This document shows positions 1-64,000 of a stretch of 64,000 nucleotides of DNA, one piece after another. The position numbers were made by a program, and so were the translations under genes. The first letter of the stretch is position 1, and every line of letters starts with the position of its first letter. The notes beneath the pieces were generated by a model that saw nothing but the letters and a program-made list of their open reading frames with translations, was not told the origin of the DNA and made no database searches. The stretch is from Sedimentisphaerales bacterium (GTDB lineage Bacteria > Planctomycetota > Phycisphaerae > Sedimentisphaerales > Anaerobacaceae), in the NCBI GenBank assembly GCA_963708075.1, contig OY970194.1:3488001-3552000 (forward strand), read 5' to 3'.

Positions 1-627
1 TTCGCCGGTCAGCAGGCCGGCGCTGAAAAGGAGACTGGCGATGATGCCCATCGTTTTCTGGGCATCGTTGCCGCCATGGCCCAGACTGTACAGTGCGGCC
101 GAAACAAGCTGCCCCTTGCGGAACAGATGATCCACCTTGCCGGGCGTGGAATTGCGGCACACCCAGTAGACGGCGGTGCCCAGCACGATCCCCAGGACGA
201 ATCCGAGGATGGGCGAGACGAAGATGAAGATCACCGTCTTGGTGATTCCGGACCAGACCAGAGCACTCGACCCGACCTTGACCAGGCCCGCACCGATCAT
301 CCCCCCGATGAGAGCGTGAGAGGAACTGGTCGGCAGGCCCAGATACCAGGTGATGATATCCCACGAGCAGGCGCCCATCAAAGTGGCGAAGATGACGCCC
401 TTATCCACAATCGCGATATCGATAATGCCTTTGCCAATCGTGTTGGCAACGTGCAGGCCAAAGAACAGGAAGGCAATGAAGTTGAAGAACGCCGCCCAGA
501 TGACAGCCCAACGAGGCGTGAGAACCCGCGTCGAGACGATCGTGGCGATGGAATTGGCGGAATCGTGAAAGCCGTTGAGGAAATCGAAAAACAGGGCCAG
601 GGCGATCAGCAAGAGGACAATCGTCAT
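1..627 (-). CDS. pit: Inorganic phosphate transporter, PiT family (3' part runs off the window)
   Basis: Manual translation from ATG at 627: MTIVLLLIALALFFDFLNGFHDSANSIATIVSTRVLTPRWAVIWAAFFNF, containing the PiT signature GxHDxAN; not in the ORF track because it has no stop in the window. Confidence 0.93.
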   Translation of the reverse strand, partial: MTIVLLLIALALFFDFLNGFHDSANSIATIVSTRVLTPRWAVIWAAFFNFIAFLFFGLHVANTIGKGIIDIAIVDKGVIFATLMGACSWDIITWYLGLPTSSSHALIGGMIGAGLVKVGSSALVWSGITKTVIFIFVSPILGFVLGIVLGTAVYWVCRNSTPGKVDHLFRKGQLVSAALYSLGHGGNDAQKTMGIIASLLFSAGLLTGE

Positions 628-689
628 ACGTAAGCCTGCTTTACCTCTATGAAACCAGCTATTGATCTCATTGTGACACCGTCGTATAC

Positions 690-1361
690 CTAACGGATCA
701 TCAGACGCAGATGATCGGCGGCGCGCTCGGCGTTCTCGGCCACTTCGTGCAACGCAGCACAGTACTTGTCCAGAAACATGACAGTCACCGGGTCAAGCTG
801 TTTCTCAAGGTTGTAGACGTGCCGGGCGAACTCCACCTCACGTCGCCTGGCCTGGCCGCTGTTGTCGGTGATTCTCCGGATCGCGTCGAGCGAGTTCTGT
901 GCTTCGGTATCTGTGCAGCCGCTCTTTGCTTCAGAGAAGAGCTCCTCTGCCAGATTCGTCGTCCGCCTGCTGACGTTGACGACCTCGGTGACGAGTGCCC
1001 GGAAATCATCTCGCAATTCGACGGGGACCACGGTCTTGCGTAGCACCAGCAACTCGGCGAAGGCCTGCGATGAGCCGGCCACCTTGTCCTGGCAGGCCAC
1101 GTATTGCCTGAATGCGTCCCCCCCTGCCGAGTGAAAATGCATGTCCTTGATCTGGCCGTACAGCGAGAGCCTGCTTTGGTCCGCTTCATCCCTGATTCTG
1201 CACATTTGCTCATGCAGGGTCCGTATCTTTTCGTAGTCCTCGGCGAGCAGCGCATCGGCCAGCGATTGGATCAATTCCACACTCTGATGGACTCGGCCGG
1301 AGTATTGGCGCAACTCCTGGACAAACAGAACCGGCTCGGAGATCATGTCGAACGCATCCAT
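690..1361 (-). CDS. DUF47/PhoU-like phosphate transport regulator
   Basis: All-helical two-repeat protein (IRDEADQ...; AENAERAADHLRLM) directly upstream of pit; AGGAG before ATG at 1361. Confidence 0.85.
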   Translation of the reverse strand: MDAFDMISEPVLFVQELRQYSGRVHQSVELIQSLADALLAEDYEKIRTLHEQMCRIRDEADQSRLSLYGQIKDMHFHSAGGDAFRQYVACQDKVAGSSQAFAELLVLRKTVVPVELRDDFRALVTEVVNVSRRTTNLAEELFSEAKSGCTDTEAQNSLDAIRRITDNSGQARRREVEFARHVYNLEKQLDPVTVMFLDKYCAALHEVAENAERAADHLRLMIR

Positions 1362-1430
1362 CGCAGGCTCCTGCAAACAATGACCTTGCAGCACGCAGAG
1401 ACGAAACCTGCCTTAATGTTTAACCCGGAA

Positions 1431-1470
1431 ATGTTAGGATTGTGTTAGCGAAGTGTTAGAATTGAGTTAA
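1431..1470 (-). promoter_or_regulatory. Pho-box-like array, four TAAC-containing units at 11-bp period
   Basis: Minus strand TAACtcaattc-TAACacttcgc-TAACacaatcc-TAACat, upstream of the DUF47-pit operon. Confidence 0.65.
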
Positions 1471-1993
1471 TCCCGTACCAGGCTCTGCCTGGGCGAGAGG
1501 TCGCCGAGGAAAAACGGAACCGCAGACGCCGTCCTGAGCGGAGCCGAAGGATGGACGCGGATATTGAAACCGCGAAATCTTGCCCTCGCGAAGTGCCTGT
1601 CCTCGACCTGATCACAGGCGGGGGACACGAACCATGCGAAAACTCTGCAAGCATGTCATTCCCGCCGAGGCGGGAATCCAGGTCTCTTTGCCACGAAGGA
1701 CGCGAAGATAATGGAACCGCTGATGAACGCAGATTCACAACCGGCAACTGCCTCTTCATTCCGCATTCCGCACTCCGAAATCCGCATTCCGCATTCTGGC
1801 TGCCAACTGTCAACCGAGCCCTGCCCCCTGCCTCATGGAGGATAGAGAATGAAAGGTGTCAGGTACGAATGGCGGCGCTTTCAGAAGATGGACAAGCTCA
1901 GAACCCCTTGTCTTTGAGCCAAGACCGCACATTTGCAGCGCTCAAAGCACCTTAAGGAACCGTCATTTGTGGATGCCCATAGTATTCTAGTAT

Positions 1994-2764
1994 CTAGACA
2001 CGGCCTCTTCCCTCTCTCTTGCGGGTCTTTCCGGGCGAAGTGTCCCTATCAGGAGAGTTGAGGACGGCGAACGGGCCGTGCAGTCTCCTCGCCGCGGCGT
2101 CGTACGCGAGCGCAGCCTCGAGCTCGGTGTCAAACTCGCCCAGGTAGGCCTGTTTGCCTCGCGCCTGAATCCCGGCGAACCACTTGTCCGAGCCTTTCCT
2201 CTGATAAACGCCTTTGTACCGTGACACGCCGTTGCGGTACCGTGTTTTGTTGAAGCTGTTCTCCTGCTTCGTGCAGTTGCGCAGGTTGCATGGTCGATTG
2301 TCCAGCCCTTCGTGGTTGATATGATCGCAGACCTTCCCCTCCGGCGTGCCCTTGACCTCCCGGTGCATCCACACCTTGCAGCACGTCCCCCTCTCCCAGA
2401 CCGTCCGCACCGCGTAGCACGTATGTGACCGCACCTGGCAATGCCAGCGATACTGCGACAGCCACGGATAATCCGCCGGATCGACCTTGGCGAACCGATG
2501 ATGCGTCAGCGGGATCTTGCAGTAGTCGCCCAGCTCGTCGCGATAGATCGGCAGATCGCCCCGGGCCCAGCGAATGTCCCCGGCCCCCGGGCAGTCCGCA
2601 CAGCGAAAGCACGCGCACACATCCCTCTTCCCGACCGCCGGCCAGCAGGCCTTGTGCGTCTTGCGGCTCACCAACGGCGGACTCTTCACGCACCGCAGCC
2701 GGCCCGCCACACGCCGGCTGAAGCAGCAATTCCCGCATTGTCTCGCAGTACGCGCTTGGCGCAT
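1994..2764 (-). CDS. HNH endonuclease with C-terminal AP2 DNA-binding domain and Cys-rich N-terminus
   Basis: MHRE...CDHINHEGLDNRPCNLR (HNH) followed by SRYKGV...KWFAGI...YLGEFDTELEAALAYDAAARRLHGPFAVLN (AP2). Confidence 0.88.
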   Translation of the reverse strand: MRQARTARQCGNCCFSRRVAGRLRCVKSPPLVSRKTHKACWPAVGKRDVCACFRCADCPGAGDIRWARGDLPIYRDELGDYCKIPLTHHRFAKVDPADYPWLSQYRWHCQVRSHTCYAVRTVWERGTCCKVWMHREVKGTPEGKVCDHINHEGLDNRPCNLRNCTKQENSFNKTRYRNGVSRYKGVYQRKGSDKWFAGIQARGKQAYLGEFDTELEAALAYDAAARRLHGPFAVLNSPDRDTSPGKTRKREGRGRV

Positions 2765-3490
2765 CGAGCGTCCTCGCGGAGGGCACGAAAATGCGTCCCT
2801 CCACTATGGGACGAAAGTGCGCAATTTGGTCGAAAAAAACGCATCCCCGCCCGCCCACGAAACGCATAACCCCTTACTGCCAAAGGAATAAAATAATTTG
2901 CTGTAGCAGGCGCTTTTCCTTCTAAACCGGCGCGAATCGTGCGAAAATCGACCGAAAGTGAGTCAGACCAACAGGGGTTTCTCGCCACTTTGGGCGTGAG
3001 AAGCCCGCAAATCCGAAATCCGAATGTCGAAATCCGAAACAAGCACATAAAGCACAAATGCCCCAGATTCAAAACAGGACCAAGCAAGCAACGCGTAGGG
3101 GCGGGTTTGAAACCCGCCCGTAGACCTCCCAAGCCAGTCCTCTTATGCATGGCATTCCCGCGAAGGGCCTGCCCTCGACCCTCGATCAGGTCGAGGGCAG
3201 GCTCTGATCGGGGGCGGGAATCCAGGTTTCTTAACCACAAAGTCCACGAAGAGCCCAGCGCGGCCTCCGGCCGCAACCAAATTCCCCTCGCGCAGAGACG
3301 CGGAGGCGCAGAGAAAGGCCGAGCCGCAACACGTTCTGTACTCTGCGTCTCTGCGTGAGACATAATTCATGTGGTTTCAGTAGCTTACGTGTCACCCTGT
3401 CGAAAAATCTGCGCAAGAAAACAAGATCCCAACAAGTAGTAGTACGAAGAAGACCCCCTGAAGAAGGCGCCTCTTGATAGCGGTATTTTC

Positions 3491-3519
3491 TTGATTTTCC
3501 CTTCCGGCGGGTCTACAAT
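3491..3519 (+). promoter_or_regulatory. Putative sigma70 promoter
   Basis: TTGATT-N17-TACAAT upstream of the acyltransferase. Confidence 0.5.
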
Positions 3520-3608
3520 GCTCGGTAGCACGCCATGGATGGGGAACCACAGCACGGACCGCAGCGAGCGCTGTTGATAGTCTGAGTTGATACACGACTC
3601 AGGAGCGA

Positions 3609-4637
3609 GTGTTGGAGGTTGACGGTTTGCGGAACCGGGTTCTTCTGCAGGATGCCTCACCGGCTCGGATGCCCCTGGTTGTTACTCGAAGCGTCGAATG
3701 CGTCCCACTCTCCGTGGAGAGCGTTCGCATAGCCAATATCGACCGGCTGCGGATCGTGGCGGCACTGGGAATCGTCTGGTTTCACACGCCGGCGGCGAAC
3801 TGGCGGGCGATAGGCTACAGCGGACTGCCTATCTTCCTGCTGCTCTTTGCCTCTCTCGTGACGAACCGAAGCCATCTGGACACCTCCCGGCGATTCCTGA
3901 AGCGGCGATGGAGTCGGCTGATCGTGCCCTGGCTGTTCTGGTCTGCCGTCTATGCCCTCTGCTCGCTCAGCAAAGCTCTCGGCTCGCACGATATATCCGA
4001 TGTATGGGCCGCGCTGTCCATCAAAACGATCTTCGTTGGCGCTCACATTCATCTGTGGTATCTGCCCTATGCGTTTGTGTGGGGGCTGATCCTCCATGCA
4101 GTCAGTGCCTGGACGCTCCGCATGTCCCATGCGGTTGTCGCGGCCGGGGCGGCAGTCTTCGGCCTTCTCACGCTGTCCGGGTACGTGCTGGTGATATCGG
4201 GCGGCGCCCTCCCCGCCCCGTTGTCTCAATGGGCGTTTGCCGCCCCTGCAATCCCCTTGGGGTTTGCCATCGGCCGGTGCCAGATGATCCGCGACGAACG
4301 TACCCGGCGACTGTTGCTGCTGCTGATCGCCCTGGCCGGCGGTCTGGTGTGTTTGGCGATTCGCTCCGCGGGCTTCATCTCGCCCGCCATACCCTACGGA
4401 CTTGCCACGATTCTTGTCTGTCTGGCGTACGTGTTTCCGGGCCGAACGGACAGTATCGTATCCTGGGCGGCCCCACTGACGTTTGGGATCTACGTTCTGC
4501 ATCCGCTGGTCGATTATGGTGCCAGGCACTTCCTTGCTGCCCGGATGTACCCGGGCCCGTTCATCGTTTCTGTATTCTGCCTGTCTGCGTTGGTGACTTG
4601 CGTTCTTCTGCGTACGCCGTTGAGGAGGTTCTTCTGA
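3609..4637 (+). CDS. Acyltransferase family 3 membrane protein (start uncertain)
   Basis: IDRLRIVAALGIVWFH, KRRWSRLIVPWLFWS, HLWYLP, TFGIYVLHP motifs; multiple TM segments. Confidence 0.88.
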   Translation: MLEVDGLRNRVLLQDASPARMPLVVTRSVECVPLSVESVRIANIDRLRIVAALGIVWFHTPAANWRAIGYSGLPIFLLLFASLVTNRSHLDTSRRFLKRRWSRLIVPWLFWSAVYALCSLSKALGSHDISDVWAALSIKTIFVGAHIHLWYLPYAFVWGLILHAVSAWTLRMSHAVVAAGAAVFGLLTLSGYVLVISGGALPAPLSQWAFAAPAIPLGFAIGRCQMIRDERTRRLLLLLIALAGGLVCLAIRSAGFISPAIPYGLATILVCLAYVFPGRTDSIVSWAAPLTFGIYVLHPLVDYGARHFLAARMYPGPFIVSVFCLSALVTCVLLRTPLRRFF

Positions 4638-4750
4638 TGGAGGAGAACTTGACAAGATCGCCCCTTGGGGCGAGACTGCTGGCGATCATCCTGGCAGCCG
4701 CCGTGTTCGTGGGAACCATCATACTGCTGCAACTGTGGCGGGACTTGTGA
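4637..4750 (+). CDS. Small single-TM peptide (37 aa)
   Basis: TGATG stop/start overlap with the acyltransferase; MEENLTRSPLGARLLAIILAAAVFVGTIILLQLWRDL. Confidence 0.45.
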   Translation: MEENLTRSPLGARLLAIILAAAVFVGTIILLQLWRDL

Positions 4751-4752
4751 AT

Positions 4753-4893
4753 ATGCAGGAATCGACTTTGATCCTTCTCGTGTGCGCCATCCTCGGCGGC
4801 TCCGCGATTACCTGTACGGGCGTCTGGTGCGCCTCTGATCGGTACACCTGCGTTTCCGTGGGCAACAGCCGAGCTTATGAGATCGAGAGGTGA
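4753..4893 (+). CDS. Small hydrophobic peptide (46 aa), possibly truncated
   Basis: ATG 2 nt after the previous stop; MQESTLILLVCAILGGSAITCTGVWCASDRYTCVSVGNSRAYEIER; ends next to a REP-like palindrome. Confidence 0.35.
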   Translation: MQESTLILLVCAILGGSAITCTGVWCASDRYTCVSVGNSRAYEIER

Positions 4894-4896
4894 TCT

Positions 4897-4942
4897 GGGG
4901 ACACAATACTTAATTCCCACCCGAGATAAGTAATGTGTCCCC
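4897..4942. repeat. REP-like palindrome
   Basis: GGGGACACAATACTT...AAGTAATGTGTCCCC inverted repeat between convergent genes. Confidence 0.65.
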
Positions 4943-4952
4943 GGAATTCCCT

Positions 4953-7571
4953 TCACGGTTTATCGAAAGCGCTGCCGTCGAGCTTATCGTGTAGTTGCAT
5001 ATCGTAGCGCTCTTCTTCTTGGACTGCCAGGTCATTGCCATATCGTGTCATCCATATTAGCTTGGCCGCGTACTTGATACCGCCCGTCTCCTTATATTCG
5101 CTGAAAACCCTCTCCTCAGGCGGGGAGCCTTTGATTCTAGTGCCCATCTTCACTAGCAAGCCGCTTTCGTTGTCAAAGAACAATTCAAATTCAACATCGC
5201 GAAGATCTCTGTGGGTCACTTTGATGCCCAGCGCCTCCCGGCTATCAATCCGGCTTTCTCCCAGCGGCGACAAGGTAAGGGCTTTGTCGGTGAGGTCAAG
5301 CCGCAGCGCTATCCAGTGTCCGTAATTCTCTTGGCGGAGACCCGTGAGCTCGTCATCACGAAAAGTTATCAAACTCATTTCACGGTTCCGAAACCATCCC
5401 TTGTCCCCATTTAGTACGAGAGTTGTCGTGAATCGTTGGCCGTTCTCGTCATAGTCCTTCGCCTTGCGATATTGCTTCGGACCTTGCATTGCCCACTCAC
5501 TGGTGAAATGACGAGTAGTACCCTTGAACCGGTATGTGCCCTTGCTCTTCCACGTCACCGCCTTGAACTCGGTCAGCTTGGCTTCACCGCCCATGGCCTG
5601 GATGGCTTTGTCAATAATCGCCCGCGCTTCGGCTTGCTCATCGGCCCGACTGGGGACGACGCCACCAAGCAGCAGGACTGACTCGACGCCTTCAGCGGCA
5701 TTGATACTATCGGAAATCGGTCGCCTCCAAACGCCGCCGCCGTGAGTCCCGGCAAAGAGATTCGTGCCGCTCACCGCAAGGGTGTACACCGTGGTGTTCG
5801 TCAAGCCGGTATTGACTGCAGTCCAGCTTGTGCCGTTGTTGGTCGAGCCAAAAACGCCGCCTTCAGTCCCTGCAAAGAGATTCGTGCCGCTCGCCGCAAG
5901 GGCGGAAACATTTGTGTTCGTCAAGCCGGTACTGACCTCTGTCCAGCTTGTGCCGTTGTTGGTCGAGAGAAAGAGGCCGCTGTCGTAAGTCCCTGCAAAA
6001 AGACTCGTGCCGCTCACCGCAAGGGCGGAAATATTTGTGTTCGTCAAGCCGGTATTGACCTCGGTCCAGCTTGTGCCGTTGTTGATCGAGAGAAAGAGGC
6101 CGCTGTCGTAAGTCCCTGCAAAAAGACTCGTGCCGCTCACCGCAAGGGCGGATACATTTCTGTTCGTCAAGCCGGTCGCAGTCCAGCTTGTCCCGTTATT
6201 GGTCGAGAGAAAAACGCCGCCGCCGTAGGTCCCTGCAAAGAGATTTTCCGATGAGTCGTGACTCACCGCAAAGGCGCGGACTTGAAGGTTCGTCAAGCCG
6301 TTAGTGACCACAGTCCAGTTTGTGCCATTGTTGGTCGAGAGAAAAACGCCGCCGCCGGCAGTCCCGGCGAAGAGATTCGCGCCGCTCACCGCAAGGGCGA
6401 AGACCCAACTGTGCGTGCCGTGCTCCGAAAGGTGAGGGACAGAAGTGTCCGGTAAGCCTGTTTTGACGGCAGTCCAGCTTGTGCCATTGTTGGTCGAGAG
6501 AAAGACTCCACCGCCGTAAATCCCTGCAAAGAGATTCGTGCCGATCACCGCAAGGGCACGGACGGAAGTGGCCGTCAGGCCGTTATTGACCTCAGTCCAG
6601 CTTGTGCCGTTGTTGGTAGAGCGAAAAACGCCGCCGCCGTAAGTCCCTGCAAAGAGATTTGAGCCGCCTGCCCTGTTGGAGCTCACCGCAAGGGCGTGAA
6701 CTTGAAGGTGCGTCAAGCCGTCATTGACCGGGGTCCAGCTTGTGCCATCGTTCGTCGAGCGAAAAAGGCCGCCACTACAGGTCCCAGCAAAGAGATTCGT
6801 GTCGCCTGCCCCGTTGGAGTTCACGGCAAGCGAGTTAAGGTGAAGATGAGTCAAACCGTTATTGACCGCAGTCCAACTCGTGCCGTTGTTGGTGGAGCTA
6901 AAGACGCCACCGCCCCAAGTCCCTGCAAGGAGATTCCCGCCGCTCACCGCAAGGGCACGGACAAAAGTGTTCGTCAAGCCCTTATTGACCTCAGTCCAGC
7001 TTGTGCCGTTGTTGGTAGAGAGAAAGACACCACCATTTCCCGTCCCTGCAAAGAGATTCCTGCCGCTCACCGCAAGGGCGAAAACATTGGTGTTCGTCAA
7101 GCCGTTATTGACCGCCGTCCAGTTTGTGCCGTTGTTGGTGGAGAGAAAAACGCCGCCTTCTGTCCCGGCAAAGAGATTCGTGGCGCTCACCGCAAGGGCG
7201 AAAACATTGGTGTTCGTCAAGCCGTTATTGACCGCCGTCCAGCTTGTGCCCTTGTTGGTCGAAAGAAAGACGCCGTCTTCGAGAGTCCCTGCAAAGAGAT
7301 TCGTGCCGCTAACCGCAACGGCGCAAACCCAGGCTCTCGTCAAGCCGGTCGCAGTCCAGCTTGTGCCATTATTCGTTGAGAGAAACACACCACCACCACC
7401 AGTCCCGGCAAAGAGATTCGTGCCACTCACGGCAAGACTATTTATCATACCACCGTAGGGGCCGTTTGTTTGAACCCATTGAGCGGGAGCAACGCCTGCG
7501 GGCATCAGTGAAAGAAAGAACAGGACCAGAATAGTTCGTACTTTATGCATAGGAATACCGCGGACAGTCAC
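4953..7571 (-). CDS. Secreted Asp-box/BNR-like beta-propeller protein (14 repeats) fused to an unrelated ~230-aa C-terminal domain
   Basis: Signal peptide, then 14 copies of LFAGTxGGGVFxSTNNGTSWT; C-terminal domain begins ADEQAEARAIIDKAIQAMGG. Confidence 0.85.
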   Translation of the reverse strand: MTVRGIPMHKVRTILVLFFLSLMPAGVAPAQWVQTNGPYGGMINSLAVSGTNLFAGTGGGGVFLSTNNGTSWTATGLTRAWVCAVAVSGTNLFAGTLEDGVFLSTNKGTSWTAVNNGLTNTNVFALAVSATNLFAGTEGGVFLSTNNGTNWTAVNNGLTNTNVFALAVSGRNLFAGTGNGGVFLSTNNGTSWTEVNKGLTNTFVRALAVSGGNLLAGTWGGGVFSSTNNGTSWTAVNNGLTHLHLNSLAVNSNGAGDTNLFAGTCSGGLFRSTNDGTSWTPVNDGLTHLQVHALAVSSNRAGGSNLFAGTYGGGVFRSTNNGTSWTEVNNGLTATSVRALAVIGTNLFAGIYGGGVFLSTNNGTSWTAVKTGLPDTSVPHLSEHGTHSWVFALAVSGANLFAGTAGGGVFLSTNNGTNWTVVTNGLTNLQVRAFAVSHDSSENLFAGTYGGGVFLSTNNGTSWTATGLTNRNVSALAVSGTSLFAGTYDSGLFLSINNGTSWTEVNTGLTNTNISALAVSGTSLFAGTYDSGLFLSTNNGTSWTEVSTGLTNTNVSALAASGTNLFAGTEGGVFGSTNNGTSWTAVNTGLTNTTVYTLAVSGTNLFAGTHGGGVWRRPISDSINAAEGVESVLLLGGVVPSRADEQAEARAIIDKAIQAMGGEAKLTEFKAVTWKSKGTYRFKGTTRHFTSEWAMQGPKQYRKAKDYDENGQRFTTTLVLNGDKGWFRNREMSLITFRDDELTGLRQENYGHWIALRLDLTDKALTLSPLGESRIDSREALGIKVTHRDLRDVEFELFFDNESGLLVKMGTRIKGSPPEERVFSEYKETGGIKYAAKLIWMTRYGNDLAVQEEERYDMQLHDKLDGSAFDKP

Positions 7572-7607
7572 CTGTTATCTCCTTCTCTTGTCGCATTTTT
7601 CCCTCGG

Positions 7608-7757
7608 CTCTCGGACTTCCGCGGCCAGCCCACTCATTTTGGCCTCACCACATCGATCCGGCCCGCGGCGGGCCGCAACTCTCATTTGTCGTAGCAGCAT
7701 CAGGGGTGTGTCTCTGGGGACCATTATGCGAAGCGCCTGCGCAGCAGGCAAGGAAAA
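7608..7757 (-). repeat. 150-bp promoter/leader module, copy A
   Basis: Ungapped match (about 117/150) to 33731-33880; includes TTGCCT-N17-CATAAT. Confidence 0.8.
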
Positions 7758-8131
7758 AAGACAGTTCCCGGTGGTCGGATGCGGCCGCCATTCGGTGGCG
7801 GATTCGGGGCTCCGCGTAGGACGAGCGTCCTCGCTCGTCCTCTTTCGGCTGTGGCCTTGTACAGGATCCAGCCCGTTGCAAGGGCCCGGACTGGTCGTGC
7901 GGGGACGCACGACCCCCGATCAGGTCGGGGGCAGGCTCTACGAAGAGGCTCGCCGACTGCCACCGTATTCCGACCACACCCGGCGGTCAGTTGACAGTTG
8001 CCGGCCAGAATGCGGAGCCGCGCGGGACGCGCAATGCGGAATTGGGAGTGCGGAGAACTAGGACAGTCACCTATTAAGGACAGCCATCATCGGTGAGTGT
8101 CATCCATAGTGGCCGATCAGTGATTTGCCTC

Positions 8132-9349
8132 TCAGGCCTCCGCGTCGGCAAACTCGTCTGAATCCACGTAGATCTCGGCCTTTCGGCCGAAGACCGACAG
8201 GACTTTGCCCGTCATAAAGCCGGCCGCCAGAGCGATCACGACCGTTGTGACAATGCCCTTGATCTGCGTTGTCTTGTCGAGCCCGTTGACCACGAACATC
8301 GCCGCCACGCCGCCCACCAGACCCGGCCAGCCGTGCAGGTTCAGAACGCCGCACGTATCGATGCTCTTGAGCTTGTTCTGAAGCTTGCCCTGAACGACTG
8401 CGAACCCGAACGTCGAGACTATCCCGGCAAGTACGCCGATGACAAATGCCGTCGGGTGATTCGCGTGGTCGCACGTCGAGCCGATGGCCACACCGCCCGC
8501 CAGCGAGGCATTGGCGATATCCGCGACATTGATCTTGCCGTGGCGAAGGACGACGGATGCCAAATAGGTCGCGAGTGTAGCTCCGCACAGCGCCAGCACG
8601 ACGTTGACGGCCGTGAAGGGGATCAACTCCGGAGCCACGAGCGCCGCACAGAAGCTCGGCCAGAATACCCATAGCACCATGCTCCCGAGCATCGAGAAAC
8701 GGTCGCTGGTCACGTCGCACTCGATCTTCTCGGAGAACTCGCGTGCAGTCGTCATCGTCAGGATGACGCCCAATCCGAAGAGGGCTCCGAAGGCGTGGAT
8801 GACAATCGAGCCGCCGGTATCCGCGAAGCCACCGGCGACCAGCCCGAGCCCGCCCTTGAGCACGACCCACTCATTCAGCATGTAGCAGACGATGAAGAGG
8901 AAGCCCAGCACCATGTACTGCCCCATTTTCAGTCTTCCGAGCACCGCGCCGGCGCATATCAGCAGGCTTGCCGCCCCGAACTCGGCCAGAATGAGTCTGT
9001 CGATCTCTACTGCCTCCGACTTGCCGAATATCCCCAGGCTGTTGACAAGGAAATAGACCGGGATCGCCACGCTCACGAGCAGGTACGTTGCCGTCACGGC
9101 CGAGCGCCCATACTTCTTCACGAACACCATCAGGAAACCGAAGCCCACCAGGAGCATGGCCATGATATGGATGCTGCGGTTGTACTTTTGCACGTCCAGC
9201 AACGAAGAGAGCTGTCCTGTGGTTGCCGGTTCAGCCGCCCGGATGCTTGCCGTGCCCTGTGCTGTGTCCACAGCCCAAAGCGTTCGCGTACACATGAGCA
9301 TGACCGCGATACCAAGGATCGCGCACACCCCGACCGTTCCCTTTTTCAT
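8132..9349 (-). CDS. Ammonium transporter, Rhesus (Rh50)-type
   Basis: Rh-type motifs HIMAMLLVGFGFLM, DTGGSIVIHAFGALFG, SDRFSMLGSMVLWVFWPSF, NASLAGGVAIG, DTCGVLNLHG. Confidence 0.9.
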   Translation of the reverse strand: MKKGTVGVCAILGIAVMLMCTRTLWAVDTAQGTASIRAAEPATTGQLSSLLDVQKYNRSIHIMAMLLVGFGFLMVFVKKYGRSAVTATYLLVSVAIPVYFLVNSLGIFGKSEAVEIDRLILAEFGAASLLICAGAVLGRLKMGQYMVLGFLFIVCYMLNEWVVLKGGLGLVAGGFADTGGSIVIHAFGALFGLGVILTMTTAREFSEKIECDVTSDRFSMLGSMVLWVFWPSFCAALVAPELIPFTAVNVVLALCGATLATYLASVVLRHGKINVADIANASLAGGVAIGSTCDHANHPTAFVIGVLAGIVSTFGFAVVQGKLQNKLKSIDTCGVLNLHGWPGLVGGVAAMFVVNGLDKTTQIKGIVTTVVIALAAGFMTGKVLSVFGRKAEIYVDSDEFADAEA

Positions 9350-10192
9350 TACTGTCCCGTTCCATACCAAACGTTTCTATTCGTACACGGAAAGCGACAC
9401 TGCTGTCCGCGTCCCATTCTGTCCAAGCCGTTGAACGGTCCCCGCCAGCCTGAAGAGGAACCGCTCCTGATCGGCATCCTTTGCAGAACCGGCCTCCCAA
9501 GCCGTGCCACGAATCGTCACGTGACAAACGGACCCTTCGCACTCCATGCGTACAGGTCTTGCTATGAATCAGACACTAAGCCAAACCCAGGCGGCGGTCA
9601 AGAGATGACTGCTACATTGAGGGATTAACGGGATGGGGGGCAAGTGTTTTGATTGCGGAGTGCGGATCGGTAGTCGGTAGCCAGTTGCCTTCCGATTGAT
9701 TATTGATGATTGTCGATTGATGATTATTGCGAAGCGCGTGTCCCCCTTCGTGTTCCTCGTGGTGAAGAAACCTGGATTCCTGCTCCTCGATCAGAGCCTG
9801 CCCTCGACTTGATCGAGGGTCGAGGACAAGCTTCGCGGGAATGACATGCCTGGCGCAAGAGGAATCGGTGTGCGGTGCACACCCTACAAAATCCGTGTGA
9901 ATCCGCGAAATCCGTGTCGGAGATATGCGGCGAAGGATGGTTCGGCCGTACGGGGCTGAGCATTTGGAGGCGGGGAATCGTAGGGGGAATCTTATCGAGA
10001 AAGAGCCGGAGGCTGATACAATGATGGAGATGTCCGTCGGCGGGCTTGGGCTTGGCTGTGAGACGGCAAGAGAAGGTGTGCGGTGCACACCCTACACGAA
10101 GAACAAGGGCAGGATGCCCTCGCCACGGTGCTCACCAGAGGACCGTGGTCAGCGTTATGAGGATTGGCCGGGGCGTTGGTGTGGCGTAGCTT

Positions 10193-11806
10193 ATGGAAAA
10201 ACACCTTTGGTGGCAAAAGGGCGTGATCTACCAGATCTATCCGATGTCGTTCGCGGATAGCAACGGGGATGGGCGCGGGGACCTGGCGGGGATCGCGGGC
10301 AAACTGGATTACCTCGAGTGGCTCGGCGTTAGCGCCATTTGGCTGTCCCCGGTCTTTCCATCGCCCATGGCGGACTGGGGGTACGATGTCAGCGATTACA
10401 CGGGGGTGCACCCGTGGTTCGGCACGATGACGGATTTCGACCGGCTGCTGCGGGCCTGCCACGATCGCGGCATGAAGCTGATCCTGGACTACGTGCCCAA
10501 CCATAGCTCGGACCAGCATCCGTGGTTTGTCGAATCCCGGTCGTCGCGGGACAATCCCAAGCGGGACTGGTACATCTGGCGTGACAAAAGCGAGGGGGGT
10601 GGGCCGCCGAATAACTGGCTCAGCTCCTTCGGCGGCGGGGCCTGGGAATGGGATAAATCGACCGGGCAGTACTACCTGCACAGCTTTTTGAAGGAGCAGC
10701 CGGACCTTAACTGGCGGAATCCCGAGGTCCGGCAGGCCATGCTCGATGTCCTGCGGTTCTGGCTCGATAAGGGCGTCGATGGGTTCCGCATCGATGCGCT
10801 GTGGCACGTGATGAAGGACGAGCAATTCCGGGATAACCCGCTGAACCCGCATTACGATCCCACGGAGGACCTGCCCTACCACCAGCTCATTCCCGTGTAT
10901 TCGGGCAATCAGGCGGAGGTGCACGATGTCGTGGCCATGATCCGCCAGGTGGCGGACCAGTACGACGAGCGGCTGCTGATTGGGGAGATCTATCTGCCCT
11001 TTGGGGAGCTGGTGGAATACTACGGGCCGGAGTTCGATACCGGGCTGCACCTTCCGTACAATTTTCACCTGATCCTGGCGCCGTGGAACGCGTTGCACGT
11101 GTTCGCGGGGGTCAATATGTACGAGGCGTCGCTGCCGCCGTTCGGCTGGCCGACGTGGGTGCTGGGCAACCATGATAAGCCGCGGGTGGCCAGCCGGATC
11201 GGGCCGGCTCAGGCGAAGATCGCGGCGATGCTGCTGCTGACCCTGCGCGGGACGCCCACGGTGTACTATGGCGATGAGATCGGGATGCGCGATGTGAAGG
11301 TGCCGCCGGAGCAGGCACAGGACCCGGTGGAGAAGGCGTTTCCGGGGCGGGGGTTCGGCCGTGATCCGGCACGCACGCCGATGCAGTGGAATGCCAAGCG
11401 ATATGCGGGATTCTCCACGACCCGGCCGTGGCTGCCTGTCGCCGGCGATTACGAGCAGGCGAACGTGGAGAAGCAGAAGCAGGAGGATGGCTCCATGCTC
11501 TTGTTCTACCGCCAGCTTCTGAAGTTCCGGCAGGAGGAGCCGGCGATGCAGATCGGGCGATACAGGCCGGCGGGGGAACACGCCAATATGCTCGCCTTCT
11601 TCCGGGAGCACGAGGGGACGCGGTTTCTCGTGGCCGTGAACCTTGCCGCTTCCAGCGGCGGGCTCGTGATCCCGCGACACATGAATGTGGCCGGCCAGGT
11701 GGTCCTGAGCACAAACAGCCGGCGGATCGGCGAGAAGATCGATCACCGCATCCGCCTCGGTCCCGACGAAGGCATCATCGCCAGGATGAACCCGCCCGCC
11801 GGGTAA
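10193..11806 (+). CDS. GH13 alpha-glucosidase / oligo-1,6-glucosidase
   Basis: WWQKGVIYQIYPMSFADSNGDG, DYVPNHSS, GVDGFRID, GNHD, GRDPARTPMQW. Confidence 0.95.
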   Translation: MEKHLWWQKGVIYQIYPMSFADSNGDGRGDLAGIAGKLDYLEWLGVSAIWLSPVFPSPMADWGYDVSDYTGVHPWFGTMTDFDRLLRACHDRGMKLILDYVPNHSSDQHPWFVESRSSRDNPKRDWYIWRDKSEGGGPPNNWLSSFGGGAWEWDKSTGQYYLHSFLKEQPDLNWRNPEVRQAMLDVLRFWLDKGVDGFRIDALWHVMKDEQFRDNPLNPHYDPTEDLPYHQLIPVYSGNQAEVHDVVAMIRQVADQYDERLLIGEIYLPFGELVEYYGPEFDTGLHLPYNFHLILAPWNALHVFAGVNMYEASLPPFGWPTWVLGNHDKPRVASRIGPAQAKIAAMLLLTLRGTPTVYYGDEIGMRDVKVPPEQAQDPVEKAFPGRGFGRDPARTPMQWNAKRYAGFSTTRPWLPVAGDYEQANVEKQKQEDGSMLLFYRQLLKFRQEEPAMQIGRYRPAGEHANMLAFFREHEGTRFLVAVNLAASSGGLVIPRHMNVAGQVVLSTNSRRIGEKIDHRIRLGPDEGIIARMNPPAG

Positions 11807-11838
11807 CATGCCCCTGCCCATCTTTCACCGGGTGTGGT

Positions 11839-11939
11839 GAATGGCGGTCCGTTAAGTGGGCCGCCATCTTGGGAATCCTCGTTTCTGACGTGAAAACGGG
11901 GATCAGCACAACAGGGGTCGCCTTAGCGGACCGCCATTC
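11839..11939. repeat. 101-bp MITE-like element, copy 1
   Basis: Terminal inverted repeat GAATGGCGGTCC; about 76/101 identical to the reverse complement of 38826-38926. Confidence 0.8.
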
Positions 11940-12069
11940 CTGGGTGTGGTCGCAATACCGTGGCAATCCATGCGGTTTCCGCAAGGCGGGAATCCCGCTC
12001 GCCGGATGCGGTCATCCACGTCCACCGAGATCCGGTCGCACCCGCCTCGTAGTACATCTGTTTTCGCAG

Positions 12070-12098
12070 TTGACTTCGCAGGGCAATTCGTCCATAAT
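12070..12098 (+). promoter_or_regulatory. sigma70 promoter of tRNA-Leu
   Basis: TTGACT-N17-CATAAT 8 nt upstream of the tRNA. Confidence 0.7.
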
Positions 12099-12106
12099 CG
12101 CCCCAG

Positions 12107-12192
12107 GCCGAAGTGGCGGAACTGGCAGACGCGCAGGATTCAAAATCCTGTCGGGCTTACACCCGGTGAGGGTTCGATTCCCTCCTTCGGCA
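12107..12192 (+). tRNA. tRNA-Leu(CAA)
   Basis: Acceptor stem GCCGAAG/CTTCGGC, anticodon arm CAGGA-TTCAAAA-TCCTG, long variable arm, GGTTCGATTCC T arm; CCA not encoded. Confidence 0.97.
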
Positions 12193-12250
12193 CTTTCCTT
12201 CTGTGGCCGCAGCGAGGGCAATCCATTGCGATGCGGCAGGAGGTCAGAGA

Positions 12251-12640
12251 ATGAGCCGGACAACCGCCTTATTATCGGTCATACTTGCGACATAAGCCGC
12301 CGTGAGGGGTCAACCGGTTTCCTTCCGCGATCCCGGTCTCAAAGCCGCCGTCGAGGCCCGGTTGCACATCACGAATCCCCAGCCGGCCGACATGCTCAAG
12401 CTGATGTACCTGGTCGCCCCGGAGGAGGGGATCTCGGACCTGACGGGCTTGGAGCACGCTGTGAATCTGGCCACGCTGAACCTCAGCACCAACTCCATCA
12501 GCGACCTATCCCCCCTGAAGGGGCTGGCCAACCTGACCCGGGCATATCTCAGCGAAAACGCCACCACCGACCCCTCCGCCCTGGCCGGATGCACGAAGCT
12601 GCAATACCTCGACCTCGGCTCTAACCAGATTGCCGACGCT
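12251..12640 (+). pseudogene. Internalin-like leucine-rich-repeat surface protein remnant
   Basis: ATG 12251 signal-like leader with in-frame TAA at 12293, then FRDPGLKAAV...ISDLTGLEHAVNLATLNLSTNSISDLSPLKGLANL; truncated by IS630 sequence. Confidence 0.8.
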
Positions 12641-13613
12641 GCCACGTGCGTAGCGTAGAGAACGTACGGCGACGGCTGGTGCTGGAGGGTTTGGCGGCTG
12701 CCCTACAACGCAAGAAGCAGGCCCAGCCCTCGCACCCGGCGAAACTCGACGGCCAGGGAGAGGCCCGGCTGATTGCCTTGGCGTGTAGCTCCCCGCCCGA
12801 AGGGCGAGAACCACTGGACCCTCAAGCTGTTGGCCGAACGTCTGGTTGCCCTGGAGGTGGTCGATTCGATCAGCGACCAGACGGTGCGACGCACGCTAAA
12901 AAAAATGAACTACGGCCGGACCTCCAGGACTGTTGGGTAATTGCGCCCGAGGCCGATGCGGAGTTCGTCGCGTGCATGGAGGATGTTTTGGATCTGTACG
13001 AACGCCCGTATGATCCGAAACACCCGGTGGTCGAGATGGATGAACAACCCGTGCAACTGGTGAAGGAAACTCGCCGGCCCCTGGCGGCGGAGCCGGGGCA
13101 CCCGCGACGGTAGGATCACGAGTATGAGCGGGCGGGCACGGCCTGTGTGTTTCTGTGGACCGAAGCTCTGCAGGGCTGGCGGCAGGTCAGCGTTCGTGTC
13201 CGGCGTACGGCGGTGGACTGGGCGCAGGAAGTGGCCGCATTGCTGGAGGGCCGCTATGCCCAAGCCGAGAAAGTGATCCTGATTTGTGACAATCTCAACA
13301 CCCATATGATCGCTTCGTTGTACAAGGCCTTCCCTCCCGAAAAGGCACGTCGCTTGGCCCAGCGACTGGAAATCCACTACACGCCCAAGCATGGCAGTTG
13401 GCTCAACATCGCCGAATGCGAATTGAGCGTCCTGACACGCCAATGCCTTCGGACCCGTACCCCGAGCCTTACGGCTCTGGTCCGCAAGGTGACTCCGTGG
13501 GCTCGGGACCGCAACGCTCGTCAACGTGGGGTAGACTGGCAATTCACGACAAACGACGCCCGTATCAAGCTCAGACGCCTTTACCCACAGGTGCAAATGT
13601 CATGAACCACTAG
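12636..13613 (+). mobile_element. IS630-family transposase remnant (5'-truncated, nonsense codon, A-run frameshift site)
   Basis: KLDGQGEARLIALACS, poly-A at 12898-12905, MDEQPVQL, CDNLNTH, HYTPKHGSWLNIAECE; TAG at 13111; ends ...CCACTAG. Confidence 0.9.
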
Positions 13614-14048
13614 TGTCGATCGCCCCCGTGGGGCGGACGGGCCGACGCAAGAGGACTGGAGCGAAGTCCAAGCCCGCAGGGCGATAGAGAATAGCCCAGC
13701 GATTTATCGCTGGGGAACCGGGGCCGAGGACAAAAGCCAGTCCCCTAAGGGACGAAAGAGGCGCTGTCCGCACACGGCGGCTACACGCCACCACCGAATT
13801 CCGACCACACCCCGCGCTGGCACAGGCCTCTATTGGGTCTGGGTGATAGGCTTGTTGTCCGATTGCCACCCAAGGAAGTGGCTTCTTTTGTGCTTGACAG
13901 GGGTTTCTGATGAGCACGATTTGACTGAAATGAAGGTGTGTGGTGACATTCTGGTGACATGAGCCCGACGAGATTTCATCGAATATCCCTGCCGTTGTGG
14001 GGACCGAGTCATGCGTTTGTAGGGCGCGATTTCGAGCTTCCCAGGAAG

Positions 14049-16583
14049 TCACGGCACTACAGTCTCGGTTACCCCGCTCTCGGCAGCGGAGTCGGGTGTG
14101 CGAGGTGAGGCTGTAACCGGCAGAGACCAGATATCCTCGCGGCCGTACCCGCCGGTGCGGGGCTCGGTCCATGTGTGGTCGCAGAAGTACAGTTCAGCAC
14201 CGTCTGAGGACAGGCTCGTGATGAAGGGCATCTTGGAGCCCGTGAGTACGGGGCCGAGATCAATGGGTTGTGACCAGGGGTTCGTCCTCGACTCTCGAAC
14301 CGCCACATACAACGATTCACCGACATCGGGCCGCTGAAGGAATAGAAGCAGTTCGTCAGCCGAGAGACATCTACGACCCTCCAACGCCGGGCTATTGACG
14401 GGCGGGGGCAGTGGCTCGGGGCAACCCGTCCATTCCCCGTGGGGCACGGGTCTGTCAACAAACCAGATATCCATCTCTCCCGGACCGCCCGGGCGCGTGG
14501 AAATCCAGTACAGGGTCAGTCCGTCAAACGATACCAAGGGAGCCCAATCATGGCCCGTTTCCGGATTGATGGGCACGGGAAGCTTGATCGGCGTCTGCCA
14601 TGAGTCACGCACCGAACTGCGCGTGGCCACATAGATATCGCCATGGTCGGTCGTGCCGCGGGAGAAGTAGAGTTCCAAGCCATCCGCCGAGATGCTGGGG
14701 AAACCTTCGAACTCGGGCGAGCACACCGGTGGACCGAGATTGGCAGGCTCGTACCACGAGCTGCTCGGGGAGTCTCTGGCCGCTATCCAGAGGTCGTGGC
14801 CGCCCTGTCCGCCGGGCCGGTCCGAGGCGAAATACAGGACCAGACCATCCGCGGAGATCGAGGGCGTCACATCGCTGTGAGGGCCGTTGACCATGGGGCC
14901 GGCGTTCACAGGCTTGCCGAAGAGCTCCTGAGGGTTCAGCCTCAGACTATGGCGCAGCAGATCGAGTTTCTCCTGGTTCGCCAGCGACAATCGCCTGCGT
15001 AGAAAGTAGTAGCGGGCCACGGAGGGGACAAGTCTTTCGGCCTCCTGACGATGTGCCTCAGCCTTCTGCCGGTACTGCTGCACCTGGGCTGAGTCGGTCC
15101 CCCTGATCTCGCCATAGGTCTTGGCCAGCAGGAAATGGGCGTGTCCAGCGATTTCATCAGCAGGGCCCACCAATTCTTCCAGTTGCGCAATGGCGGGTCT
15201 CAAATCCTGCAACTCCATCAGACATCGGGCGTGGAGCAATCTTGCCGCACGGCCAACATGATGGCTATCCAGAACCGGCTCCAGCTTCGCTTGTGCCAAG
15301 TTGAACTGGCGGTTGTCGAAAAGCCCGCGGGCCTCAGAGAACACCCGATTGTGATCAAGTGACTCGGCGCGCCGTTGAGCTTCTTTGGCCCATTGATACA
15401 TGCCCGCCCCGATCAGGATGCCTGCAAGAGTGACCACGACGGCGACAATCACAAGGGCTGCGAGACGGTGCCGGCGCAGGAGTTTGCCCGCCTGATACAG
15501 GATCGCCGGCGGCGCCGCGCTGACCGGCAGGTGGGCCAGATACCTGCGAATGTCCTCGGCGAAGGCGTCGACGGTCGGGTAGCGCCGGGCCCTGTCCTTC
15601 TCGATCGCCTTGAGCGTGATCCAGTCCAGATCGCCTGTGAGCTCTCGTCTGAGGCCCCGCAGGTCGGTTCGCCGGCACTGGGCCGTGAGCGATGACTCCT
15701 CGGCTGCACTATCTTCCAGCCTGGCACTGGGCGGCCTGGCATCCTCTTCGGTAAGAACCTTGCGGAGGGTTTCGATCCCGCCACCACGAAGCAACTGGGT
15801 CTCGTGGGGCAAAGAGCCGACGAGGAGTCGGTACAGAACCACTCCGAGCGAATACACGTCGCTGCGGATGTCGATGTCCTGACTTCCGAAGTTCGCCTGC
15901 TCCGGACTGATGTACTCCGGCGTGCCGACAATCTGCCCGGGCTCGCTGGTGAGCGTCTGTTCCATGAGCGATCGGGTCAAGGCACGCGCCACCCCGAAAT
16001 CAATCACCTTCGGCACAGTCTCATTGCCCTGTGCGACGGCAAGAAGATTGGAGGGTTTCAAATCGCGATGGATAATCCCTCTCTGATGGGCGTGCTGCAC
16101 AGCCTCGCATACGCGTAGAAACAACGTCAAACGTTCTTCGATGGTGAGCCTGTGCTCGTCGCAGTACTCCGTGATGGGAACTCCCGCAACATACTCCATG
16201 ACGAAGTACGGTCGGCCCGACGCGGTCAGGCCCCCATCGTAGACGCGGGCCACATGCGGATGATCCATCATCGCCAGGGCTTGCTGCTCGGCCTCGAAGC
16301 GGGCGATGACCCGCCGGGAATCCATACCCGGCTTGATCACTTTCAGGGCCACCCGTCGTTGGACCGGTTCATGCTGCTGAGCCAGGTAGACCACGCCCAT
16401 GCCGCCTTCACCGAGCACGCTGAGGATTTCATAGCGGCCGATTCTGGCCCCCGGCTTCTCCAGAAGAATATCGAGAGGATCGATACCCCCCGAACCTTCC
16501 TGGGGCGCGCGGGTCTCCAATCCGACGGACAACAGCCGCCGTAAACGGTCCGGATCCGATCCGAAGGTTGACGCGCTACCCAT
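14049..16583 (-). CDS. Membrane Ser/Thr protein kinase with helical linker and C-terminal PD40/TolB-like repeats
   Basis: LGEGGMGVV, ALK, HRDLKPSN, DFG, GTPEYISPEQ; TM segment; repeats PSISADGLVLYFASDRPGG. Confidence 0.93.
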   Translation of the reverse strand: MGSASTFGSDPDRLRRLLSVGLETRAPQEGSGGIDPLDILLEKPGARIGRYEILSVLGEGGMGVVYLAQQHEPVQRRVALKVIKPGMDSRRVIARFEAEQQALAMMDHPHVARVYDGGLTASGRPYFVMEYVAGVPITEYCDEHRLTIEERLTLFLRVCEAVQHAHQRGIIHRDLKPSNLLAVAQGNETVPKVIDFGVARALTRSLMEQTLTSEPGQIVGTPEYISPEQANFGSQDIDIRSDVYSLGVVLYRLLVGSLPHETQLLRGGGIETLRKVLTEEDARPPSARLEDSAAEESSLTAQCRRTDLRGLRRELTGDLDWITLKAIEKDRARRYPTVDAFAEDIRRYLAHLPVSAAPPAILYQAGKLLRRHRLAALVIVAVVVTLAGILIGAGMYQWAKEAQRRAESLDHNRVFSEARGLFDNRQFNLAQAKLEPVLDSHHVGRAARLLHARCLMELQDLRPAIAQLEELVGPADEIAGHAHFLLAKTYGEIRGTDSAQVQQYRQKAEAHRQEAERLVPSVARYYFLRRRLSLANQEKLDLLRHSLRLNPQELFGKPVNAGPMVNGPHSDVTPSISADGLVLYFASDRPGGQGGHDLWIAARDSPSSSWYEPANLGPPVCSPEFEGFPSISADGLELYFSRGTTDHGDIYVATRSSVRDSWQTPIKLPVPINPETGHDWAPLVSFDGLTLYWISTRPGGPGEMDIWFVDRPVPHGEWTGCPEPLPPPVNSPALEGRRCLSADELLLFLQRPDVGESLYVAVRESRTNPWSQPIDLGPVLTGSKMPFITSLSSDGAELYFCDHTWTEPRTGGYGREDIWSLPVTASPRTPDSAAESGVTETVVP

Positions 16584-16667
16584 GGCGGGACCCTTCCAGC
16601 AGAATGATCACGTCATTCCATGTGTGTACGTTGATGCTCCACATGGAAATCTCTTGTCTGATGGTAT

Positions 16668-16695
16668 ATCCAGAGAATCACGATGAATGCTGCGC
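16668..16695 (-). promoter_or_regulatory. Putative cognate ECF promoter, cassette 1, kinase side
   Basis: GCGCAGCA-N13-TCTGGAT overlapping the sigma stop; same motif at 17620-17646. Confidence 0.6.
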
Positions 16696-17451
16696 GCCTT
16701 CTCCCAGGAACTTCATCAACTCCTCCATTTCATCGCCGATCTGGTCATCCGTGAGCACGGTCCGACGAACGTGCTCTTTCAACGCTGCCTGAAAACGACG
16801 CTTGACCGTAACCGCCATGTTGGAGGCCTTCTTCTCGTCCTCAATCCCGTACCGTCCCTGCAATTCCGTCAGAGAGGCCGGGCGTGTGTTGCCCAAGATC
16901 GGCTCCACAACTCTCTCCTGGAAGACCTTCCAGTGAGTTTCCAATCCATCCCGCAGGCAGGAGGCTTCCACCTCCCGAAGGACTTCGTCCAGCAGACTGG
17001 CCAGCCAGGCATAGGTGTACGATTCCTCCGGATCAAGCGGGCCCGCGCTCTCGGGAATGGCGGCCGGATCGATCGTGTCGATCGGGACAAGCCCGCCCGG
17101 AGGAATCCGCTTCTGCGCCGACTGTCTTTCGTTCTCGTTGATCACGTACTGATTCAGCGCGTGCAGGAGAAAGGAGCGAAACTTGCCTTTGGCCTGGTCG
17201 GCTCGCTGCACGAGATTCTTGTTCAGTACGATCTCGTGAAAGAAACCTTGTGTCAGGTCCTTGGCCTGCTCATTGTGGTAGCCCTTGCGACGGAGGTAAC
17301 AGTACACCGGCTTCCAGTACTTCTCCAGCAGTGTTCCGATCAACGCACGATCCCGATCCTCCCTCTGGCGGATGCCCTGGATGAGTGACCACTGCGTCGT
17401 GAGGAACGCCTCCGTTGTGCCGCCCATGTCTGTCCGCTCAAACGATTGCAT
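16678..17451 (-). CDS. ECF-type sigma-70 factor, kinase-associated
   Basis: FLTTQWSLI, YWKPVYCYLRRKG, AKDLTQGFF, KGKFRSFL region-2 motifs; adjacent to a kinase. Confidence 0.85.
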   Translation of the reverse strand: MQSFERTDMGGTTEAFLTTQWSLIQGIRQREDRDRALIGTLLEKYWKPVYCYLRRKGYHNEQAKDLTQGFFHEIVLNKNLVQRADQAKGKFRSFLLHALNQYVINENERQSAQKRIPPGGLVPIDTIDPAAIPESAGPLDPEESYTYAWLASLLDEVLREVEASCLRDGLETHWKVFQERVVEPILGNTRPASLTELQGRYGIEDEKKASNMAVTVKRRFQAALKEHVRRTVLTDDQIGDEMEELMKFLGEGAQHSS

Positions 17452-17619
17452 TGGTCTGCCTTCATAGCACCGGATGGCTCGGTGGTTCGACGACTCCTGG
17501 AGCGGATTCTAAACCTGATTCGATGTATCTGCAAGCCATTCTCAGGAGTTACGAAGATGCCGTTTTCGGTCGAGCCATATGTTGCCTCCAAGATTCCTGG
17601 CGGGATTTTGCCGGAATGT

Positions 17620-17646
17620 GCGCAGCAAAGCGAATTTCTTCTGGAT
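17620..17646 (+). promoter_or_regulatory. Putative cognate ECF promoter, cassette 1, target side
   Basis: GCGCAGCA-N12-TCTGGAT about 65 nt upstream of the Kelch-LamG gene. Confidence 0.6.
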
Positions 17647-17709
17647 TAACAAGCGGAAGTGTGGTGAAAGCCCGGACCGATCGAAAATGAGGAGAAAGGA
17701 GAAACAACC

Positions 17710-19401
17710 ATGAGAACACAGAAGAGGGTATTCGCGGCGTCGGGAGTGGTCCTTATCCTGGCAGGCGTGTGTGCCATGCCCCGGGCGGCGGCAGGACAGG
17801 GGATCTGGGCGAAGAAGGCCGACCTGCCGACTCCTCGCTATATGATGTCCGCCTGTACGGTCGACGAAAGAATCTATGTGGTCGGGGGATTCTCTCCTGC
17901 CGGCTCCAGCCTGGGCATCATGGAAGTATATGATCCTGTCACAGATACGTGGGAACGCAGATCGAGTATGCCGACCCCACGGCCGTGCCTGGCTGCCTGT
18001 GCGGTGAATGGCTCCATCTATGCCATTGCCGGCGGTGCGTCGCCTTTCCTGGCCACCGTTGAAGTCTACGATCCGGCTACCGACACATGGCAAGTCAAAG
18101 CAAGCAGCCCCACCGCACGAAATGGTTGTGCAGCCTGTGCCGTGGATGGGATCATCTACGTGATCGGTGGATTGGTCAGTCCCACGACCCCCACTGCGGT
18201 GGTAGAAGCCTATGATCCCGCCACGAACCAATGGATGAGCAGGTCGAGCATGCCCAAGGCAGCGGGCGTGTTGTCGGCTTGTGTCGTCGATGGAATCATC
18301 TATACATTCGGCGGCGGATGGGGTGGCGCATCGGCTCTGCCGGACGTGTTCGCCTACGACCCCGGGACCGACACGTGGTCACGACGGGCCAACATGCCCA
18401 CCGCGAGATTTGGCTTGGCGGTTGGCGTGCTGGACGGGCGGATCTACGCGATGGGAGGCATGGCGTACGGCGGCGGTCCGGGCTTGGCGACCGTGCAGGT
18501 CTACGACCCCCGAATGGATACCTGGACCCAGGAGCCGGATATGCCCACGCCACGGAAGGGCTTGGCAGGTGAGGTGGCCGGCAGCTCAATCTATCTGTTC
18601 GGCGGAATCCAGACCCCCGCCTCCGTGGAGGCCTATGAACTCATACATCTTCCTCCCGATCTCAATGCCGACGGCAAGGTGGACACCGCGGACCTCCTGC
18701 GTCTGATCGAAGCATGGGGAAAGGACGATCCGTGGGCCGACATCGCGCCGGAAGGCGGCGATGGCGTGGTGGACAAACTGGATCTGGAGTTCCTGATGGA
18801 GTACTGGGGTCAACAGGTGAACGATCCCACGCTGTTGGCGCATTGGGCCCTGGATGAAGAGAGCGGGGCAAATGCTGTCGATTCGGTTCACGGGCATCTC
18901 GCTTCGGTGCTCGGCGGTGCGCTATGGCGGCCCGACGCCGGCAAAGTCGGCGGAGCCCTCCAGGGTGATGGCATCGATGATTTTGTCCTCACAGGTTTCA
19001 CACTGAATCCCGCGGACGGCCCCTTCAGTGCCATCGTCTGGATCCAGGGGCGTGCGCCGGGCCGGGTCATCCTCTCGCAGAAGGGCGGGGCCAACTGGCT
19101 CCTGGTGGCTCCGGACGGGAAATTGATGACCGAGTTGAAGGGACCGGGTCGCAACGGCAAGTCACTGACATCTCCTGCTGTCGTCACCGACGATGCCTGG
19201 CACCGCGTGGCTTTCGTTTGGGATGGCTCAAACCGGATCCTGTATGTTGATGGCGTAGAGGTGGCGAGAGATACACAGGCGAATCTCGCGGCGTCTGCCG
19301 GCGGTCTGTACCTCGGCGTCGGCAGCACGCTCGCCCCCGGTTCCTATTGGTCCGGCCTGATCGACGATGTGAGGATCTACGATCGGGCCGTGGCTCCATA
19401 G
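17710..19401 (+). CDS. Secreted Kelch-repeat + dockerin/EF-hand-like + LamG protein
   Basis: Signal peptide; six Kelch repeats (IYVVGG...EVYDPVTDTW); DLNADGKVD...DGVVDKLDL; LamG ending GLIDDVRIYDRA. Confidence 0.9.
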   Translation: MRTQKRVFAASGVVLILAGVCAMPRAAAGQGIWAKKADLPTPRYMMSACTVDERIYVVGGFSPAGSSLGIMEVYDPVTDTWERRSSMPTPRPCLAACAVNGSIYAIAGGASPFLATVEVYDPATDTWQVKASSPTARNGCAACAVDGIIYVIGGLVSPTTPTAVVEAYDPATNQWMSRSSMPKAAGVLSACVVDGIIYTFGGGWGGASALPDVFAYDPGTDTWSRRANMPTARFGLAVGVLDGRIYAMGGMAYGGGPGLATVQVYDPRMDTWTQEPDMPTPRKGLAGEVAGSSIYLFGGIQTPASVEAYELIHLPPDLNADGKVDTADLLRLIEAWGKDDPWADIAPEGGDGVVDKLDLEFLMEYWGQQVNDPTLLAHWALDEESGANAVDSVHGHLASVLGGALWRPDAGKVGGALQGDGIDDFVLTGFTLNPADGPFSAIVWIQGRAPGRVILSQKGGANWLLVAPDGKLMTELKGPGRNGKSLTSPAVVTDDAWHRVAFVWDGSNRILYVDGVEVARDTQANLAASAGGLYLGVGSTLAPGSYWSGLIDDVRIYDRAVAP

Positions 19402-19404
19402 ATT

Positions 19405-22400
19405 CTAGTACACGCTGGATGGTCTGCTCTCCGGCCCGTTGCCCGCGGTTTCGACCTCCTCCCACGATGGCGCACGCCAGAGGTGGAGCTGGCCTTCCGA
19501 GTTGCAGGCAGCCAGCCACTGGCCATCCGGAGAGAAGGCGACGAAGAAGAACATGGAACCTTCTCCAGGGAGTGCTACCAGCTCGCGGCAGGTAGACATA
19601 TCCCAGAGCTTGACCGCCTCACGGCCGTTGCTTCCTGTGGCCAGGCGCCGGCCGTCGGCGGAGAAGGCCACCCCATGGGCGCCCAACGTGTGACCTTTGA
19701 AAGGAGGGATCAGCGGTTGTAGCGAAGAGGTGTCCCAAATGGCCAGCGTGCCATCCTCTGAGACACTGGCGGCCCGCGTGCTGTCACGGGAGAAGGCGAC
19801 ACCAGACACGAGGTGGTGGTGGGCTTCGGTCCTCGTGGCGAGGAGTTGTCCGGTTCTCGGCGTCCAACCAATACACAGAGCCTGTCCCGGTGCCGGTGGC
19901 CAGGAGCCGACCATCCGGGGAGACCTTGGCAGCCATCACGCGAGATTCCCGCTTCAGCACAAAAGTTCGGGCCGGTTGCCATGTATGAGTGTCCCACAAG
20001 ACTCTCCTCCCCTGGGGGTCCACAGAGAGGAGCCACCTGCCGTCGGCGCGGAAGCCCATGGGGTAGATCGGACCATTGGGGTCGCCCAACTCCCGCACCA
20101 GGCGGCGCTCAGCACAGGACCACACGCGGACCTTCCCACCCGTGTCCCCGCTGACCAACAAGGTTCCGTCCGGCGAATAAACGACAATCCGGACGTCCGT
20201 ACCCAACGCGGGGAGCTGCTCAATCTCTTTTGCCGCTGCCGGATCGAACAACCGGACGGTCCCGCCAATCGGCAGCGCCAGTACCCGGCTGTCCGGAGCG
20301 AAGGCGGGGAAGGCCGATGCGCCCAATGCAATCAGTCTGGGCTGTTGTTCTTCGCGCCGGGGGCGGGCATCCCAGAAGGAGATGCCCCCGTCCTTGCACG
20401 CGCTGGCCAGCGTCGTGCCATCCGGCGAAAGCGCCAGTCCATAAACCTCATCCTGGCTGCCCCGAAGGGTGGCCAGACATTTTCCCTGCTCCACGTCCCA
20501 GATGCGGATGGTCTGGTCGGCGCTGGCCGAATACAGCCGCAGACCGTCGTTCGAGAAGGCGAGTTGGCAAATCCAGGAAGTGTGCCCCTCGAGGGGACTC
20601 AGCAGTCTCCCCGAGGCAGCATCCGAAAGTCGGATGGTGCCGCTTGTGTAGCCGCTGCCACTGGCAATGACCGAACCGTTCGGCGACCAAGCCACGGCGC
20701 TGATGGGTTCTGGATGCGCCTCCGGGATGTCGAAAATCCTATCCCCCATGGCGAGGTCCACTGCCTGCAGGCGACGTGCGCCATCACCAATGGCCAGGAC
20801 CTTCCCGTCAGGCGAAAAATCCAGTCTGCCTGCGTGCATGCCCAAGTTCTGAATCGCTAAGCCGGGAATCCGGCGAACGACGGTCCCTTGGTCCACCGCC
20901 CACACGATGGCTTCGCCTGGACGGCTCAGGCTGGCCAGACGGGTCCCATCACGCGAGAAGCCGAGGGCATGCACGAGACCGTCAAGGGCAAGCTGACGGA
21001 CGAGATCCCAGGTGTCGGTCCGCCAGAGTCGGACCTGGCTGCCGACGCCTGCCGCCAGCAGATTGCCTTGGGGCGAGAAGGCCACTACATGGCCCTCGTT
21101 CAGCACCAGGCTCACCATTCGCCGCCGACCTGGCACATCCCAGATATCGACAAATTCCCGGGTCATTCCAGCCACGGCGAGCGTCTTGCCGTCGGGAGAA
21201 TAGGCCAGCGAGTGGGCCGAGGGTGGGTAGCGGCAGAGCTCGCCGAGCGCATCGCTGCGGCACTCCCGCCACAGGTAGCGCCACTCCCAGCCCCGCAGAT
21301 CGGCCTGGCCCGGGCGCGGTCGATGGGCCTCCAGCAGCCGCCGGGCGCGACCCAGGTCATTCATCGCCAGCGCCTGCTGCGCGAGGCTCATGTCGGAAGC
21401 ATAGGCAAGTTGGCGCGCGGTCATTTCGTTGGCCTGCGCCTGCTCGCGCTGGTGACTCTCCGCTCGTTTCGCCTGAGTCGCCCGAACCGCCTGCCAACTG
21501 CTCACTAACGCTCCAAGCACTAGCACCGCTGCCACAACTGCGGCGGCGGCAAAGACTCCCCTGTTCCGGTGGACCAGCTTCTGGAAGCGATAGAGCGTGC
21601 CGGGCCGCCCGGCGGATACGGGCTCATTGTTCAGGTGCCGCTCAATATCCTCCGCCAAGGCATGCGCCGTCTGATATCGCCGCATCCGGTCCTTGTCCAA
21701 GGCCTTGAGTGTGATCCAATCCAAGTCACCCTGGAGTCTGCGCCGCAGGGCTCGAGGATCCGTTTGTCGCCGTCGAGCGGACTCGGTCGATTCCTCCACC
21801 GAAGTTATGGCCAGTTGCGTGCTCGGGGTTTTCGGATCATCCTCACAGATGACCTTACGGATGTGGTCAATGCTGCCTTCGCGAAATGCCTTAGGATCAA
21901 AGGGCAACACACCTGTGAGCAATTCATAGAGCACAATACCGAGAGAGTAGACATCTGTACGGGTATCAACGTCCTGATTACTCAGGTCCGCCTGCTCGGG
22001 ACTCATGTACTCGGGTGTCCCGATCAGTTGCCCCTGCTCGGTATACAAGGTCCGTTCGGTCAAGGGCTGGCTGATGGCGCGGGCGACCCCGAAGTCGATG
22101 ACCTTGGGGATCATCTCCTCGTCCTGGATCACGACGAGGATATTGGACGGTTTGAGGTCGCGATGGATGATTCCCTTCTGGTGGGCGTGCTGGATCGCCT
22201 CGCAGACGTACAGGAACAGCCGCAGCCGTTCCTCGATCGTCAGCTTGTACTTATCGCAGTGTTCGGTGATGGGGATGCCTCGGACGTGCTCCATCACGAA
22301 ATACGGTCTTCCGCTGGGGGCCAGTCCGGCATCGTAGACGCGGGCAATGTGCGGGTGCTCCATCAGGGCCAGCGCCTGCTGCTCGGCCTCGAAGCGGGCG

Positions 22401-22690
22401 AGCACGCGTTTTGAGTCCATACCGGGCTTGATGACCTTCAGCGCGACCTGTCGTTTCACCGGCCGCTCCTGTTCAGCCAGATACACTATCCCCATGCCGC
22501 CCTCGCCGAGGATGCTGAGCAGTCTATACCGCCCGATGCGTGCGCCGGGCTGCTCCAGAAACGTGCAGGCAGAGAGCGTGGGCTGAGCCTCGTGGTCTGC
22601 CTCAGGATGCTGCCACGCCTCGAACACGAGCCGGTCGAGCCCATCAGGTGCGGCGCCGAAGATCGTATCGTCATCTCTCATCTGCATCAC
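19405..22690 (-). CDS. Membrane Ser/Thr kinase with WD40 repeats (apparent +1 frameshift at ~19855)
   Basis: Kinase motifs, TM, RGWEW motif, many WD40 repeats; removing one A at GAGAACC joins VYWLDAE to TGQLLATR in ORF 19405-19914. Confidence 0.9.
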
Positions 22691-22695
22691 TCATA

Positions 22696-22720
22696 TCCGT
22701 AAGAGAGGGCTACGGCCTGC
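22696..22720 (-). promoter_or_regulatory. Putative cognate ECF promoter, cassette 2, kinase side
   Basis: GCAGG-N12-CTTACGGA overlapping the sigma stop; same motif at 23626-23649. Confidence 0.6.
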
Positions 22721-23477
22721 TCTCCTTCTTCAGGAATCGGAACATTTCGCCCAATTCTTCTTCCGCCGCCTCGCCGGACAGGACGGTCTGTCGCACGTGT
22801 TTGACCAGGATGGCCTGGAATTGCCTTTTGACGGTGCCCAGCATATTGGAAGCCTTGGTCTCATCCTCTACGTTGTAGTGCTCGCACAGCTGCGTCAATG
22901 AAGGGGCATCGAGTCCCTCCAAGCTCGGGCGTACCAGGCGGTCTCGAAAGAGCTGCCAATGCGTCTCCATGTTGTGTCCGACGTACCACTGCTTCAACTC
23001 AGAAAGGGCTCGATCCAGCAGGTCCGCCTTCCAGGCATAGTCGAAGCATTGCTCCGCCTCAAGCTCGCTCACCTCCTGCGGCAGCACGGGCGGTCGGCTG
23101 GCGTCCAGCGGGACCTGCTTGGCCTCCGGGATGCGCTTCTGCGCGGTTTCCTTGCGCTGCTCGTCCACCAGATACTGATTCAGGGCGTGGAGCAGGAATG
23201 TGCGAAAACGACCCTTCGATTGATCCGCGCGTTCGACGAGGGACCGGTTGAGCACAATCTCATGGAAGAAACCCTGGGTCAGGTCCTTGGCGGGCTCATT
23301 GCCATAGCCCTTGCGCCGAAGATAGCAGTAGACCGGCTTCCAGTATCGTTCCAGGAGTAGCCCAATCAAGGCCCGGTCCTTGTCTTCGTGCTCCTGGATG
23401 TCCCCAATGAGGGACCAATGGGTTGTGAGGAACGTCTCCCTTGCTCCCCCCATGTCTGTGCGATCACGGTACGCCAT
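22710..23477 (-). CDS. ECF-type sigma-70 factor, paralog of 16678-17451
   Basis: FLTTHWSLI, YWKPVYCYLRRKG, AKDLTQGFFHEIVL; GGAG before ATG 23477. Confidence 0.85.
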   Translation of the reverse strand: MAYRDRTDMGGARETFLTTHWSLIGDIQEHEDKDRALIGLLLERYWKPVYCYLRRKGYGNEPAKDLTQGFFHEIVLNRSLVERADQSKGRFRTFLLHALNQYLVDEQRKETAQKRIPEAKQVPLDASRPPVLPQEVSELEAEQCFDYAWKADLLDRALSELKQWYVGHNMETHWQLFRDRLVRPSLEGLDAPSLTQLCEHYNVEDETKASNMLGTVKRQFQAILVKHVRQTVLSGEAAEEELGEMFRFLKKESRP

Positions 23478-23625
23478 TTCTCCACGACCTCCAGGTCGAC
23501 CTGCCAGTCGCCGAGCACCAGCCGGCTCACATGTATCATACCGTCCGAGTGACTGCATCGGCAAGGAGGCATCGGGGGCCGAATGCATATTGCGCCTGAA
23601 TTCCTGGAATTTCTCAGGAATTCAT

Positions 23626-23649
23626 GCAGGATTCCCAATTCCTTACGGA
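23626..23649 (+). promoter_or_regulatory. Putative cognate ECF promoter, cassette 2, target side
   Basis: GCAGG-N11-CTTACGGA upstream of the LamG gene array. Confidence 0.6.
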
Positions 23650-23742
23650 ACTACAGACATCCTCATGGGCGTGTCGGGCCACAGCGAGGACGTGTCATGT
23701 GCCGGATTTCCGTATCGACAACTCTTTCGAAAGGACAATAAA

Positions 23743-23814
23743 ATGAGACGGCTTGAGTCGAACAGGAGCGTTATCAAGGTCTACTCCCGGGCCGTCAAGT
23801 CGATGAGCAACTGA
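23743..23814 (+). pseudogene. Collapsed remnant of a LamG-family gene (23 aa)
   Basis: AAGGA RBS, then MRRLESNRSVIKVYSRAVKSMSN, ending like 23908-25575 (RIYNRAVKSMSN). Confidence 0.65.
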
Positions 23815-24009
23815 CGAAACGTTGGCTTTCCCCACTGCGGAGGACGAGAATGGCTCGCGACCCCTGCTCATTTATGGCCGGCCTTCGGGCCCAAAGGAAG
23901 GTGTGAGATGAAGCTTTTTGAGATTCCGATGGTGGTAACATCCCTGATGGGCCTGGGTTTCCTCATGGGTTTGGAAGCGTCCCCGGCGCGGGCCGATTTC
24001 ACCTTTGGC
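23788..24009 (+). repeat. 222-bp direct repeat, copy 1 (gene end + intergenic + signal peptide)
   Basis: About 95% identical to 25549-25770 (about 11 mismatches). Confidence 0.95.
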
Positions 24010-25575
24010 ACGCCCACAAACCTGGGGCCAACGGTCAACAGTTCGGCTGACGATCAGAACGCGGCCATCTCGCCCGACGGACTGGAGCTCTATTATTCCT
24101 CGATGCGGCCCGGTGGGCCCGGGAACTGCGACCTTTGGGTGACGACCCGGGCAACGAAAGAGGATGACTGGCGAACCCCGGTGAATCTCGGGTCAACCGT
24201 CAACAGTTCGTCCTGGGAATACTCCCCGGATCTATCGGCCGACGGACTGAAGCTCTACTTCGTCTCCAGTCGGCCGGGTGGGTGTGGTGGTGACGACGAA
24301 TGGGTGACGACTCGGGCCACGGTTTCCAGCCCCTGGGGTACTCCGGCTAATCTTGGCCCGACGGTCAACAGTTCGGGCTACGACGGCTGCCCCAGCATCT
24401 CGCACGATGGCCTCATGCTCACCTTCAACTCAGATCGGCCCGGAGGGTATGGTGGCTGGGATGTGTGGGTAGCGACGCGGGCAACAACAAATGACGCATG
24501 GGGCACCCCCGTGAATGCTGGGCCAGTGGTCAACAGTTCCGCGAGAGAACACTGCACGGACATCTGGTCCGACGGCTTGCTGCTCTTCTTCGTCTCCGAG
24601 CGATCAGGCGGTTTCGGCCGCACTGACCTGTGGATGACGAGACGACCCACGACAAGCGATCCGTGGGGACCCCCAGTGCATTTCGAGTCGCCGGTGAACC
24701 ATTCGGGTCTCGATCATGGGCCAATCGCCTCAAGCGATGGCTCTACCTTCTACTTCAGCTCCGACCGGCCCGGCGGCTCCGGTGGCATTGACCTGTGGCA
24801 GATGTCCATCACCCCGGTCGTTGACTTCAACGGCGACGGGAAGGTGGACATCAAAGACCTGCTGAGATTGATCGAATCCTGGCGGAAGTACGACCCTTCT
24901 GTGGACATTGGCCCAACGCCGCTGGGGGATGGCGTCGTGGATGAGAAGGACCTGGAGGTCCTGATGGATAGTTGGGGCAAGCAGGTGCAAGATGGCACGC
25001 TCGTGGCCCACTGGAAGTTGGATGAGGCCGAGGGCATGACCGCCTCCGACAGTGCCGGCGGCCACAATGGCACTGTGGTGGGCATCGCCGCGTGGCAGCC
25101 TGCCGGTGGGACAGTGGGCGGGGCACTGGAGTTCAACGGGACGACATTCGTGGCGGCTGACTTTGTCCTGAATCCCGGGAAGGCTCCATTCAGTGTTCTG
25201 GCCTGGGTCAAGGGCGGCGGGCCTGGGCAGACCCTCGTCTCCCAAACGGGCGGGGTCAACTGGCTGACGGCCAATGCCCAAGGCGCCCTGACGACCGAAC
25301 TATCCAAGGGGGGCCGGTCGGGTGTGGGACTTTCGTCGCCGGTGGTCATCACCGATGGGGACTGGCATCGCATCGCTTTCACGTGGGACGGGGTGAACCG
25401 CCGGCTCTATGTGGACGGTATCTTGGCCGCGGAAGATGTGCACGACAAACTCGCAGATTCTTACGGCAAGCTAACCCTCGGTTCTGCCAAGAACATGGCC
25501 CCCGGGACCTTCTGGAAGGGCCTGATCGACGATGTGCGGATCTACAATCGGGCCGTCAAGTCGATGAGCAACTGA
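23908..25575 (+). CDS. Secreted PD40/TolB-like repeat + dockerin-like + LamG protein
   Basis: Signal peptide; repeats NLGPTVNSS...SPDGLELYYSS.RPGG; DFNGDGKVD; LamG C-terminus. Confidence 0.9.
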   Translation: MKLFEIPMVVTSLMGLGFLMGLEASPARADFTFGTPTNLGPTVNSSADDQNAAISPDGLELYYSSMRPGGPGNCDLWVTTRATKEDDWRTPVNLGSTVNSSSWEYSPDLSADGLKLYFVSSRPGGCGGDDEWVTTRATVSSPWGTPANLGPTVNSSGYDGCPSISHDGLMLTFNSDRPGGYGGWDVWVATRATTNDAWGTPVNAGPVVNSSAREHCTDIWSDGLLLFFVSERSGGFGRTDLWMTRRPTTSDPWGPPVHFESPVNHSGLDHGPIASSDGSTFYFSSDRPGGSGGIDLWQMSITPVVDFNGDGKVDIKDLLRLIESWRKYDPSVDIGPTPLGDGVVDEKDLEVLMDSWGKQVQDGTLVAHWKLDEAEGMTASDSAGGHNGTVVGIAAWQPAGGTVGGALEFNGTTFVAADFVLNPGKAPFSVLAWVKGGGPGQTLVSQTGGVNWLTANAQGALTTELSKGGRSGVGLSSPVVITDGDWHRIAFTWDGVNRRLYVDGILAAEDVHDKLADSYGKLTLGSAKNMAPGTFWKGLIDDVRIYNRAVKSMSN

Positions 25576-25770
25576 CGAAACGTTGGCTTTCCCCACTGCG
25601 GGGGACGAGAATGGCTCGCGACCCCTGCTCATTTATGGCCGGCCTTCGGGCGGCAAGGAAGGTGTGAGATGAAGCTTCTTGAGATTCCGGTGGTGGTAAC
25701 GTCCCTGATGGGCCTGGGTTTCCTCATGGGTCTGGAGGCGTCCCCAGCGCGGGCCGATTTCACCTTCGGC
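25549..25770 (+). repeat. 222-bp direct repeat, copy 2
   Basis: Matches 23788-24009 at an offset of 1761. Confidence 0.95.
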
Positions 25771-27315
25771 GAGCCGGTGAATGCCCTATCTACGTTTCCT
25801 TCCTTCGGCATAACGCACGAGAGTATCGCCTGTTTCTCCGCGGATGGCCTGGAAGCGTATCTCCAATCGAACCGTGCCGGGGGCCGGGGCGGCTTCGATC
25901 TCTGGGTTTACAAACGAGCCTCGGTCGAGGACGATTGGGGTCCGCCCGAGAATCTCGGGCCGAATATCAACAGCGCCAATTATGAGGGCTGGTCCTCCCT
26001 CACGGCCGACGGTCTGGAGCTCTATTTTGTCCGGCGGGACGAAGGGTATGGCAACGAAGATCTTTACGTGATCACGCGTACGACCCGAGACAGCCCTTGG
26101 GGCCCACCGACCGATCTGGGCCCGAACGTGAACGGCTCCTCTAAGGATAGTGAGTCTGCGGTGTCATCTGACGGCTTGGAGCTCTACTTCGCCTCCAACC
26201 GCCCGGGCGGATATGGCGCCTCGGATCTCTATGTCAGCAAGCGCGCGACGAGGAACGATCCCTGGAGCCCGGCGGTGAATCTCGGCTCGGCGGTGAATAG
26301 TCCCTCGGACGAAGGTTCCCCGTATCTTTCTCCGGACGGATTATTGCTCGTCTTCTACGATTACCTTACGCCCCGCCCCGGTGGCTACGGCAGCAACGAT
26401 TTGTGGATGACGAGGCGGGCCAGCCGTTCTGCTCCTTGGGAGCCGGTGGTGAATCTGGGACCCACGATCAACGGACCGACCCCGGAGTTAAAGCCGTGCT
26501 TTACTCCCGATGGCTCCGCCTTGTACTTCAGCCGGGGTGTCGCATCGCTCCTGAAGGCGCCGATCCTCCCCATCGTGGACTTCAACCACGACGGAATCGT
26601 GAATATCGACGACTTGGTCATTCTAATCGAGAATTGGGGCCAGACCAGCTTACAGTGCGACATTGGGCCAATGCCTTGGGGCGACGGCAAGGTCGATGCG
26701 CAAGATCTGGAGGTCCTGATGAGCCACTGGGGCGAGGAACCAGGATTGATCGCCAAGTGGAAGCTCGATGAAGTATCCGGAACTACAGCCGCCGATAGCA
26801 CGGGCACGAACGATGGCACGCTGATAAGCGGGCCGCTCTGGCAGCCGGACGGCGGGATCGAAGGCGGAGCGATACTCCTCGACGGTGTGGATGATTACAT
26901 AAGGACGCCCTTTGTACTCGATCCTGCCAGCGGGCCCTTCAGTGTTCGCGCGTGGATCAAGAACGGCTTGCCCGGACAGGTTTTCCTGTCTCAGGCCGGT
27001 GGTGTCAACTGGCTCATGCTCACACCCAGCGGCGCCTTGGCGACAGATCTGAAGCAGCCCGGCCGCCAGGGCAAACCGCTCCTATCCACTGCGATGATCA
27101 AGGACGATGTGTGGCATCAGATAGGCTTTGTGTGGGATGGCAGCAATCGCATTCTCTACGTCGACGGGGTTGAAGTTGCCCGGGATCAACAGGCAAACCT
27201 GGCCGGCTCAGCCGGTGGCCTTCACATTGGGGCGGGGGCAACTCTCGCGCCGGGCAATTTCTGGTCCGGCCTGATCGACGAGGTGCGGATCTACAACCGG
27301 GCCGTACAACCGTAA
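25669..27315 (+). CDS. Secreted PD40/TolB-like repeat + dockerin-like + LamG protein (tandem paralog)
   Basis: Same architecture as 23908-25575; C-terminus closest to 17710-19401. Confidence 0.9.
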   Translation: MKLLEIPVVVTSLMGLGFLMGLEASPARADFTFGEPVNALSTFPSFGITHESIACFSADGLEAYLQSNRAGGRGGFDLWVYKRASVEDDWGPPENLGPNINSANYEGWSSLTADGLELYFVRRDEGYGNEDLYVITRTTRDSPWGPPTDLGPNVNGSSKDSESAVSSDGLELYFASNRPGGYGASDLYVSKRATRNDPWSPAVNLGSAVNSPSDEGSPYLSPDGLLLVFYDYLTPRPGGYGSNDLWMTRRASRSAPWEPVVNLGPTINGPTPELKPCFTPDGSALYFSRGVASLLKAPILPIVDFNHDGIVNIDDLVILIENWGQTSLQCDIGPMPWGDGKVDAQDLEVLMSHWGEEPGLIAKWKLDEVSGTTAADSTGTNDGTLISGPLWQPDGGIEGGAILLDGVDDYIRTPFVLDPASGPFSVRAWIKNGLPGQVFLSQAGGVNWLMLTPSGALATDLKQPGRQGKPLLSTAMIKDDVWHQIGFVWDGSNRILYVDGVEVARDQQANLAGSAGGLHIGAGATLAPGNFWSGLIDEVRIYNRAVQP

Positions 27316-27500
27316 AGCAAATCCTTCACCTGGCATAGACAGGGGCAGGGCCGACGGATAACGAAACCGCCGGCCCTGTCTGTTCATGGGCTCCGACGCT
27401 GTCGTACCAACCCTGGTGAAAACGGGCCCGGGAGCTCGAAATCTTCATCTGTCTCCGAGAGAATACTCCCATTAACGATTCGAAACGATGGGGAGTCGGC

Positions 27501-27775
27501 ATGAGTGATGTGACACGGATCTTGAATGCCATCGAACGGGGGGACGCGAAAGCTACGGACGAACTCTTGCCCTTAGTCTATGAAGAACTCCGGCTGTTGG
27601 CCGCTCAGAAGCTATCCCATGAGGCTCCCGGTCAGACATTACAGGCCACCGCTTTGGTGCACGAGGCCTACGTCCGGCTCGTCGGGGATGGACCTGGAGG
27701 CTGGGACAACCGGGGCCATTTCTTTGCGGCGGCGGCGGAAGCGATGCGGCGCATCCTCGTGGAGAACGCACGGGG
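27501..27775 (+). pseudogene. ECF sigma factor (Rhodopirellula/Verrucomicrobium TIGR02999-type), 3'-truncated
   Basis: MSDVTRILNAIERGD...LLPLVYEELR...QTLQATALVHEAY...HFFAAAAEAMRRILVENAR, then the sequence switches to a palindrome and IS. Confidence 0.88.
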
Positions 27776-27796
27776 GGTTATGGGGTCAACTCTTGA

Positions 27797-29609
27797 CGGG
27801 CTGTTGCCGGAAGCAGCCGTGAGGGAGCGGTCATGGGTAGCAGGGGCCGGAAGGCACAGGGGTCGCTCCGCGGCGATGAATCGACTGTAGAGGCTTCAGG
27901 AAGGTCCGGAGAAGTCCTGCCGGCGTGTCCAGAATGGTCCCGAGCGTGTGTGGGGCCGGGGCGCTGTGGCCTGGAGCCTGCGAGCAGGCCCCACGAGTGC
28001 GCCGACCCGTATGGCGCAGAAGGGTTCGCAAGTTCTGCACCGTCGCAATCAGCAGATCCTGAATCCGCTGACGCCAGAGCCGACGCCACCGGGCCCGCTT
28101 GAACCCATGGTGCGTCGCCGCATCCCCGAAGCTGCCCTCCATCCGCCATTTACGACGCCGGCGGTCGCGTGTGGCCGCCCGGCTGTGCGATTGCGCCCGG
28201 GCGGCGTCGATCGCGTCCTGGTCATAGTGCCGCTTGATCGTCCGGGCGGTCCCCTTGGCGCGGGTGCATTGCTGGCGCATCGAGCACTCCTGGCAGACCG
28301 CGGCGGCACAGGCGTATTCATAGGCCTGACGCTGCTTCTTGTGCTTGCGACGTGTGAGCGTCTGGCCTGCCGGACAGCGGTAGGTGTCGCTCGTGGAATC
28401 GTAGAGAAACTGCTCGATGCCGAAGATGCCCTGCATACAGGGTTTGTTCGCCTGCGACAACGTCAGGTCCGCCATGTGGCTGTTGATCCCACGCTGCCGA
28501 CAAGCCCGGAAGTTCTCCACCGTGCCGTACTGCATGTCGGCCACCACCGTCTCTGTCGTGCAGCCGGTGTTCTGCTCGTGCTGATCCGCCAGGTCCATCA
28601 ACTTGGCGTTCTCTTCCACATCCCCGGCCGTGGTGGCCACCGCCGTGATGACGCCACACAGATCATCCACCACCCGATGATTCTTGTACCGCGCCCGGGG
28701 GCCATGGGGCCCTTTGCGAACGATGGCGGCATCCGGATCGCTCGTGCTGACCATGGAGCGGTTCTTGGGCTTATAGTACTTCTTGGTCCCGCTCGGGGGC
28801 GACTGGGTGGCAGGCACAGGAGCAGGCGTCTGGCCGCAGGGGCCCTCCCCTTCGTTGGAGGCCGCCGTGGCAGTCGCGGCAGCTGGCGAGGCAATCGCCT
28901 TCGGGACCGATGCACAGGCTTCACTCGTGGCCATAGAGCCGTCGGCGGCGGGCTTAGGCGGGGAAGGTTCAGGTTCCTGCAGTTTCGTCATCTCGCCTCG
29001 AAGCGCCTGTCGCAGACGCTCGATCCAGAGTTCCGGGCCCTTGCAGACGGAGTTGTTGGAGGCGTTGGCGTCCACCAGGCTGCCATCCATGTGTATCTTG
29101 CGTCCGTTGACCAGACCGGCCTGGACACACTGAGCGACTCCCCTGGCGAAAGCCGTCTCGAACACCTCGCTGCCCCAGCGGCGGCGGGCCTTGCTCAGCA
29201 CGCTATGGTCGGGCACCTCGCTATCGAGGTCATAGCCCAGGAACCACAGCCAGTCCAAACGGTACGGCAGGGTCCGCATCAACTCCCGCTCCGAGGCCAC
29301 ATCGTAGAGGAACAACAGCAGCATCAGCTTGAGGATCACCGGCGGCGGCACCGAGACGTTTCCCTTGACGCCGTAGCGCCTCTGGACCAAGCCGTAGGTG
29401 AACTCGAAATCCACCATCGCCCGGATCTTGCGAAGCAGATGGTCCTGTGGAATCCGCTGCTCCAGAGAGAAATCGTAGTAGAAGAGTTTGCCCGACGGCT
29501 GTGACTGTCTGCCCATCATAAGGAGTCCCTTCCTTACCACCAATTCATCAGGACTCCTAAAGTATACTCACATACTCCTGAAAAGCAAGCCTATTCCGGC
29601 AACAGCCCG
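27797..29609 (-). mobile_element. IS1182-family insertion sequence
   Basis: 16-bp perfect TIR CGGGCTGTTGCCGGAA; TTGA duplicated at 27793-27796 and 29610-29613. Confidence 0.92.
27831..29519 (-). CDS. IS1182-family DDE transposase
   Basis: IPQDHLLRKI, PDHSVLSKARRR, HMDGSLVDANAS, STSDPDA, VADMQYG, CPAGQTL, EGSFGDA. Confidence 0.92.
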   Translation of the reverse strand: MMGRQSQPSGKLFYYDFSLEQRIPQDHLLRKIRAMVDFEFTYGLVQRRYGVKGNVSVPPPVILKLMLLLFLYDVASERELMRTLPYRLDWLWFLGYDLDSEVPDHSVLSKARRRWGSEVFETAFARGVAQCVQAGLVNGRKIHMDGSLVDANASNNSVCKGPELWIERLRQALRGEMTKLQEPEPSPPKPAADGSMATSEACASVPKAIASPAAATATAASNEGEGPCGQTPAPVPATQSPPSGTKKYYKPKNRSMVSTSDPDAAIVRKGPHGPRARYKNHRVVDDLCGVITAVATTAGDVEENAKLMDLADQHEQNTGCTTETVVADMQYGTVENFRACRQRGINSHMADLTLSQANKPCMQGIFGIEQFLYDSTSDTYRCPAGQTLTRRKHKKQRQAYEYACAAAVCQECSMRQQCTRAKGTARTIKRHYDQDAIDAARAQSHSRAATRDRRRRKWRMEGSFGDAATHHGFKRARWRRLWRQRIQDLLIATVQNLRTLLRHTGRRTRGACSQAPGHSAPAPHTLGTILDTPAGLLRTFLKPLQSIHRRGATPVPSGPCYP

Positions 29610-29795
29610 TTGACGCTTGACAGGCAGGTCAAGCGTCAAGGCCCATCGAGTCCCTGAACCCACGTTGTGCGCATGCTATGGTGCACGTCTGCGGCGTTTG
29701 CCGTTCAGGCCCGATTGTTGGTGTCATCGCCGTTTGCATGGTTTTCCCTTCTTCCGGCGATGCGGGCTCGGTAAGATTGGCGCGGCGGTGTGATT

Positions 29796-30290
29796 ATGAC
29801 GACGTGTGTGAGAAGATTGTCTGTGTCGGCGGTCGTGCTGGCCGCCGGTGTGCTGGTGTGTGGAGGGGCACTGTGGTGGCATTGGCGGAGAATGCCGGCG
29901 TTTCACTTCCTGCGTGGTCAGCAGCCCGTGTCTCACCAGCGGTACGCACACGGCCGCCTGGATACGTATTGCCTTGCGGGCGAATTCGAGAGTATTTGTG
30001 CCGAGATCAGCCGGGAACTGTCACGCGCCGGCTGTACCGATGTCAGTCCTCCGTTGGTCAGCAACTTTTATCGGGAATTCTCCCGGCCGGGGTTCAATCG
30101 AATCATCGTGCGCGTGCACCGCGGCATGTGCCAGGGAGTAAGTGAATCGATCATTACAATGGCCGGCGAGGGCAGTGTCGTGGTGGAGATCGGACGCAGT
30201 CGGCCCACCCTGTGGGAGTACGTGCTGGACCGGCTGCCCGACCGAACGACGCCGCCCAGCCCGGCGACGGAAATCAAGTCGCAACGATGA
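29796..30290 (+). CDS. Hypothetical protein with N-terminal TM anchor
   Basis: Hydrophobic N-terminus SAVVLAAGVLVCGGALWW; no recognised family. Confidence 0.55.
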   Translation: MTTCVRRLSVSAVVLAAGVLVCGGALWWHWRRMPAFHFLRGQQPVSHQRYAHGRLDTYCLAGEFESICAEISRELSRAGCTDVSPPLVSNFYREFSRPGFNRIIVRVHRGMCQGVSESIITMAGEGSVVVEIGRSRPTLWEYVLDRLPDRTTPPSPATEIKSQR

Positions 30291-30643
30291 ACGGTGGTCG
30301 GTAGGCGGCAGTCGGTTGTCGGTGGGGATTCACGCCGGGTACGTGTTTGGCGTCGAGCCTCCCAATCGCCGGGTGCCAGCGCCAAACTCGTTGGGTTCAC
30401 CCCACATTGTCGGGATTTGGGTGGCAGCGGCAAGAGGAGTCTTCGGGGCTTGCCGCTGCCACCCGGCACTGTGCCTGAAACTCGCCCAGACACCTCCAAA
30501 TGTTACGGGTTTTCCCTTGCTTTTCGATTGCGCCTGTGCGAGAATAATTGTCTGCAGGGCGGGATAAGCAGGAGGCCTTCTGCGGATTCTCGTCGGAGAT
30601 GAACTCACCGAGTGTGTCACGGGCAAATGGTCAGGAGCGGAGT

Positions 30644-31504
30644 ATGAGAAACGCGGCAATTATCGTCGTTCTGTGGATCAGTGGTCTGGCGGCAGCGGAG
30701 GAGGCGGTTTCCGACCTCAACGGCAAGGTGGGCTATGCCGGCGGAAGCATGGAGGGCGACTGGGGCAACAATGTGTCGGCCAGCGGCAGTCTCCCGGTGA
30801 CCTCGAACGTCGGCTTTCAGGCCGACTGGTTGTACACGGACGTTTCCGACCGCGAATTCCTGGGGTCGGCGGCCCATCTGTTCTGGCGTGACCCGCAGAA
30901 GGGCCTGCTGGGACTGGTGGGCGGCGGTGTCGATGAGGAGGACATCGATTCGCTCCGGGGCGGCGTCGAAGGGGAGTACTACCTTGAGCACTTCACCCTG
31001 ACAGCCACCGCCGGGGTCGCGAGCCTTGAATATGACGACGGGCCGTTCCCCTTCATCGACGATGACGTGACGGATTTCTTCGGCGGCGCGGGCATCCGGT
31101 ACTATCCCCTGGACAACCTGATGCTGTCCGTCTCCTACCTGCATGTCTTTGACAACGAGCTCGTGCTGGGCATGGCGGAATATCAGACCCCCATCCACGG
31201 TCTGAGCGTGTTCGCCCAGATCGCCGACGGCGAGCACGGCTACGACCACGCCCTGTTTGGCGTCCAATTTTACATCGGCCGGGCCAAGAGCCTCATCCAG
31301 CGCCATCGCTCGGACGATCCGCAGAACCTCGTCCCGGACATCCTCTATGGCATAGGCGTCTACGGCGCTGAGTTCAACGGACGAGCCAGGGAATACGCCG
31401 AAACACACCCGGGCGCACAGGGCAGCAGCGGCAACTACGGAGTGCACTTCTCGACCGGTAGCAATGTCTCCGAAGAGCCGCCGGAGGACTGGGAGGAACC
31501 GTGA
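30644..31504 (+). CDS. Secreted probable outer-membrane beta-barrel protein
   Basis: AGGAG RBS, signal peptide, alternating aromatic beta strands (GVEGEYYLEHFT, GIRYYPLDNL, GVQFYIG). Confidence 0.7.
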   Translation: MRNAAIIVVLWISGLAAAEEAVSDLNGKVGYAGGSMEGDWGNNVSASGSLPVTSNVGFQADWLYTDVSDREFLGSAAHLFWRDPQKGLLGLVGGGVDEEDIDSLRGGVEGEYYLEHFTLTATAGVASLEYDDGPFPFIDDDVTDFFGGAGIRYYPLDNLMLSVSYLHVFDNELVLGMAEYQTPIHGLSVFAQIADGEHGYDHALFGVQFYIGRAKSLIQRHRSDDPQNLVPDILYGIGVYGAEFNGRAREYAETHPGAQGSSGNYGVHFSTGSNVSEEPPEDWEEP

Positions 31505-31581
31505 CGACAGTCACCTGTGATTGCCAGCCCCGAATAGCGGTTCCCTTCTGCGTGGTTCGCGTATTTCGCGGTTTCCATATC

Positions 31582-33484
31582 TGCGTTGCTAACTCGCAAC
31601 AACTGAAAAAGATTTCCAGATCTTCATGCGGCGGCTTTGTTAAGTTGTTCTGTGGTGGCCTTTTGCGTTAGCGAGATGGTAGCGATGATTTTGGCTCCGT
31701 TCGCGGTCAGGCGATACTTGCGAGTCTTGGGCAGACGGCGGATGATCTTGTGCTCTCGCAATAGCCGCAGCAGATACGTCACCTTCGCCGAGACCTCCTT
31801 GGCAGGACGGTTTGGATAGAGACGGCCGGCAATATCCCGATTGCGGAAATCCCCGACCAGTCCACAGGTCGCCACCGCCGCCAGCAGTTGCTGGTCCGCC
31901 TCGGACCAGGGTCGCAGCGCCCGGATCGATTTGCCCCTGCGGATGTGACGCCGGCAGATGGGCGAGACCACTTCTTCCACTCGCTCACTGGTGTCGAGCT
32001 TGGCCAGGGCTTCGAGGTAGCGGTCATTGACTTGTTGCGAGACTTGACTGCGGGCGTATAAGTCCACGATGCCCTTGCTCATGGGCAGCATCCTCTTGGA
32101 ACCCTGGGGATCGCGTTCGGACCGGCGGTAGACACGAAAGGCCCGAGCGTTGTTGATCGTGCACTCCGTACGCAGGATCGAGCCGGCCTTGTCATAGACC
32201 TTGACGGAGTTGGCGTGTGCCTGGTGCTTGACCCGAATTCCTTCGGGACGATCCCGGTAACTGCTGATCACCTCCTCCTGGCAGTTGGGATACAGACGCT
32301 TGCCGAGGAACCGCAGCACATCCTTGCTGCCAAAGGCGATCATGGAGCCACGCACCAGTTGGGGATAGATACGGCCCAACGCCTTGGGATCATCAAAGGC
32401 GATATCCGTCGCCCATTCGGTTCTCATGACTGGTCCAGTAGTAGTGCAAAGGAAAACCGGCAAACATCGTCTCGTGGGCCGGATTGAGGAATCGTGCGAT
32501 GCGGCCGAACTGCCGGCACCAATCGGTGCGGTGCAGTTGGTCCATCAATGCCTGAGCCCGTGGAAAATCAGCCATCCAGGGAAAGCAGTTGTCACACCGC
32601 CGGTACGCCAGATGCTCTTGATCCATCCTCTTGGCCAGCCATTCGCGGCCGTTCATCCACATCTGAATGGCAAAGGGAAACCACGTTTGGATGCGGGCGC
32701 CCATGAACCCGAAGTAGGCATCGTACCAGTAATGGTACAGGTGCATGCACTTGCCTTGAAACAGCTCCAAATCCAGCGTCTTGGCCTGGCGATTCTTATG
32801 AAGCTTGTAGGTCATGCATGGCTCAATCGTACGCAGAATGCAAATCAGTCCCTCCCGGATGCCATCGCGGGCAGCGATGTCCAAAGCGACTTGTTCCTTA
32901 TTGGTTCGGCTGGAGTGCAGGTACACATTGGGTCGGCCGGCCTGTTCGGCCTTGGCCACAGAGGCCTGGATCAGTTGCGCCGTCTTGTCCAGGGCGTACT
33001 GCTTGAAGTCCTTCATGAGAATGCTGCGATACGCCAGGTAGGAACACATCCCCGCCAGGTTGGCCACCAGGCGAAGGGTCCCACGAAAAACGATGCGGTC
33101 CCAGCCGCTCAAAACCCCTATAATGTGCTTCTTGTGCTTCTCCATGAACGATTGCATGGCATCCTCCTTGAAAAAACAGGTTGTCAGGTACAGCAACCAG
33201 CATAGCAGGGATGGATGCCTTTTTCATTCCAGAGGCTTGTGATCATCCTTTTCCTTTTTGCCCTCGATAGGCTTGGGGCAAAAAGGAAAAGGGTGACCAT
33301 CGTGGACAACAAGCGGGGCCAGCAGCGTCCACGGAGTGTGAGCAAGAAAAATGACAGGCGAGTCACGAGGGCGGATTCAACATCGCCGAGGATCGCGACT
33401 CTCGCTGGCGGCCCAGACTCGTGACCGAGACCACGCCTGGCATGTTCTTGCCACACGCAGTAGCTGCGGTCGAACGAGAACGCA
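31582..33484 (-). mobile_element. Unclassified IS-like element (ends approximate)
   Basis: Single ~510-aa ORF, ~330-nt structured leader, short TGCGTT...AACGCA ends and terminal hairpins, embedded in repeat mosaics. Confidence 0.55.
31624..33157 (-). CDS. Putative transposase/Rep-like protein with C-terminal winged-helix-like region (apparent +1 frameshift at ~32422)
   Basis: AAGGAGG RBS; GVLSGWDRIVFRGTLR...HYYWTSH/ETEWATD...RPEGIRVKH...SVKVYDKAGSILRTECTIN...FRNRD...YLLRLLREHKIIRRLPKTRKYRLT. Confidence 0.7.
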
Positions 33485-33730
33485 CATGCGATACGCCTTT
33501 GGTTGCGGCCGAAGGCCGCGCCAAGTTCATCGGCGTTGATCTGCGGTTCCATTCTTCCTCTGCGGTGGACAATGAGAGTCCGCATGGGCTAAAGCCCATC
33601 CCACTGAACTGGATTCCCGCCTCCGCGGGAATGACAGGAGGGAATCGGTGGGGCGAGCCCCACCCTGCGAATGCTTTCCATCGAGCCATCCGACCTCGCA
33701 CTTCACCCCTGTCACTTGTCCCGTACCGCG

Positions 33731-33880
33731 TTTCCCTTGCCTGCTGCGCGGGTGCCCGGCATGATGATCGCGAGAGGCACATGTCTGGTGATGCTACGAC
33801 GAATGAGAGTCACGGCCCTTCGTGGGCCGGATAGATGTGGTGAGACCGAAATGTGTGGGATGGCCATGAAGGTGCGAGGG
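33731..33880 (+). repeat. 150-bp promoter/leader module, copy B
   Basis: Homologous to the reverse complement of 7608-7757; TTGCCT-N17-CATGAT. Confidence 0.8.
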
Positions 33881-34016
33881 GCAGGATAAAGGAGATGAGA
33901 GAAGCCGTAAATAGGTGACCGTCCCCGTTTTCCAGTCCCCGTTTTCCAGAGCGACACTACAAGATGATTCCCACCAACGCCGAAGCCCTCCGCCGAGGCG
34001 CCGCCTTCGCCCTCTG

Positions 34017-37000
34017 TCACGTGTAGCCCGCGACCCGTTCCGGATGCAGACGGACATACTCGTGCACTTTGCGGAGCTCCCGGCGCGGTATCAGTGCACA
34101 CATCCGCGGCAAGTCAAGATGGGATTCGGCGAGTCTCTGGTGATGATGCCGGTCCTTCGTACATCTCCACGCGGGCTTACCACCCCATTCGCCATACTCG
34201 ACAGGGGATCCACACCGCGCACAGATAATCACGCCACCTTGGGGGCCGGGCTGATCAATCTCACGCGTATAGCAGTAATCACGAACGCACCGCCAGAAGT
34301 ATGGTTCGTCTTCGCCCTCACAAGCAACGATCTCACTTTGACAAATGGGGCATACTGGAGAACCATTTGCATACTCCTGCAGAAGCTCGTGCAACCGCAG
34401 AGTCTTCTCATATTCCTCAACCACTCTCCTGCTGATCCAGCGTTCCATGTGCTCCTCGGTATTGCCGTAGCTCAGTGGGCTGAAGGAACCTCCCCAGACT
34501 ATCGTATCATCGATAAAAATGAGTTTTTCGTGCATCTTCTGTTTATGGATCACGACGACGCCCCACTGTTCGAGTGTTTTCTCAAGCAATTGGTAGTGCG
34601 CGACTTCCCTCTTGCCCCGGTCGGAGGAAGGCTTCGTTATGACATAGACCCGTGCGCCACGTTCCACAGCCGCCTTAAGCTGGGGCTCGAATAGTGATAG
34701 CCTGTTCTGCCTGAGAACAGGCGAATATATTACAATTCTTTGCCGTGCGAGGGCCACATCCTCACGAAGGTAACCATCGAACTCCTCTTCTGCAAATACG
34801 ATTCTCGCCTCGTGTGGGGTGATCTCTCCTCCAGAGACTCGGCGTTGCGCCCGTGCAGCTTTCGCAGCAAGGCCGCTCTTGACCACATCAAGTGCCGAGA
34901 CACTCTTGCAGCGTTCCTCGAGAAACGGTATCAGCCTGCCTCCAACAAACGCCCTCCTGCCCTTCTTCCGAATATAGGAGAAGTCACCTGCGATCAGCAG
35001 CCGACACCGTGCCCTGGTAATAGCTACATTCAGAAGCCGCTTCATGTCGCGATCGTGATCGGCCATGAACATGGCCGCCTCTTGTGGTTCATCGTCGACA
35101 AGGTCAACGATAACGACGTCGGCTTCGCAAGCTTGAAGGCTGTGCGCAGTACCGGCTCTCACCTCTGCGCTGAGTTTCTGTTCCTCAATCATTATTTGAA
35201 GCAGCCTCGTATGCTCGCTGTATGGTGACACAATCAGAATACGTGGTTCATTCCCCACGTCAGCCTGCTCTCGATGATCTCGCAATAGCTGTTCAGCAAT
35301 GTCGAGACACGCGGCCGCGGAAAGGAAGTTCAGTCGGCTTGATCCATGATTCTGTGGAACACCCGTCGCCCATGCATTCAGACTGCCGGTGTCAACCAAT
35401 AGTACGTGGCAATCGTACCGCCACGCAGGGTTGTACCATTCAGGGTCCCTGCCCTCTTGCACCTTGTCCGCATCCGCAAGCTCACCCTCGTAGATGAGAG
35501 TATTCACAACGGCACTTATATCCGGGTGCATTCGATACTGTTGTCTGAGATGGACGACGGAAGGACGGCCGCTGCAAATCCCGGCGGCCTCAAATATGTC
35601 GGTCCCCAACCATTTTCGGGCGAGCTCCTGCGTAGAGATCGCAACGGGCGGCAACTGCTCTGGATCCCCTGCGACCACGATGCTCGATGTAGCTGCACTC
35701 GCGGCTACCCAGAGGGCCGGGATCGGGGCCATTGAGGCCTCATCAATGATGATGGTGTCAAATGTCCGACCTTGAATCGCGTCTCGAAGGTATGCTCGTG
35801 TCAAGGTAGTTGCCACCACTCGTGCCGCTTCAATCACGAGCTGATCGACTCGCTTCAGGTCTTCTTCAATAGTGACCAGCTCCGTTTCGATTGTCTCGAT
35901 CTGCGCGTTAACGGCGCCGCGATCGGAGACAAGTGCCTCCAGTCCTTCGTCTTGGGTCATCTCGACCGCACGCCTATAAGCCGACTCCATTCGTGCCAGC
36001 ATTCCTTCGATGGAGTCTGCACCGTCTTGTGCAAGGCCAGGCTGATCCAGTTCACTCATGCGGGTCCGCAGGGAATCCTGCAGTCTCGCCGTGTTGCTCT
36101 GCAAATCGCGGCTCAGTTCCTCGATTTTTGCGGCGGTCTCCCGGACATGTGTGTCGTAAGCATGTACCCTTTGCAGGAGCTCTGCCGGTTCACACCAATA
36201 GGATAGCCGGAAATGCCGGACTTCTTCTGTCAGCACTCCCCGCTCCTCTTTGAATGCACGCAACTTCGCTTTGGCTTTATCGAGGGCGAGTCGCTGTTCT
36301 TCAACAGCATCCCCGACCGTTCGAATCCTCTCTGTTTGCTCTTTCGGATTGGGCAATCCTTGCCACCTCCTCACGAGCCAATTGACCGCGCATGTTTCTA
36401 CGAGCAGCGTCCTTGCTCGACAGAATTCGGCATCCATCTGTTCCACAGCCGCCGTACCCTGAGCTATCTCATGCTCCGCAGCGTGAATCACCTCGGCGAC
36501 TTGCGCGAGTTTTGACGTGTCCCTCTCACTCTGCTCGATATCCGCTCTGGCTTTCTCGTAGTACTGCGCCTGTGATTCAAGGCCCCGCAGTACGCCCCGC
36601 AGCTCCTCGATCTCGGTTTCGCGGCCGCGAAGATCATCCAATTCCCTCCGCGCCTGTTCCATGTCGGTTACAGCAAGGCATACCCACTCATGGAGTTCGA
36701 TCTTCTTGCAGAGGGCCTTCACTTTCTCTATGCACTGCTCCTGTACATGGTGCAGGCCCGTCCGTCGATCCGCAAGCGCATGGGAACGTCTTTCGGCATG
36801 AGTACTCAGCAGCAGGTCCGGGTGCCGCTCTTTCAACCGGATGTCCCTGGGATCGCCGACTCTGATCACAAGGCCCTGCCGACGCGGCTCATCATCAAGA
36901 TACGCATTCATTTCCAGCAGCGCCCGGTCAACCGCCGCATTTGTGTGAGAGACGATCAGTACCGAGCGATCGGAGCGCAGCAACGCGGTTGCGATAGCGC

Positions 37001-37625
37001 CAATCGTCTTGCTCTTGCCTGTGCCGGGAGGCCCCTGAATGAACGTCGCGTGGAATCCCAAGCTCGCTGCAAGAGCCCTGTTTTGTTCCGGGTTCAGGCC
37101 ATAGGGCTTCTCATCGACCCATGCGGGAGAACCATGCACATCCGCGTCAAGCAGCCTGTCACCAACAACGTTCGGCAAGTCAGCCTTCGTCTCAATACGC
37201 TCAATGAGCTTTCGCATGAGGAGCGTCAAGTCGCTGTGCAGGCGAGCGCAAGGAACGGTGAGCCCAAGGTCCTCCGGCACACTCAGCGTGATCGCCATGC
37301 CGTCGACCGCCACCACGGAGACCTCAAGAGGCTCTCGATCCGGCAGTAAGAGGTCACCCGGAGCATCGCCGGGAAGGTTCAGTGCGTTCTCTAATTCGAA
37401 GACATAGTGAACACTTCCAGCAACCAGCCCGATGCGTCTCCCATGGACAAGGCCCACAGCAAAACTCTCTGCGTAGCGTCTGGCAGCCTCTATCTCCTGT
37501 CGCAATGCGGATCGGAATTCGGCCAGTCTCCCGGTGAGAGCTACCTCCGCATTCGGGCATGATTCGGCCACGGCCGGCGAGATTCCCTTTTCTCTCGGTT
37601 CAGGCAGCAAACGAAACGGACACAT
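34017..37625 (-). CDS. SF1 (Upf1/DNA2-like) helicase with coiled-coil insert, C-terminal PLD-like domain and zinc ribbons
   Basis: QGPPGTGKS, IIDEASM, GDPEQLPP, QYRMHPDI, LNVAITRAR; HEKLIFIDD; CPIC and CARC; GGAGG before ATG 37625. Confidence 0.88.
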   Translation of the reverse strand: MCPFRLLPEPREKGISPAVAESCPNAEVALTGRLAEFRSALRQEIEAARRYAESFAVGLVHGRRIGLVAGSVHYVFELENALNLPGDAPGDLLLPDREPLEVSVVAVDGMAITLSVPEDLGLTVPCARLHSDLTLLMRKLIERIETKADLPNVVGDRLLDADVHGSPAWVDEKPYGLNPEQNRALAASLGFHATFIQGPPGTGKSKTIGAIATALLRSDRSVLIVSHTNAAVDRALLEMNAYLDDEPRRQGLVIRVGDPRDIRLKERHPDLLLSTHAERRSHALADRRTGLHHVQEQCIEKVKALCKKIELHEWVCLAVTDMEQARRELDDLRGRETEIEELRGVLRGLESQAQYYEKARADIEQSERDTSKLAQVAEVIHAAEHEIAQGTAAVEQMDAEFCRARTLLVETCAVNWLVRRWQGLPNPKEQTERIRTVGDAVEEQRLALDKAKAKLRAFKEERGVLTEEVRHFRLSYWCEPAELLQRVHAYDTHVRETAAKIEELSRDLQSNTARLQDSLRTRMSELDQPGLAQDGADSIEGMLARMESAYRRAVEMTQDEGLEALVSDRGAVNAQIETIETELVTIEEDLKRVDQLVIEAARVVATTLTRAYLRDAIQGRTFDTIIIDEASMAPIPALWVAASAATSSIVVAGDPEQLPPVAISTQELARKWLGTDIFEAAGICSGRPSVVHLRQQYRMHPDISAVVNTLIYEGELADADKVQEGRDPEWYNPAWRYDCHVLLVDTGSLNAWATGVPQNHGSSRLNFLSAAACLDIAEQLLRDHREQADVGNEPRILIVSPYSEHTRLLQIMIEEQKLSAEVRAGTAHSLQACEADVVIVDLVDDEPQEAAMFMADHDRDMKRLLNVAITRARCRLLIAGDFSYIRKKGRRAFVGGRLIPFLEERCKSVSALDVVKSGLAAKAARAQRRVSGGEITPHEARIVFAEEEFDGYLREDVALARQRIVIYSPVLRQNRLSLFEPQLKAAVERGARVYVITKPSSDRGKREVAHYQLLEKTLEQWGVVVIHKQKMHEKLIFIDDTIVWGGSFSPLSYGNTEEHMERWISRRVVEEYEKTLRLHELLQEYANGSPVCPICQSEIVACEGEDEPYFWRCVRDYCYTREIDQPGPQGGVIICARCGSPVEYGEWGGKPAWRCTKDRHHHQRLAESHLDLPRMCALIPRRELRKVHEYVRLHPERVAGYT

Positions 37626-37863
37626 CCTATCCTCCACCATGCATGGCACCTTGGCACGAGATGACAGCAGGGCCCTTTCACCTGCCGATTCCGCCCCCGA
37701 CGTGGGCCCCCTTGTTGCATGCCTATTCCCACGCAGGTCAGTTGTCTGCGGTCACCGCGGCCCGTGGCGGATCAGTACGTGATCGTCCCAATGCCCGAAA
37801 AGCTCTCCGTGATTGTCAGCAAAGGCCACACGAGATTCGTGGCGGTCCTCAGTATCGATGGGA

Positions 37864-38538
37864 TTACGCTACGTCGCGTCTCAGGCGCCAGCCGGCGACA
37901 CCCAGACCAAGCGCACCGAGCAGGACTGCACCGGGCAGCGGTACAGCAGCGACCTCAAATCGCATATTCGGTCCATCGAAGAAGTCCGGTGCAGTCGGGC
38001 CATATGTATCTGTCGGCCACGTGGGGGCCGAGGCCGTGCCTGTCGCGGTCCAAACCGACTGGACGAACTCTACGACATCGCCGTTGAACACAGGTCCAGG
38101 ACCGCCGACATTACTGTTGTGCTCCTGATTGGCGGCGTCCCAGCCATACCCGACGAGGGTGTATTGTCCGACCGCCAGGTCGAGCGGGCTGATCGACTTA
38201 AACCAGTAATTGCTCGCGGCATCGAACGCGCCCGGGTTGGCAGCCGTGAAGGTCTGGGAGGCGATCACGTTTTGCTCCGCGTCGAACAGCACGGTCGTGA
38301 GGAGCGCATTTGCACCCAGGATGCCATTGGCCTCACTGTCGTAGATGCCAAGTTCCAAGACGGTGACGGTCGGGGCGGTGACGTCGAATGTCCACCCCAC
38401 GCCGCCCCAGGTTTGGTTCCCCACGGTAGTCCGGGCCGTATGCATGGCCACAAGATCGGCGTTTACCGAACCCGCGGCCAGGAGCACGGTCACTACCGCG
38501 GCGAACACTGCTGATGCCCACTTAGCTGTTCTCTTCAT
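37864..38538 (-). CDS. PEP-CTERM-like (VPLPGA) sorted surface protein
   Basis: Signal peptide; C-terminus AVPLPGAVLLGALGLGVAGWRLRR. Confidence 0.85.
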   Translation of the reverse strand: MKRTAKWASAVFAAVVTVLLAAGSVNADLVAMHTARTTVGNQTWGGVGWTFDVTAPTVTVLELGIYDSEANGILGANALLTTVLFDAEQNVIASQTFTAANPGAFDAASNYWFKSISPLDLAVGQYTLVGYGWDAANQEHNSNVGGPGPVFNGDVVEFVQSVWTATGTASAPTWPTDTYGPTAPDFFDGPNMRFEVAAVPLPGAVLLGALGLGVAGWRLRRDVA

Positions 38539-38825
38539 CCCATTCCTCCATTTTGTCCCCCATACCCTCAATGTGCCCAACGGGCCTGCATTTATGGACA
38601 CGCTTCATCCAATAGCAGACCGCGGCCCGCTCTGTATTCTGCGCCGCCGCCAGTCAACCTCTGCTTCGTCCGTGAGAATAGAGAACTCCCTGAGTTGCGA
38701 AGGAGACGCCTCCTTACAGTCTCTCATCACTCTCTACGTTTGATTTTACCAGAAGCACCTTTCGCGTGTCAATAGACAGGGCTACATGTTCTTTCGGAGC
38801 GTGCAGGAATTTCGGGGACAGCATG

Positions 38826-38926
38826 GAATGGCGGTCCCTTAAGGCGATCCTTGCCAGGCTGATCCGCGTTTTCAGGGCAGAAACACCGATTTCGGACAGG
38901 CCCATCCGCTTGACGGACCGCCATTC
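38826..38926. repeat. 101-bp MITE-like element, copy 2 (inverted)
   Basis: GAATGGCGGTCC...GGACCGCCATTC; homologous to 11839-11939. Confidence 0.8.
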
Positions 38927-39086
38927 GGGACAGCAGGCTAATCAGTAAGATGTTCCTGAAATCAGCCATCCGGCGAACGTGTGTACTCAAGTACGCCGGA
39001 GCACTGTTCGATATATACAGATCCGGGAACGTCGTTTTCTGGCGGAGCCAAGCTGAGATAGAAGACCACTGAAGGAAGGTACTATC

Positions 39087-40091
39087 ATGCCCGACATGCA
39101 GAGTACGGAGCCGGAACGAAAACCGCGACACGGGAAGTGGTTCATTGTGGCGGGTCTGATGGCGGCTCTCACAGTATTACTCATACGGCCAATGATACAC
39201 TGCCCCAGCAAGTCCGCTGCTCAGGTCGTGAATCCAGTTCCCTCGCCACACGTCACATCGCTTCCGTGGGTCACAGTGCCTGCGCAGATCCCAGCGTCTC
39301 CACAGGTCACAGCGCTTCCGCCGGCGGATACAGACGAATCTGAGAATACCGTCTCCAGTCAAGTTGTGGAATCCGAAGAAGCCGCACGGCTTCAGGCCCT
39401 GGATGCCGAACTGGCGGAACTCGATACCTACGTTGCCGAAGAACGCCAGAGGATTGAGACGTGGTATGCGAGTGCTCTGGCACAGTTGAAAGCCTGGGCG
39501 GAAAATCGATGCAAGAAGCTTGACGGCGAAGAGAAGGCGCCATGGGCGTGGTGCCTGCGACAGATACAGAATACCGAGGCGCATACGGAAGGCCGCATGA
39601 TGACAAAGAGTTACAGCCAGGGAAGCGGGCGTTTCTCTCCAAATGGTTACGTCGTGGGAAGCGGCTATTCCAGGACAGAAGGACGCATCACACAAGTCAG
39701 GCGCAGTCAAACAGCGGGTGATCCCGCGGCAGACTACCGCAGGTTCCTGATCGGGATTGAGAACTCACGTGCCGCCGTGGAGCGAGAGTTGAACCGGCTG
39801 AGAGAAGTGCGAGACAGGCAGTTTGCCCAGCTTGAGGCGTTCGCCAATCCCAAGAAAGCAGCGATAGCAACCAGGAGACTGAATCTAAACCGGGAGACTG
39901 CGAGACGAATACAAGGCGGTCCCGGCCTGCTGGACGGAATCTTTGCCTCCGGCAGTGGGTATGGCGCCATGATTGATGGCGAGGTTGTCCATGAAGGCAG
40001 TTCAATAAATGGATATCGGGTCCGCAGCATCACCCGTGATAATGTCCAGTGTGAAAAGGATGGACAGGTGTTCACCCTGAGTATGCCGTGA
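39087..40091 (+). CDS. Membrane-anchored coiled-coil protein with small C-terminal beta domain (GspB/PilP-like)
   Basis: N-terminal TM, Pro-rich linker, coiled coils, C-terminus AMIDGEVVHEGSSINGYRVRSITRDNV. Confidence 0.6.
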   Translation: MPDMQSTEPERKPRHGKWFIVAGLMAALTVLLIRPMIHCPSKSAAQVVNPVPSPHVTSLPWVTVPAQIPASPQVTALPPADTDESENTVSSQVVESEEAARLQALDAELAELDTYVAEERQRIETWYASALAQLKAWAENRCKKLDGEEKAPWAWCLRQIQNTEAHTEGRMMTKSYSQGSGRFSPNGYVVGSGYSRTEGRITQVRRSQTAGDPAADYRRFLIGIENSRAAVERELNRLREVRDRQFAQLEAFANPKKAAIATRRLNLNRETARRIQGGPGLLDGIFASGSGYGAMIDGEVVHEGSSINGYRVRSITRDNVQCEKDGQVFTLSMP

Positions 40092-40619
40092 TGAAGTGCG
40101 GCTGATTCCGCAATTCAACGCACCACGCCGCGTCCCCCCCTCTCGTACGGGCGAATCGTCATTCGCCCCTACCATTATCAATCCAAGGGGCGCGGGACCG
40201 AGTCTCAATTATCAACTATTGCGTCGCATTGATTGGCGAAAGGGGACGGGCACTGTCCTTCTTCGTGCTCTCGGTGGTCAAGAGCGGTTGCCTTTGGACT
40301 GATGATTGGCACGACAGCCGGGGTTGTCTCAGGCTGGAGGCTTTAGGCCGTAGCATGATAACCATGCAACCATTGAACTGGAATTGCGATGGAATCGTAA
40401 GTAATCGAGAGTCCGGTCGTGGGCGATGAAGCGCTGGTGTTCCCCATCTGAATGCGGAGGAATCCATAGGTTCCCGTGCAGGCGATCTTGCGAAACAAAG
40501 CCAACTCATCCGGCCGGCGGAGGGTAGGCATGGCGGGCTGGGCGAAACAAAGCCAATTTCCGGACATAAGCCGGGCGAATGGCGGCTGCAATGAGGCGTG
40601 GAGAAGGTCTGAAAAAACC

Positions 40620-40648
40620 TTGCTCCATCCTGTCGCATGGGCTACAAT
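40620..40648 (+). promoter_or_regulatory. Putative sigma70 promoter of clpX
   Basis: TTGCTC-N17-TACAAT. Confidence 0.55.
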
Positions 40649-40694
40649 CAGGCGGGTAGGAGGTATATAAGGGGTTCTGAACGAGAGAACAGGG

Positions 40695-41966
40695 ATGACG
40701 AAACAGACGAACAATCGAAAATCCAAAGCAATTTGCAGTTTCTGCGGCCGTTCGGGCAGTCAGGCGGATACCCTCATCGAGGGGCCGGACAATGTATTCA
40801 TCTGCCCTGAATGCGTGGAGCTGTGCCATAATATCATCAAGCAGAACCGCCGGCAGTCGAGCGGACAGCGTGCGGGCCTGAGGGAATTGCCCAAACCGCG
40901 TGAGGTAAAGGAGTACCTCGACCAGTATGTGATCGGCCAGGAGAACGCCAAGCGGTACCTGTCCGTAGCGGTGCACAACCACTACAAGCGGCTGCTCCAC
41001 GGCGATATCGGCGATAGCGACGTCGAGCTGGACAAGTCGAACGTCATGCTGATCGGCCCGACGGGCAGCGGCAAGACGCTGCTGGCCCGGACGCTGGCCC
41101 GCAAGCTCGATGTGCCCTTTGCCATCTGCGACGCTACGACGGTCACAGAAGCCGGCTACGTCGGCGAGGACGTGGAGAATTTCCTTCTGCGGCTACTGCA
41201 AAACGCCGATTATGACCTCGACGCCGCTCAGCGGGGCATCGTCTATATCGACGAAATCGACAAGATCGGCAAGACCTACCAGAACATCTCGATCACCCGC
41301 GACGTCTCCGGCGAGGGCGTGCAGCAGGCCCTGCTTAAGATGCTCGAAGGCACGATCGCGAACATCCCGCCCCAGGGCGGCCGCAAGCACCCCGAGCAAT
41401 CCTACATCCAGATGGATACGACCGACATCCTGTTCATCTGCGGCGGCACGTTCGTCGGGCTGGACAACATCATCAAGAAGCGCCTCGGCCGCAAGATGAT
41501 CGGCTTCGGCTCGGAACTGGCGACCAAGGCGGATGCCCACGAGGAATTCACCGATGTGCTGGAGCAGGTCATCCCCGAGGATATCATCGAGTTCGGCATG
41601 ATTCCCGAAATCGTCGGCCGCCTGCCCGTGGTGGCCACGCTTGGAGCCCTGGATGAAGAAGCTCTGGTCGACATTCTGACGAAACCCAAGAACGCACTGG
41701 TTCGGCAGTATCAGCGATTCTTCGAGATGGAGGACGCCGAGCTGGAGTTCACGCCGGAGGCCTTGCGTGCCCTGGCGCGAAAGGCCCTCAAGCATGACAC
41801 GGGGGCAAGGGCGCTGCGGTCGATCACCGAGGACCTCATGGTCGATCTGATGTATCAACTGCCCGAAGAGGCGAAACCGGCAAGATACGTGATCACGAGT
41901 GATATCGTGGAAGGCAGGGTCGATCTCACGGCCGCCAGGCAGCAAGTCCGCAAGGAATCCGCCTGA
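40695..41966 (+). CDS. clpX: ATP-dependent Clp protease ATP-binding subunit ClpX
   Basis: CSFCG zinc finger, [46 protein letters not shown] loop. Confidence 0.98.
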
Positions 41967-42052
41967 GATGATTGATGAAGGATAATTGATGAAGGATGAT
42001 TGAAAGAGGAGGTCCGGACTCCTCCAGATCATCAATCATCGATAATCAACAA

Positions 42053-43126
42053 TCAATCAAAGACCTCGACTTGTGAGTAGACCGGGGTCAGCAGATTGAA
42101 CATGAGGACGGCGTCGCCATTGTACATGCGGATGCAGCCGCGAGAGCCGGCGGTGCCGATCTGCTCGGGCTCCTTCGTGCCGTGGATGGCGAATCCCGTT
42201 CTGTCCTTGGCCGCGCCTTCAAGACCGTCCAGCGCGATCCATCGTGAGCCCAGCGGGTAGTCCGGATCTCTTGCGGTGTAGAGTCTTCCGCTGTCCGGAT
42301 CAGTCCACGGTGGCTGGATCAACTTACCAGCCTCCTGAACACGCCAGACACCGGTCGGCGTCTCAAAACCGGGCTTGCCCAAACCCACCTTGAAGCTGCG
42401 GACGTACGTATCCCCGAGATACAGATCCAGCGTGAATGTGGAGCGATAGACTTTGGCATGGAACGGCCCCTTGACGATCTTGAGGGCCCGGCCGGCCTGA
42501 AGGCTCTCAGGCTTGGGGATGTTGTTGATCTGCATCAGGATCTCGTAGGGGATCTTGTTCCGACGCCCGATCACCTGCAGCAGGTCGCCCCGCTTGACCA
42601 TGTACGTCTCGCACAGAGTATCCCCGGCAAAAACGGCGGGGCCGAAAAGCCAATTCTCCGCCAGCTTCGCCATCTCGTCCTTGACGGTCTGCCTTTGCTC
42701 CGGGCTCATGGACAGTTTCAGGGCATCGTTCAGATTGTTGCGGACCTCGATAATGCGGCCGGGCTGCGACTGCTGCAGGGCGACCGCCTTGGCAACAATG
42801 TCCGCCACGGCTGGGTTCGGCTCGTTGGTCACCGCAGGTACATTCGCCATACCGCCCGCCGGTGAGAATCCAAACTGAGGCTGCGATGGCGCCGGTGTGG
42901 TCGGCTGAGGCTGCGTCTCATGGGCTGCACCGGGTGCCGGCTCGGCCGGGTTACTGACGGCGTTCGCCTCCGGGACCGTTTCGCCGGCCACCGCCTCCTG
43001 CGGCGCCCCGGAATGCCCGCGGAACAGAACGAACACGACAGCCCCGAACACAAGCAGGGCGACCACGAGATACAGACTGCTGGTCCGGAATTGGCCGGCG
43101 ATCCATTTGAAAGACAAGCGAGCCAT
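42053..43126 (-). CDS. LysM-containing L,D-transpeptidase (YkuD family)
   Basis: YMVKRGDLL (LysM), TPTG, GFAIHGT...SRGCIRM. Confidence 0.92.
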   Translation of the reverse strand: MARLSFKWIAGQFRTSSLYLVVALLVFGAVVFVLFRGHSGAPQEAVAGETVPEANAVSNPAEPAPGAAHETQPQPTTPAPSQPQFGFSPAGGMANVPAVTNEPNPAVADIVAKAVALQQSQPGRIIEVRNNLNDALKLSMSPEQRQTVKDEMAKLAENWLFGPAVFAGDTLCETYMVKRGDLLQVIGRRNKIPYEILMQINNIPKPESLQAGRALKIVKGPFHAKVYRSTFTLDLYLGDTYVRSFKVGLGKPGFETPTGVWRVQEAGKLIQPPWTDPDSGRLYTARDPDYPLGSRWIALDGLEGAAKDRTGFAIHGTKEPEQIGTAGSRGCIRMYNGDAVLMFNLLTPVYSQVEVFD

Positions 43127-43127
43127 C

Positions 43128-43709
43128 CTAAGCTCCTTTCTGCTCGTCGCAGTAAATGATTTCCTCATCAGTCACAAGAAAGTGAACGGGCTCATCGCTT
43201 TCGGTCACAGGGATCGTATCGAGCACCTGCTCGGCGAAGGCCAGGCCGCAGCGCGCAGCCTTCACTTCCTTGTTGGCAAAAAATCGGTCGTAATATGAGC
43301 CTCCTCGGCCTAATCGATTCCCCCGCCGGTCGAACCCGAGGCCCGGGGCAACCACCAGGTCGATCTCGCCGAAAGGAATCGGCGCTCCTGCCGTGGGATT
43401 TCGCAGACCCCAGGAACTGGTGGAGAAGCCCGTCTCTAGCGATGTGATCTGGACAGGAATCATGTGCCGCTGTTGCCATGAGATCTTCGGCACCGCCACT
43501 GTCTTGCCAAGCTGCCAGGCATGTAGAATGGCGTCCGAGGTGTCCAACTCGTGCGGCAGGGACAGGAACAACATCACAATAGAGGCGTGTTGAAATTCCT
43601 CGGTGGAGATCAAGTTCTGGCACGCCTTCTTGCTCTTTGCTTTTTGCTCGGCGGCCGGGATGGACAGCAGGCGGTTGCGTAACTGACGCCGTAGCTCAAC
43701 CTTCTCCAT
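43128..43709 (-). CDS. 5-formyltetrahydrofolate cyclo-ligase
   Basis: VVAPGLGFDRRGNRLGRGGSYYDRF. Confidence 0.95.
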   Translation of the reverse strand: MEKVELRRQLRNRLLSIPAAEQKAKSKKACQNLISTEEFQHASIVMLFLSLPHELDTSDAILHAWQLGKTVAVPKISWQQRHMIPVQITSLETGFSTSSWGLRNPTAGAPIPFGEIDLVVAPGLGFDRRGNRLGRGGSYYDRFFANKEVKAARCGLAFAEQVLDTIPVTESDEPVHFLVTDEEIIYCDEQKGA

Positions 43710-43713
43710 TAGC

Positions 43714-45101
43714 TCATCCTTGATCTTCACGGGAACTTCCCTTCCCGAATGTTTTCCCACTTTCTATCAGCCTTTGCAGGTTTTGTAAATACTGCCGAAT
43801 GTTTTTCTCATATCCGGCGTCCTTTGGGTCATAATACTGCTTCGGCGGCCCCGGCAGATACTCCTGAGGCACAAAACCACCTGCATAGTCATGCGGGTAT
43901 TTGTAATCCACCCCGAACCCGGCCTTTTTCGCAGCCGGGTAATGCGAGTCCTTCAAATGTTGCGGCACCGCCCGGATCGGCTGCGTCTTGACGTCTGCCG
44001 ATGCCTGCCAGACCGCGCTGGCACTGGCGTTGGACTTCGGGGCGCAGGCCACATAAATGGCCGCCTGGGCCAGCGCGAGCTGCGCCTCGGGCAGGCCCAC
44101 GAACTCGGTGATCTGCACGGCCGCCGCCGCCAGCACCGTCGCCATCGGGTCGGCATTGCCGACGTCTTCCGTGGCACAGATGGCGATCCGCCTGGCAATG
44201 AAGCGAGTGTCCTCGCCCCCTGCCAGCATGCGGGCAAGCCAGTACACGGTGGCATCCGGGTCCGAGCCTCGCATGCTCTTCTGCAAGGCGCTGGCCAAGT
44301 CGTAATGCGTATCGCCCGTTCCGTCGTAAAGGACAGCCTTTTGTTGTATCGACTCTCTTGCGGTTTCCAGATGAAATTTTAGCGGTCCTGCCTCCGCCCG
44401 GGCTGCCTGTGAGAGCACGCCGATCTCCAGAGCGGTCAGGGCCTTACGGGCATCCCCTTCCGACATGTCCGCCAGGAACTCCAGGGCCGCCGGATCGGCC
44501 TGGACGTTCAGGTTCCCCAGGCCCCGCTCGCGGTCTTCTACCGCCTTCTTGAGCAATTCCAGGACCTCGTCGCGGCTCAATGGCTCAAATCGGAAGACCG
44601 TGCTGCGGGAGATCAGCGGGCCCGTGATGGCGAAATATGGGTTCTCGCTGGTGGCGCCGATGAGGATCAGAACGCCGGACTCGACATCGTTGAGCAGGAC
44701 GTCCTGCTGGGCGCGGTTGAAACGGTGGATCTCGTCCACGAAAAGCACCGTCCTGGCCCTATGCGAGGCCAGTCGGTCCCGGGCCTCGGCAATGACCTCG
44801 CGGATGTCCTTGACGGTCGCGGCCGGGGCGCTGAGGTAGTGGAACTTCGCCTGGGTATGATGGGCGATCACCATCGCCAGTGAAGTCTTGCCGGCCCCGG
44901 GCGGGCCATGGAAGATCAGGCTGCTGAGCCGGTCGGCCGCAAGCATGCGGGTGAGCAGCTTGCCGGGACCGAGGAAGTGCTTCTGCCCGACGAACTCCTC
45001 CAGCGTTCTCGGCCGCATCCTCGCCGCCAGGGCGCCGCCGACTGAACATTGGCGCTCTCACGAGCCTCGAACAACCCTTTATCACTACTACGATCTTGCA
45101 T
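43714..45101 (-). CDS. rarA: Replication-associated recombination protein A (apparent -1 homopolymer frameshift at ~45030)
   Basis: MRPRTLEEFVGQ, GPPGAGKT, DEIHRFN, SALQKSMRGSD, EDVGNAD; adding one C restores APLAARMRP from ATG 45101. Confidence 0.95.
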
Positions 45102-45582
45102 GGCGGCCATTATACGGGCGAGACGGTCGATTGCAATTCGCTTGCATGCGCCAGGCGATCCCGGGCAGACAGTCACACAAAACCTGCTGTGGATCCCAGA
45201 AGCCCCATTGAGGCACCCATCATGGCGCCACGATGGTGACATAACTTCTTGTGCAGGGATGAATTATGCCTTTTGCAGGTCATTGTCCCCTGCCCGAGTG
45301 ACAATGTGGGTAAGATCACAACAGCGGACGTAGTCTGCCTGTTTTAACCTGAAGGCCTCCCTCGTGACGCAAATAAAGAGGCAAGTGAAGGCTTTTTCTC
45401 TTGATTTTGTCCCTCTACCTGATATAGTAGCGCGAACATTTTTGGACTTTGTGTGGTGGACATTTGAACCGGGAATTCAAGTGCCAGGTTGCAGGCTTGT
45501 CGTGTGCCATTATGTCTTTGTCGTATGTATAGATCGGCTATGGGAAGGCCAGGGTAAGACACTTTTTTGAAAGGGGAGTAGT

Positions 45583-46164
45583 ATGATGCGTTGTTTGATG
45601 TGGGCAGCAGTAGTGAGTCTGGTTTTTGCAGGGGCGGCGAGCGCTTCGGTCAAGCAGGGTGACACGGAACTCGAATTCATGGGCGGTTTCATCACTGAGG
45701 ATGCGTCCGGCGATACCGGCGTGGAGACGGATTCCTGGTTCGCATCCGGCGGGCTCGGTTACTTCCTGAATGACAACCTGCAGGTTTCGGCCGCCGCGTT
45801 CGGCTTATGGACAGAGACCGACTTTGTTGAGCCGGGGGAACGAGAGGAGTGGGACATCGATGTCGTCGGCGTAGGCGGCAAAGCCAGATGGCATTTCATG
45901 CCGGCCAACCAGTTGGTGCCCTATGTGGGCGCTCAGTTGTTCTACGTCGATGCGGATGTTGAGAACAAGGTAGACGGCGTGAAGGAGTTCAGCTTGAATC
46001 CTGATGGCGTGCTGTGGGGCCCGATCGCAGGTCTGAGGTTTGAGTTGAATGACAACAACGATTTCTTCGCAGAGTACCAGTATCACATCTGGGATGGCGA
46101 CGTTGGCTCGCTCCTGGACGACGGGCATGCTATCTTCATCGGCATCGTCCACCAGTTCAAGTAG
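45583..46164 (+). CDS. Outer-membrane beta-barrel protein
   Basis: Signal peptide, GYFLNDNL, LVPYVGA, terminal IVHQFK. Confidence 0.85.
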   Translation: MMRCLMWAAVVSLVFAGAASASVKQGDTELEFMGGFITEDASGDTGVETDSWFASGGLGYFLNDNLQVSAAAFGLWTETDFVEPGEREEWDIDVVGVGGKARWHFMPANQLVPYVGAQLFYVDADVENKVDGVKEFSLNPDGVLWGPIAGLRFELNDNNDFFAEYQYHIWDGDVGSLLDDGHAIFIGIVHQFK

Positions 46165-46230
46165 GATCCGGCGGTGAGGAATTGAATCGGACGGACGCAA
46201 TGAGGTCCGCATAACAACACCCGGGTATGT

Positions 46231-46267
46231 GCTGCGAGTCCTGCGGGACTCGCAGCTTTTTTTATTT
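46231..46267 (+). terminator. Rho-independent terminator
   Basis: GCTGCGAGTCC-TGCG-GGACTCGCAGC followed by a T run. Confidence 0.85.
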
Positions 46268-46598
46268 GTGGCGTTCTGCAAGATTCTGCCTGTTTCCTCC
46301 CGCCGGGTCTGCCGGACTCATCGTTGACGTGACAGCCAGCCCTTCCATCACCGCTCATAGCGGACGTCGCGGCGATCCCAAGGAGCACCCTGGACATTAT
46401 CGGACAATGCTCAGACCGGCTCGTACCGTGACGCCTCCACCCCACCCTAAAAAGGTTAAGAATGTCACCGATAACCGCCGATAACAGCAGAAGATAGGCC
46501 GGGGGACACCGGTTACGCGCCCTCAGGTTTGTGGGTATATAGCGGAATCCGCCCGGCCGGGGAATCTCAGTGAATGGCATTAGTGAAAGGGAAGTCGT

Positions 46599-47268
46599 AT
46601 GACAAGTCGATTGGCTTGGGTCTCGATGGCCATTTTGGGTCTTGCCGGCGCCGCCGGTGCATCCGTGCAGAAGGGCGATACAGAGCTGGAGTTTCTCGGC
46701 GGCTGGCTCAGTCAGAGCGGCAGCAGCGAAGGGTCTGATTTCGATGCGTGGTTCGCGTCGGGCGCGTTCAACTACTTCGTCAGCGACAATCTGTCGTTGG
46801 GTGTTGGCGCCTTTGGCAGTCAGATGAACATGTCCGGCGGGACCAGCACCCTTGAAGTGGATGTGGGCGGAGGTTTCAGTATCGACGCGCAGTTCAGGGA
46901 CATCGAGCAGGATATCACTGTCTATGGCGTGGGAGCGAATATCAAGCTGCATTTCGCGCCGACCAATCAATGGGTGCCGTATATTGGCGGCCAAATCAAG
47001 TGGGTTAGCGCGGAAGTGGATACCACCGGCAAGTATGCCGCCGAGAACCGGTCCGGACACCGGGGAGTTCGGTCCCGAACAGGACTTCAGCGAGAACACG
47101 GATGTCGACGGCATCCTGTACGGGCCTCTCGCCGGTGTGAGGGTCGAGTTGAATGAGTATAATGATCTTTTCGTGGAGGCCCAGTACCATCTCTGGGGCG
47201 GTGACGTCGGAGACATTCTCGATAACGGTTTCGGCGTCTTCGTCGGTATCGTCCACCAGTTCCAGTAG
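46599..47268 (+). CDS. Outer-membrane beta-barrel paralog (apparent +1 frameshift at ~47046)
   Basis: Paralog of 45583-46164 (GDTELEF...IVHQFQ) split across two frames at GAGAACC. Confidence 0.85.
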
Positions 47269-47324
47269 GACACGGCTCTGGCGAGTGGAACTCCGCCGGG
47301 CGATCTGAATCTCTGAGAGACATC

Positions 47325-47359
47325 GAGCTGCGGGTCCTTGGTTGGCCCGCAGCTCTTTT
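47325..47359 (+). terminator. Rho-independent terminator
   Basis: GAGCTGCGGG...CCCGCAGCTC followed by TTTT. Confidence 0.75.
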
Positions 47360-47545
47360 CATTTACGCCCCGCCGGAGCCTGTCGCGCCCCACAAAAATT
47401 TCGTCGTCACTTCCATGCTTGACTGTCGGCGGGAAACCGCGTACAGTTCTGTCAAGGCGGGATGGCAGGATGGACATCCCGGCCCTCGTGCTGCGCAGGA
47501 TGCGGCAGATAGGAGCACATTGCTGTTTAGGAAAGGAGTGGGAAA

Positions 47546-48464
47546 ATGACACATCAAAAGGCACTTCTGGTTGTCGGTCTTGTGAGCATGGCGGTCTTGG
47601 CGTCCACGGCCCTGGGCGGTGCGCCGATGGGGCCGCCAATGGCGCTGCTGGGCGAGGGCAATGTGGGCTTTGGAGGGGAGTACGGGCATGAGAGCATGGA
47701 TCTGCGCGCCAATGGGACTCTCTCGGCGGTATACGGAGGCGTGCCCTTCGACTTCGTCGAGACCATAGAGATCGAGGATCTGTCGATGAACATGTTCTTC
47801 GTGACCCTGGGCTATGGTGTGTGCGACAACTGGGACATCTTCCTGCGCGGGCGCCGCGGATGCCCAGGACGATATGACGGGTCGAGGGAATATCCCCGTG
47901 AACCCCAATGACCCTGACTCGCTTGTCGATCAGCTTGGCGTCCCACAAGAGTACTCTCTGGACAGCCTCAACAGCGATTTCGGATTCGCGTTCGGCGTGG
48001 GCACGCGAGGCACCTTCTGCCGCTCGGGACCATGGGCGTTCGGCGGGCTGGTGCAGGCAACCTACTTCATGCCCGGCGACAGCGACATTGAATACACCGA
48101 TCCGCTCTGGGGAGAGGGCGTGGTGCAGGTCGGGGATGCCGAACTTCGCTTTTGGGAGGCACAGGTCTCGCTGGCGGCCAGCTACCAGGTAGACACGCTG
48201 CGGCTGTGGGCCGGACCGTTTCTCCAGTTTGTCATGGGCGATCTCGACCGCGACGGCGAGGTTCTCTTCGATGGCGAGAATCTGGGTGACACGTTCGACG
48301 CATCCAGCGACCTGCAGCAGGAATCCGAGATCGGCGGGCACTTCGGCGGCGATTGGAGCATAAACCAGCAGGTGGATCTGTGGGTGGAAGGCCAGGTCAC
48401 CGGCGATTCCTGGTTTGTGGGCGTCGGCCTGCTGCTCAAGCCGCAAGAGTCTTTCGGGATGTAA
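47546..48464 (+). CDS. Secreted beta-barrel-like protein (apparent frameshift at ~47850)
   Basis: AAGGAG RBS, signal peptide, LGYGVCDNWDIFLR continuing as AGAADA in ORF 47814-48464. Confidence 0.75.
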
Positions 48465-48544
48465 GTCCCAGAATCGGCATTGCTTGAAGGGATCTCACGG
48501 GAGGTTGTATCACAGCGATACAGCCTCCCTTCTCTCGATGGACG

Positions 48545-49555
48545 TCACGTGGCCCGGTCCGCCATGAGCCGGGCGGTCTCCGCCAGCGCGTCCCTGGCTT
48601 GGCCCGCCGGCAGGGCCTTGAGGGCTTCGATCGCCTTGGCAGCGTACTGTTGGGTCCGCACGCGTGCATATCGCACACTGCCATTTCTCGCAAGCATGCC
48701 GGCCAACTCGCTCCTGGACTCGGCCGGGTTCTTCAACAAGTTCTGGATCGCCTCTTTTTCGGATGCACACGCCGTATCAAGCAGGTGGATGACAGCCAGG
48801 GTCGGTTTGCCATGATCGAAGTCGCTCTGCAATGGCTTGCCCATGCGGCCCTCTTCCCCCGTGATATCGAGTACATCATCCATGATCTGGAAGGCGGTGC
48901 CGGCATGCAATCCATACAAGGACGCCGCTTCCACCTGCTCCTGTGAGGCCTGCGTCAGCATGGCGCCCAGCCGGCAGCACCCGCTGAAAAAGGAGGCGCT
49001 CTTGTCCGCGATGATGTCGAGGTACTCGGCCTCGCGGAGCTGCCAATTCCGCCTCTGCATGACCTGCCTGAGTTCCCCCTCGCACACCCGCATGGCCGTT
49101 TGCGCCAGGACTTTGGCCACGGGGGCCTGCAACTCGGCCGTCATCCTGAAGACCCGGCTCAGGACGAAGTCGCCGAGCAGGACCGCCGATTCGTTGCCCC
49201 AGAGGCGATTAACGGTTGGGATACCCCGCCGGCTCTGGCCCTCATCGATAACATCATCATGAAGGAGCGTGGCATCGTGGACCATCTGCATCATGGCCGC
49301 AACGCGCACATGCTCGTCGGTGACTTGCCCGAGACATTCGCCCACGAGCAGCACCAGGCCCGGCCGGATCATCTTGCCGTGGCGGGAGACGAGATACTCA
49401 TACACGGGGACCAGTTCATCGGCAGTCGTTGCCGTCATCAGGGATTGACAGATGCACTCCCGGACGCGCTTCAACTGCGAATCGATCGCCTGAAACGGGC
49501 GGATCTCAAGCCACGGGGCATTCTCAGGAGCGTTGGTGTTCACTGGCAACTGCAT
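48545..49555 (-). CDS. Polyprenyl diphosphate synthase
   Basis: GKMIRP, HDATLLHDDVID...RRG, AFQIMDDVLD, GKPTL. Confidence 0.95.
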   Translation of the reverse strand: MQLPVNTNAPENAPWLEIRPFQAIDSQLKRVRECICQSLMTATTADELVPVYEYLVSRHGKMIRPGLVLLVGECLGQVTDEHVRVAAMMQMVHDATLLHDDVIDEGQSRRGIPTVNRLWGNESAVLLGDFVLSRVFRMTAELQAPVAKVLAQTAMRVCEGELRQVMQRRNWQLREAEYLDIIADKSASFFSGCCRLGAMLTQASQEQVEAASLYGLHAGTAFQIMDDVLDITGEEGRMGKPLQSDFDHGKPTLAVIHLLDTACASEKEAIQNLLKNPAESRSELAGMLARNGSVRYARVRTQQYAAKAIEALKALPAGQARDALAETARLMADRAT

Positions 49556-49601
49556 GGGCCATGGTAAGCAGACGACAACCGCCGGCGCAGCACGCGGTCT
49601 G

Positions 49602-50468
49602 CTACTTCTCCTTTCGACGAGCGTAGCTGTAGAATCTGTCCCTGAGCAGACGTGTGATCGCACCGGGCTTGCCGTCGCCGATGACTCGGCCGTCGATCTC
49701 TACGATCCCGATGACCTCTGCGGCCGTCCCCGTCAGGAAGAACTCGTCGCAGACGTACAGGTCGTACCGGGTCAGGTTCTTCTCGACGACCTCCAGGCGC
49801 TCCTGCCGGGCCAGGCGGATGACTACCGCCCGGGTAATCCCCTCCAAGCTGCCCGCCTCCACCGGGGGCACGTAGACGATCTTATTGCGGACGATGAAGA
49901 CGTTGTCGCCCGTAGCCTCGGCGACATAGCCCTCATGGTTATACATGATGGCCTCGGGCGCACCAACGTCCAGGGCCTCCATCTTGGCCAGAATGTTGTT
50001 GAGGTAATTGAGGCTCTTGATCTGCGGGGGCAGGGCCAGGGGGTGGTTGCGCACGGTCGTGGCGCTGATCACCTTCATGCCCTTCTCGTAGAGTTCCTCC
50101 GGGTAGAGCTGGATCTTATCGGCGATGATGATCAGGCCGGCGGTCTTGCAGGTGAACGGATTGAGGCCCAGGCAACCGACGCCGCGGGTGACCAGGAGCC
50201 GGATGTACCCATCGTGAATCCGGTTTGCTTCCACCGTGGTCTCGATCGCGCGGGTCAAATCCTCCTTGCTCATCGGGACCTGCAGACGGATCGCCCGCGC
50301 CGAGTCGAAGAGCCGCCGGACGTGCGCTTCCATCTCGAACACCCTCTTGTCGTACACCCGGATCCCCTCGAACACGCCGTCGCCGTAGAGCAAGCCGTGG
50401 TCAAAAACGGATACCTTGGCATCCGCCTCGTCAACCAGTTTGTCATTGAGCCAAATCTTCAGTGCCAT
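49602..50468 (-). CDS. ilvE: Branched-chain amino acid aminotransferase
   Basis: DHGLLYGDGVFEGIR, KSLNYLNN, EATGDNVF, LEGITR, FLTGTAAEV. Confidence 0.97.
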   Translation of the reverse strand: MALKIWLNDKLVDEADAKVSVFDHGLLYGDGVFEGIRVYDKRVFEMEAHVRRLFDSARAIRLQVPMSKEDLTRAIETTVEANRIHDGYIRLLVTRGVGCLGLNPFTCKTAGLIIIADKIQLYPEELYEKGMKVISATTVRNHPLALPPQIKSLNYLNNILAKMEALDVGAPEAIMYNHEGYVAEATGDNVFIVRNKIVYVPPVEAGSLEGITRAVVIRLARQERLEVVEKNLTRYDLYVCDEFFLTGTAAEVIGIVEIDGRVIGDGKPGAITRLLRDRFYSYARRKEK

Positions 50469-50470
50469 AT

Positions 50471-51169
50471 TTACGCCCTTATCCTGCCGTCCTCCAACAC
50501 GATGACGCGCTGAGCCCTGTCGGCGATTCGCTCATCGTGCGTCACCATAACGATGGTCTGCCCAGCGCGGTTCAGATCCTCGAAAACCTTTAGAATACCA
50601 TTTCCTGTCACGGAGTCAAGGTTTCCTGTCGGCTCATCGGCCAGGAGGAGCCTGGGCCGGTTCATCAGGGCCCTGCCGATGGCGACCCTTTGGCGTTCGC
50701 CGCCGGACAACTGATAGGGCTTGTGCCGGACCCGTTCCTTCAAGCCCAACTGCTCGAGCAGCTCCGTCGCCCGCTTCGTGGCGGCCCGCCGCGTCAGCAG
50801 CCAGCCGACCACGCTACGCGAAACCATCGCCGGCAGAACGATATTTTCCAGCACATTCAATTCGTCCAACAGGTGATAAAACTGAAAGACAAAACCGACC
50901 ATCTCGTTGCGGTAGCGGTTGAGCTCTCGGGCCCTTATCCGATTCAGGTCCCGGCCGCTGAACTGAACGACCCCTTTATCGGGCCTGTCCAGCCCGCCGA
51001 GGATGTGCAACAGGGTGCTCTTGCCGCTGCCGGAGGCCCCGATGATGGCCACGAACTCGCCCTCCCGGACGGTCACATCGACCCCCCGCAGGACCTCCAC
51101 TCTCGTCGCTCCCATCCGATAGGACTTGCGGACCCCCGAGGCACTCAAAATTGTATGCGCTTTATCCAT
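50471..51169 (-). CDS. lolD: Lipoprotein-releasing ABC transporter ATPase
   Basis: GASGSGKST, GFVFQFYHLL, LSGGERQRV, LADEPTGNLD; follows two LolC/E permeases. Confidence 0.88.
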   Translation of the reverse strand: MDKAHTILSASGVRKSYRMGATRVEVLRGVDVTVREGEFVAIIGASGSGKSTLLHILGGLDRPDKGVVQFSGRDLNRIRARELNRYRNEMVGFVFQFYHLLDELNVLENIVLPAMVSRSVVGWLLTRRAATKRATELLEQLGLKERVRHKPYQLSGGERQRVAIGRALMNRPRLLLADEPTGNLDSVTGNGILKVFEDLNRAGQTIVMVTHDERIADRAQRVIVLEDGRIRA

Positions 51170-51212
51170 AAGGCCATCCATACCCACCTTGACAGAGGTG
51201 GGGCATCCATCT

Positions 51213-52558
51213 CTACACGGGACCGGTGTGCAGTGTCTCCACGGGCCGCAGCCGGGCGGCGCTATAGGCGGGGAACAAAGCCCCGATCAAACAGGACGCG
51301 ATCGCGCAGCCGACGATGGTCGCGAGCACCGGGAACTCCACGTGGTTGGGAATGTCCCCGATCGCGTAGATGCTGCGATCCCATAACTGAAAGCCGAACC
51401 TCTCAAAGAGCTGGCCTTCGACCCAGTTGATCTTCGAAAGGAACAGCCACGCGGTCAGGGCCCCGATCCCCGAGCCCAGGCATCCGATCACAAAGGCAAA
51501 GCCGGCGAAAAGGGCCAGGATGCTGACGTTCGAGCTGCCGACGCTCTTCAGCACGCCGACGTCCTTTCGCTTGTGGCTGACGATCATATAGAAGACGACG
51601 AATACGATGAAGACCGTCGTGACGCCGACCAGGATGAACATCAGGCCCAGGAGCACCTGCTCTTTTTCCATCGGGGCGATGACTGCACGACGATACTCCT
51701 TCCAGTCCTGCACGAGCACCGCGTCGAGAAGAAAACTGTCCGGGGCGTCTGCCTTCGCTCGCCTGAATTCCTGCCACATCGCCGCCACCTGGGCGCGTCC
51801 CTGGCTCAGCCCCACACCCGCACAGAACTTGATGTGAATGGCGTTGACCCTCTTCAAAGTCCCCGCCATGCACAATTTCTGGGCTTGTTCCAGGGGAATG
51901 TAGATCTGGGAGCCATCGACGTGCGCGATTCCCGATTGCGAGTGGTCACTGTAGGAGAAATGCTGGGTTTCGACGATGCCGGCGCCGAGCTTCGCGGGGC
52001 GCCGCCGGCCGTCAGCGGAAAGCACGTCAGGGTGATTGCCACCGGCGTGGGTTGGTCGTCGTACATATATTGACCCTGGGTACTGCGATTCAGGGCCAGA
52101 TCGATGCCCAAAACGCAGCCGAGGGCATTCGGGTCGTACACCGGCAGAAAGGCCTTGTCGGGCTGCCCGGCGCGGTAATGCAAGGTCTGTGCAAAATTTG
52201 TCGTCCGGGCATGAAGCACCGGATCGATCCCGAGGATCTCCACGCCGCGGCGCACCTCGTCCTGCCGGACGCTGAGCAGGCCGTAACTCTTGACGGCCGG
52301 CGAAACCGCCTCGACGAAATTCGCCCCCTTCAGTTTCTCGATGAATTCCTCGTAGTAGGGAAATCCGACGAGTGAGTCCGTACCGACGACGCAATCGCCC
52401 ACGAATTGGTGGTTCTTCTGTTTGAAGTCCTGCACCAGGCCCGTCATGATCGTCATCACGACCACGACGATGAAAACGCACAAGGCCACGGCCAGTATCG
52501 CGAAATGCGTGATACGCCGCTTCAGCAAATATCGAGTGATCAACTTTAGCTTATACAT
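51213..52558 (-). CDS. LolC/E-type ABC permease (apparent homopolymer frameshift at ~51998)
   Basis: N-part ORF 51854-52558 (RYLLKRRI...) joins the C-part with FtsX domain (KRKDVGVLKSVG...PAYSAARLRPVE). Confidence 0.85.
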
Positions 52559-52599
52559 ACGCCGTCAAGAGATCAGAACGTCGCAAACTCTTCGGTTCT

Positions 52600-52680
52600 G
52601 GGTGGCATCGTCAAGCGCAAGCTTGGCGATGGTTTGCCCATCCGCCATCGCCAAGGCCTTCGGCCTTGACGCTGCCACCC
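52600..52680. repeat. Branched REP-like palindrome
   Basis: GGGTGGCA/TGCCACCC, CGTCAAG/CTTGACG and CTTGGCGATGG/CCATCGCCAAG nested stems. Confidence 0.75.
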
Positions 52681-52706
52681 GTCGCTGCTCTGCAAAGCTC
52701 CAGATG

Positions 52707-54053
52707 TCATTCATATCGCAGGACCTCTACGGGCCTCGTGCGAGCTGCCAGGGCCGCCGGCAACAACGCCCCTGCGGCCGCCGCTGCGATCGACAAGCCG
52801 GCAAGGGTCAGGGCCCACTGCCAGTCCACCACGTTCGGAATTCTGGCGAACATGTACACGCTGCTCTGCCAGAGCTTGAGCCCGAAGGTGGCCCGGATCC
52901 ATCCTTCGATAGTGTTGATATTCACGGTAATCAGGTAGCCCAGCACGATTCCAAGGCCCGCGCCCATGATCCCCACAGTGATGCCGAATCCCAGGAAGAT
53001 CCAGGCGACTGCCGTGCTCGATGCGCCGCAGCTTTTCATAATGCCCACGTCTTTGCGCTTGAGCCGGACGATCATGTAGAAGATGCAGAAGACGAGCACG
53101 ACGACGCTGAAGCTGATGACCCCGAAGACCAGCAGCAGAACGCCCATCTGCTTGCGGATTTCCACGACGTACTGGTGCTGCATCTCGCGTGCCGTCTGCA
53201 CCCGGGTCGCGGCAACCAGGTAGGGAGTCCAGCCAAGGTCCTTCTCCGCAAACACTCGCCACAGGCCGCGGATCTGCGCCACGGCCACGTCCGGATCGAT
53301 ATTCGGCTTGAGCTTGATATTGACGCTGGACGCAAGATCGCCTGTGTCATCCGGGTACAATGCGTTCTGCAGGGTCTTTATGGGCACGTAAACGAGGCTC
53401 TCATCGAGCTGGTACACGCCCGTGAAGATAATATCCGCGATGCTGAACGGCACAAGCACCCGTTTAGGCTCACTCTCGCCGTCCGGGGATTGCGACATCG
53501 TGCCCGTCGTCACCAGGACCTGCTGGCCTATCATCGTCTCCAGGGCCGCCGCCTGATTGTACTCATCCGTCTTCTCGTTCGGATCGGCCACCATCCCGAT
53601 CCCGACGAACCCCCCCACTTTCCCGGGCATCCCCGGCACGTCAAAGGAGGGTCCGTCCGGCATCAGCTTTTGACGCAGCAATGCCCCTTTGATACTCGTG
53701 ACCCGCGCCCGGCGGTCGGGCTCGATCCCCCAGACCGTTACGCCGCGGACATTGCCCTTGCCCACGTGCAGCAGGCCCTCGCAGGACAGGGTGGCCGTCG
53801 CGGCCTCCACGATTCCGCTGCCCTCCAGACGCTCGATCAGCGTGGGATATTTGTCGAACGTGACCCCGGAGGGCGCGGCAAGGATGATATCGCCGATCGC
53901 ATCGATCGCACTTCGCTCGAAGGCGGTGATGAACCCGGTGAACAGGCTGGCCACGACGATCAACAGCGAGACCGACAGCGCCACGGCGGCCACGCTCAAG
54001 AACACGATCCGTCGCTTACAGAGATATCTGACCCAAAAGAACAGCTTCAACAT
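52707..54053 (-). CDS. LolC/E-type ABC permease
   Basis: RYLCKRR, KRKDVGIMKSCGA, PAALAARTRPVEVLRYE. Confidence 0.9.
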   Translation of the reverse strand: MLKLFFWVRYLCKRRIVFLSVAAVALSVSLLIVVASLFTGFITAFERSAIDAIGDIILAAPSGVTFDKYPTLIERLEGSGIVEAATATLSCEGLLHVGKGNVRGVTVWGIEPDRRARVTSIKGALLRQKLMPDGPSFDVPGMPGKVGGFVGIGMVADPNEKTDEYNQAAALETMIGQQVLVTTGTMSQSPDGESEPKRVLVPFSIADIIFTGVYQLDESLVYVPIKTLQNALYPDDTGDLASSVNIKLKPNIDPDVAVAQIRGLWRVFAEKDLGWTPYLVAATRVQTAREMQHQYVVEIRKQMGVLLLVFGVISFSVVVLVFCIFYMIVRLKRKDVGIMKSCGASSTAVAWIFLGFGITVGIMGAGLGIVLGYLITVNINTIEGWIRATFGLKLWQSSVYMFARIPNVVDWQWALTLAGLSIAAAAAGALLPAALAARTRPVEVLRYE

Positions 54054-54228
54054 CTATGAACCGCTATCTCGCCATCAATTTTCGCAGCCGGCACGGCTGG
54101 GTGCCATGCTTACGCCAGCGTAAGCATGCCTTGCCCATCGAGTCGGACATGTCCACGCACGCGTAGACATGGCACCCGGCTTCGATTCTCAGCATACGCC
54201 GGAAGCCTGCGGGATGTGCTGAACCGAG

Positions 54229-55695
54229 CTACGGCTGCTCGGGCGTCACAGGCTTCAGGAGCGGGAATAACACTACGTCGCGGATGGTTGTGGCGCCGGT
54301 CAGGAGCATGACGAGCCTGTCGATGCCGATCCCCAGCCCGCCCGCCGGAGGCATACCGTACTTCAGCGCGGTGATGTAATCCATGTCCATCTTCGTCAAC
54401 GACTCTTCCTGGCCGCGAAGCTGATGGCGGAAATTCTCGTACTGCAGTGCGGGATCGTTCAATTCCGTGTAGGCATTGGCCAATTCCATGCCGGTGACAA
54501 ACAGCTCGAAACGCTCCGCATACTGCGGGTCCTTCCTGCTGGGCTTGGCCAGCGGGCAAAGGATGGCCGGGTAGTCAATCACGAAAGTCGGATTGACCAG
54601 ACGCTCCTCGACGGTCGCCTCAAACACCTCATTGACGACCACGGCGTCATCCAGGCCGGCGTCCTCGATCATAAGCTGACGCGCCTTGGCCCGGATCGCC
54701 TGGATGTCGTCGATCCGGCAGCCCGAGTGCTCCATCAGCAGGTCCGCGTACCTCGCCCGCCGCCATGGACGGGTGAAATCGATTTCCTGGTCGCCGAACT
54801 GAACCTTCGTGCCCTGTCCGACAGCCTGGAGGCATGCCGAGACCAGCTCCTCCGTCAGGTCCATCATCGCGTTGTAGTCGCCGTAGGCCTGATAGACTTC
54901 GATCATCGTGAACTCGGGGTTGTGGCGACGGTCGAGGCCCTCGTTGCGGAAGTTGCGGTTGATCTCGAAGACCCGCTCCATCCCGCCGACCAGCAGCCGC
55001 TTGAGGAACAGCTCGGGCGATATCCTCAGGTACAGGTCCAGGTCGAGCGTGTTATGATGGGTGATGAATGGCTTGGCCGCCGCCCCGCCGGCGATGGTCT
55101 GCATCATCGGCGTCTCGACCTCGATGAACCCCCTGGCCTCAAGGAGTTGGCGAATCGTCCGAACGATCAGGCTGCGATTGCGGAAGCGGTCCATGACCTC
55201 GGGATTGGCCCACAGGTCCACGTACCGCTGGCGGTACCGCTGATCGACATCCGCCAGGCCGTGAAACTTCTCGGGCGGCTGGCACAGGCACTTGCTCAGG
55301 AGGGTCAGGCCGTGTTCCTCGACCCAGATCGTGATCTCGCCCGTCTTCGTCTTTCCCAGGCGGCCTTCGGCCCCAATCGTATCGCCGAGGTCGAGCAGTT
55401 TGGCCAGGCGCCACTGCTCGCCCATCAGGTTCTTCGCCAGACCAATCTGGATCGTGCCGCTTCTGTCCCGAAGGGTGATGAAGATCAGCTTGCCGATATC
55501 CCGCAGCAGGACGATTCTCCCGGCCGTGCGGGCCCGCTGGCTCTCATCGTCGTCCTTGAACCGGGCCCTGATAGACTCGGCAGGCTCGACGTTCTCATAG
55601 CGGGCCCCGTACGGGTCCAAGCCCAGCTCTTTGATCTGGGACAGCTTCTCCTGCCGTTGCTGCTCGAATCGACCTGAATCATCCGGATGGGTCAA
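54229..55695 (-). CDS. lysS: Lysine--tRNA ligase (class II)
   Basis: RYRQRYVDL, GGAAAKPFITHHN, YLRISPEL, FRNEG, HNPEFT, YGMPPAGGLGIGIDRL; GAGGTG RBS before TTG 55695. Confidence 0.98.
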   Translation of the reverse strand: MTHPDDSGRFEQQRQEKLSQIKELGLDPYGARYENVEPAESIRARFKDDDESQRARTAGRIVLLRDIGKLIFITLRDRSGTIQIGLAKNLMGEQWRLAKLLDLGDTIGAEGRLGKTKTGEITIWVEEHGLTLLSKCLCQPPEKFHGLADVDQRYRQRYVDLWANPEVMDRFRNRSLIVRTIRQLLEARGFIEVETPMMQTIAGGAAAKPFITHHNTLDLDLYLRISPELFLKRLLVGGMERVFEINRNFRNEGLDRRHNPEFTMIEVYQAYGDYNAMMDLTEELVSACLQAVGQGTKVQFGDQEIDFTRPWRRARYADLLMEHSGCRIDDIQAIRAKARQLMIEDAGLDDAVVVNEVFEATVEERLVNPTFVIDYPAILCPLAKPSRKDPQYAERFELFVTGMELANAYTELNDPALQYENFRHQLRGQEESLTKMDMDYITALKYGMPPAGGLGIGIDRLVMLLTGATTIRDVVLFPLLKPVTPEQP

Positions 55696-55711
55696 AGTCA
55701 GCACCTCAATC

Positions 55712-55885
55712 GAGTTCCGCAAAATGGAAGTTAGGCTTACTTTAGGAAGGAAAAATCGTTTTCTTGATTTTTCCTTCCTGAAACGGTAAGTGCCTGCTGC
55801 ACAATTGGCTAGGCGGATTATTCAAGGAAATCCCAAAACCGATTTCCTTGAATAATATAAGCCTAACTTCCATTTTGCGGAACTC
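55712..55885. mobile_element. 174-bp MITE-like element with 28-bp perfect TIRs
   Basis: GAGTTCCGCAAAATGGAAGTTAGGCTTA...TAAGCCTAACTTCCATTTTGCGGAACTC; two internal hairpins; AT-rich. Confidence 0.8.
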
Positions 55886-55892
55886 CTCTACC

Positions 55893-58285
55893 TCATTTCG
55901 CAGCGACCGTCCTTGCGTTCACCAGCTTCGCCTTGACGACCAGAACTCCGACGGCCAATTGCGGGTCCGCTTTCAACGTATCTTCCAGGACTCGTTTATT
56001 GACCGTGGTCCTGCTCCCGTCGCGGTTGGCCTGGACGAGGACATCGTTATCCCGCTGCACGTCAATCATTTGCTTCAGTTCTTCACTGGTGAGCTCGACC
56101 TCGACGTCGGGACCGACGCCCCAATCCTTGGTTCCTTCCTTCTGGACGTCCTCGCGGCTCTTGACCCGCTGCCCGGAAGGAAGATGGTAGTAGGCCATGG
56201 TGTATTTCAGCTCTGCTCGCCGCCGGGATAGTGGGTAATACCCTGGACACTGCCCTTGCCATGTGTGCGGGTTCCGACCAGGATAGCCCGCTCATGTTTC
56301 GGATCGCCCAAGGCCCCTGCCACGATCTCCGAGGCGCTGGCGGAGCCGGCGTTCGTCAGGATGACCAGAGGATAGTTCGGATGCGTGCCCCGGCGATGGG
56401 CATGCTCGAATGCCGGGATCATGTTGGCCTTCGGCTGCGTCCGTACGATCAGCCCCTCTTCGACAAACTTGTCCACGATATTGACCGCGCTATCGAGAAG
56501 GCCGCCGGTGTTGAAGCGGAGGTCCATGATCAGGCCCCGCATTCCCTCGGTCTCCAGTTGATTGAGGGTCGTTTCGAGATCGGCGGCCGTTTCGCCGGAG
56601 AAGCTGGTGATCCGGACGTATCCGATCTTTTCCTTCTCATCCAGCATATAGAGCCAGCACCCGGAAGCCGTCCTTTGCCATCCCCGAACGGTCGGCACGA
56701 TGATCCGATCCCGGGTGAGGGTGAGGGTCTGGGCGTCCTTGCCGCCCCGCCGGATGGCCAGGGTCACCGCGCTGCCTTTGGGACCGGTGATCTTCTTGAC
56801 GGCGCACATCAGGCTCATGTCCTTCGTGGGAATGCCATCCACACACTCGATGACGTCGCCCGCATCCAGGCCGGAGCGGTACGCCGGCGTATCCGGCAGC
56901 AGGCTTGACACCGTCAACATCCCCTTGGGTTTCGAGATTTCGATTCCGATGCCGGTGAACTCATTCGTCATGAGCTTCTCGAAGTCCTGCACCTGCCGGG
57001 GCCATACGATGACCGTATAGGGATCCAGCGCCCCGAGAGACGCTTCCACGAAATGGGCAACCAGCGGCTGCACCGGCAATCGCACGGTCGCCTCGTTCAG
57101 GGCCAGCACGTTGTCGAGAACCTTCAGGAACTCGTCCCTGCCGAAGCTGCGGACCGGCGGCTTGCTCTCACCCTGGCCCGCGGCCTGTGGCTGGCTCGAC
57201 GATTCGTTTGCACCCTTGAGCAACGCCTGAATCTCATCCTGAAGCCCGGCCAAGGCAACCGACCAGGCGGTCACTTTCTCGGGCTCCGGCGCTTTGAAGG
57301 CACTTTTCTTGCTTGCCTCGGAGCCCTCGGCAAACGCGATCGTCAGCACCTGGGTCAGCAGATCGCAACGCTTGAGCGCCTTGGTAGCCATCTGCATGTA
57401 GTCGATGCTGTTGACATAGTGCAGGTTCAGGGCCTCCATCGCGCGGCTGAACATGTATTTCTCGACACCTTCATAGCGCTCATTACAGGTCTCACAGGGA
57501 CTATCCTGGAACGAGGCGGCGATGCCGGCCTTCTCCAGCAACTCGTCGGCACGCGTCGAATAGCTCTTGTTGTTCGGGTCGATCGCCTGGAGCCAGTAAA
57601 AGTAGTTCATGTAGGCGTCGAGCCAGTGGCCCTGCCCTTCCAGCAGAACGCTGTAATCCACGGCCTTTTGCGTGACTTTGGTCACGTAGGCGTCCGAAAG
57701 CAGCGATTTCTTCTGCGTCTCGTCGGCGAACTCCGCCGCTTTGGCAATCACCTCCAGGACATCCGTGACGTCATTCGGCTCGTTGGGGTCCCGCTCAGCA
57801 GATGTCTCCAGCGTATCCACATCGTTGCCCTGTTTGGCAACCTGCGGAGGTTTGTCGAGATCGACCGCCGCTTTGAGCTTCTCCAGCGTCTTGCACTGTT
57901 CCTTAAAGACCGTTTCTTTCGCTGCTTGTCGCTGTTGGTTGATCTGGCTGTATCGCTCGGTGATCTCCTTGACCGCAGGAACTCGAGCGTCGGCCGCCGA
58001 GTCCATCTGCGTCACGCGTTCGGCCGCCTCCCGGAACTGCCCCCGCGTAATCAGATCACACGCCGCTGTCACGGCGTCGACCTGTACGGGAGTCTGGTCT
58101 GAGAGGGCAGCGCCCTGCGTCTGATTCGTCGCGGCCAGAGCGATTCTTGTCGTCTCGGCACGGGTCGAGCAGTTGTACCCGCTGAACCAGCATGAGAGGA
58201 CAAGGATCGAGGCACAAGAAACCAAAAGCAAAAGCGTTATCCTGGCGTTACGGATTCCAGCTATTCCACGCTTGCCCTGCGGCAT
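55893..58285 (-). CDS. S41 C-terminal processing peptidase (CtpA/Prc-like; apparent frameshift at ~56218)
   Basis: LDPYT, FTGIGIEI PDZ, DLRFNTGGLL, SASASEIVAGAL, THGKGSVQ, continuing in another frame as ELKYTMAYYHLPSG...GVGPDV...DPQL. Confidence 0.92.
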
Positions 58286-58444
58286 GGGCTCTCCTGTTCT
58301 CTGGGACACCAATGAACCGCTCCTTTCTGCTATGCAGCCTGACTATCGGTAAAGGAAACCTGAGGCAAGAGACTTTTCTCTGCCACTCACATTGTAACAC
58401 AAAAGGTCTCCCCTGTCCCAACGGGCTCGTGCCGCGAGAGGCGC

Positions 58445-59389
58445 CTACAGGCACTCTGCGGCCTTCCCGGCACAACCCAGCACATGAAGCTTGTGACGCA
58501 CCATCTCGCGGATGGCATCGCGGCCGGGGCCCAGATACTTGCGAGGGTCAAACTCCCCGGGCTTCTCCGCGAAGACCTGCCGAATCTTGGCCGTCAGAGC
58601 CATGCGCAGATCCGTATCGATGTTCACCTTGCAAATCGCCATCTTGGACGCCTTGGTAATCATGGCCTCGGGGACTCCCATCGCCGCCGGCATCTTGCCG
58701 CCGTACTTGTTGATGAGATCCCTGAACTCCGGCAGCACACTGCTGGATCCGTGCATCACCAGGGGATAGCCCGGCAACTTTTCACCAATCTTCTGTATAA
58801 TGTCGAAAGCCAGTTTTGGTTCGGTCTTAAACTTGTACGCCCCATGACTGGTCCCGCAGGCGACGGCCAGGGAATCGCAGCCGCTCTTCTCCACGAACTC
58901 CACGACCTGCTCCGGGTTCGCCAGGTGCTTGCTGACGTCATCGACGCCAACCACGTGCTCCTCGATTCCGCCCAACTGGCCCAACTCCGCCTCCACCGTG
59001 ACGTTGCGGGGATGGGCATACTCGACAACCTTCTTCGTGATCGCGATGTTCTCCTTGAAGGGAAGAGCCGAGCCGTCGATCATCACCGACGTGAATCCGT
59101 CATCCACGAACTGCTTGCAAGTCTCGAAAGTATCGCCGTGATCGAGGTGTGTGGCGATTGGAATGTCCGGGCTCTCTTTGACGACCACGTTGATGATGGC
59201 GATCAGATAGCTGTTTTTGGCGTAATCCCGAGCGCCCTTCGATATCTGCAGAATCAGCGGGGCCTTCTCCTGCGCCACGGCGTCCGCGATGCCCTGCGTG
59301 ATTTCCATGTTGTTCACGTTGAAGGCACCGACGGCGTACCCATGCTTATAGGCCATTTCAAACATCTTCTTCGTGTTCACCAACGGCAT
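58445..59389 (-). CDS. fba: Fructose-bisphosphate aldolase class II
   Basis: AVGAFNVNN, HLDHG, SVMIDGS, VEAELG, GTSHGAYK, LVMHGSS, KVNIDTD, FDPRKYL. Confidence 0.97.
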   Translation of the reverse strand: MPLVNTKKMFEMAYKHGYAVGAFNVNNMEITQGIADAVAQEKAPLILQISKGARDYAKNSYLIAIINVVVKESPDIPIATHLDHGDTFETCKQFVDDGFTSVMIDGSALPFKENIAITKKVVEYAHPRNVTVEAELGQLGGIEEHVVGVDDVSKHLANPEQVVEFVEKSGCDSLAVACGTSHGAYKFKTEPKLAFDIIQKIGEKLPGYPLVMHGSSSVLPEFRDLINKYGGKMPAAMGVPEAMITKASKMAICKVNIDTDLRMALTAKIRQVFAEKPGEFDPRKYLGPGRDAIREMVRHKLHVLGCAGKAAECL

Positions 59390-59540
59390 ACTCATGCTCC
59401 TTCCAAAACACCCTTTTGTGAATCGCCACAACCATAAACCCGGCATTGACGGATTCGAGCCTTTGCCGAGCGAGTCCTCACACCCTGCCCCAGTCGGGCC
59501 ATTTTAACACATTGGCCGGCCTGTGCCATATTTATTTTCG

Positions 59541-62504
59541 CTAGTACGACGCCTCCGAGGCCCCCAACCCCACGTATCTTCGCAGGCCGATGGCCAGCTC
59601 GGGCACCCCCTCCGGCCACAGGCTGAAGATGATCCGCTCTTCGTCAAGAGAGTCATCCACGCTCACTGTAACAGCGAAGTTCATCCGGTGGTACTTACGA
59701 ATCAACGTCAAATCGCTTCGGATGTTCGCCTCATAGTCAAAATCATACTGCTCGGCCAAAACCAGCGTATAGCGGGGGTCCAGCACGTACGTTACGGCAA
59801 ACGTAGCGGCATTCGAGCCGTGCTGACCCAATCCGTTGTCGATATCCCGCAGGTAGCGGGTACCGATAAAATAGCTCAAATTCGGCCAGGCCAGGCGGGA
59901 GAAGCCCACGTCCACCTGCTCCACGGTCCCTTTTTGCGTGTCGAGATAGGCATCGCCCAGCACGGACACTGTTTCGCTGACTCGCCAGGTGGCAGCGGCA
60001 CTCGTGTAATTCCGCTGCGGCCCAAACAGATCCGTGGTTCGCCGGTCGAACGGCGGGAGGATGCCGCCCGACCGGTTGATAAGGGGAATAAACGGCTGGT
60101 TCCAGAGGAACCGGTCCGGCCCGGCAACGGCATCGCTCGAATCGCTCACCCATACGAAATCGACGTCCAGCTCGAACCAATTGACGACCCGACGGTTGCC
60201 CACGGGCCCCCGCTTCGTTTGCCACTTCTGCGAGATTCCCAGGTCCAGCGTATCCCGCTGGTCGGCGACCTCATCCGTCGCGGCATAAGTAACAGCCGTG
60301 AGACTCGGCCGAAGCGTATGGCGCAGTCCGTGCAGGTCCCATAATTCCGATTCCACCCCCGGATACACCCGCCAGAACGGCTGCGTGGACGCTCGCACAC
60401 CGGCCTCGCCGATCCCAACTGCGTCCTTGCTCTCGAACAACGGCTCGTCGAGCTCCTTCTGAAAGCCCGCCCCGTCGTCGTAGCCGAACGTGCCCGCGAC
60501 GAACGGCACAACCTTCGAACTGCCCAGCGACAGCGGCATGTCCACCTCGTTGCGGGTCTGTGCGAACGCAAAGAAATCGTCAGGCTCGCCCTCACGGTCT
60601 TCGCCGAAGCGGTATCGAAGCCGGCTCGCCTGGCTGTCGCTGAAGAACACGAAGCGATCATCGAAGAACGATTGACCCGTCCAGTGGTACTCGGCGCTCG
60701 GCATTTCCTCCATCTGATCCTGGAAATCGTTGAGGCGCACTTTGCCCAGGAAGGCAAGCGCACGGTTGTCCTCGATGCGCTTGGCGTGAAGAAGGGTCTC
60801 CTGTTCCTTGCCGGCGTAGAATTCCTGGCGATAGTACTGTTCGAGAAAGTTCTTGTCGGACAGATAACTGGCCTCGGCGGTCAACTGCCAATCATCGGGC
60901 AGGAACTGTCGGTGCTGCAAGGCGAACCGCCCCCGCAATTCGTCGGGGACTTCGACGCTCTTTCGCGTGCGGCCGAGGCGGTCCTCGCCATGATCGTTGA
61001 TCGCATAGCCCAGCACGCGTCCGAAGTAATTCTCCCGCTCATACTCGACGGCCGCCCCGCCCCCCGGCCCCCGCTTGTCATAGTAGTCCAGGAAAAGCGT
61101 GCTGTCGGTCCCCTCCGGCTCATGCAGACCAAGCATGCGGCCCAGAAACCACTGCGTCTCCACCGAGGCGCCGAACGTGCTGTCGCGACCCATGCGAATG
61201 CTCTTCATGGGCACCGCAGGACTCAGCAGATTGCTCCGCATCGACGGCAATCGCAGCAGGGTCGTGTCGTAGTACCTGAGCCGGACATTCTTCATATGGG
61301 CGCTGTAGTCGCTGTCGCGAGTCCCGCCCTCTGCGTCCACGTCCTGGATGGTATCGATGACGCTCACCTTCGAGGCCTTGGCCGAGATCTGCGGCGTCCA
61401 GAATTCGCTCGTGGTCAGGGAGATGTCGTCCGCCTCGAATCGATTCTCACCCAACTGCCGCAACTCCTTCGCACGGACATAGACTGGAATGTCGCGGCTG
61501 GGATCGAAAGTGCGCAGGACGGCGTTTCGCGCCAGGCCCCGTTTGTTCTGCAGGTCGTAGTACAACTCCGTCGCCCGGATCGTGCGCTGTCCCTGCCTCA
61601 ATAGCACGTCGCCTGCGACATAGACCTCGCTCACCCCTTCGAACTGTGCGGACGACGGACCTGCCGGCGACTGCTCTGTATCGGCAGCCCTGCGCCACAC
61701 GACAAGGGTATCCGCCTGTAATTCGACGGCTTCTGAGGGACTCGCTCCCTCGGCCTGCTCCTGCCATAAGACATACACCCTGCCGATCCAGGTGATGATC
61801 TGGGTGTCCCCGGCTTTGCTCCACTCGAAGACCGGCGGCGTGTCGCTCAAAGAGGAAACACTGACCGTGTAGTAGGTCGGCGTCTCGCCGCTCGCTCCTT
61901 CCTTGCTTGCCGTCGGGGCTGAGCGAGAAGAGGTTGCCGGTTCCGGGCTGGCCGGCACTTCCAGACCGGCCTTGCCGAATCCCGCCGTCGCTTCCGCATA
62001 GAGAGGCAGAGAATAGGGACTTCCCGTCCGCCTTGCATCCGCAGTCACGAAAACCTCGCCGGCCACGCTCGCTCTCAGGACAACGGTCTTGTCCTTCTCG
62101 ATTATAACTTCTTGTATTTCAGGGACTTGCGCGTCGCCGGCGTGTTTGTGGGAGACTTGTCCACTCAGGTAGATCTGTACGTCATACCTTGTGGCGGGGC
62201 CCGTCGGTGTGGGGATCCTGTTCGTCTTTACCCAGACTACCGCGTCGTCACTGCTCCACTGCCTGCCGGCCAGGGCCATGGAGAAACCGCCCCGGCAGAC
62301 AAGCAGTTGTCCGCCGGTATCGGGCTCGTGACTCAGGAGCTCGCCGACCGTCAGATGCAAATCCTGGCTCAGCCACTGCCGGCCAGTGGTCCGCGCATCC
62401 GTGCCGGACGACGGGGACAAGGCCCTCACGTCCTTGTCGCCGGCCCAGGCCACCATCTCAGGCACCAGGAGCAGCGTGCCTGCCATCAGCAACGCATATC
62501 GCAT
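59541..62504 (-). CDS. LPS-assembly protein LptD-like outer-membrane protein
   Basis: Signal peptide; GDVLLRQGQRTIRATELYYD OstA-like region; large beta barrel with LSDKNFLEQYY. Confidence 0.75.
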   Translation of the reverse strand: MRYALLMAGTLLLVPEMVAWAGDKDVRALSPSSGTDARTTGRQWLSQDLHLTVGELLSHEPDTGGQLLVCRGGFSMALAGRQWSSDDAVVWVKTNRIPTPTGPATRYDVQIYLSGQVSHKHAGDAQVPEIQEVIIEKDKTVVLRASVAGEVFVTADARRTGSPYSLPLYAEATAGFGKAGLEVPASPEPATSSRSAPTASKEGASGETPTYYTVSVSSLSDTPPVFEWSKAGDTQIITWIGRVYVLWQEQAEGASPSEAVELQADTLVVWRRAADTEQSPAGPSSAQFEGVSEVYVAGDVLLRQGQRTIRATELYYDLQNKRGLARNAVLRTFDPSRDIPVYVRAKELRQLGENRFEADDISLTTSEFWTPQISAKASKVSVIDTIQDVDAEGGTRDSDYSAHMKNVRLRYYDTTLLRLPSMRSNLLSPAVPMKSIRMGRDSTFGASVETQWFLGRMLGLHEPEGTDSTLFLDYYDKRGPGGGAAVEYERENYFGRVLGYAINDHGEDRLGRTRKSVEVPDELRGRFALQHRQFLPDDWQLTAEASYLSDKNFLEQYYRQEFYAGKEQETLLHAKRIEDNRALAFLGKVRLNDFQDQMEEMPSAEYHWTGQSFFDDRFVFFSDSQASRLRYRFGEDREGEPDDFFAFAQTRNEVDMPLSLGSSKVVPFVAGTFGYDDGAGFQKELDEPLFESKDAVGIGEAGVRASTQPFWRVYPGVESELWDLHGLRHTLRPSLTAVTYAATDEVADQRDTLDLGISQKWQTKRGPVGNRRVVNWFELDVDFVWVSDSSDAVAGPDRFLWNQPFIPLINRSGGILPPFDRRTTDLFGPQRNYTSAAATWRVSETVSVLGDAYLDTQKGTVEQVDVGFSRLAWPNLSYFIGTRYLRDIDNGLGQHGSNAATFAVTYVLDPRYTLVLAEQYDFDYEANIRSDLTLIRKYHRMNFAVTVSVDDSLDEERIIFSLWPEGVPELAIGLRRYVGLGASEASY

Positions 62505-62690
62505 ACCGCGGCTATCTCGTCATTGACAATTCGGGCCCTCCATCCGATCAACATCGCACGAGATTATAGTCGGCCCCGACCGCAAAGCCAGCAAAAACCC
62601 GCCGCCGCTCGATTCCCTGTTGATTTGTCCCGCCCATCTCGGTATAAATTACGTAGGCGAGGTTATGAATGATTGGCTGCAGGATGAACT

Positions 62691-62972
62691 ATGGCCCAAC
62701 GCGATTATTCCGATTACCAGCAGAATATCATCTCCAAGTACTATTCCCACCTGGACAGCCTCATGCTCCAGAAGCTGCAGGCTCTCGTGAGCGAGTTGTA
62801 TCTGGCGGACACCGATGCCAAGAAGGACCGGCTCTGGGAGCGGGTCCACAAGGCGATGGTGAACCTGAAGATCCCCTCGCCGATCATGGAGCACATCATG
62901 AGCACGAAAGATGTCCAGATCCTCGCAAAAAACCTGCAGGACTGGCTTAAGCACGCGGGGAGGCAATCGTGA
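62691..62972 (+). CDS. Conserved-looking hypothetical protein (93 aa)
   Basis: YSDYQQNIISKYY...KLQALVSELYLA...LWERVHKAM; AGGA RBS; TTGATT-N17-TATAAA upstream. Confidence 0.75.
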   Translation: MAQRDYSDYQQNIISKYYSHLDSLMLQKLQALVSELYLADTDAKKDRLWERVHKAMVNLKIPSPIMEHIMSTKDVQILAKNLQDWLKHAGRQS

Positions 62973-64000
62973 CCACGACGGAGAAGAATATGACACAGGA
63001 ATATCCGCCTTCGGCGAAGATCTACCCGACTGACAACCTTGGCAAGTTCAGCATCCTCGACATGCTCAAGTACTTCGAGGAGCACGGGGCCATGCGGGTC
63101 TCCGACCTGCACATCAAGGTAAACGCGCCGCCCACGTATCGCATCGACGGGGACCTCGTCAAGCTGAAGGGCCCGAACGTCACGCCGGAGATTGCCAAGC
63201 AGTTGATCCTCCCTCTGCTCAAAGAGCACGGCCTGCAGAAGCTCCAAACCAACCATAGCGTCGATGGCTCCTACCGGATGGGCTCGCTGCAGTTCCGGAT
63301 CAACGTGTTCCGCGACAATGACGGGCTGGCGGCAGCGATCCGGGCCTTGTCCCTCGATGTCCCGGACGTGGAGAAAATCGGCTTTCCCAACGACGTCTGG
63401 AAGGACATCATCGGCCGCAAGCAGGGGCTCGTCCTGCTGACCGGCATTACCGGCGCGGGCAAGTCCACCACTATCGCCTCGATCATCGGGCGGGTCAGTG
63501 AGAAGACCGCCTGTAGAATCATCACGGTCGAGGACCCCATCGAGTACATCCTCCCGCAGAAATACTCCATCGTCTCCCAGCGGGAGGTCGGGCGAGACGT
63601 GAAAACATTCCACGATGGCCTCAAGGAGATGATGCGGGAAGACCCCGACATCATCTTCGTGGGCGAGATGCGCGATGCCGAGACGATCGCGATGACGCTC
63701 ATGGCCGCCGAGACGGGACACCTGGTCTTCTCCACCCTGCACACGCGGGACGTGACCGGGTCCGTGACGCGCATTCTGGACTACTTTCCGGAGGGCCGGC
63801 AGTCGGAAGTGAGAAACCAGCTCTCCCTGGGACTGGCCTACGTGATCTGCCAGAAGCTCGTCCCGCGAAAAGACGGGACCGGCCGGATCGTCGCCATGGA
63901 AATCCTGAACAACAACTACGCCTGCGCCAACCTGATCCGCACCGGCAAGGTCGAGCAGCTCTACTCCCAATTGCAGACCAAGACGCGGGACAAGCCCGAC
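62969..64000 (+). CDS. pilT: PilT/PilU-family type IV pilus ATPase (runs off the window)
   Basis: Manual translation: SDLHIKV...GLVLLTGITGAGKSTT...ITVEDPIEY...REDPDIIFVGEMRD...AAETGHLVFSTLHT; start GTG 62969 or ATG 62990. Confidence 0.92.
   Translation, partial: MTTTEKNMTQEYPPSAKIYPTDNLGKFSILDMLKYFEEHGAMRVSDLHIKVNAPPTYRIDGDLVKLKGPNVTPEIAKQLILPLLKEHGLQKLQTNHSVDGSYRMGSLQFRINVFRDNDGLAAAIRALSLDVPDVEKIGFPNDVWKDIIGRKQGLVLLTGITGAGKSTTIASIIGRVSEKTACRIITVEDPIEYILPQKYSIVSQREVGRDVKTFHDGLKEMMREDPDIIFVGEMRDAETIAMTLMAAETGHLVFSTLHTRDVTGSVTRILDYFPEGRQSEVRNQLSLGLAYVICQKLVPRKDGTGRIVAMEILNNNYACANLIRTGKVEQLYSQLQTKTRDKPD

Follow-up and report, generated by a model that had tools for sequence, protein, structure and literature searches.

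The element in the window (the whole 64,000-nt stretch of DNA analysed here) is very probably an autonomous insertion sequence, and its transposase apparently represents a class that has not been described. Our main reading, to which we assign a probability of roughly 0.6, is that of an insertion sequence run by a Rep_trans-related nickase and transposing as a single strand in a peel-and-paste manner. The coordinates of the element, its parts and its target are collected in Table 1.

Table 1. Features of the insertion sequence and its surroundings (positions in the window)
Feature	Position	Strand	Remarks
Whole insertion sequence	31585..33524	- (gene strand)	1940 bp; 3 genomic copies and derivatives compared
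Transposase gene	31624..33157	-	510 aa in intact copy P0001; split in the window
C-terminal MarR/PadR-like winged-helix domain, aa ~391-510	31627..31986	-	VIA-align Z 8-9.7 to many wHTH proteins
Tyr321 codon, predicted catalytic tyrosine (K-x-Y-D-K, then L-R-x-E)	32194..32196	-	invariant in 100/100 relatives
Gene-downstream end: stop codon, ~35-nt conserved segment, terminal TTAG-Y-ARY	31585..31626	-	putative target-reading guide (base -4)
Minimal leader: inverted repeat over the ribosome-binding site, -10-like box inside	33158..33219	-	presumed expression control
Optional ~270-nt structured module of the subfamily	33227..33497		23 distinct leaders aligned
Long pyrimidine/purine hairpin in the module	33243..33296		99% pairing over 13 core pairs, 3 doubly changed
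Conserved imperfect rod: outer helix and arms 33336-33360, 33434-33456	33320..33469		99% pairing over 27 pairs, 5 doubly changed
Variable loop of the rod	33361..33433		unstructured, 69-74 nt, no codon periodicity
Gene-upstream end: 4 terminal bases, GC-rich hairpin, AACCAA	33499..33524	-	the family's best-conserved DNA feature
Target half adjoining the gene-downstream end (coding strand: GCAGAT)	31579..31584	+	belongs to a REP-like repeat
Second target half, followed by more of the REP-like direct-repeat array	33525..33548	+	base adjoining the element is C on the coding strand
Non-autonomous derivative with sister-subfamily ends	3255..3443	+	189 bp; elsewhere within the 64-kb window

An earlier note, made from the letters of this stretch, had taken the region for an unclassified IS-like, possibly mobile element, and this description stands. 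A BLAST search of the complete 7.5-Mb genome to which the window belongs (the host genome, G000) returned two further copies, giving three near-identical full copies (99.8-99.9% identity) with defined ends, differing flanks and no match to a family model; one of them is intact. The same genome contains 11 gene-downstream ends, which comprise those of the three full elements and at least seven from non-autonomous derivatives of 60-200 bp, and about 16 hairpin ends. Comparison of the copies placed the termini at 31585 and 33524 and revealed no terminal inverted repeats in the window element. The gene-upstream terminus takes in a small hairpin (33499-33524) that lies beyond the interval first noted, and on the coding strand the element finishes about 42 nt past the stop codon in TTAG-Y-ARY. 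The ends proposed earlier, TGCGTT...AACGCA (31582/33484), were ruled out by this comparison, and their 6-bp inverted match is due to chance.

The end layout of the window element recurs in multi-copy relatives. The same two ends bound nine copies in a Thermoguttaceae assembly, seven in a Solibacteraceae, five in an Acidobacteriaceae and seven inspected copies in the complete genome G191, in which 37 gene-downstream and 42 hairpin ends were counted in total, and the hairpin with AACCAA can be recognised in relatives down to about 30% protein identity. The cis-acting ends that the family conserves are the small terminal hairpin and the ~42-nt segment past the stop codon. When the flanks of one relative (L176) are joined at C^A, 117 open codons result, compared with 58-81 for four shifted joins; because the C^A join gives the longest open frame, the boundary is fixed to the base. 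Direct end-to-end junctions were seen in three relatives (L050, L087 and L134); they may stem from circles or tandem insertions, and that of L087 is a tandem miniature element. Neither a circle joint nor an empty allele of the window locus was seen in the contigs of four DNA runs, which can show presence only.

The ~510-aa open reading frame with KVYDK and LRTECTIN described earlier is found in the intact copy; in the window the frame is split in two by one extra base near 32421. Because this base is lacking from a public short-read contig that has the same left flank and is otherwise without difference (its run may be the source sample), the disruption of the frame probably reflects strain variation or an error of assembly. 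Searches of Pfam, NCBIfam, PHROGs, PDB sequences and the ESM Atlas gave weak wHTH matches or unnamed clusters only. PF02486 (Rep_trans) was matched neither by 30 family members at E 0.1 nor by the pieces of the window frame, PF25227 (DUF7845) was not matched in the family-member search, and the protein showed no family match to DDE or DEDD RuvC-like transposases. The family is large, with 3,308 matches among 8,000 scored candidates and, at 50% clustering, 5,689 representatives. Members turned up in 17 of 61 close genomes and in 14 of the 201 genomes searched from the phylum, and 170 of 204 candidate stretches from GTDB encode relatives. The hosts are almost all bacterial, and the 80 GTDB relatives retained belong to Planctomycetota, Acidobacteriota, delta-proteobacterial lineages, Nitrospirota, Spirochaetota, Chloroflexota and Pseudomonadota. 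No description of the family turned up in a full-text search of the openly accessible literature.

To characterize the protein, the model predicted for residues 1-387 (pLDDT 96) was compared with known structures. Foldseek placed RepSTK1 first (E 1.2e-3), no PDB match reaching E 0.001, and in VIA-align with residues 2-387 the first seven rows contained TBPs (Z 8.2, 178 aligned residues, rmsd 3.7) and RepDE/RepSTK1 (Z 6.9, 177-185 aligned), pointing to a TBP-like fold at modest scores, since Z values of 6.9-8.2 lie within reach of unrelated folds. The basic C-terminal region, previously called wHTH-like, is wHTH by structural alignment and gave a profile match to a MarR protein (E 0.028).

Conservation among 100 aligned relatives is nearly complete at the candidate catalytic positions (D20 in 96, E247 in 100, D251 in 99, Y321 in 100, K323 in 93, R329 in 100, E331 in 100). 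No H-x-H column occurs in five or more of these relatives, in keeping with the lack of an HUH motif noted before. In the model, Tyr321 sits on a beta strand (316-323) that is followed by another (327-334); a tyrosine on a beta strand is the Rep_trans rather than the HUH arrangement, according to the part of PMC5714925 available. The Rep_trans motifs III (YxK) and IV (LxRxE), as defined in that partial text, are matched, the xxE of motif III is absent, motif I lacks its arginine (A-T-D, with A or S at position 249), and motif II is not evident (PMC5714925). The residues D46, D142, Y191 and E214 of RepDE, as given in the accessible portion of PMC13107129, are paralleled by D20, D251 or E247, Y321 and E331, and the structural alignment, which begins at residue 13 against RepDE residue 39, is compatible with D20 corresponding to D46. 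The likeness of YDK to Rep_trans initiators suspected at the outset thus extends to a TBP/Rep_trans-like fold, albeit with weak scores, and to the invariant Y321, R329 and E331. Taken together, the protein is supported as a predicted TBP-fold, Rep_trans-related tyrosine nickase with a wHTH tail, and the element probably uses tyrosine single-strand chemistry.

The domain order is also that of the Rep-Arvir replication initiators (PMC13107129, partial text), and the best plasmid match, one relative, is annotated as an ArsR regulator. It is nevertheless extremely unlikely that the protein is the regulator of its annotation, or initiates replication for an integrated plasmid or phage relic, with another transposase moving the unit. 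None of 50,697 phage records matched, and 13 of 72,556 plasmid records did; the repeated unit in the host genome and in multi-copy relatives consists of the gene and two short ends and nothing more, the miniature derivatives retain the ends only, and the rules for ends and targets described below follow the element across phyla.

Insertion sites are of the C^RCRRA type and often lie inside repeats that we label REP-like for the present analysis. The flank beside the hairpin end finishes in C at all 18 loci with a correctly placed boundary, the other 20 of 38 loci having been dropped after automated end calling misplaced them. An exact flank repeat of more than 2 nt was absent from these 18 loci, which agrees with the earlier observation of no clear target duplication. 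In G191 the target ^ACRRA is close to invariant (A in 30 of 30 sites, C in 29, R in 30, R in 27 and A in 30). In the host genome the flanks rebuild REP-like repeats that are common empty, the uninterrupted motif ATCYGYGWNNATC occurring 109 times compared with once for the reversed control. The half GCAGAT is common to two of the three full copies and to the derivatives; one full copy has a non-consensus flank at its gene-downstream end. The target motif is short and is used outside repeats too.

We then compared the gene-downstream end with the target that adjoins it. Among 93 non-duplicate junctions from 117 rows, end base -4 and target base +1 were T/A in 45, C/G in 30, C/A in 6, T/G in 2 and other combinations in 10, some of the latter being mis-called ends, and the G at -5 faced a C at +2 in 82 of the 93. 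For a tree, 55 elements were chosen by hand, one row each, all with C or T at -4 and A or G at +1. It contains nine independent pairs with different bases at -4: the target changes accordingly in seven, the opposite way in none, and two pairs are uninformative, giving a tree-controlled p of about 0.016 (median). At the G191 sites with a T end, target base +1 was A in 30 of 30. From these sequence comparisons the gene-downstream end seems to read its target partly by base pairing. A guide that pairs with the cleavage site is known from IS608 (PMC3201880, in the part available). A protein preference co-evolving with the end would be an alternative source of the complementarity between -4 and +1.

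The orientation of the copies bears on which strand is transferred. Of the 37 copies in G191, 30 have their coding strand on the strand that is G-rich in that replichore; the binomial p of 2e-4 depends on breakpoints set by eye from 20 sampled, noisy skew blocks, and a permutation with free breakpoints gave p 0.009. The supply of target motifs is unbiased (359:364). The host genome leans the same way, not significantly (11 of 19; 10 of 14 away from the skew minimum). The G-rich replichore strand has the sequence of the lagging-strand template, so that this bias puts the coding strand on that template, which is also the one used by IS608 (PMC5027513, partial text). The bias in G191 could in part reflect local hopping or selection for gene direction.

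Two further observations concern the other strand. Tolerated mismatches between end and target are C/A in 6 of 36 and T/G in 2 of 47 (Fisher p 0.07, or 0.018 with the G191 sites added), a pattern that fits G-T wobble on the non-coding strand, and with DNA parameters the leader rod pairs better on the non-coding strand in 22 of 22 leaders. Because the wobble pattern and the folding of the rod both favour that strand, they indicate the opposite active strand. The same enzyme might accordingly drive IS91/Helitron-like rolling-circle transposition of the non-coding strand, with the gene-downstream end as origin, the hairpin end as terminator and the rod as the single-strand origin from which the displaced circle would be made double-stranded. 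The Rep ancestry of the fold and the high copy numbers would suit this scheme, and the non-coding strand has conserved bases 5' of every cut and ends in the hairpin and C-Y-R-R-like bases, a layout that we take to resemble those of IS91 and Helitrons. However, read-through capture of flanking DNA was absent from the 28 same-genome copies inspected (9, 7, 5 and 7), a sample that a rate of about 1% would escape, and missed termination is described as typical of rolling-circle elements in the available part of PMC5714925. Moreover, hairpin ends outnumber downstream ends in both genomes (42 to 37 in G191, about 16 to 11 in the host genome), the replichore bias points to the coding strand, and most relatives lack the rod. 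Rolling-circle transfer is thus somewhat unlikely. Weighing the replichore bias and the absent read-through against the wobble and layout evidence, we therefore favour, with some reserve, a peel-and-paste-like transfer of the coding strand.

In most relatives the leader measures 65-130 nt and consists of the terminal hairpin followed by an inverted repeat over the ribosome-binding site. The minimal leader is 99% paired, and a similar hairpin leader of about 70-80 nt is present in most distant relatives; a consensus scan (sigma-70) found no promoter or terminator in the leader. The stretch between the terminal hairpin and the promoter hairpin is a variable cargo slot, which in other lineages holds unrelated inserts of 175-520 nt and in L121 the gene of a four helix bundle protein (TIGR02436, E 1e-34). 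In the subfamily of the window element (76-99% protein identity) the slot is occupied by the structured module, which is absent from L047 (89% protein identity, nested among carriers) and from L070 (73%).

To assess the structure of the leader, the region 33140-33500 was folded against dinucleotide shuffles, giving z -5.2 for the coding strand and -6.4 for the + strand. The consensus structure of 23 leaders is 98.7% paired and has nine doubly changed pairs, values reached by 0-1 of 500 shuffles, and slid controls do not exceed 55% pairing; it was derived from the same alignment, and each change has about two or three origins by tree reading. All the stem arms listed in the earlier note for 33158-33484 are present within 1 nt, but not all of the stems are conserved. 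The 21-bp hairpin and the GTGTG-GCAAGAA/CAGGCG rod covary and are 99% paired in the 23 leaders, as is a longer-range outer helix. The stem GTCACGAG/CTCGTGAC, in contrast, fails the comparison, with 37% of cells paired across the 23 homologous leaders; CGTGGAC/GTCCACG (76%) and the local CGCAG/CTGCG (93%) are weaker or unconserved, and the three as a set are no better than shuffles (106 of 500). The variable loop of the module (72 nt) is unstructured, and all 22 leaders aligned there have loops of 69-74 nt (mean folding z +0.1), the 23rd leader (L060) being left out for a deletion. Identity over 16 elements (120 pairs) is 88% in the rod arms, 60% at fourfold-degenerate sites of the gene and 57% in the loop; because the arms exceed the fourfold-degenerate sites, they are under selection. 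In L037 the protein is 99% and the loop 64% identical, a sign that recombination has exchanged leader and gene.

When 61 sources were searched, of which all but the window were mostly distant or short-leader relatives, a covariance model of the module matched the window alone; it also matched seven of 101 related genomes, all of the same genus, and the arm pattern was matched in one of 401 phylum genomes, the element's own. The module was found only joined to the hairpin end. Four places without the gene turned out to be a deletion derivative or relics still joined to that end, so that a free-standing module was rejected, and 13 matches in viral contigs are due to chance, none having a partner arm or gene. 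Rfam 15 gave no match at the gathering score, only sub-threshold matches to microRNA hairpins. No RNA run was listed as containing the sequence, which weighs neither for nor against expression. A group II intron-like leader was likewise discarded, as there is no Rfam match and the element ends 40 nt further out.

Our results show that the structured leader is real, selected and accessory. Since the module is absent from a relative with 89% protein identity, it is not an essential guide or origin; the proposal that it serves as origin of the element or as an essential RNA of the IS110/OMEGA kind finds no support in its stated form, the module being absent from the 89% and 73% relatives. As to its nature, the module is quite possibly a single-stranded DNA signal and possibly a regulatory RNA, a double-stranded dyad site is improbable, and a small open reading frame distinctly so.

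A transposon-encoded non-coding RNA, either an antisense regulator or a guide with a target-reading loop like bridge/seek RNA or omegaRNA, would account for a conserved scaffold with compensatory changes around a variable loop of 69-74 nt, for purifying selection on the rod arms and for the leader-gene exchange seen in L037. We consider it unlikely, as the module has been lost in L047, nested among module-bearing elements, and target choice is similar with or without it. Furthermore, the longest loop match elsewhere in the host genome is 15 nt, compared with 14-19 nt in shuffles, RNA parameters give no strand preference (13 of 22), and neither an Rfam family, a promoter or terminator by consensus scan, nor a gene for an RNA-guided nuclease was found.

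An antisense-oriented small open reading frame (a leader peptide or type I toxin-like), or a relic of one, is very improbable as the content of the module. An ATG or GTG is present in the first arm, a stop inside the loop in that frame occurs in only two of 22 leaders, the loop is exactly 72 nt in 13 of 22, and a distant relative has a real gene (TIGR02436) in the same slot and orientation. However, in eight of the 22 loops, that of the window included, the length is altered by a number not divisible by three, the identities for codon positions 1, 2 and 3 are 0.60, 0.55 and 0.58, and the loop is T-poor on the + strand, which is enough alone to deplete stops. A conserved peptide in the module is unsupported by codon-position identity and loop lengths.

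Under our main reading, Tyr321 would nick one strand at each end and form a 5'-phosphotyrosine, with a metal held by D20/D251 or E247/E331. The element would leave as a single-stranded circle, joined end to end, and would insert precisely at C^RCRRA where the target DNA is single-stranded, in all likelihood on the lagging-strand template. The first two bases of the target would be paired by two bases close to the gene-downstream end, and the other cut would be positioned by the hairpin with AACCAA. Transposition would thus follow an IS200/IS605-like 'peel-and-paste' logic run by an unrelated enzyme, and the ~270-nt module would be cargo, dispensable for transposition, kept by selection in the subfamily and probably acting single-stranded. 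A bolder version, which we regard as doubtful, is that TBP-fold Rep_trans nickases gave rise to a new bacterial transposase class in many phyla, with scarless single-strand integration that is retargetable through the element's own end bases, and that rod and loop form a functional RNA or single-stranded DNA module extending or regulating this activity.

In the available part of PMC5714925, every rolling-circle or single-strand transposase is an HUH enzyme, and the roles given to Rep_trans proteins are in plasmid, phage and conjugative replication. If our reading is true, single-strand transposition by a tyrosine enzyme would have arisen a second time, independently, and the TBP-fold enzyme of this insertion sequence would define a new class of transposase. 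The family is common, as the cluster representatives and the 37 ends in a single genome indicate, yet databases call its members hypothetical or regulators. The complementarity of end and target opens a direct test of DNA-guided, scarless insertion, and the family may help explain the build-up of REP-like repeats and MITEs in Planctomycetota and Acidobacteriota.

Among known systems, the Rep_trans (PF02486) initiators and MOBT relaxases (RepDE 4CWC, RepSTK1 4CIJ) share with the window protein a TBP-like fold, by a weak match, the beta-strand tyrosine, Y-x-K, L-R-x-E and candidates for the acidic triad. The window protein differs from them in lacking a PF02486 match and the motif I arginine, in its insertion-rich N-terminal region of about 250 aa and its fused wHTH, and in serving an insertion sequence with two defined ends instead of a plasmid origin or oriT. 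The Rep-Arvir/DUF7845 archaeal initiators likewise have a TBP-fold domain followed by a MarR-like wHTH and a hairpin beside the gene, and two viral proteins of that study, A0A345MNV4 and A0A2N9QVX7, are among our viral-library matches (PMC13107129, partial text); the present family, in contrast, is bacterial, has no DUF7845 match and is inserted in multiple chromosomal copies rather than replicating a virus or plasmid. With DDE insertion sequences the window element shares neither a transposase match nor terminal inverted repeats nor target duplication.

IS91/ISCR elements and Helitrons resemble the window element in their Rep-like tyrosine transposase, unequal ends without inverted repeats or duplication, non-autonomous derivatives and passenger slot; they use HUH enzymes (PMC5714925, in the part available), whereas the window element has no helicase and showed no read-through capture. 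Residence in REP-like repeats and a long non-coding region are shared with REP/RAYT and with REP-inserting IS110-family elements, but the protein is neither HUH nor DEDD-RuvC and the non-coding module is dispensable. The latter also separates it from IS110/IS1111, the module being absent from L047, L070 and distant multi-copy relatives and its loop having no excess genomic match.

The IS200/IS605 elements (IS608, ISDra2) have in common with the window element the lack of inverted repeats and duplication, a subterminal hairpin and a target read, here putatively, by pairing; their orientation is tied to the replichore, as that of the G191 copies tends to be (PMC3201880 and PMC5027513, both in part). 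Their transposase is a small HUH Y1 protein, unlike the 510-aa TBP-fold protein of the window, which had no match to IS200 TnpA in NCBIfam, a library that identifies a true IS200 TnpA in L165. The window element further differs in having one clear terminal hairpin, a detected pairing of two bases rather than four, conserved target bases 3' of the element on the coding strand and no TnpB or IscB. The complementarity between -4 and +1, statistical in kind, nevertheless resembles the pairing of the IS608 guide with its cleavage site (PMC3201880, partial text).

Six loci carrying relatives of the window element (L087, L134, L050, L039, L060 and L138) contain head-to-tail neighbours, in which the insertion lies exactly at the hairpin end of another element or one 10-bp repeat unit away. 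In these six loci, the first bases of that hairpin end resemble the target. In the complete genome G191, clustered copies, all in one orientation, occur at C1 976000-994000 together with orphan hairpin ends spaced ~220 bp apart, which suggests local hopping at this site.

Comparison of locus L037 with the window element revealed a gene identity of 99-100% across the 3' two thirds, while the leader is only ~80% identical. Judged from these identities, L037 is a mosaic element, and lineages therefore recombine. At L136, the ~45-nt downstream end is duplicated in exact tandem after the stop codon. L170 and L171, relics from two different genomes, have kept nothing but the hairpin end and the rod's second arm, and their break points in the loop almost coincide.

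The miniature derivative in the window has near-identical relatives at other places in the same genome, the smallest (~60 bp) near C1 6808211. In L165 (contig G022:C39), an internal-deletion derivative, both ends are still present and so is the rod module; this copy was struck by an IS200-family element.

Features in the window and in locus L121
Feature	Location	Strand	Remarks
Non-autonomous derivative, 189 bp	window 3255-3443		both family ends kept; internal REP-like hairpin
DDE transposase (DUF772 + DDE_Tnp_1_6)	window 27831-29543	-	interrupts ECF sigma-factor-like ORF
Outer-membrane beta-barrel-like gene	window 30548-31504	+	OMP_b-brl, E 4e-6, slightly below cut-off
Further REP-like hairpins adjoining the element	window 33609-33680 and 33949
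1210-aa ORF	window 34017-37649	-	putative helicase-like Walker motif, long coiled coil, C-terminal PLD-like/zinc-finger region (sequence reading)
Four helix bundle gene	L121 737-1096	-	TIGR02436; inside leader slot

Around the window element, 80 nt separate the end of the beta-barrel-like gene from the element. One REP-like hairpin family beside it has 50 copies in the genome, and a short adjoining piece (33609-33680/33949 region) matches the interior of the miniature derivatives. The 1210-aa ORF is possibly a defence gene. The ORF broken by the DDE transposase starts at 27501 and reads as putatively sigma-factor-like.

L121 is a distant family member. The four helix bundle gene in its leader slot weakly matches the DGR protein Avd.
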